This document shows positions 1 through 30,871 of a stretch of 30,871 nucleotides of DNA, one piece after another. A program made the position numbers and the translations under genes. The stretch covers positions 1 to 30,871 of the IMG/VR virus record IMGVR_UViG_3300012940_001451. One strand, 5' to 3'. Origin of the DNA: a virus (lineage: Duplodnaviria; Caudoviricetes). A model generated the notes under the pieces. The model worked only from the letters and a program-made list of their open reading frames with translations. It did no database searches and was not told where the DNA came from. Positions within the stretch are counted from its first letter, which is position 1. Each line of letters opens with the position of its first letter.

Positions 1-1158
1 ATGGGAGCGATGCACAGACTTACCGCGAAGGCCGTTTCTTCGCTTCCGGCAGGCAAGCACGCCGATGGCGGTGGACTGTGGCTTTACAAGCGCGAAAATG
101 GTGCACAATGGGTGCTCCGTTTTACGATCCATGGCAGACGCCGGGAGATGGGACTCGGCTCTGCAACCCTTGTATCGCTTAAGGAAGCGCGGGAGACGGC
201 AAGCGACTGCCGAAAGGTGGTACGCGCGGGGATGGACCCAATCAAGGAGCGTGCTCGCAAGCGCCGGGAAGACGCTCGAAACATCCACCTCCTCAAGGAC
301 GTTGCCGACGACGCTTTCGAGGCCCGCAAAGCCGAACTGAAAGGCGACGGCAAGGCCGGCCGCTGGTTCACGCCGCTGGAGCTGCACGTCCTTCCGAAGC
401 TCGGCAAGGTTCCGGTAGCCGACCTGGACCAGAAGGACATTCGCGATGTGCTGGCGCCAATCTGGCACACCAAGGCCGAGACAGCGAGGAAAGCACTCAA
501 TCGGCTTGCCATTGTCCTGCGCCACGCCGCTGCGCTCGGACTTGATGTGGATCTACAGGCGACGGAGAAAGCCCGAGCACTGCTTGGCAAGTCACGTCAT
601 AAGGCGACGAACATTCCGGCGATGCCGTGGAAGGACGTTCCGGCCTTCTACCAGTCGCTTTCGGACGGCACGGTCACGCACCTTGCGCTGCGGCTCCTGA
701 TCCTCACTGGCGTCCGCTCCGGGCCGCTGAGGCATCTCCATGAAGATCAGATCGACGGCAATGTCTGGACGATCCCCGGCGAGGCCATGAAGGGCAGGAA
801 GGACGCAACGACAGACTTCCGAGTGCCATTGTCGAAAGAGGCACTGTCCGTGATCGATCAGGCTCGTCGGCACGCCCGCGATGGGTTCCTGTTTCCAAGC
901 ACGAAGCACGGCGTCATCAGTGACATGACCATGAGCCAGCTCATGGCGCGGGCGAAGATGGACTATCGGCCGCATGGCTTCCGCTCATCCGTACGAGACT
1001 GGATAGCCGAGACGACAGACACGCCACACGAGGTTGCTGAGACGATCCTCGGTCATACTGTCGGCGGCGCGGTGGAGCGCGCTTATCGGCGGACGGATTA
1101 TCTGGAGCAGCGGCGCAGTGTCATGGAAGAATGGGGAGCGTTCGTCGCTGGAAAATAG
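1..1158 (+). CDS. int: Tyrosine recombinase, P4-like phage integrase (start may be ATG at 10)
   Basis: N-terminal arm-binding motif (HADGGGLWL...RRREMGLGS...VSLKEARE); catalytic residues in GVRSG, MKG, HGFR, LGH and AY are intact. Confidence 0.95.
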   Translation: MGAMHRLTAKAVSSLPAGKHADGGGLWLYKRENGAQWVLRFTIHGRRREMGLGSATLVSLKEARETASDCRKVVRAGMDPIKERARKRREDARNIHLLKDVADDAFEARKAELKGDGKAGRWFTPLELHVLPKLGKVPVADLDQKDIRDVLAPIWHTKAETARKALNRLAIVLRHAAALGLDVDLQATEKARALLGKSRHKATNIPAMPWKDVPAFYQSLSDGTVTHLALRLLILTGVRSGPLRHLHEDQIDGNVWTIPGEAMKGRKDATTDFRVPLSKEALSVIDQARRHARDGFLFPSTKHGVISDMTMSQLMARAKMDYRPHGFRSSVRDWIAETTDTPHEVAETILGHTVGGAVERAYRRTDYLEQRRSVMEEWGAFVAGK

Positions 1159-1184
1159 AAAGCCCCGTCTCGGAAGACGGGGCT
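1150..1184 (-). terminator. Intrinsic terminator of the minus-strand sRNA/pemK unit
   Basis: On minus strand: 10-bp perfect stem AGCCCCGTCT-TCCG-AGACGGGGCT followed by TTCTATTTTCC; no U-tract on plus strand. Confidence 0.85.
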
Positions 1185-1272
1185 GTCAGCCTTTAGGCTT
1201 GGTGTCGCCTTATGTGACTCGCCACCTCTCGGTGGACTTGAGGCGCACTACGGTTTCCCGCAAGCGCGATCG
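1152..1272 (-). ncRNA. Putative ~120-nt structured small RNA downstream of the PemK/MazF-like gene
   Basis: Lies between a sigma70-like promoter (1306-1278) and a terminator; hairpins GCGCTTGCGG-GAAA-CCGTAGTGCGC, CCACC-GAGA-GGTGG (both GNRA loops) and AGCC-TAAA-GGCT; no plausible ORF. Confidence 0.7.
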
Positions 1273-1277
1273 TTGCG

Positions 1278-1306
1278 AATATGATGCTTCACAGGTGTTC
1301 CGTCAA
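1278..1306 (-). promoter_or_regulatory. Sigma70-like promoter overlapping the 3' end of the pemK-like gene
   Basis: TTGACG (1306-1301) - 17 nt - CATATT (1283-1278) on minus strand. Confidence 0.7.
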
Positions 1307-1717
1307 GGGATCGAGACCCAGCGCAAATAGGACGGACCTGCGCACTTTCGCGAGTTCGTCGGGCACCAGGACCATCTTGAGGTATTTTCTCTTTCCGCTG
1401 CGCGGATCACGCCCCGTATACGGCATGGTCAGCCGACGATAGGCAACAGTCGCCAGCATATCGGCCTTGGCGAACTTGAATTGACCTTCATAGGGTGGCG
1501 GCGCACTGTAAGGAAGCGCCACCTTGCACTGGTATCGAATGCCAGATCGCGGAGGCGTCGTGCTCAACGGCACGACGGTGCAAAGGCCGTCCCTGTGTGG
1601 GAGGCGCGGTGATACGACCACAACCAACCGCTCCTTGACCATCTCTGGTTCGCGGAAGCCTGTGTCATAGTTGCAGATGAGGATTTGCCCCGCCAAGGGC
1701 GCATAGCGCATTTCCAT
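1289..1717 (-). CDS. PemK/MazF-family endoribonuclease toxin, no adjacent protein antitoxin gene
   Basis: GQILIC...GFREPEMVKERLVVVVS...CTVVPLSTT motifs, with the Arg and Thr/Ser positions of the MazF active site. Confidence 0.85.
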   Translation of the reverse strand: MEMRYAPLAGQILICNYDTGFREPEMVKERLVVVVSPRLPHRDGLCTVVPLSTTPPRSGIRYQCKVALPYSAPPPYEGQFKFAKADMLATVAYRRLTMPYTGRDPRSGKRKYLKMVLVPDELAKVRRSVLFALGLDPLTEHL

Positions 1718-1723
1718 GCGCCA

Positions 1724-1752
1724 GCTATAGATGATTCTTGGACTTCAAGCAT
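1724..1752 (-). promoter_or_regulatory. Possible promoter giving a leaderless pemK mRNA
   Basis: ATGCTT - 17 nt - TATAGC - 6 nt - ATG(1717); no Shine-Dalgarno before the ATG; the -35 is weak. Confidence 0.4.
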
Positions 1753-1761
1753 GGGACCGCC

Positions 1762-1877
1762 TAGCAGGTAGTTCATCCACATAGGCCGTCCATCGTGTAT
1801 GATATTCTCCGGGATGCCGCGGAGCTGCACAGCGCTCGAGCCAACCTTATCCGACTTGGTTTCGCCCTTCTTGGCAT
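1762..1877 (-). pseudogene. Frameshifted remnant of a small rhizobial hypothetical protein
   Basis: MPRRAKPSRIRLARALCS in one frame continues as RGIPENIIHDGRPMWMNYL in another; resembles from memory a small protein family with ARALC...G.PE....G.PMW..YL. Confidence 0.45.
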
Positions 1878-1883
1878 GACCCA

Positions 1884-2144
1884 TCACTCGCGATAGCGAC
1901 CTTTCTCGCACCAATAATCAACTGTGACGCCCGGTTGAGATTTAAACAATCTCGCAGCTATCTGGCAGTTATCAAGATTGTAGGTTCCGGTCTCTTTGGC
2001 GTCGAATGTCGCCATATGTATCCGCATCACCCCAACAGGTGACGCCCTGTATAATGTATAAACATCGCCTCCATCAAACCAATCGCAACCAGAGAGGAAA
2101 ATCAAAAAAGTAGCAACGAAGATGACTCCGATCTTGTCAGCCAT
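1884..2144 (-). CDS. Small lipoprotein (86 aa), possible superinfection-exclusion factor
   Basis: Start re-called at ATG 2144; MADK + hydrophobic stretch + lipobox LSGC; two further Cys. Confidence 0.75.
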   Translation of the reverse strand: MADKIGVIFVATFLIFLSGCDWFDGGDVYTLYRASPVGVMRIHMATFDAKETGTYNLDNCQIAARLFKSQPGVTVDYWCEKGRYRE

Positions 2145-2151
2145 TGCCGGT

Positions 2152-2493
2152 TCACTCGCTGTTTGCCGGAAGGCAATAGTACCTCGATTGAGGATATTTC
2201 TGCATATAAAGGGTAGCGAGGTCTTGGCAGAATTCCAAATCTCCCATGAGGCCAAAAACGAGAGCGACCCGATCGGACTCGCCGAGGAAATTTGTCTTTG
2301 CCAGCCAATAATCGGTCGCTCCGCCGATCTTTTTCTTTCTCACGAGGTCGGTAAGTGTACCAAGCTGATCTTGGTAGGTCGCATTGCCTGTCCACTTACG
2401 GATATCGCGCATTGGCGTCCCAAAAACAGCCCAAGCGCCAACGATGATCAGGATCATCACACCGAGACCTGATCCCTCGTCGCTCATCCCCAA
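2152..2493 (-). CDS. Membrane-anchored hypothetical protein (start may be ATG 2487)
   Basis: N-terminal TM segment GLGVMILIIVGAWAVF; C-terminal Cys pair; GGAGG upstream; 7 nt from the next gene. Confidence 0.7.
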   Translation of the reverse strand: MGMSDEGSGLGVMILIIVGAWAVFGTPMRDIRKWTGNATYQDQLGTLTDLVRKKKIGGATDYWLAKTNFLGESDRVALVFGLMGDLEFCQDLATLYMQKYPQSRYYCLPANSE

Positions 2494-2552
2494 GCCCTCC
2501 CCATAGCCGTGACTTTTTCAGGACGTTGCTTTTCGGCTCCGCATCATCAAGC

Positions 2553-3098
2553 TTAGCAATTTGGGGGAGCGCTGGCGAGATCACCCTTGATCTTCTCCCA
2601 CGCCGCCAGTCCAGCCTCGGTCAGCACGTACGCGCCGATGCGGTCTGGATATTTCGCTTGGGGCCGCGTTTCCAAAAAGCCGCGCACCAACGGACGCTCC
2701 TCGGTGGCCGGCCCGCAGTTTTGGATGTGCCTCCAAGGCACAGCAACTCCGATCCCGTAGACCGCCAATTGCTGTAACGCATCGCGCTCACGCTTATTGA
2801 GCGGCGATCCGACCGGTTCCTCTTCCCACCTCGCCTCGTCCGGTTCATGGGGCGCGGCCGATTCCCTTTTCCATTTGTTTGCCGAGCCGAATCTGCCCTT
2901 GCGGCTTTCCAGCAATTGATCAATGCGATTGATAGGGCGTTCTCCCCAGCCCGGTCCTATTAAACCGGCTGCCATCTTCTCCGGCACAAGGCGTATCGTG
3001 ACATCGCCAATCTGCACTACCGGAATGTACCCCGCCTGCGCTGCTCCATTGCAGAGGGCGGTTACCTGGCGGGCGGTTAGGTCGAGCTTTCTTGGCAT
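2553..3098 (-). CDS. Hypothetical protein, possible C-terminal winged-helix domain
   Basis: Long ORF co-oriented with the leftward operon; LNKRERDALQQL...RGFLE...YVLTEAGLAAW looks wHTH-like; start uncertain (3116 or 3098). Confidence 0.6.
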   Translation of the reverse strand: MPRKLDLTARQVTALCNGAAQAGYIPVVQIGDVTIRLVPEKMAAGLIGPGWGERPINRIDQLLESRKGRFGSANKWKRESAAPHEPDEARWEEEPVGSPLNKRERDALQQLAVYGIGVAVPWRHIQNCGPATEERPLVRGFLETRPQAKYPDRIGAYVLTEAGLAAWEKIKGDLASAPPNC

Positions 3099-3174
3099 TT
3101 GCGCAAGAAGCCGCAAAACATCAATGAAGGCGTGGCCGAAGTGGCGGCAGGATAATTTTCCGCTGGCGGGACGT

Positions 3175-3606
3175 TCAGTCTTTAAGCTTTGGCAGACGAT
3201 CTACGAATCCCGCGCTCGCCAAGCTGGAAAACCGCTCTCTGAGCTTCCCAAGGTGTTCGCTTATCCGTTTCCTAAAGAGCAAGTCGTCGCCCGCGTCCAA
3301 TTCTTCAGCGCGAGCGAGAAGCTCGTCAAACTCCTCCAAAATATCTTTGGTGGTCGGTATTTGGGGATAAAGCGAGTCTAGAGTTTCCCTGATTTCGTCG
3401 GCAACTGACCGCCCCTGACTATGGGCGAAAAAGGCAAGCCGATTTACTAGATCCTGTGGAAGCGAAAAAGTCAGGCCGAACGACTCTTCAAGTCGCCCGA
3501 CAATCTCAGAAGTGAGTGATCGCTTTGCGCGTGATGCTGCCGCCTCAAGCTTTTCCTTGAGTTCGGCCGGCATCCGCAAATTCACCTGTGGATCGTTTCT
3601 CGCCAT
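3175..3606 (-). CDS. Arc-family (ribbon-helix-helix) repressor with two RHH units; probable immunity repressor
   Basis: DPQVNLRMPAELKEKLEAAASRAKRSLTSEIVGRLEESF then LTFSLPQDLVNRLAFFAHSQGRSVADEIRETL; occupies the cI position. Confidence 0.85.
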   Translation of the reverse strand: MARNDPQVNLRMPAELKEKLEAAASRAKRSLTSEIVGRLEESFGLTFSLPQDLVNRLAFFAHSQGRSVADEIRETLDSLYPQIPTTKDILEEFDELLARAEELDAGDDLLFRKRISEHLGKLRERFSSLASAGFVDRLPKLKD

Positions 3607-3612
3607 GCGGCG

Positions 3613-3641
3613 TCTTTAAAGCACCGTGCTATTGACTGCAA
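3613..3641 (-). promoter_or_regulatory. Putative PRM-like promoter giving a leaderless repressor mRNA
   Basis: TTGCAG (3641-3636) - 17 nt - TAAAGA (3618-3613) - 6 nt - ATG(3606); no SD. Confidence 0.5.
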
Positions 3642-3672
3642 TAAAGCTCCGTGCTTTAAAGCACCGTGCTTA
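3618..3672. promoter_or_regulatory. Three palindromic operators, consensus AAAGCAC-C-GTGCTTT
   Basis: AAAGCACCGTGCTAT (3618-3632), AAAGCTCCGTGCTTT (3643-3657), AAAGCACCGTGCTTA (3658-3672) between the divergent arc genes; a TTGACT -35 at 3632-3637. Confidence 0.85.
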
Positions 3673-3695
3673 ACAAACGTGGTTAAGGAGTCACT

Positions 3696-3941
3696 ATGGC
3701 ACGAAACGACCCGCAGGTTCCTGTGCGTCTGCCGCCTGATGTCAAAGCCTTCATCGAGGCCGAAGCTCAGGAGAACGCCAGTTCTAAGAACAGTGAGATT
3801 GTCCGTGCCATTCGTGCGGCCATGAAAGCAAAAGGCGTCTCTGAATTTATCCACACCCCTCGCGGGTCGGATAATTTTCAGAACGAAAACGGCGCGGCAT
3901 CGGCTGCAACCGACCCGCGCCACGTCACCATCAACCCCTGA
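3696..3941 (+). CDS. Arc-family DNA-binding protein in the cro position
   Basis: DPQVPVRLPPDVKAFIEAEAQENASSKNSEIVRAIRAAM; TAAGGAG SD. Confidence 0.85.
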   Translation: MARNDPQVPVRLPPDVKAFIEAEAQENASSKNSEIVRAIRAAMKAKGVSEFIHTPRGSDNFQNENGAASAATDPRHVTINP

Positions 3942-3953
3942 TGAGGATTGGAG

Positions 3954-4421
3954 ATGAACTTGACCGTACATACACCCGATACCGTCGAGCAGCAAGACCG
4001 CGACCCGCAAGCGCCTCACGGTCCGCTGGCTTTCAACATCGATATGGCGGCGCTGCGGGCCCTTAAGATGAAGGAGCTTAACGACTTCCGCTCCATCATG
4101 CACACCGTCTCGGAAGTGCTTTGCGGCTTTAGTTGTCAGCCGAGGTTTGGCGACGACGAAGCCCGCGACGGCATCAACAATGCCGGTAGTCTTATCAACG
4201 ACATCCTCGACTTCATAAATGGCTACGAGCAAGCGGCGGTGAACATCGCAAGGTCTGCGAAACCGGCTACCGCTGGTGAGATCGAGTACAGGGCTTGGAC
4301 CATCCTCGGCTTCGAAGCCGACATGGCCGACGGGCTGCACGATATCGCGATAACAGCCGTGCAGGCCGCGAAGGATGAAGCAAAGGCCGCGTTTCAAGAG
4401 CGCCGTGCGAGGTCAGCATGA
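3954..4421 (+). CDS. Hypothetical early phage protein
   Basis: GAGGA SD before ATG 3954; host-like codon usage; ATGA coupling to the next gene. Confidence 0.75.
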   Translation: MNLTVHTPDTVEQQDRDPQAPHGPLAFNIDMAALRALKMKELNDFRSIMHTVSEVLCGFSCQPRFGDDEARDGINNAGSLINDILDFINGYEQAAVNIARSAKPATAGEIEYRAWTILGFEADMADGLHDIAITAVQAAKDEAKAAFQERRARSA

Positions 4422-4657
4422 GCCGCTTCATCCCTCAATCCGACATGACCAGGGACCAGCTCGTTCAATGCTCTTACGATGTCATAGCGATCCTGCATCT
4501 GTGCGACCACGCAGCCTGGTCGATCTGCAACGGATCGGGACATATAGAAACAATTGCCGACAGCGTCGGAACCGCCACCCGACTGGCTCTCGACCTAATG
4601 GCAGTAGTTCACGATGCGCTTGAGGCCCATGAAGGATTGAAAGGCGGCTCCGCATGA
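4418..4657 (+). CDS. Hypothetical early phage protein
   Basis: ATGA overlaps at both ends; C-terminal GGSA encodes the next SD region. Confidence 0.7.
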   Translation: MSRFIPQSDMTRDQLVQCSYDVIAILHLCDHAAWSICNGSGHIETIADSVGTATRLALDLMAVVHDALEAHEGLKGGSA

Positions 4658-4845
4658 CCGCCGTCGATCCCCTTCTCACCGCAAAGGAAGTCGCGGCCAC
4701 GCTCAAAATCAGCGTGGCGACCCTCTACCGCGAAATGGACCGGGGCACCCTGCCCCGGCCTGTCAAGCTCGGTGCGTGCTCGCGCTGGCCCCAGTCAGAA
4801 ATCCTCGCCGCAGTGAAGGCGGCGGGAGAAAGGCGGGCCGCGTGA
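4654..4845 (+). CDS. alpA: AlpA-family HTH regulator / excisionase
   Basis: LLTAKEVAATLKISVATLYREMDRGTLPRPVKLG..SRWPQSEI. Confidence 0.88.
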   Translation: MTAVDPLLTAKEVAATLKISVATLYREMDRGTLPRPVKLGACSRWPQSEILAAVKAAGERRAA

Positions 4846-5066
4846 CCATAGTCGACGATGCGATGAACGCCGAACAGGAGCGCGCCTTCTACGAATGGCG
4901 CGACCTACGCAACAAGGCGATGGAGACGGGCGACAAGGCCGATGCTCACGCCGCCGGCAAAGCATTCGCCCGCTTTCACTACACCTTCGTTGAGAACGCC
5001 TTCCGGCCATCGAGCAGGATCATTCCTTTCCCGCGCCGGTTTCCTGATTTCGGAGGAGCCGCCTGA
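4842..5066 (+). CDS. Hypothetical phage protein
   Basis: Start re-called at GTG 4842 (GTGA overlap with the alpA stop); TGATG overlap with the next gene; ends IIPFP...GGAA. Confidence 0.65.
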   Translation: MTIVDDAMNAEQERAFYEWRDLRNKAMETGDKADAHAAGKAFARFHYTFVENAFRPSSRIIPFPRRFPDFGGAA

Positions 5067-5776
5067 TGCCTTCCGGAAAAGCTCGCCGGGTCGACTATTC
5101 CCCGGATGAATACATCGCTGGTGTCGGCGGCGTTCTCGATGCCGCCGAACAAGGCATCTACTGGATGATCTGTTCTCTGATCATGTCGGAAGGCGGCGCC
5201 ATCGAACAGAATGACAGGCGTCTCGCCGGCCTGTGCCTTCGTCGTCCCGCCGAGGTCAGAAAGATCATCGACGGGCTCGTCGACAAGGGCAAAATCCGGC
5301 GGCTGGACGATGGCAAACTTGTGCAGAAACGTGCCCTAAGTGAGGTTGAAAAGTCTCTCAATCGTATCTCAAACGCATCTGAAAATGGTGCGAAAGGCGG
5401 ACGACCAAAAGGAAAAAGCAAGCAAAAACAACAGAACTCGAAAGCGGACGGTTTTTCTGACGAAAAACTATCACTAACTATCAACCACCAACCTTATTAT
5501 TCAGAAGCTAAAGCTTCTGCGCAGAGCGCGCCTCCGAATTTCAAAAATGCGCTCTTTTCGGAAGGGCTGGAATCTCTCATTCGGCAGACGAAAAAAACCG
5601 AGGAGCCGGCACGGCGGCTCCTCGGCAAATGGCTCAAGGTCGCCGGCAACGATCCGCGAAAGGTTCTGACCAAGATCAAGCAGGCAGAGGCCGATCAGGT
5701 CGCTGATGTCACGGCCTGGGTGCAGGCAGCGCTGACCACCGACGAAGAAAAAGCGTTCCTGTGGGCAAGAGGCTGA
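5066..5776 (+). CDS. DUF1376/YdaU-family replication initiator
   Basis: DYIAGVGG.LDAAEQGIYWMIC...RRLAGLC...ASENGAKGGRPK; AT-rich low-complexity linker ~5400-5510; precedes the helicase. Confidence 0.8.
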   Translation: MPSGKARRVDYSPDEYIAGVGGVLDAAEQGIYWMICSLIMSEGGAIEQNDRRLAGLCLRRPAEVRKIIDGLVDKGKIRRLDDGKLVQKRALSEVEKSLNRISNASENGAKGGRPKGKSKQKQQNSKADGFSDEKLSLTINHQPYYSEAKASAQSAPPNFKNALFSEGLESLIRQTKKTEEPARRLLGKWLKVAGNDPRKVLTKIKQAEADQVADVTAWVQAALTTDEEKAFLWARG

Positions 5777-5778
5777 CG

Positions 5779-7524
5779 ATGGACACTCGTTCAGCTCTCG
5801 CCGAACACGGCATCCGACTTCGGGACGACAAGGTTGGCGGCCACAAGACCGTCTGCCCGAACTGCTCCAGCAGCCGGCGCAAGAAATCCGACCCCTGCCT
5901 GTCTGTAACGATCGAGCAGGACGGGCGGGCGGTCTGGAACTGCCACCACTGTGGCTGGGCCGGAGCCACTGGTGGCGAGGGATACCGGCCCGTTCGCGAG
6001 CGCCGCGTCTATCGCCGGCCGGAACGCGTTGCCCAGCCGCAGCAGCCGGAAACGTTGCTGGCATGGTTCGCCAAGCGCGGCATATCGCAAGCGACGGTCG
6101 AGAAGTTCGGCGTCTACAAAACCCGACAGTGGTTTCCGCAAACCGAGCGCGAGGAAGATTGCATAGCATTCCCCTACGAGTGGGACGGCGCGCTTCGAAA
6201 CGTCAAATATCGCACCGCCGACAAGCATTTCCGCCAAGAGAAAGACCCGGAGCCGGTATTCTTCAACGCCGACAGCATCGTTGAAGGCGAGGATCTGATC
6301 ATCGTCGAAGGCGAGATCGATGTAATGGCGATGACCGAGGCCGGATTCGAGCACGTCATTTCCCTGCCGAACGGCGCTCCGTCGGGGCCGGAAACCAGCG
6401 ACAAGCGCTACGAGCCCTTTGGTACCCATTGGGACGCGATAATGAAAGTTCGTCGGCTTATGATCGCGACGGACATGGACGAGCCGGGAGAGGTGCTGGC
6501 GCAGGAGATTGCTCGACGCGTAGGGCGCGATCGGTGTTTTCGCGTGAAGATGCCTGTCCACGGTGATGTCCAGTGCAAAGACGCCGACGAATGCCTCGTC
6601 GAACATGGTGACGAAGTTCTGCGAGAATGCGTGGCACAGGCCGAGCCCTGGCCGATTGATGGACTGCACGAAATCGAAGACTTCGCTATGGAGGTCATGG
6701 ACCTCTACGACGGCAAAGGCCCAAAGCCGCTCTCCACCGGCTTTATCGAGATCGACAAGGCGTTCCGATACATTCCCGGCCAGTTCATCGCCGTCACCGG
6801 TATTCCAAACCACGGGAAGTCGAGGTGGCTTGATCAGGTCATCGTCACGACCGCTCGGCTTCGAGACGAGAAGTGGGCCGTGTTTTCTCCCGAGACTGGC
6901 GAAGGCAATCACATCGCCGACCTTTGCGAGATTTGGGTCGGAGCGCCGTTCTTCGACGGGCCCAACCTGCGCATGTCCAGCCAGGACGTGATGGACGCCA
7001 TGGCATGGCTCAACCAGCGCGTTTACATGCTGGGCGCCGTCGAGCACACCCCGTCGATCGACTGGCTTCTGGAGCGGGCAAGAGCGGCTGTTGTCCGCTA
7101 CGGCGTAACCAACATCGTCATCGATCCGTACAACGAGCTGGAGGCTTCACGCCCCGACAAGCAAACCGAAACCGAGTTCGTTTCGCAGCTCATTTCCAAG
7201 TGCAAGAAATTCGCGAAACATCACGGTTGTACGGTCTGGATGATCATCCATCCGACGAAGCTTCGTGCCGACAGCGATGGGAAGGAGCCGGTTCCGGGCC
7301 TCTATGACCTCGCCGGCAGCGCTCACTGGCGCAACAAGGCGGATGCCGGTCTCGTCGTCTACCGCGACTTCGAGAAGGACTGCACGTTCCTGATCTCCAA
7401 GAAAATCAGACGCCAGCCCATGTGTGGAAGGCCCGGTGCGGTGAAGCTTGAGTTCATCGGCGCCGACCGGCGTTTCCGAGCAATTTCCGACAGCTATCGA
7501 ACCCTTGGGAGCGAAGGCAGATGA
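5779..7524 (+). CDS. Bifunctional primase-helicase (T7 gp4/Twinkle type: Zn finger, TOPRIM, DnaB-like helicase)
   Basis: CPNC...CHHC; IVEGEID, ATDMDEPG, KDADE; Walker A GIPNHGKS; Walker B IVIDPYN; HPTK; YDLAGSAHW.NKAD. Confidence 0.92.
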   Translation: MDTRSALAEHGIRLRDDKVGGHKTVCPNCSSSRRKKSDPCLSVTIEQDGRAVWNCHHCGWAGATGGEGYRPVRERRVYRRPERVAQPQQPETLLAWFAKRGISQATVEKFGVYKTRQWFPQTEREEDCIAFPYEWDGALRNVKYRTADKHFRQEKDPEPVFFNADSIVEGEDLIIVEGEIDVMAMTEAGFEHVISLPNGAPSGPETSDKRYEPFGTHWDAIMKVRRLMIATDMDEPGEVLAQEIARRVGRDRCFRVKMPVHGDVQCKDADECLVEHGDEVLRECVAQAEPWPIDGLHEIEDFAMEVMDLYDGKGPKPLSTGFIEIDKAFRYIPGQFIAVTGIPNHGKSRWLDQVIVTTARLRDEKWAVFSPETGEGNHIADLCEIWVGAPFFDGPNLRMSSQDVMDAMAWLNQRVYMLGAVEHTPSIDWLLERARAAVVRYGVTNIVIDPYNELEASRPDKQTETEFVSQLISKCKKFAKHHGCTVWMIIHPTKLRADSDGKEPVPGLYDLAGSAHWRNKADAGLVVYRDFEKDCTFLISKKIRRQPMCGRPGAVKLEFIGADRRFRAISDSYRTLGSEGR

Positions 7525-7808
7525 CCACGAATACGCTTGTCGAAGGAGAGTACGAAATCTGGCGCAACAGCCAATGGCGCGTCACGAACAAATTTCTGGA
7601 GGAAGTGGCTGACCCGGGTCTTGCCGGACCTCCCTACTGGATCGCCCTCGACCAACTCCACTATCGCGACGTGCCTCGGCACGTCTGCGAGAAAACATGG
7701 GTCGACCCGGTCAAATTCATTGATGCCTATCGCAAGGCGGCGAAGATCGCTGGCTTTATCCCAGATGAAGCCGAAATCCAGAGCATCTTGCAGGCAACCC
7801 GAGCATGA
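7521..7808 (+). CDS. Hypothetical phage protein
   Basis: ATGA coupling at both ends; W.NSQWRVT...HVCEKTWVD...FIDAY. Confidence 0.75.
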   Translation: MTTNTLVEGEYEIWRNSQWRVTNKFLEEVADPGLAGPPYWIALDQLHYRDVPRHVCEKTWVDPVKFIDAYRKAAKIAGFIPDEAEIQSILQATRA

Positions 7809-8350
7809 GCAAAACGATTCCGAAAAATGACAACGAGCCGAGGTGGTACATCGTCGGTTGCCGCCCTCAAGCCGAGAGGCTGGCAACTGCAGAGATCGCC
7901 GCTCTCGGGCAGACGGTGTATCTTCCCTGCTTTCGCCGGGAGTTTCACAATCGCCGGCAACGTCGCTGGATCAAGCGGCACTATCCGCTGTGGCCGGGTT
8001 ACCTGCTGATCCTGGCGTCAGAGCATTGGACCCGCGTTCTGGACTGCGAGCACGTCAGCCGTGTGCTGCGCAGCCAGAATTTCGCGGAGAGCAGTGTTCC
8101 GATCGCAATCCGCGACGAAGACGTTCAATCGATCCGGACAGCACAGGACGCCGGGAAGTTCGATGATCTCCGGATCAATCGCGGTGGTGTTCAGCCCGGC
8201 GATCTGGTCAAGGTGCGTGAAGGTGTGTTCGCAGGCAAAGCGGGAACCGTGGAATCGATCGGGGATGAGAACATCGTCATGTTGATCGAGGCGATGGGTC
8301 GCGAGATGCGTGCGATGGTGCCTATTGAAAAACTCGCGCAAGTAGGGTAA
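7805..8350 (+). CDS. NusG/RfaH-like transcription antiterminator (NGN + KOW), in the lambda Q position
   Basis: RWYIV...PQAE..A...YLP...PLWPGYL (NGN); GDLVKVREGVFAGKAGTV (KOW). Confidence 0.9.
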   Translation: MSKTIPKNDNEPRWYIVGCRPQAERLATAEIAALGQTVYLPCFRREFHNRRQRRWIKRHYPLWPGYLLILASEHWTRVLDCEHVSRVLRSQNFAESSVPIAIRDEDVQSIRTAQDAGKFDDLRINRGGVQPGDLVKVREGVFAGKAGTVESIGDENIVMLIEAMGREMRAMVPIEKLAQVG

Positions 8351-8353
8351 TTT
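8325..8353 (+). promoter_or_regulatory. Putative late promoter (pR'-like) overlapping the end of the NusG paralog gene
   Basis: TTGAAA (8325-8330) - 17 nt - TAATTT (8348-8353). Confidence 0.65.
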
Positions 8354-8498
8354 CGGCTCCGAAACGATTTGGTGATTTGCTCGTCTATTGAGCGGGGCCT
8401 TAGCGCCACCTGCCGGAGCAGCGTCGGACTTCACCGCCGACATTAGGGGAAGTTGCGTCCTCGACCATTACGCTGGATCGCAGCGCCGTAGATTATTC

Positions 8499-8523
8499 GG
8501 AACAAAGGATCGTAGTCAGCATT
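8499..8523 (+). promoter_or_regulatory. Sigma-EcfG/RpoE2 general-stress promoter
   Basis: GGAAC - 16 nt - CATT, ending 35 nt before the ferritin-like gene start. Confidence 0.7.
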
Positions 8524-8558
8524 CCCTCCCAGCCAAACCCGGCTGAGAGGAGAGAACC

Positions 8559-9044
8559 ATGAAAACGCTGGCCGACATATTTGAGCACACGCTCGAAGAC
8601 ATCTACTACGCCGAGAATGCCATCACGAAGGCGCTGCCGAAAGTTGCGAAAGCCGCGACCGACGCAAAGCTGAAGAAGGCAGCTGAGGACCACCTTGCCG
8701 AAACCAAGGACCAGATCACCAAGCTTGAGGAAGTGTTCAAGTCGATCGGCAAGAAGGCGTCCGGCACTAAATGCGATGCAATCGAAGGCCTGATCAAGGA
8801 AGCCGACAGCTTGATGAAAGAGGCTGAGGGCACGGCGCTGAATGCCGGTCTTCTCGCGGCATGCCAAGCGGTCGAGCACTACGAGATTTCCCGCTATGGT
8901 TCTCTCCGCGAGTGGGCCAAGGACCTCGGGCACGACAAGGCACACAAGCTTCTGAGCGAAATCCTCGACCAGGAGAAGGCCACGAACAACAAGCTGACCA
9001 ATCTTGCGGTTACGGCGATCAACAAGCCCGCTGCCAAGGCCTAG
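8559..9044 (+). CDS. Ferritin-like DUF892 (YciE/YciF family) stress protein
   Basis: LEDIYYAE..ITKALPK...HLAET..QI..LEEVF...CDAIEGLIKE...QAVEHYEISRYGSL..WA; GAGGAG SD. Confidence 0.92.
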   Translation: MKTLADIFEHTLEDIYYAENAITKALPKVAKAATDAKLKKAAEDHLAETKDQITKLEEVFKSIGKKASGTKCDAIEGLIKEADSLMKEAEGTALNAGLLAACQAVEHYEISRYGSLREWAKDLGHDKAHKLLSEILDQEKATNNKLTNLAVTAINKPAAKA

Positions 9045-9064
9045 CCCACAGCCAATTCGAGGAA

Positions 9065-9099
9065 ATGAATTGGCCCGACTGATGCCGGGCCAATTTCAT
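9065..9099. terminator. Hairpin between convergent stress genes, probable bidirectional terminator
   Basis: AATTGGCCCG - 8 nt - CGGGCCAATT with A/T-rich flanks. Confidence 0.7.
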
Positions 9100-9103
9100 G
9101 AAA

Positions 9104-9388
9104 TCAGTCTTTGTGCTCAGGCATGTCCTTGAGCTGATCCTTCGTCCACGACGTTACGGCATGAACATCGCCGTCCTCGTCGCGCATGAAATCGAGCTGG
9201 TTGGCAGGTACGGCAACTGGCTTGGCGCCGATGCCAAGGAACCCGCCGACGTCGATGACAACCTGTGTTCCATGGACGTGATCAACCGAGCCGATCTTCT
9301 CGTCCTCGGGGCCGTAGATGGTGGCGCCGTCGAGAACGTCGGGGGTCAACTCGTCGCTGCGAAGGCGAACATGATTGCTGTGGTCCAT
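9104..9388 (-). CDS. PRC-barrel domain protein (94 aa)
   Basis: Start re-called at MDHSNHVRL (GAGGAG SD); GATIYGPEDEKIGSV...VIDVGGFLGIGAKPVAV...WTKDQLK. Confidence 0.9.
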   Translation of the reverse strand: MDHSNHVRLRSDELTPDVLDGATIYGPEDEKIGSVDHVHGTQVVIDVGGFLGIGAKPVAVPANQLDFMRDEDGDVHAVTSWTKDQLKDMPEHKD

Positions 9389-9419
9389 TTGGGATGTCTC
9401 CTCTCGTGTGGACATCTTC

Positions 9420-9444
9420 AACATCTGAGGTGAACGTACGTTCC
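9420..9444 (-). promoter_or_regulatory. Sigma-EcfG/RpoE2 general-stress promoter
   Basis: GGAAC - 16 nt - TGTT on minus strand, ending 31 nt before the PRC-barrel start. Confidence 0.7.
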
Positions 9445-9505
9445 AGGAAAACAGAACTGCCGCGAAGAAGTGATCGAGGCCAAGCGGAGGCGGCATAGGC
9501 CGGCG

Positions 9506-9751
9506 TTAGCGGAACTCCGCTGCCCGATTGTTCGCCATTGCCGGATAGCAGTTCCTGCCTCGCACCCTATCAGGAACAGTGACCTGTTCCGCGTCTACGA
9601 TTGGAATCGGAAGGTATCGATCGATGTCCGCGGCAAGTTGGATACGCCAGCGTCGCCCGTAGGCCGCACGGTATCGCTCGAAGGTCGACCTCTCGATGCG
9701 CAGTCCGACTGCGATCAATCCAGGTTGATCTCGCATCCGCTTGGAGTCCAT
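9506..9751 (-). CDS. Possible BrnA-antitoxin-like small protein (may be degenerate)
   Basis: VGLRIERSTFERYRAAYGRRWRIQL loosely matches the BrnA C-terminal pattern V.LR.D.....F...G..WQ... Confidence 0.3.
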   Translation of the reverse strand: MDSKRMRDQPGLIAVGLRIERSTFERYRAAYGRRWRIQLAADIDRYLPIPIVDAEQVTVPDRVRGRNCYPAMANNRAAEFR

Positions 9752-9895
9752 GCCGAACCATAAGGCGGCAAGGACTGCAGGTCGATAAATCTCGGATGCA
9801 CCTCGAGGTAGAGACCGGTTGTAGTCAGGAACGGCGGACGGACGAGGCTATGGCCCGTGAGGTAATGGCAGGGAGTGGTTCAGTCCGTTCCTGAG

Positions 9896-10375
9896 CTAGA
9901 GTCCCATGGTCTTTTTGGCTGCATCCGTAGCGATTGATACCACGATGTCGCGAATGCCACTTCCGATGATCGGGCCAGCCTTGGCGATCAGCTTTTTCAC
10001 GCGAGTAGCGGCAACTGTCGTTTGAGGCGTATCAGAGGCTAATGCGATGAAACTGGCCTTCGCCTTCTCCCGCTCTGCTTCGTCTATTTCTTCAATCTCA
10101 TCAGCAAGCTCTTTCGCTGCTTCGACGGAACGTTCGGTCCAAGGGAAAGACTTCCCGCATTCGGGACAGAAAGCGGGAGCACCAAACATCGGAAAGTGGC
10201 TTCCCCATTCGCTATCGCGCCCATCGCCTCGGATTGAACTTTTGCAGGCTGGGCAGGCAGAGATCGTGGCTTCGCCGCACTGAGCACAAAACTTGGTGGC
10301 ATCTCCACTGTTTACGTCTCCAGTGATGATGTGCCCGTTCATGCACACTTGGCCGACGCTGTATTGATAACCCAT
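9896..10375 (-). CDS. DUF2321-family zinc-ribbon protein
   Basis: QVCMNGH...FCAQCG...ACPAC...IRG...PAFCPECGKSFPWT plus helical C-terminus; GGGGAG SD before ATG 10375. Confidence 0.85.
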   Translation of the reverse strand: MGYQYSVGQVCMNGHIITGDVNSGDATKFCAQCGEATISACPACKSSIRGDGRDSEWGSHFPMFGAPAFCPECGKSFPWTERSVEAAKELADEIEEIDEAEREKAKASFIALASDTPQTTVAATRVKKLIAKAGPIIGSGIRDIVVSIATDAAKKTMGL

Positions 10376-10441
10376 GCCCGTTCTCCCCAATGCCCGTCAT
10401 GAGAGCTTCGCCCATGGGCTGGCAAAGGGCAAGACGGCAAT

Positions 10442-11170
10442 CTAGGGTGCAACGGCCTCTGCCCCAGGTCTGACCGGGTTTCCCTGCTCGTCGATCTCGC
10501 CGCGGCGAAGCGCCACCTCAAATGGGATAGAGATGAAGTAGCGGAGAAATGCCTCCGTAAATCCGCGCATCGGCACAAGTTCTTCTCGCGTCACCCCCTC
10601 AGGTTCATGAGCGCCATCGTTGCCGATCAAGCGTATCTGGTCGCTCCAATCCTTCATAGAAGGTGGGAGCAGGCCAAGTGTGACTAGTTTCTCGATCCGT
10701 GGAGCGAGATTGCCCTTTATCTCGGGGTGCTTTTCGCGAATAGCAACGTCAATTGACCGGCGATAGAGCATCGCCGCGGCATCTTCACCGTCCTCGGTGG
10801 AGAAATTTCGTTCTGCCGACTTAAATGCTTTCGCCACAGCCTCGCTTAAGTGGGGCGGAACGGCCTCGCGATGTGATGGGGGTTGCACCAAAGCGATTGA
10901 AAGGCCTCCCGCGGCCAAATCATACGGTTTGTTAATCGCTCCGTCGAAGGAACTGATGAAGGACGAATATTGAGAGGCGTTAGCATAAGCGGCGGCGGTA
11001 ACCTTTGCGGTCACGGGCTGCCAGCACTTACCGCACGGAGAGAAGATCATGGCGTATGGTCGCTCCCGACTTTTGGACAAAAATTCCGGCGGTGCAAAGA
11101 ATCTTGAATTGACCTCCATAGTCATATTGCCCGCGTGGCAATACGGGCAAGTAAATGTCCACTGGGCCAA
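10442..11170 (-). CDS. Zinc-ribbon + DUF4145 (HEPN-like) protein
   Basis: CPYC...CGKC; AAAMLYRRSID...LAPRIEKL...IRLIGNDGAH (R-x6-H); TTG start with GGAGGGG SD. Confidence 0.85.
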   Translation of the reverse strand: MAQWTFTCPYCHAGNMTMEVNSRFFAPPEFLSKSRERPYAMIFSPCGKCWQPVTAKVTAAAYANASQYSSFISSFDGAINKPYDLAAGGLSIALVQPPSHREAVPPHLSEAVAKAFKSAERNFSTEDGEDAAAMLYRRSIDVAIREKHPEIKGNLAPRIEKLVTLGLLPPSMKDWSDQIRLIGNDGAHEPEGVTREELVPMRGFTEAFLRYFISIPFEVALRRGEIDEQGNPVRPGAEAVAP

Positions 11171-11221
11171 GCTCGCCCCTCCCTTTGAAAAATAATCAAA
11201 CCCTACGACAGAAAATCAAAG

Positions 11222-11590
11222 ATGGCACGAGGCGGCAATAGACATCCGCGCTCACCCGAGGCCCAGCAGTACCGCAAGCTCTACGCTGATCCCCGCTGGT
11301 GCGGGCCTCACGGCATCAGGAAGCAGGCCTTCCTCCGCGACCTCTACACCTGCCAGCGCTGCGGCTGCATCGTCATTGAAGGCAACAGGCATCATCCCCG
11401 AGCCGCCGTTGCAAACCACAAGAAGGCACACAAGGGCGACCCGGCCCTGTTCTTCGCTCTCAATAACACCGAGACGATCTGCAAGGGATGCCACGACACG
11501 CTGATCCAGCGCGAAGAAGCGAGAGGCTACACGATCGGCGCAGATATCGATGGAAGGCCGGTCGATCCATCGCATCCATGGAACCGGTAG
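11222..11590 (+). CDS. Terminase-associated HNH endonuclease (HK97 gp74-like)
   Basis: RDLYTCQRCG...VANHKKAHKGD..LFF..NNTETICKGCHD...DGRPVDPSHPW; directly upstream of cos/terS. Confidence 0.9.
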   Translation: MARGGNRHPRSPEAQQYRKLYADPRWCGPHGIRKQAFLRDLYTCQRCGCIVIEGNRHHPRAAVANHKKAHKGDPALFFALNNTETICKGCHDTLIQREEARGYTIGADIDGRPVDPSHPWNR

Positions 11591-11668
11591 GCTGACGCAC
11601 CCGAGATGGTAGATCACAACAAGGCGCTCAGGCCCTGACAAGATCGACCTTGCTGCACAAGATGGACA

Positions 11669-11760
11669 GGAGGGGGTGGATCAAAAGTCCGAGGCGATCC
11701 GGCCCTAGACCCGCGTCCCCCCTCCGTTTTCGCCGAGACTGATTTCGAGACAAAAAGTTG
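11669..11760. other. Probable cos (cohesive end) region
   Basis: Non-coding GGGGGTGGATCAAAAGT...GACCCGCGTCCCCCC...TTTT layout between HNH and terS, typical of HK97-like 3'-cos phages; the exact cut site cannot be fixed. Confidence 0.6.
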
Positions 11761-11912
11761 AGGCCATCCCGTAGGGATGAAGTGGAAGCGGGCGCTCCCG
11801 AAGGAGCGTTGCCCAAGGTGCTCGCCCGCCTGCTCGCCCGAAGGTCCGCCGCAGTGATGGGAAATAAGGCTGTCGGCCGCCGCGTCGAGCTACAAATTGT
11901 GACAGGTCAGAA

Positions 11913-12347
11913 ATGAATGTGATTGAAGGTAGCGGCGCGATCGTTGTTGAGCCGGACTGGACCTCTCTGTTCAACGACGATCTGGAGATTGTGGCGGCTG
12001 CGGAATACTGGCGGTTGATCACGACCGAGTTGCGCGACAGGGGCTTGCTCGCCCCGGTCAACGGCCATTCGATCCAGCGCCTGGTCTGCGCCTATCTCAT
12101 GCACGATCGCATGTATCGGCACGTCGCAGAAAACGGCGTGGTGACGAAGCCCCGGCGGGGCAACAGCAAGGCCATCGCGCGGATCAGCCCGCATTTCACC
12201 GCCATGCGCGAAGCGATGTCCGACGCGAACGTGCTGGAGGCGGAGCTTGGCCTGTCACCACGTCGACGCGGGTCGGTAACGAAGGCGGAACGCAAGCAGC
12301 GCAAGGAACGTGCATCCGATGGCTATCTCGGCAAGGCCGGCGGCTGA
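11913..12347 (+). CDS. terS: Terminase small subunit (P27 family)
   Basis: A.EYWR.IT.EL...GLL...L.CAY...GVV...SPHF...ELGLSPRRR. Confidence 0.9.
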   Translation: MNVIEGSGAIVVEPDWTSLFNDDLEIVAAAEYWRLITTELRDRGLLAPVNGHSIQRLVCAYLMHDRMYRHVAENGVVTKPRRGNSKAIARISPHFTAMREAMSDANVLEAELGLSPRRRGSVTKAERKQRKERASDGYLGKAGG

Positions 12348-14151
12348 CGATCTCGCCACGCACTACGCCTGTGATGTTCTGGACGGGAAGGTTGTAGCAG
12401 GGGAGTTCGCCCGGGCGGCTTGTTCCAGGCACCTGAAGGACCTGGACGGCGGATCGACGCGCGGCCTGTCGTTCGACGCGGCGAAGGCGAAGCGACATTG
12501 CGGGTTTTTCCCTGCGGTGCTGACGGTGACCGAAGGTGCAGCGGCCGGCAAGCCGTTCAATCTGTTGCCCTGGCATGGGTTCGTTATCGCTTCGCTATTC
12601 GGCTGGCAGCGGTCGGACGGGCTCCGACGATACCGCATGGCGTGGCTGGAAACCGGGAAGGGTCAAGCCAAGTCACCACTGATGGCCGGCATCGGCGTCG
12701 ACATGATGGGTTTTGCTGGAAAGGAGCGGTCAGAAGTCTACGCCATTGCCGGCGACAAGGATCAGGCCAACGTCCTGTTCAAGGATGCGGTGGCCATGTG
12801 CCGGGCAAACCTGCCGGATCGTGACGAGGATGAATTCGAGTCGCTGGAAAGCCGCGGCGATGTGGTGATCCGCGGAACTGGCGATCACGCATGGAAGATC
12901 GAGCATCCGGCGACCAGTTCGAAATTCATGTCGATGGCGTCAGTGGATTCGATATCCGGCCCAAGACCCTACGCGGTGCTGGCCGACGAAATCCACGAGT
13001 TCAAAACCGCCTATGCGCTCCAGATATGGAAGGCGGCCATCGACAAGATGAGCGGCGATCCACTGATGCTGCTAGGCACAAATACGCCGGCCATCAATCA
13101 GATTGTCGGAACGGAATATTCGGAGCTGTTCCAGAAGGTGGTCACCGGACAAGCTGAGGACGATAGCCTGTTTGGCTTCATTGCACGGGTGGACGAGAAG
13201 GACCGCGAAACCGTCTTCGACAACGAGGACTGCTGGCAGAAGGCTCTGCCGGCGCTGGGCATTACCTATCCGGTCGACAACGTCAGGAAGCGGGTCAACA
13301 CGGCCAAGCTGATGTTGTCGGAAGCCCTATCGACCAAGCGGCTGTATTTCGGCATTCCGGTTGGCACGGAAGGCTTCTGGACAACGCAAGAGGCGTGGGA
13401 AAGCTGTCAAGGTGAGGTCAATGAGGCCGACATGCTCGGCTCGCCGTGCTGGCTGAGCCTCGACCTGTCGAAGAAGAACGACTTGACCGCCTTGTCGGCG
13501 TGCTGGCGCAAGGATCTGAAGCTGTACGTCAAGACCTGGTACTTCACGACGAAGGCCGGCATTCACGATCGGGCGCGAGACGATAATGCGCCCTACGACA
13601 AATGGGCCGAAGATCCGAAGGTGACGTTGGAGGCGGTGCTGGGCGCAACGATCGACTACGAGTTCGTCGGCGCAAAGGTGAAGGCGCTCGTCGACGCCGG
13701 GCACGATGTGCAGTTCCTGACCTTCGACCCGGCCAAGATCGGCGATTTTATCGACGCCTGTGCCCGGATCGATTTTCCTGTCTGGAAGTTCGAGGGGCCG
13801 GACAAGCCGGAGGGCGACGGTTTGAAGCTGGTTTCGCATGGCCAAGGCACGCGCATCGTGTTCGTCGAACGGGCGCTGTGCATGCCGAAGTCGATCGAGA
13901 AACTGGAAGACGCGATCCTTGACGGCAGCATCGTCATCGACTCTTGCCCGGTGACGACGATGTGTGCCTCGAACGCGATCATCGTCTCCGATCCGATGAA
14001 CAATCGGGCCTTCGACAAGAAGCGCTCGCGGGGTCGGATCGACGGCATGGTTTCAATCGCGCAAGCGGTCGGCGCGGCGCACAACGAGTTCGAGGCGATC
14101 GTGGCGACGTCACCCTGGGACGATCCGGCATTTTCATTGGTAGGCGCATGA
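12319..14151 (+). CDS. terL: Terminase large subunit (start may be GTG 12310)
   Basis: PFNLLPW; Walker A-like ETGKGQAKS; Walker B VLADEIHE; nuclease motifs LDLS..NDLTA, FDP, RIDGMVS. Confidence 0.95.
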   Translation: MAISARPAADDLATHYACDVLDGKVVAGEFARAACSRHLKDLDGGSTRGLSFDAAKAKRHCGFFPAVLTVTEGAAAGKPFNLLPWHGFVIASLFGWQRSDGLRRYRMAWLETGKGQAKSPLMAGIGVDMMGFAGKERSEVYAIAGDKDQANVLFKDAVAMCRANLPDRDEDEFESLESRGDVVIRGTGDHAWKIEHPATSSKFMSMASVDSISGPRPYAVLADEIHEFKTAYALQIWKAAIDKMSGDPLMLLGTNTPAINQIVGTEYSELFQKVVTGQAEDDSLFGFIARVDEKDRETVFDNEDCWQKALPALGITYPVDNVRKRVNTAKLMLSEALSTKRLYFGIPVGTEGFWTTQEAWESCQGEVNEADMLGSPCWLSLDLSKKNDLTALSACWRKDLKLYVKTWYFTTKAGIHDRARDDNAPYDKWAEDPKVTLEAVLGATIDYEFVGAKVKALVDAGHDVQFLTFDPAKIGDFIDACARIDFPVWKFEGPDKPEGDGLKLVSHGQGTRIVFVERALCMPKSIEKLEDAILDGSIVIDSCPVTTMCASNAIIVSDPMNNRAFDKKRSRGRIDGMVSIAQAVGAAHNEFEAIVATSPWDDPAFSLVGA

Positions 14152-15407
14152 ACCTTCTTGGCTTTGACATACGCCGCGCCGAACAGCGGTCCAGCATCGA
14201 GAACCCTGCGGTTCCGGTCTCGCAGACGGCCGAGTTCGCAGCCTTTTTCGGGCTGGACTCGGTCAAGCTGCCACATGTGACGATCGACAGCGCCATGACG
14301 GTTCCGGCCGTGCTGGCGGCAGTGACCTTTCTGTCGCGCACGATGGCGACCCTGCCGCTCCACGCCTATCGCGACACGAAGGATGGAGCGACTCGGCTCA
14401 CTGGCAAGACGGCGACCACGATCCACGACGCGCCCAATGACCTGATGGGTTCGTTCAAGTTCCGGCAGTATTTCTGGCAATGCGTGTTTACAGGCGGCCG
14501 TGGCCTGGCCTGGGTCGAGCGCAACGGTTCGGTGATCGAGGCGCTGTGGCCGATGGACCCGCGCAAGACGACGGTGAAGCGCTCCGGTTTCGACCTGATC
14601 TACATGTTCGAGAACAAGGAATATCCGGCGGCTGACGTGATCGACGTGCCGTTCATGTTGAAGGAAGATCAGGTATCGCACCGAGGCCCGATCAACATGG
14701 CGGCGAAGGCGATCCAGCTGGCGCTTGCCATGAATGATTACGGCGCGAACTTCTTTGCTGGTGGCGGTGTTCCTCCGCTGGCGCTGGTCGGGCCGCTTCC
14801 GCAAGGTGGCGAAGGTCTGAAGCGCGCGCTCGGCGACGTGCGTCGCGCGATCGACGAGGCGCATTCGCTCGGCAAGAACATCGTGGCGATCCCGCCCGGC
14901 CACGAGTTAAAGCCAGTCGGCTATGAGCCGGACAAAGGCCAGATGACCGAGGCTCGGCTATTCCAGATTCAGGAGATTGCCCGCGCCTGGCAGTTGCCGC
15001 CGGCCTTCTTGCAGGACCTTAGCAAAGGCACCTTCGCCAACGTCGAGCAGCAGGATTTGCACCTGGTCAAGCACCTGATCAGCCAGTGGGCCAAGGCGTT
15101 CGAGGATGAGGCCAACCTGAAGCTGTTTGGGCGGGGCAATAACGGAAGGTATGTCGAGCACAATCTCGATGGACTCCAACGCGGCGACTTCAAGAGCCGG
15201 ATCGAAGGCATCGCGCGCGCCATTCAGACCGCCCAGCTTACGCCGAACGAAGCGCGAGCGCTCGAGAACCGACCCAAGCACACGAATCCGGATGCCGATG
15301 AACTCCTGGTGCAGGGCGCCACGGTTGTGCTCGGCAAGCAGCCTTTGAAGCCAGTGCCGGCCGAACCAAAACCTGACAACGGAGATGGCAATGAGCCAGA
15401 AGCCTGA
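14148..15407 (+). CDS. HK97-family portal protein
   Basis: Start re-called at ATG 14148 (ATGA overlap); AMTVPAV.AAV..LS..MATLPL; FF.GGGVP; ARLFQIQEIAR...LPP; LTPNEARALEN. Confidence 0.95.
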   Translation: MNLLGFDIRRAEQRSSIENPAVPVSQTAEFAAFFGLDSVKLPHVTIDSAMTVPAVLAAVTFLSRTMATLPLHAYRDTKDGATRLTGKTATTIHDAPNDLMGSFKFRQYFWQCVFTGGRGLAWVERNGSVIEALWPMDPRKTTVKRSGFDLIYMFENKEYPAADVIDVPFMLKEDQVSHRGPINMAAKAIQLALAMNDYGANFFAGGGVPPLALVGPLPQGGEGLKRALGDVRRAIDEAHSLGKNIVAIPPGHELKPVGYEPDKGQMTEARLFQIQEIARAWQLPPAFLQDLSKGTFANVEQQDLHLVKHLISQWAKAFEDEANLKLFGRGNNGRYVEHNLDGLQRGDFKSRIEGIARAIQTAQLTPNEARALENRPKHTNPDADELLVQGATVVLGKQPLKPVPAEPKPDNGDGNEPEA

Positions 15408-15990
15408 TGGCGCAGAGAAGCGCGCCCTGGTACTGCCCGTCGAGCATCGCGCCGACGCCGACGGCAAGATGACTGTCGCTGGCTATGCCGCCGTTTTCGG
15501 CGAGATCGCCGACATCGGCGGTTGGTTCAAGGAGGTCGTCGCGCGCGGCGCGTTCACGAACACGCTGAAGACCGCCGACGTGCGAGCCTATTTCGACCAT
15601 GACACCGGTCGGGTGCTTGGCCGTTTGTCGGCGGGAACGCTCCGGTGTGCGGAGGACGACAAGGGCCTTCGCGTAGAGATCGATCTTCCCGACACCAGTG
15701 ATGGCCGAGACGTGAAGGCGCTGGTCGAACGCGGAGATGTGTCCGGCATGTCGTTCCGGTTCGAGGCTGTTCGGCAGGAGTGGGACGAAACCGTTGATCC
15801 GCCGACGCGCACTCTTCTGGAGGTCAAACTCGGCGAGGTTAGCATCGTTTCCGAACCGGCCTATGACGGAACATCAGTTGCCCTTCGTTCGCGTGAAGAG
15901 GCGTTGAAGGCGGCCAAGCGCCAGCACAACGCCGCCGCTTTCGCCCGCCGCAAGGCCGAGGCCGAAGCGAAGTTCCGCAAGATTTCCTGA
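15391..15990 (+). CDS. HK97-family prohead protease
   Basis: GYAAVF...FKEVVARGAF...FDHD...LGR...EDDKGL...GMSFRF...EVSIVSEPAY; GGAG SD favours ATG 15391. Confidence 0.95.
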   Translation: MSQKPDGAEKRALVLPVEHRADADGKMTVAGYAAVFGEIADIGGWFKEVVARGAFTNTLKTADVRAYFDHDTGRVLGRLSAGTLRCAEDDKGLRVEIDLPDTSDGRDVKALVERGDVSGMSFRFEAVRQEWDETVDPPTRTLLEVKLGEVSIVSEPAYDGTSVALRSREEALKAAKRQHNAAAFARRKAEAEAKFRKIS

Positions 15991-16093
15991 ATTCACCCGG
16001 CATTCGCCGGAGGGCGCGGCAAGCATCCCGCTTCCCGTCTCCACCGCCTGCTTGCGAGCGGGCCTTTCGACGTTGAGCACATAGGAGAACACC

Positions 16094-17362
16094 ATGCTCA
16101 AGGAACTGATCGAGAAGCGGGAAAAGCTCGTGGCCGATGCCCGCTCGGCGCTGGAAGAGATCAAGAAGAACACCGACGAGGCGCGTGCCGCCGAACTCGA
16201 AAAGCGCCACGACGATATCATGGCCGAATTCGACAAGGTCGATGCGCAGATTGCTCGCGAAAAGCGCATGGCCGACGCCGAGAGGCGCCTTGAGGAGCGC
16301 GCAGCCGAGGAACGTGCCCGCAACCGCCCGATTTCCGGCGGCGAGGGTCGCGGCCAGGACGACGGCGAGCAGGTCACCTATCGTTCGGCCTTCCATCGCT
16401 ATGTGGCGGTTGCCGGCGATCTGTCCGCACTTTCCGATGAGGAGCGCGCCGCCCTTCGTGCCGGTGTGGCTCCAAGCGAGGCCCGCGCGCAGACGGTCGG
16501 CACGGCAACTGCCGGCGGCTACACCGTCCCGACCGAACTCAGCAACCAGATCATCGTGTCGATGAAGGCCTGGGGGCCGATGTACGACGAGGATATCTGC
16601 ACGGTCATGAACACGTCGAGCGGCAATCCGATCGACATGCCGACTATCGACGACACGTCTGTCCCGGTGGCACAGCACACCGAAGCGGGCGCCGTCACGG
16701 ACGATGGCGGTTCGGACGCGACCTTCGGGAAGAAGACCCTGAACGCCTATGCCTACGACACCGAATGGGTGAAGTTCTCCTGGGAACTGGCGCAGGACTC
16801 GATCTTCAACTTCGAGACCCTGCTCGGCGATCTGCTCGGCCAGCGCCTCGGGCGCCGCGCCAACACCGAACTGACTACCGGCGACGGCACCGGCGATCCG
16901 AACGGCATCGTGACCGCCTCGACGCTGGGCAAGACCACGGCCTCAGCAACCGCCGTGACCTATGACGAGATCATCGATCTCGTGCACTCGGTCGATCCGG
17001 CCTATCGTCAGTCTCCCAAGGTCAGGTTCATGTTCAATGATCTGACGCTCGGTGCTCTGCGCAAGCTGAAGGACGGCGACGGCCGCTACATCTGGACCCA
17101 GGGCGACGTGCAGAAGGGTGTTCCCGGCTCGATCCTCGGCTATCGCTACAGCATCAACCAGGCGATGGACGGCCTCACCGCCGCCAAGAAGGCCATGCTT
17201 TTCGGCGATTTCGGCAAGTATTTCGTCCGCAAGGTCGGCGGCATCGTCATGTTCGTCGCCCGCGAGCGGTTCGCGCCGGATATCGGCCTTCTCGGCCTGA
17301 TCCGCCTCGACGGCGAACTGGGCGACACGGCGGCGGTCAAGCACCTCATCACGCACGCCTGA
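16094..17362 (+). CDS. HK97-family major capsid protein
   Basis: N-terminal coiled-coil delta domain; GGYTVP; S.ELAQDS; GDGTGDPNGI; LKDGDGRYIW; FGDF; TAGGAG SD. Confidence 0.96.
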   Translation: MLKELIEKREKLVADARSALEEIKKNTDEARAAELEKRHDDIMAEFDKVDAQIAREKRMADAERRLEERAAEERARNRPISGGEGRGQDDGEQVTYRSAFHRYVAVAGDLSALSDEERAALRAGVAPSEARAQTVGTATAGGYTVPTELSNQIIVSMKAWGPMYDEDICTVMNTSSGNPIDMPTIDDTSVPVAQHTEAGAVTDDGGSDATFGKKTLNAYAYDTEWVKFSWELAQDSIFNFETLLGDLLGQRLGRRANTELTTGDGTGDPNGIVTASTLGKTTASATAVTYDEIIDLVHSVDPAYRQSPKVRFMFNDLTLGALRKLKDGDGRYIWTQGDVQKGVPGSILGYRYSINQAMDGLTAAKKAMLFGDFGKYFVRKVGGIVMFVARERFAPDIGLLGLIRLDGELGDTAAVKHLITHA

Positions 17363-17373
17363 TCCTTATGGGC

Positions 17374-17399
17374 GGGGCTTCGGCCCCTCTCTCCCTTCC
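17374..17399 (+). terminator. Post-capsid hairpin (weak terminator or mRNA 3' stabiliser)
   Basis: GGGGC-TTCG-GCCCC followed by a mixed pyrimidine tract rather than a clean U-run. Confidence 0.5.
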
Positions 17400-17420
17400 A
17401 TCCCAGCGCAGGAGCGCACC

Positions 17421-17708
17421 ATGTATTCCACCAAGGTTTACCGGGCGATCGGCGGCGACGAACTCGTTGTCGAAAGCGGCGGCAAGGTCACGCTTAAAGC
17501 GGGAAGCACGCTCGAAAATGCCGGCGATTTCTTCACGTCGGTCACCTTCGATGAGAACTATTTCACCGTCGCGGACGGCGAGGTCACGCTGAAGACGGAA
17601 GTGGCAGCGCTGCTTACGCTCGTCGAAAACATTCCCACTGCCGATCCGGATGTTTCCGGCCAGGTCTGGAACGACGGTGGCGTGCTGAAGGTATCGGCGG
17701 GCGCCTGA
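17421..17708 (+). CDS. Probable head fibre / capsid decoration protein
   Basis: Follows the capsid gene; YSTKVYR..GGD.LVV..GG N-terminus and PTADP.VSGQVWNDGGVLKVS C-terminus. Confidence 0.55.
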   Translation: MYSTKVYRAIGGDELVVESGGKVTLKAGSTLENAGDFFTSVTFDENYFTVADGEVTLKTEVAALLTLVENIPTADPDVSGQVWNDGGVLKVSAGA

Positions 17709-17902
17709 TGCTGATCCGTCTTCTGGTCGGGCTATCCGGCCCGGCCTTCTCCCTTGGTCCCGACGACGAGCGGGATTTCCCGCAGGACGAGGCCATCAGG
17801 CTCATCGAGGCTGGCTACGCCGTGCCTGTGGCTGGTGCCGGGTCGGAGACCGCTGTGAAGACACCCACGTCAGAACGGCGTGGCCGAAAAAGGGCGGGCT
17901 GA
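17708..17902 (+). CDS. Small hypothetical head-region protein
   Basis: TGATG coupling at both ends; EAIRLIEAGYAVP. Confidence 0.75.
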   Translation: MLIRLLVGLSGPAFSLGPDDERDFPQDEAIRLIEAGYAVPVAGAGSETAVKTPTSERRGRKRAG

Positions 17903-18444
17903 TGTGGTATCCGTCGACAGTCACCGTCGCGCCGGCCACCGAACCGGTGACGCTTGACGAAGTCAAGAAGCAGTGCCTTGTCGAAAGCACCGACGACGAT
18001 GCACTGCTGACGCGGCTGATCAAGGCCGCCCGCTCTCATGTCGAGAAATATTGCAACGCCCGCTGGGCAGAGCAGACGCTCGCATGCCAGTGTGACAGCT
18101 TCGTCGACTTCGCCAGGCTGCCCGAGGGGCCGCTGAAGTCGGTCACATCGATCAGCTATGTTGACGCTGCTGGCGATGCACAGACGCTCGACGAGGCAGT
18201 CTATGAAGCGCGGAAGGATGGGCTGGAGCCGTCGATCGCGCTCAAGCCCGGGCAGTCATGGCCGGCAATTCGGCCAGGTTCACGCGTCACACTGACGGCG
18301 GTGTTTGGCGGTGATCTCCCGGATGCCGTCCACCATGCCATGCTCGTGTTCATCGATGCCGCATACCATTCTCGCGAAAATCCCGTGCGCGAGAACTGGA
18401 CCGTCATGGATGCCTTGCTCTGCAATCATCGGAGAGGTGCGTGA
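17902..18444 (+). CDS. Head-tail connector (HK97 gp6-like adaptor)
   Basis: PATEPVTLDEVK.Q......DDDALL..LI.AAR..VE; LP.GPL.SVTSISY.D. Confidence 0.9.
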   Translation: MWYPSTVTVAPATEPVTLDEVKKQCLVESTDDDALLTRLIKAARSHVEKYCNARWAEQTLACQCDSFVDFARLPEGPLKSVTSISYVDAAGDAQTLDEAVYEARKDGLEPSIALKPGQSWPAIRPGSRVTLTAVFGGDLPDAVHHAMLVFIDAAYHSRENPVRENWTVMDALLCNHRRGA

Positions 18445-18638
18445 TGTGGTTCCGCTTCACCCGCAATTTCGATTTCTCGCCTGCCGCGAGGAGAGGTCGC
18501 GTCACCATCGCCTACAAGGCCGGCATGGTGCAGAACGTGACGCGCGAGTGCGCGGAAGCCGCCGAGAAGGCCGGCGCAGGATCCCGCACCAAGCCGGTGA
18601 AGGAGACCGCCGATGGCGATGCCGACGGGAGCCGGTAG
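18444..18638 (+). CDS. Small hypothetical neck-region protein
   Basis: Coupled start, GGAGAGG SD; WFRFTRNFDF.P...TIAYKAG...VTRECAEAA. Confidence 0.7.
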   Translation: MWFRFTRNFDFSPAARRGRVTIAYKAGMVQNVTRECAEAAEKAGAGSRTKPVKETADGDADGSR

Positions 18639-18963
18639 CCTTCGCGAGCGTGTTGCCTTTGACAAGAAGGGAACGGCATCGGACGGAGGCGGCGGAACCA
18701 CGACCGCATGGGCTGAGCAGTTCCAGCGGCGTGCGGCCTATGTCCATCGCAATGGCGGTGAAGCCGTCATGGCCGATCGCCTTCAGGGCAGGCACACGCT
18801 GGTGATCCGTGTACGCGCCGACAGCCAGACGCGCAGCGTATCGACGAACTGGCGCGCTCGGGATGCTCGTGTCGGGACGGTCTACAACATCGTCGACGTG
18901 ACGCCGACGGTCGACCGCATGTGGGTCGACGTGCTGGCGCAGACGGGCGGACCTGCGGGATGA
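18613..18963 (+). CDS. Head closure protein (SPP1 gp16/HK97 gp7-like)
   Basis: AGSLRERVAF......DGGGG....W...GGEAVMADRLQG...IRVR...YNI; AAGGAG SD. Confidence 0.88.
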   Translation: MAMPTGAGSLRERVAFDKKGTASDGGGGTTTAWAEQFQRRAAYVHRNGGEAVMADRLQGRHTLVIRVRADSQTRSVSTNWRARDARVGTVYNIVDVTPTVDRMWVDVLAQTGGPAG

Positions 18964-19406
18964 AGGTCAAAGGCAAGGATAAGTTCCTTGGCCAGATCGC
19001 GGCGCTGCCAGAGGCGATGAAGGCCGAGATCTTGAAGGCGCTCACGGTGTCGGCCGAGGAGACGACTGATCTGCAGAAGCGCTTCGTGCCCGTTAAGCAG
19101 GGCAAGCTGAAGGCATCGATCGGCTATGTCGTCGGTGACCAGGCTCCCGAGGGCGCAGGCATTACCTCCGCTCCGGCAAAGAACGCCACCGACCTGAGTG
19201 TGACGATGTACGCCGGCGATGAGTCGACCATGGTCACGAACAGGCGCGGCGTGAAGTTCCAGAATGCCAAGCTGCAGGAGTTCGGAACCAAGAAGATGCC
19301 GGCGAACCCGTATTTCTTTCCCGGCTTCCGGATCGGCAAGAAGCGGGCGAAACCGCGCATTGCTCGCGCTGTGACGGCTGGCGCAAAGAAGGCGTTCGGC
19401 AAATGA
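18960..19406 (+). CDS. HK97 gp10-like tail completion protein
   Basis: Start re-called at ATG 18960; VPVKQGKLKASI; QEFGTKKMPANPYFFP. Confidence 0.9.
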   Translation: MKVKGKDKFLGQIAALPEAMKAEILKALTVSAEETTDLQKRFVPVKQGKLKASIGYVVGDQAPEGAGITSAPAKNATDLSVTMYAGDESTMVTNRRGVKFQNAKLQEFGTKKMPANPYFFPGFRIGKKRAKPRIARAVTAGAKKAFGK

Positions 19407-19795
19407 TCGACGACGGTCTCCAGAAGGCGATCTATGCCGCGCTGACGGCGGCACCCGCCCTCTGTGGCGGCAAGGTGTTCGACACCGTGCCGAAGGACAC
19501 GGCCGCGCCCTACATCCATATCGGCGACTGCCAGGTGCTTGATGACGGCAACTCCTGCTCGGACGGCTGGGAGTGCTTCACCGACATCCATGTCTGGTCA
19601 GAGCCGGATACCGGCAGCAAGCTCGAAGTGATGCAGATCGGCGCGCAGGTCGTGCCGCGCCTTATCGGCATCGCCAGCGTACCGGGTTTCACCGTCGTCA
19701 TCTCCGCCATCGAAAACGTCCGCTATCTCGACGATCCGGACGGCGTTTCGAAGCACGGCGTCATCACCGTGCGCCACGTCCTCGACGAAGCCTAA
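19403..19795 (+). CDS. Tail terminator (DUF3168)
   Basis: LQKAIYAAL...KVFDTVP...PYIHIG...IHVWS...DPDG...HGV. Confidence 0.88.
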   Translation: MIDDGLQKAIYAALTAAPALCGGKVFDTVPKDTAAPYIHIGDCQVLDDGNSCSDGWECFTDIHVWSEPDTGSKLEVMQIGAQVVPRLIGIASVPGFTVVISAIENVRYLDDPDGVSKHGVITVRHVLDEA

Positions 19796-19816
19796 CCCTC
19801 GAAAGGAAACATCGTC

Positions 19817-20272
19817 ATGCCTACCCCCGTGAAGACAATCCGGGGCAAGCAACTGCTTGTCCAGATCGGCGACGGCGCCGATCCTGAAGTATTCGCCGAC
19901 GACTGCCTGATCAATACCGACCGCGGCATACGGTTCACTTCCGACACCACGTCCGACACTGTCGCATATTGCGATGAACCGGATTCCCCGGCTTGGACCG
20001 AGATCGACAAGAACGGTCTGACTGCCACCATCCCCGGCTCAGGCAAACTGCACACGTCGTCAGTCGAAGAGTGGTTCGAGTGGTACACCAGCAACGACGC
20101 CAAGAACTGCCGCGTCCTTCTCAATGGCGTTTCGGCCGCCAATGGCGGAGGCTATTGGGAGGGCGCCTTCAAGCTGACCGAGTGGGAAGTGACCGGTCCG
20201 GAGAAGGAAAAGGTGACCTCCGCGGTGACGCTCGTTTCGCACGGCCCCGTCACCTGGGTTCCGGCCGAATGA
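19817..20272 (+). CDS. Major tail tube protein
   Basis: GKQLLVQIGDGADPEVF...GSG...WEGAFKLT...VTLVSHGPVTW. Confidence 0.88.
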   Translation: MPTPVKTIRGKQLLVQIGDGADPEVFADDCLINTDRGIRFTSDTTSDTVAYCDEPDSPAWTEIDKNGLTATIPGSGKLHTSSVEEWFEWYTSNDAKNCRVLLNGVSAANGGGYWEGAFKLTEWEVTGPEKEKVTSAVTLVSHGPVTWVPAE

Positions 20273-20673
20273 GGCAGCGCGCCGCGATAGAACTGCCCTT
20301 CGGCGACAAGGACTATACCTTTCGCCTCGGGCTGGCCGAGATCGAGGATCTGGAAGCCGCCTGCGACATGTCGGTTTTCCTTCTCCACTCGGCCGCCACG
20401 GCTCCGCTGCCGTTCGCCAGGCTGAAGCATCTGTCCGAGACCATCCGCCTCGGCCTGATCGGTGGCGGCATGGCTCCGGTCGCGGCGCTGATGCTGGTCA
20501 AGCGTTACGTCGACGATCGGCCTTTGCATGAGAGCGTCGCGATTGCCGGCGCGATCCTGCGGGCGGCGATCGAGCGCGTGCACACCAGCGACCTTGGTGA
20601 CCTGTCGGGGGAAGCGGAGGCGCCGCAGTCGAACGGCTCGACTTCGGCGCCGTCTACGGAGACGCCGTCCTGA
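20269..20673 (+). CDS. Tail assembly chaperone gpG (GTA gp10-like)
   Basis: Start re-called at ATG 20269; FGD.DYTFRLG...I.DLE...ETIRLGLIGGGM.P..A..LV..YV. Confidence 0.85.
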   Translation: MRQRAAIELPFGDKDYTFRLGLAEIEDLEAACDMSVFLLHSAATAPLPFARLKHLSETIRLGLIGGGMAPVAALMLVKRYVDDRPLHESVAIAGAILRAAIERVHTSDLGDLSGEAEAPQSNGSTSAPSTETPS

Positions 20674-20819
20674 TGGGCGTCAGCGACGTCGGCCGTCTCT
20701 CGCTCGGCGAGTGGGCGGCGATCATCCGTCGCTGGAACATAGCCCATGCCGACAAGCCGGAAGCCCCGACCGACGATGAATTCGACCGGGCCGTTGAGGC
20801 GGCGCGGTCGTTGAATTGA
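20607..20819 (+). CDS. gpT segment of the tail chaperone, reached by -1 frameshift (gpGT)
   Basis: The -1 frame is open from G GGG GAA (20607-20613) to TGA 20817-20819 and reads ...RLDFGAVYGDAVLMGVSDVGRLSLGEWAAIIRRWN... Confidence 0.7.
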   Translation, partial: GGSGGAAVERLDFGAVYGDAVLMGVSDVGRLSLGEWAAIIRRWNIAHADKPEAPTDDEFDRAVEAARSLN

Positions 20820-20832
20820 CCAGAAAGTCATC

Positions 20833-23247
20833 ATGGCGATAGAAGCAGAACGTCTCCTCGCGATCTTCGAAGCGCGCTTCACCTCGCTTGAAAAGGCGTT
20901 GTCGAAGGCGCGTGGCGACGCCAGCAAGGCCTTCGGCGCGATCGAGGTGTCGGGCAGCAAAGCCGAGAACGCGCTAGCGCGCATCGGCTCGCGCGGAACG
21001 CCGGGCATCGACAAAGCCACACAGTCGATGAGGGCGTTGCAGGGGCAGACAGGCAACCTTGCCGCGCAGTTCAATGACATCGGCGTCCAGCTTGCGGGCG
21101 GCACGTCGCCGCTCCTGATCGCTCTCCAGCAAGGCACGCAGATCAATCAGGCGCTCGGTCCAGCTGGGGCTGGGGCCGCGGTCAAGGCGCTCGGCGGCGC
21201 GTTCGTATCGCTGCTCAATCCTGTTTCGCTCGCGACCATCGCAATCATCGCTGGCGGTGGCTATGCGGCGCAATATTTTCTGTCCGTCGTGACCGGTGGG
21301 CAGAAGTCGGCCGAGACGCTGAAACAGGAGGCGGAACTCATCCAGAAGGTGGCCAAGGAGTGGGGCGATACCTTGCCCGAACTCAAGGCTTACGCCGACG
21401 AGATGAAGCGTGCCGCCGATGAGGCCGAACGGCTCGCTGCGACCGACATTGCCAAGGAAGGGACCGTCCAGAAGGTCCAGACCGACTTTTCTGCCCTGAA
21501 CGACGATATCAAGGCGATGATCGTCCTGGTCCCCGACGCCCAGCGCGCGTTCGTGGCGCTGGGCGGCAAGATCGAAGCCGGGACCGCCACAGGCAAGGAT
21601 TTCAACGGTGTCCTCGAGGCCCTGAACAAGGTCGCGAAAGAGCAGAAGACCGATGCGTTCGATGATGCGATCCGTGCGCTGCGTCAGATGCAGACGGAAG
21701 CGGAACGGGCATCCGACCGCATCGAGAACCTGAACAAGCAGAGCAGCTTCAGGCGCGAGCCGCGCGACGATATCGGCTCCTACCTCCGTGATCCGGATCG
21801 GCCGACGGTGGCGCTTCCCGCAACAGCGCCAACGCCCGGCGAGCGGCCATCATACGAAGACGTGGCCCAGTCCCTCGACAGCATCAACGGCGCGATCGAC
21901 GCCTTCGTGCGGCGGGTCGACCAGGCCGAAGGTCGTGGCAGCAATCCGAACTCGTCGGCGTCCGGTGTAGGTCAGTTCATCGAATCGACCTGGCTGAACT
22001 TGTTTCGGAAATACTATCCGCAGCAGGCCGCCAGCCTGTCGCGCGATGCGATCCTCGACCTGCGCCAGAATGCGGACGTGTCTTATGCGCTGATCAAGGC
22101 GTATGCGGCGGAAAACGCCAAAGTGCTCCAGCAGGCAGGCGTTCATGTCGATGAGACGGCGCTGCAGCTCGCACACTTCCTCGGCGCTGGCGACGCCGCC
22201 AAGGTGCTGAACGCCGCTCCCGGGACTCCGCTCGCCGGGCTGATCCAGCAGAAATCCATCAACGCCAATCCGACCATCCTTGGCGGCGGGCGAACGGTCG
22301 ACGATGCGATCGCCTACGCGCAGCGGCGCGCCAGCGCATCGGCGACGGAAAAGACGCCCGGCGACATCTTCAAGGGCAACATGGATCAGATCCAGCGCCG
22401 GATCGATCTCATCAACGCCGAATACGAGGCGCAGGCCAAGCTCAATCCCCTGGTGAAGGATTACGGCTACCAGGTCGAATACGCCAAGGCCAAGCAGGAC
22501 CTGCTGAACGATGCCCAGAAGGCCGGCATCGAGGTCACGCCCGAGCTCGCCGAGAAGATCGACATTCTGGCGCAGAACTATGCCAAGGCGAAAGCTGCCC
22601 GCGATCAGCTTACCCAGAGCCAGCGTCTGGCCGCCAGCGCAGCGCGCGAGGGCTCGGAGTTCGGCAAGGACGTGCTCGGCGGCTTCATCCGCGATCTGCG
22701 CGACGGCAAGGACGCCAGCGATGCGCTCGCCGATGCATTGGGCAAGGTCGCCGACAAGCTCCTCGATGTCGCGCTGAACGACCTATTCGGGCTCCAGTCC
22801 GGCGGAAACGGCACAGGCGGCCCATTGTCGTTTCTCGGCAGCATCTTCGGCTTGCTGTTCCGCGCCAATGGTGGACCGATCCACGGTCCCGGCGGGCCGA
22901 AGGGCGACAAAATCCCGACCATGCTGTCGGACGGCGAGTATGTGGTCAATTCGGATGCGACCCGCAGGAACCGGGCGCTGCTCGATGCGATCAATTACGG
23001 CGGGCTCGCCTATCGGGCCGGCGGCGGCGCCATGTCGGGACCTCCGTCCGGTCCGATCATCCGGCGTGGGTCGTCGAATGCGGCCGGCGGCGACTACCTC
23101 AATGTCGACGGCACCTTCAAGGTCGTGAACGGCAATCTGGTCCCGCTGGTGACCGACGTTTCCGGCGTTGTCGCCGGCCGACAGGTCAAGTCGGCGAACA
23201 AGGCCATTCCGTCGCGTATCGCGTCGAGCCAGTCCAGGGGGGTGTGA
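20833..23247 (+). CDS. Tape measure protein with internal lytic-transglycosylase-like domain
   Basis: NLAAQFNDIGVQLAGG.SPL.IALQQGTQI (lambda-type TMP N-domain); AE...NPNSSASGVGQFIESTW...LAHFLG; C-terminal GPG....DKIP.MLSDGEYVVN. Confidence 0.93.
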   Translation: MAIEAERLLAIFEARFTSLEKALSKARGDASKAFGAIEVSGSKAENALARIGSRGTPGIDKATQSMRALQGQTGNLAAQFNDIGVQLAGGTSPLLIALQQGTQINQALGPAGAGAAVKALGGAFVSLLNPVSLATIAIIAGGGYAAQYFLSVVTGGQKSAETLKQEAELIQKVAKEWGDTLPELKAYADEMKRAADEAERLAATDIAKEGTVQKVQTDFSALNDDIKAMIVLVPDAQRAFVALGGKIEAGTATGKDFNGVLEALNKVAKEQKTDAFDDAIRALRQMQTEAERASDRIENLNKQSSFRREPRDDIGSYLRDPDRPTVALPATAPTPGERPSYEDVAQSLDSINGAIDAFVRRVDQAEGRGSNPNSSASGVGQFIESTWLNLFRKYYPQQAASLSRDAILDLRQNADVSYALIKAYAAENAKVLQQAGVHVDETALQLAHFLGAGDAAKVLNAAPGTPLAGLIQQKSINANPTILGGGRTVDDAIAYAQRRASASATEKTPGDIFKGNMDQIQRRIDLINAEYEAQAKLNPLVKDYGYQVEYAKAKQDLLNDAQKAGIEVTPELAEKIDILAQNYAKAKAARDQLTQSQRLAASAAREGSEFGKDVLGGFIRDLRDGKDASDALADALGKVADKLLDVALNDLFGLQSGGNGTGGPLSFLGSIFGLLFRANGGPIHGPGGPKGDKIPTMLSDGEYVVNSDATRRNRALLDAINYGGLAYRAGGGAMSGPPSGPIIRRGSSNAAGGDYLNVDGTFKVVNGNLVPLVTDVSGVVAGRQVKSANKAIPSRIASSQSRGV

Positions 23248-23936
23248 TGCAGCGCGATATCGTCGATCTGCCGCACAACCTCGGGCCGAAGGTATCGGAC
23301 TGGGCCATCAATGTTCTCGGCCGCTCGGCAGGGGACGGCGTCACCGGCTCCGGTCAGGTGGTGCTGGGGCGGCAACCGCGCTGGGAATCGACCCTCACCT
23401 TGAGCGCATTCGGGCGAGATCGTGTGCTGGCATGGGAGGCGGTGCGCGCCAGCTTGAAAGGGCGCGTCAACGTGCTTCGGGTGACGATCTGCGATCCCTA
23501 TCGCGCCACACTCTCTGAGATCGGGGTGCCGGCCGACGATCCGCGCGAAACTCCGCACGATGACGATGTGCTGTTCGATGACGACACCGGCTATGACTAC
23601 GAGCCGACGTTTCTGGCGATGGAGGCTTACGCGCGGGGCGTGGAGGAAATCACCTTCGATCCGACGTCGATCGGCAACGCGCTTCAACCCGGCCAGTGGT
23701 TCAGCCATGACGACTGGCCCTACAAGGTCACCGGCATCTGGAACGAAGACGGCGGCCTGACGCGGATCAAGTTCGAACCGCCATTGCGTCGCGACATTCC
23801 CCTGGACGCGGAGATCACATTGCGCGCCACCGGCCTGTTCGCCCTGGAGAGCGACCTCGAGGGCCGCTTGCCTCGCCAGTTCGGCAAATCGGGCGAGGCG
23901 ACTGTCAACCTCGTCGAATGGACTTCCCGCCCATGA
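23247..23936 (+). CDS. Distal tail (Dit-like) protein
   Basis: First gene after TMP; L.GRVN; LQPGQWFS; FEPPLR. Confidence 0.7.
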   Translation: MQRDIVDLPHNLGPKVSDWAINVLGRSAGDGVTGSGQVVLGRQPRWESTLTLSAFGRDRVLAWEAVRASLKGRVNVLRVTICDPYRATLSEIGVPADDPRETPHDDDVLFDDDTGYDYEPTFLAMEAYARGVEEITFDPTSIGNALQPGQWFSHDDWPYKVTGIWNEDGGLTRIKFEPPLRRDIPLDAEITLRATGLFALESDLEGRLPRQFGKSGEATVNLVEWTSRP

Positions 23937-24532
23937 GCCTGCCGGACGATTACGATCTCCGCGCGCCGGTCATCGGCGTCGTCGATCTTGTCGCGCTTGA
24001 CACGACGGCCGGGACGGTCCGCCTGCTGCTCGGCGACGACGGTTTCTTCTTCGACGTGAACGGCAACCAGTGGTACGGCTCCAAGCTGATCTCCACGTCC
24101 GAGATCGATTTCAGCGTCAACGGCACCGCGCCGGCCGTCGAACTGACGCTGAGCTTCGTGCAGGATCCTGACTCGGACGATCTTGTCTCGGCGGTGAAGG
24201 AATACGGCGTCGGAGCAGTGAAGGGCAGGCCTGCCCGGTTCTATATCCAGTATCTGGAAAGCACCGGCCAGTTTTTCCGACCGGTGTTTGCGCCGCAATT
24301 GCTGACCACGCGCACGATGATGAATCTCGACTATTCTTTCGAGGGGCCGCAGGTGCGCCGCCTGACACTCACGGTCGAAGGGCCGTTTAATCTTCGCGCC
24401 AAGCCCGTCGGCGGTCGCTACAACACCAGCGACCATTCCCGCCGCCTCGGCCTTCCTGCCGGCACCATCAACCCATCACTGGAATGGATGCCGAACAACA
24501 CCTTCGACGATCAGCCGCTGTTTGGCCTCTGA
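23933..24532 (+). CDS. Tail tip / hub protein
   Basis: ATGA-coupled; position between Dit and the peptidase; G..WYG..LI...GTAP.V.LTLS. Confidence 0.65.
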   Translation: MSLPDDYDLRAPVIGVVDLVALDTTAGTVRLLLGDDGFFFDVNGNQWYGSKLISTSEIDFSVNGTAPAVELTLSFVQDPDSDDLVSAVKEYGVGAVKGRPARFYIQYLESTGQFFRPVFAPQLLTTRTMMNLDYSFEGPQVRRLTLTVEGPFNLRAKPVGGRYNTSDHSRRLGLPAGTINPSLEWMPNNTFDDQPLFGL

Positions 24533-24544
24533 CATCTGTGCATC

Positions 24545-24952
24545 ATGGACATTCTTTACGCGCACCTTCACCGGTCGATGGCGCAGCCTTTCGTGTGGGG
24601 CGAAAGCGACTGCATGCTCGATGTGGCCAATTACCTGCTGCTGCTGACCGGCCGCGACTGCGGCAAGCGGTATCGCGGGCTCTACGACAGCGCCTTCACC
24701 TGCCAGAAGGCCAGCGGGTTCCTCACCGATCCGGTGAAGCCGATGGCGGAATGTGCGGCGGAGTTTCCGTTGACTATGACCGCCGATCCGAAGCGCGGCG
24801 ATGTCGGCGTCGTGCTCGTGCGGGACGGCCACAAGGTGAAGGCGACAGGCGGTATCTGCCTCGGCCGCAACTGGGCCGTGAAGGCCGAAACCGGACTGGC
24901 CATCGGTCCCGCAATCGAAGTGCTTGCCGCATGGAGTGCGCCTGATGCGTAA
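24545..24952 (+). CDS. NlpC/P60-like tail assembly protein (lambda gpK position)
   Basis: PFVWGESDC..DVA...TGRD...YRG.Y...RGDVGVV. Confidence 0.8.
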   Translation: MDILYAHLHRSMAQPFVWGESDCMLDVANYLLLLTGRDCGKRYRGLYDSAFTCQKASGFLTDPVKPMAECAAEFPLTMTADPKRGDVGVVLVRDGHKVKATGGICLGRNWAVKAETGLAIGPAIEVLAAWSAPDA

Positions 24953-27152
24953 ATTGCTCTATGCGGCCTTTCTTCTCGGTACGACCGCGCTTTATCCAGC
25001 CCCGGCCCATGCCATGCCGCCGGTCGTCGGCTTCCTCGGAGGATTAATCACTGCGCTTGGCGCTCCAACCATTGGCGGCGCCATTGCCGGTATCGGAGGC
25101 TTCTCCGCTGCCGGCTTTGCCGCCGGATACGGATTCGCAGGCTCGCTGCTCGGCGGCGCGCTGATCAAGATCGGCCTGTCGCTCGGAATATCCTATCTGA
25201 CCTCGCTGCTGCGGCCGAAGCCACCTGTGGCGAACCCCGGCGCGCGCATGGTCAATATGCGCCAGGAGGTCAGCTTCTTCGAATTCGCCTATGGTCTGGT
25301 CCGCAAGGGCGGCCCGGTGGCGTTCTGGAAGGCCAAGGACGGCAAGCGCTATTATGACGTGATCCTCGCGGCGCACGAGATCAATCGCGTCCGCACGCGC
25401 TTCCTCGATGAGCCGGAAGTGACGCTCGACGAAGACGGATTCGTGCAAGAATCGTCGTTCTATTCCAAACATCGCTCGCGCGTTCAGATCGTGGAATATC
25501 TCGGGGCTGCCGGGCAGGTCGCCGCAGCGATCCTGATGACTGCGTTTCCTGCGCAGTGGACATCGGCCCACGATATGGCCGGCTTCGCCCACTCCGTCAT
25601 AGTTGCCCAGAATACGAGGCAGGAGGATTTCCAGACTGTCTATAAAACCGGCCGCGAGCCAGTTTACACAGCGCTGGTCGAGGCGAAGAAGGTCTACGAT
25701 CCCCGAGATGAGGAACAGACGCTCGGCGATCCGTCGACCTATAAGTGGACCACGAACGCCGCGCTGATCATCGCCGATTGGGCGACCTCTTCGGATGGTC
25801 TGGAGCGCTCCGTCGATTGGGACGACGTCGCCAACGAGGCGGATGCTTGCGACGTCACGGTTACCGATCGCGATGGCAATACCCATCCGAAGTGGCAGCT
25901 CTGCGGCTCCTATTCCGCCGCCGACGATCGTGAGACTGTCAGGGCGCAACTCGGCGTCGCCTGCGACTGTTTTTTCTATGAGGACAGCGAGGGCCGCGTC
26001 GGTTTCCATGTCGGTCGATGGATCGAGCCTGACGTCACGATCGAGGACGACGACATCGTCAGCGCCCGCTATTCCGAAGGCCAGCCGGGCACGGAAGTCG
26101 CGAACGCCTATGTCATCGAATACACCGAGCCGTCGCAGGGATGGCGTCAGGCAGCCGCTTCCGCCTATGTCGTCGATGCGGCCGACGAAGCATACACCGA
26201 AGACAGCCTTCAGGTGTTCTGGGCGCCGAACCATAACCAGGCGGTACGGATCGAAAAGCGCCTGCTGAAGGTCGCACGGGCCAAATACACGGTCTCCCAG
26301 GTCCTGAAGTATCAGGGCGCGCGCCTGCTGACCAAACGCTTCTTCCGCCAGAACCATGTTGAAGCCGGCATCGACATGACATTCGAGGTCGACAAGCTGT
26401 CGCGCAACGACGACGGCATCACCTGGACGGTGGAGGCGCACTCGGTCGCCGGGCCGGAAGACTTCGATTTCGACGCCGCTACCGAAGAGCCTGTCATGCC
26501 GGCACGCGGATCGTTCGAGGTATCGAAAGACATTCCGGAGCCAGCCAACTTAGCGGCGGTGGTCGAGTCCTTCTCCGGCGGCGCGGCCATCAATGTCTCG
26601 TGGGATGAAAGCGACCGGGACAGCCTGCTCTATCAGGTCCGCTTCCGCGTTCACGATCCGGCTGGCGACTGGACGACGATCAATGTGCCGCCCGGCCAGT
26701 TCTTCCAGAGGATCCTCGGCCTTGTCGACGGCGAGACTTACGACGTGCAGGCGCGCACGATCTCGGCAACGGGGCAGGCGTCGAAGTGGGTACCGAACAG
26801 CGGCGGCGACGAAGACGATCCGACTCTGTCGGTGACGATCGTCGTCGATCCGACGGCACCCGCCGCTCTGGATGCGCCTACCGCGTCGGATGGGACAGGG
26901 CAGTTCAACGCGATCTTCGAGACCACGAACGACACACATCTCTCCACTGTGGCGGTCTACAGGGTTGTCAGCGGCGGGACGTTGAACCGGACAACCGACA
27001 TCGTCGCGCCGCCATACGGCGTATCCCTCGGCCTCTATTACTCGCTGCCGATCGCCTCCGCAGCCGGCGTCTTCGACATCTACATGGAGCCGTTCAACCG
27101 CTCCGGCGTGGCCGGTCCGCTAGCCGGGCCGTTCGCGGTGACCGTCTCCTAA
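24945..27152 (+). CDS. Central tail tip / host-specificity protein (gpJ-like, FN3-like domain)
   Basis: Start re-called at ATG 24945 (GGAG SD); AYG.VRKGG; LAAHEI; KKVYDPR; WTTNAALIIAD; A.EADACD; FN3-like VSWD...YQVRFR...GLVDGETYDVQAR. Confidence 0.88.
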   Translation: MRKLLYAAFLLGTTALYPAPAHAMPPVVGFLGGLITALGAPTIGGAIAGIGGFSAAGFAAGYGFAGSLLGGALIKIGLSLGISYLTSLLRPKPPVANPGARMVNMRQEVSFFEFAYGLVRKGGPVAFWKAKDGKRYYDVILAAHEINRVRTRFLDEPEVTLDEDGFVQESSFYSKHRSRVQIVEYLGAAGQVAAAILMTAFPAQWTSAHDMAGFAHSVIVAQNTRQEDFQTVYKTGREPVYTALVEAKKVYDPRDEEQTLGDPSTYKWTTNAALIIADWATSSDGLERSVDWDDVANEADACDVTVTDRDGNTHPKWQLCGSYSAADDRETVRAQLGVACDCFFYEDSEGRVGFHVGRWIEPDVTIEDDDIVSARYSEGQPGTEVANAYVIEYTEPSQGWRQAAASAYVVDAADEAYTEDSLQVFWAPNHNQAVRIEKRLLKVARAKYTVSQVLKYQGARLLTKRFFRQNHVEAGIDMTFEVDKLSRNDDGITWTVEAHSVAGPEDFDFDAATEEPVMPARGSFEVSKDIPEPANLAAVVESFSGGAAINVSWDESDRDSLLYQVRFRVHDPAGDWTTINVPPGQFFQRILGLVDGETYDVQARTISATGQASKWVPNSGGDEDDPTLSVTIVVDPTAPAALDAPTASDGTGQFNAIFETTNDTHLSTVAVYRVVSGGTLNRTTDIVAPPYGVSLGLYYSLPIASAAGVFDIYMEPFNRSGVAGPLAGPFAVTVS

Positions 27153-27192
27153 ACCTCAAAAACTCAACCTCCCGTTTTTAATGGAGAGCCGC

Positions 27193-30045
27193 ATGGCCGT
27201 CCAAAAGGCGAACTATATCTGGCGCGACTTCAAGACCGACGGTGTTCCGGCGTCGGGGAAGAACAAGCCGTCGAAGCGCCAGATCCGCGAGCGCGAGACG
27301 TGGGTCGAGAACGCCATCAACGCCGGCCTCTCCAACGGCGGCCTGATCTACGACACCAAGGCCAACATGGACGCCGATCTTGCCCATGACGCCAATGCCT
27401 CGGCATGGGTGATTGCGGATGGCACGGTCGCGAACAATGGTATCTATCGGAAGAACGGGGCGTCGGGCTCTGGCTCATGGACGCGGATCGGCGACCTTCC
27501 GTACAGCTTCATCAAGGCGAGCAATGCGGGCGCCGGCACCGCGAATGCCATCCAGGCAACGACATCGATCCCGATCCCGGCCGGCGACGGCGCGGCGCTG
27601 ATCACGCTCAACATAACGGCGAACAATACCGGCGCAGCGACGGTGTCGTTCAATGGCGGCGCGGCGCTGACCATCAAAACGGCCAGTGGTGCCGATGTTC
27701 AGGCGGATTATCTCGTCGCCGGCGCCGTGGTGTCCGGCTATGTGGTCGGCAGCACGTTCCAGCTTACGTCCGAAGTCGGCACCGCTGCGGCAGCGGCAGC
27801 AGCTCAGGCGGCGGCGGATGCGGCGACTGCGGCGGCGGCCGGAGTTGTCAGCACCCAGAAGTCCCGCGCCTATGCGATGGCGAGCTATCATCCAGATGTC
27901 GCGCCTGACTTTATTCAGACGGCTGGCTGGGCACTTCCCGGTGACGGCGGCGCCGCGCTTTACAAACAGGTTGCCGCCGAGCCGTCGCACGAAGGCAAAT
28001 TCCCGCTGGAGCTTGGCGATGGTGTGACGGTCGTCTGGTTTGAATTGACCGACGTTGTTCCCAACGTTCTTCAGTTCGGCGCTGATGCTACCGGGGCGGA
28101 TGGCTCGTCCGACGCGTTCTCCAAGGCCGCACAGTTCGCGTTCTCGAATACGGTGCGCATTTCGCTGTATGAGAACCTACCGCTCGCGCCAGTTGCCAAC
28201 GTCATTGTGCCCGCTGGCCTGTGGAAGCTAGACGAATGGGTCGATACTGGCGGCGCAAACGTCACGTGGCTTGTCGATGACGCCGCACAGTTCGATAGCG
28301 ACTGCGCCGCGTTTCTCACCGGCAGGATACACCGTGGCGCTCGCGTGGATTTCGCTTCTCCATATGGCGCACTCGACAATGCTTGTGGCTTTGCTGTCAT
28401 CGCAGGAATGCGGAAATTCAGCGTTCATACTCCAGTTGGAGACCGGCCTGCCGGTGTCTCTGGGTATCTAAATCCCAAGCAGATCGGCGCTGGTAACAAT
28501 GGTCCGGGCGGCGTTGTAGGTTTCTATGCGGAGGCCAGCACGGTGCCACCGCTGGCAATCAGCACTAGCGCGACGTACGGCAGTAGTACAATTGTGACCC
28601 TGCCGCTGGCTGACGTGGAGAAGCGCCGCCTCCGCAAGGGCCTGTTCATGGAGATCGGCAACGGCCCGCCTTCGTATCGGGCCATGCTCGATAGCTGGTC
28701 GGACGATGGAAATACGCTGACGCTGGTGACGACGGGATGGCGTGCGATTGGCGCGGCGGAAGCCGATCCCGACAGCATACCGCCAGATGACGGAACCACG
28801 CTCTATATCGGGACAACCACGAAATCTTGGGCAACGAACTTCAATATTGTCCTTAACGCAAATTCAAATGACCCGCCGCAAGGTGTTGCGGGTGAGATTG
28901 GCGTCTTCAACTATCGTGTCTCACCGGCAAGCTTCGATAACGCAGATGGCTACGCTTGGGGGTGGGACGTTGCCAATGTGGGACAATACAAGCTTTCCAA
29001 CTTCTATCAGGCGCGAGGTGCTGGATTTACCGGCTACCTTTCATCCAGCGTCGATGTCGGTTTCCGCTGTGCGGCATTCCTAAGCTACACGCTGCCCGCC
29101 ACCGGCTTTCGGTATGAGGGAAGCGGCATTGCGTTTTCAAAGACGAACGCAAGTTCCGTTGTAGACGTACAGATCACCAATGGTACGATTGAACTCGGCG
29201 CTCAGGGCGCATCAAATACACCCGTTATAGACTTCCACAGCGGCGCAACGAATGTTGACTACGACGCTCGCATTTCAGTCACGGGCGGCGATGGCTCTAT
29301 CGGCCACGGTGCAATTTCGATCACGGCAAATACGCTCGTGACGCCAGCCCTCCGTCCAAGTGCTGACAACACGCTTGCGCTCGGCAATGCGTCTTTCCGA
29401 TGGTCTACTGTCTACGCCGGAACGGGTACGATTAACACGTCCGACCCGAAGCTGAAGACGTTTCTTGACGATGACATGGAGCCTTTGAAGAGGGCGGTGA
29501 AACGCCTGAAAGTCAAAGCGTTCCAGTGGAAGGACGTCGTCGCTCAGAAAGGTAATGATGCTCGCATTCATATCGGCTTCAGCGCCCAAGACGTGCTGGA
29601 TGCGTTCGAGGCCGAAGGTCTGGACGCGCGCCGATACGCCCTGTTCTGCGAAGATGATGAAGTCGAACACGTCGAGGTCATCGACTATATCGAAGTCCCT
29701 GAAATGGAGGATTTTGAGGAAGAGTATACAGATCGCGAGGTTCGCGACGACGGCATCTACCTAGTCAAGAAGACCAGAACAGCGCAGCGGCCAAGGGTTG
29801 TCGAACTGCCTGTCCTCAACGAGGACGGTACTCGCGCTATGCAAGAGAAAGGTGTTCTCGACGCTGACGGCAACGTTGTCCGCGATGGAAGGAACCGCCC
29901 AATAGTCCAACAAGTCGCGGCCGTAGCTCCGGTGCCTGTGATGCGCAAGAAGGAGGTCAGGACCATCGAGGCGCGCCCCACTGGCGGCAAGACAATGGGT
30001 TTGCGGTATGACCAGTTGATGTTGCTGATGCTGGCGGACGGGTAA
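27193..30045 (+). CDS. Tail fibre/tailspike with beta-helix-like region and C-terminal S74 intramolecular chaperone
   Basis: GGAG SD before ATG 27193; Ala-rich linker; NVLQFGADATG...DAF..A; IDFHSG..VDYDARI; RWSTVYAGTGTINTSD..LK; HIGFSAQDV; GLRYDQL. Confidence 0.9.
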   Translation: MAVQKANYIWRDFKTDGVPASGKNKPSKRQIRERETWVENAINAGLSNGGLIYDTKANMDADLAHDANASAWVIADGTVANNGIYRKNGASGSGSWTRIGDLPYSFIKASNAGAGTANAIQATTSIPIPAGDGAALITLNITANNTGAATVSFNGGAALTIKTASGADVQADYLVAGAVVSGYVVGSTFQLTSEVGTAAAAAAAQAAADAATAAAAGVVSTQKSRAYAMASYHPDVAPDFIQTAGWALPGDGGAALYKQVAAEPSHEGKFPLELGDGVTVVWFELTDVVPNVLQFGADATGADGSSDAFSKAAQFAFSNTVRISLYENLPLAPVANVIVPAGLWKLDEWVDTGGANVTWLVDDAAQFDSDCAAFLTGRIHRGARVDFASPYGALDNACGFAVIAGMRKFSVHTPVGDRPAGVSGYLNPKQIGAGNNGPGGVVGFYAEASTVPPLAISTSATYGSSTIVTLPLADVEKRRLRKGLFMEIGNGPPSYRAMLDSWSDDGNTLTLVTTGWRAIGAAEADPDSIPPDDGTTLYIGTTTKSWATNFNIVLNANSNDPPQGVAGEIGVFNYRVSPASFDNADGYAWGWDVANVGQYKLSNFYQARGAGFTGYLSSSVDVGFRCAAFLSYTLPATGFRYEGSGIAFSKTNASSVVDVQITNGTIELGAQGASNTPVIDFHSGATNVDYDARISVTGGDGSIGHGAISITANTLVTPALRPSADNTLALGNASFRWSTVYAGTGTINTSDPKLKTFLDDDMEPLKRAVKRLKVKAFQWKDVVAQKGNDARIHIGFSAQDVLDAFEAEGLDARRYALFCEDDEVEHVEVIDYIEVPEMEDFEEEYTDREVRDDGIYLVKKTRTAQRPRVVELPVLNEDGTRAMQEKGVLDADGNVVRDGRNRPIVQQVAAVAPVPVMRKKEVRTIEARPTGGKTMGLRYDQLMLLMLADG

Positions 30046-30049
30046 GCCC

Positions 30050-30718
30050 CTAGTCTTTATAAAATCGAGCGCCCGTCTGCTGGTTTTCCCTTTGATTTCC
30101 GATGACAAGCCGAAGGTCAAGGTGTGAGGCCCATGCCTCCAGCATTGGGCGCTCGATGAACATATTCAAATGAGGCTTCAGTGGCCGTTCATAGTCTGTG
30201 ACCATGCGCTCAAACATGCTCCAGTACGGCGCGCTCTCCAAAAAGGTTATGTAGATCAGCCCGCCAGGCTTCAGGACGCGTTTCGCGTCGCGAAGGTAGA
30301 CGTAGCTTTCCTGATGGAAAAGGTGGGTCAAGACGCTGAAGAAGCACACCATGTTCGCGCTTTCGTCACGGGCAGGGATGGAAATTTGCTGGTGAAGCAC
30401 GAACTTGAAATGGTCGGGGCTGTTCTGACGAGCGTAGTCCAGCAAATCGGGAACGATGTCGGTCCCAAGATATTCGATGTCTGGCATTTTCCTGCCGAGC
30501 GCTGCGGCAACCCGGCCACTGCCGCACCCCACGTCAATAAGCGTGTGCCCCGATGAGAGACCGGCAGATATAAGAGCTGACGACAGTCCGTCACCGGCTC
30601 TTTCGTAAGAGCTTTCGCTACCAACGGCCTTCGACATGGCGGTTTCGAGCGGAAGCGTAGCCTTCATCTCGGCAACCATGTCGTTGTAGCTCTGAACGTA
30701 GTGTGGCTTTTCTGACAC
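30050..30718 (-). CDS. Class I SAM-dependent methyltransferase (moron)
   Basis: LIDVGCGSGR, YLGTDI, FSVLTHL, RVLKPGG; GTG start with GAGG SD; no DNA-MTase DPPY/NPPY/PC motif. Confidence 0.9.
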   Translation of the reverse strand: MSEKPHYVQSYNDMVAEMKATLPLETAMSKAVGSESSYERAGDGLSSALISAGLSSGHTLIDVGCGSGRVAAALGRKMPDIEYLGTDIVPDLLDYARQNSPDHFKFVLHQQISIPARDESANMVCFFSVLTHLFHQESYVYLRDAKRVLKPGGLIYITFLESAPYWSMFERMVTDYERPLKPHLNMFIERPMLEAWASHLDLRLVIGNQRENQQTGARFYKD

Positions 30719-30796
30719 CGGGTTTCCTCACACAGATTTTCGCCAGTCAAACCACACCGCGCGCCATCGCGCAACACCTCACCACAACCGAAGGAA

Positions 30797-30871
30797 ATGA
30801 CCATGACGAACGCATCTGTGCGGGCGGCGGACCCTTATGCTGTCTACCGCCCATTCCTCGACCTCGTCGGC
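30797..30871 (+). CDS. 5' fragment of a probable endolysin (lysozyme-like), truncated by the window edge
   Basis: AAGGA SD; MTMTNASVRAADPYAVYRPFLDLVG resembles the 'LLDLIG.TEG' start of lambda-R-like lysozymes; expected position after the fibre gene. Confidence 0.5.
   Translation, partial: MTMTNASVRAADPYAVYRPFLDLVG

Follow-up and report, generated by a model that had tools for sequence, protein, structure and literature searches.

How is a predicted RNA-cutting toxin held in check when no antitoxin gene lies beside it? The question arises at the left end of the window, by which we mean the whole stretch of virus DNA that was analysed (30,871 nt). Based on Pfam, this 30.9-kb virus record carries an integrase, Arc-type repressors, a primase-helicase, and terminase, portal, capsid and tail genes, and its content of integrase, repressor and virion genes marks it as a temperate phage or prophage. 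A MazF-like toxin gene (1289-1717, minus strand) lies convergent with the integrase, and non-coding DNA between the two holds a predicted small RNA. We consider it probable that the MazF-fold toxin and this conserved RNA of ~115-120 nt, which would bind and inhibit it, together make up a new family of toxin-antitoxin pairs that resembles type III. The features concerned are as follows.

1..1158, plus strand: tyrosine integrase (Pfam Arm-DNA-bind_3, Phage_int_M and Phage_integrase), which marks the prophage end and lies outside the module
1289..1717, minus strand: gene for a predicted YifN-like PemK/MazF endoribonuclease (142 aa, pI 9.7; Pfam PemK_toxin, E 2.5e-7)
1278..1306, minus strand: predicted sigma70 promoter of the RNA (-35 TTGACG at 1306-1301, 17 nt, -10 CATATT at 1283-1278)
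1243..1267, minus strand: helix P1 (GCGC/GCGC), with a GAAA loop and an inner stem that varies (compensatory changes; partner-swap test)
1235..1242, minus strand: conserved unpaired junction CUC-AAG-U-C between P1 and P2 (motif counts; alignment A2)
1221..1235, minus strand: helix P2 (CCACC-GAGA-GGUGG), then a conserved C (pair probability 0.97)
1188..1219, minus strand: P3 (AGUC/GGCU) and, beyond an internal loop, P4 (GGC/GCC) with its 8-nt loop GACACCAA (covariation; swap; mutual information)
1153..1184, minus strand: intrinsic terminator with a 10-bp stem (1184-1161) and U tract, adjoining the convergent integrase stop; predicted 3' end of the small RNA and toxin mRNA alike

The product of 1289-1717 is a MazF-fold protein and is predicted to be an RNA-cutting toxin. 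PemK_toxin (PF02452) was its sole Pfam match, and neither PADLOC nor NCBIfam matched it at E 0.1. The catalytic motifs reported in the preliminary description are in place: R30 and S52 align with the catalytic residues R29 and T52 of E. coli MazF and were kept in 210/211 and 207/211 distinct homologues, respectively. A basic beta-hairpin around residues 100-112 is also conserved. The fold is nearest to type II MazF toxins, and the weak sequence matches in the PDB were MazF-type, with none to a type III toxin. The closest named homologues are alphaproteobacterial, while a profile of the toxin family matched 1827 protein clusters at E 0.001, more distant PemK proteins among them. An SD-like 4-mer preceded the toxin in just 26/146 loci.

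We collected 240 homologous loci by taking the top 80 in each of three collections, and dropped 33 duplicates and 8 incomplete loci. After inspecting loci, we composed a descriptor of the RNA (RRR[AT]C, a hairpin, C, and a short stem closing NANNNCAA). The descriptor matched downstream of the toxin gene in 182/200 loci, compared with 50/6418 other windows of these loci, 5/189 upstream windows and 3/200 reverse strands. One of the 182 matches (L212) is a spurious parse; its RNA actually lies upstream. Covariance models regained the missed loci L020, L023, L057, L086, L087, L043, L048, L050, L114, L126 and L231, along with part of the RNA in L233. No model match was obtained in L237 (a near copy of L233) or the distant plasmid homologue L241, and L190, whose toxin is intact, had just a weak minus-strand match (E 0.016). 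Model R3 matched 87/100 and 67/72 sources, training sequences partly included, and among the 72 it missed four incomplete loci and one that was a chance pattern match. The hosts that are named come from Alpha-, Beta- and Deltaproteobacteria, Acidithiobacillus, Chlorobi and Nitrospirae, and weak R3 matches place the same RNA type behind homologues on a Citrobacter plasmid and in a Vibrio phage. Each locus had one model match, as did each genome in 5/5 genomes. Rfam had no match at the gathering threshold in the window (best E 0.12, on the terminator) and none over the module RNA in 32 scanned loci, the pemK motif RF02913 included.

A TTGACG-N17-CATATT promoter in the last codons of the toxin gene had been proposed. 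The sequence is present at 1306-1278, with only its -35 inside the ORF, on codons Leu138-Thr139, and its -10 just beyond the stop codon. The RNA is predicted to start near G1271. This promoter is conserved across homologous loci, in keeping with the proposal: strict TTGAC plus nAnnnT stood ahead of the RNA in 101/182 loci versus 83/11757 control windows, and the best -35 fell within the toxin ORF in 133/182 loci. In proteins with a C-terminal Leu-Thr, the Leu codon was TTG in 88/97 genes, versus 366/2110 other Leu codons. Therefore, the dipeptide is retained for the DNA signal.

The RNA has a predicted median length of 117 nt up to the U-run, and the 120-nt RNA in the window folds with a z of -4.3 (-2.3 without the terminator). 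P1 consists of 4 bp plus a variable extension, the family junction reads YUY-AAG-W, and P4 is 3 bp, formed in the window as GGC-GACACCAA-GCC with a pair probability of 0.87; the family consensus of its loop is NANNNCAA. P2 ranges in length from 10 to 34 nt among homologues, with nearly invariant base pairs. The junction occurred as AAGAC (72), AAGTC (51), GAGAC (23) and GAGTC (1) in 147 sequences parsed with a descriptor that demanded the junction anchor, and its A, G and C were invariant in alignment A2. Homologue 3' ends comprised a separate terminator in 71/147 loci and P3 itself followed by Us in 40/147.

The lack of a conserved or covarying structure downstream of homologues was one of the outcomes that, by its own account, would have counted against the preliminary description, and such a structure was found. 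When 40 RNAs belonging to one broad group were aligned with MAFFT, 93.8% of cells were paired and 14/17 pairs had double changes, with 91 double-change cells versus 21.7 after shuffling, and sliding the partners reduced pairing to 32-46%. The two P2 pairs scored in this alignment were invariant. P4 was paired in 96.6% of 100 sequences, with 50 double-change cells versus 10.7 shuffled, these sequences having been picked with two P4 pairs required. An alignment-independent partner-swap test on 147 sequences gave P3 a score of 20.5 with its own partner, 11.2 with a random one and 16.6 with that of the nearest neighbour (own better in 95, worse in 18). The corresponding values for P1 were 11.8, 9.6 and 11.2 (better in 32, worse in 8). 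In a model-fitted alignment, the strongest mutual-information pairs were nested, with P3/P4 among the top pairs. Pairing between the junction and P4 loop as a pseudoknot was equally high in 197/200 swaps, although an invariant pseudoknot would escape covariation. Separately, in alignment A6 the choice between AAG and GAG in the junction covaries with whether the second P2 pair is C-G or U-A, and the base 3' of AAG covaries weakly with the G[AT]C after P3 (Fisher p 0.015); both may reflect tertiary contacts or shared ancestry.

Of the fold proposed earlier, the GAAA and GAGA hairpins and the terminator at 1184-1161 with its U tract are all present. The proposed GTC-ACATAAGGC-GAC loop and AGCC/GGCU hairpin pair with probabilities of 0.07 and 0.13, respectively, and both failed the partner-swap test; the conserved fold is instead P3 carrying P4. 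The segments CGCCT (1245-1241) and AGGCG (1210-1206) do exist, but their alternative pairing has a probability of 0.025 and was marginal on swapping (7.66 versus 7.42; 34 versus 24). Neither the ACA motif nor the GNRA loop on P2 is a family feature, because ACA lies between P2 and P4 in just 17/147 homologues and P2 has a GNRA loop in 37/147. The earlier fold in its details and the idea of an ACA decoy are unsupported.

The RNA keeps company with the toxin in more than one arrangement. In L207, L208, L212, L215, L217 and L224 the order is RNA, terminator, then toxin start, and in L207 and L212 a promoter is clearly visible. The five of these that were placed in a 71-protein tree, which has few columns and a midpoint root, formed one clade (99/91) nested among downstream-type loci. 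The upstream layout is that described for type III operons in the sections consulted of PMC13682666 and PMC3401426. In L199, a second RNA copy follows a second toxin gene; the two modules (L199:1-323 and 3001-3530) are of different subtypes and both fall within ~3.5 kb of a single viral contig. Searching for the RNA first returned 21 viral pattern matches: 14 with the toxin, 6 copies of one chance match without flanking structure, and 1 orphan RNA behind an Arc-like gene. Of 151 genomes (the family of G001), with just 28 candidates scored in each, 10 contained a model match: 6 had it beside the toxin, 2 as an orphan and 2 in or opposite coding sequence. Five further protein matches included L259, which has the RNA and an internal stop, and four more distant proteins that each had a promoter-like site and different hairpins downstream. 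Orphan RNAs without a toxin occur at L255:1501-1593, L258:1501-1583 and L278:685-770 (minus strand). The promoter is kept in L278, where the RNA follows an Arc-like gene, and the P4 loop is altered in L255. Such orphans may be relics or protective decoys.

All of these co-occurrence results fit any partnership, including one without inhibition, in which the RNA is a substrate, an activator, the scaffold of a non-toxic RNP or an autoregulatory site in the mRNA. The RNA is indeed also a 3' UTR in the downstream layout, or a leader before a terminator in the upstream clade. We nevertheless consider this unlikely. A role in cis would need to operate from both ends of the gene, and the separate promoter is conserved. 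Furthermore, the RNA occurs without the toxin or with a broken one (L255, L258, L278, L259 and K-12 yifN), but intact toxins that lack a recognisable RNA are rare (L190). An antitoxin would be expected to show this asymmetry.

An ordinary type II system, with the RNA secondary to a protein antitoxin encoded upstream as an XRE/HTH gene or elsewhere, would suit the fold of the toxin but is very unlikely. We found no small co-oriented ORF adjoining the window toxin, as the preliminary description had noted in stating that no intact antitoxin ORF lies beside it. Its further suggestion of a leaderless promoter and gene remnant upstream was not borne out, as 1718-1900 matched none of the other loci. 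No neighbour ORF was conserved among the 200 loci. The largest cluster was an XRE/HTH gene that immediately precedes the toxin in 23/200 loci and is often coupled to it; a few more loci have a small Arc/RHH-like ORF upstream. The XRE/HTH gene could be a protein antitoxin in its 23 loci. However, the other 177/200 loci, including the window, lack it, and the RNA is retained in all 23 XRE loci, where the descriptor recognised it in 22 and a model in the remaining one. Upstream genes vary, with a LexA/CI-type repressor in L245 and Arc-like genes in L010 and L278, which is how repressors of the elements should behave, and we read the XRE/HTH gene as the repressor of its element.

The window has repressors of its own. 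Divergent Arc-like genes at 3175-3606 (minus strand) and 3696-3941 (plus strand), with a repeated GCACCGTGCT motif in between, are probably the lysogeny switch, and the toxin shares the orientation of the larger one. Two small ORFs with hydrophobic N-termini lie upstream of the toxin (1884-2255 and 2152-2493, minus strand); neither has a Pfam or PHROG match, and part of the first has 71% DNA identity to a gene on a Mesorhizobium plasmid whose annotation reads "4-fold beta flower protein". Accessory genes occur between a NusG-like gene and terminase (8559-11170: DUF892 on the plus strand, DUF2321 and DUF4145 on the minus strand) and at the right end (30050-30718, minus strand, a methyltransferase).

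A type I-like mechanism, with the RNA base-pairing to the toxin mRNA and blocking its translation, is highly improbable. Duplex energy between the RNA and the translation-start region of its own toxin mRNA was slightly better than for swapped partners (-46.5 versus -45.3 +/- 0.3 kcal/mol), a difference that shared GC content could explain. The RNA is on the same strand as the toxin gene, and its longest perfect complement was no more than that of swapped partners to speak of (5.48 versus 5.35 +/- 0.26 nt in the start region; 7.53 versus 7.43 in the CDS). Conservation lies in helices and A-rich loops rather than in a seed that tracks the mRNA. Least probable of all is that the sequence is only an elaborate terminator, or a DNA element that serves the mobile unit, and has no connection with the protein. 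In some homologues P3 does act as the terminator as well, and the window RNA adjoins the integrase, but P1, P2, P4 and the two conserved loops are superfluous for termination, a dedicated promoter is conserved, neighbours vary, and the RNA occurs once per locus and genome.

The central proposal of the preliminary description, a downstream, separately transcribed RNA that neutralises the RNase, is thus supported by the covarying RNA, the conserved promoter, the lack of a conserved protein antitoxin and the upstream-RNA clade. Neutralisation of the toxin by the RNA, and a part in phage defence, are what we infer. Under this model, the toxin would be made at a low level, often off the element's repressor transcript, and the RNA would be made from its own consensus promoter and kept in excess. 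The AAG junction and NANNNCAA loop, both unpaired and A-rich, are candidate protein contacts and might touch the toxin's basic RNA-binding surface or active sites. A halt in host transcription during phage infection, or loss of the element, would deplete the RNA and free the RNase. Cell arrest would follow, resulting in abortive infection or stabilisation of the element. RNase release, the contact sites and the anti-phage role are modelled on type III systems.

A related arrangement exists in E. coli, where yifN is homologous to the window toxin (hhalign 99.1%). Directly downstream of yifN and its plasmid relatives are a TTGACA-N17-(G/T)ANAAT promoter, a different short RNA and a terminator. 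The yifN locus is present in 4016/5426 complete E. coli genomes, and in K-12 yifN is a pseudogene. According to the consulted sections of Romero et al. 2014 (PMC4681348), ecr3777 is a 79-nt sRNA that lies downstream of yifN in the same orientation, with its class I 5' site at 3958004; it was among five northern-positive sRNAs and is assigned no function or toxin link there. The yifN promoter reads TTGACA-N17-GATAAT in E. coli. With a genome-version offset that we take to be 1977, the 5' site falls ~6 nt past its -10 box. In Table S9 of PMC4681348, as consulted, the RNA downstream of yifN (L248:646-675) is an exact match to the probe labelled ecr2775, and the probe labelled ecr3777 is absent from the yifN stretch examined, so the ORL34/ORL43 labels seem swapped. 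The published transcript is that of a sister RNA: ecr3777 differs from the window RNA in sequence and fold and is unmatched by model R3, and the window RNA is known from sequence prediction. Protein homology and the promoter, short RNA and terminator directly downstream are what the two loci share.

RNAs of a second type occupy the same position in L243, L242, L244, L247 and L248, on the E. coli chromosome, an E. coli plasmid and Pseudomonas plasmids. They have a consensus promoter, two short hairpins whose loops look similar by eye (YYU-R-GA), and a terminator, and had no Rfam match. Distant PemK homologues (L260-L266) are likewise followed by a promoter-like site and short structured RNAs; L261, L262 and L264 have a minimal form that, as in L233 and L246, begins with a CCC-GAAA-GGG hairpin. 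It is possible, though we lean slightly against it, that YifN/COG3692-like proteins are a widespread fourth RNA-controlled lineage of the MazF fold, in which a single RNA without a pseudoknot, with its promoter within the toxin's last codons, replaced the protein antitoxin and took at least three folds, with ecr3777 the unrecognised antitoxin of chromosomal yifN.

The toxin-ncRNA module is real, widespread and apparently undescribed; we found no description of the pair in the literature, although the motif may appear in supplements to large RNA screens. It is small, with one 430-bp gene and one 120-nt RNA. Should the RNA be an antitoxin, many genes annotated as "orphan type II PemK/MazF" belong to RNA-controlled systems. 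This would further imply a switch from protein to RNA antitoxin on a classical MazF scaffold, an additional candidate anti-phage system of prophages, and a testable function for yifN and ecr3777, both of unknown role.

Among known systems, MazEF/PemIK share the PemK domain with catalytic Arg and Thr/Ser but have an adjacent gene for a cognate protein antitoxin, which the window toxin lacks; the window family adds the conserved basic hairpin (~100-112) and the conserved ncRNA. The module is not a complete MazEF pair. The pemK motif (RF02913) is also a predicted ncRNA named after PemK genes, found in Bacillota upstream of pemK genes, and was unmatched in the window and the 32 loci. In type I systems the antitoxin is complementary to the toxin mRNA, whereas own and swapped pairs were about equal here (146 loci). 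The consulted sections on AbiF/RCd22 (PMC12373285) describe a prophage toxin neutralised through RNA-protein binding by a stem-loop ncRNA without a pseudoknot array, much as we propose here.

The three type III families listed in the consulted sections of PMC3401426 and PMC13682666, toxIN, cptIN and tenpIN, came from a search for tandem repeats upstream of ToxN-like genes; such a screen would miss the window module. In type III systems as a class, the RNA binds the toxin directly and thereby neutralises it, the toxin processes the RNA, and the outcome is abortive infection. Their toxins have a fold related to Kid/MazF, as does the window toxin, which belongs to none of the ToxN, CptN and TenpN families (PF02452; nearer type II MazF). 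Their antitoxins are tandem repeat arrays, whereas the window RNA is a single unit: we found no array, and although diverged tenpI-like repeats can elude finders, there is no duplicated fold unit. Type III RNAs form an H-type pseudoknot, whereas this family has nested helices and no pseudoknot signal (an invariant one would not covary). The type III order of promoter, RNA, terminator and toxin is found in the upstream-type loci listed above, whereas the window RNA lies downstream with its own promoter. The module is not a member of toxIN, cptIN or tenpIN, because toxin family, repeats and, in the window, layout all differ. It nevertheless likely works like a type III system.
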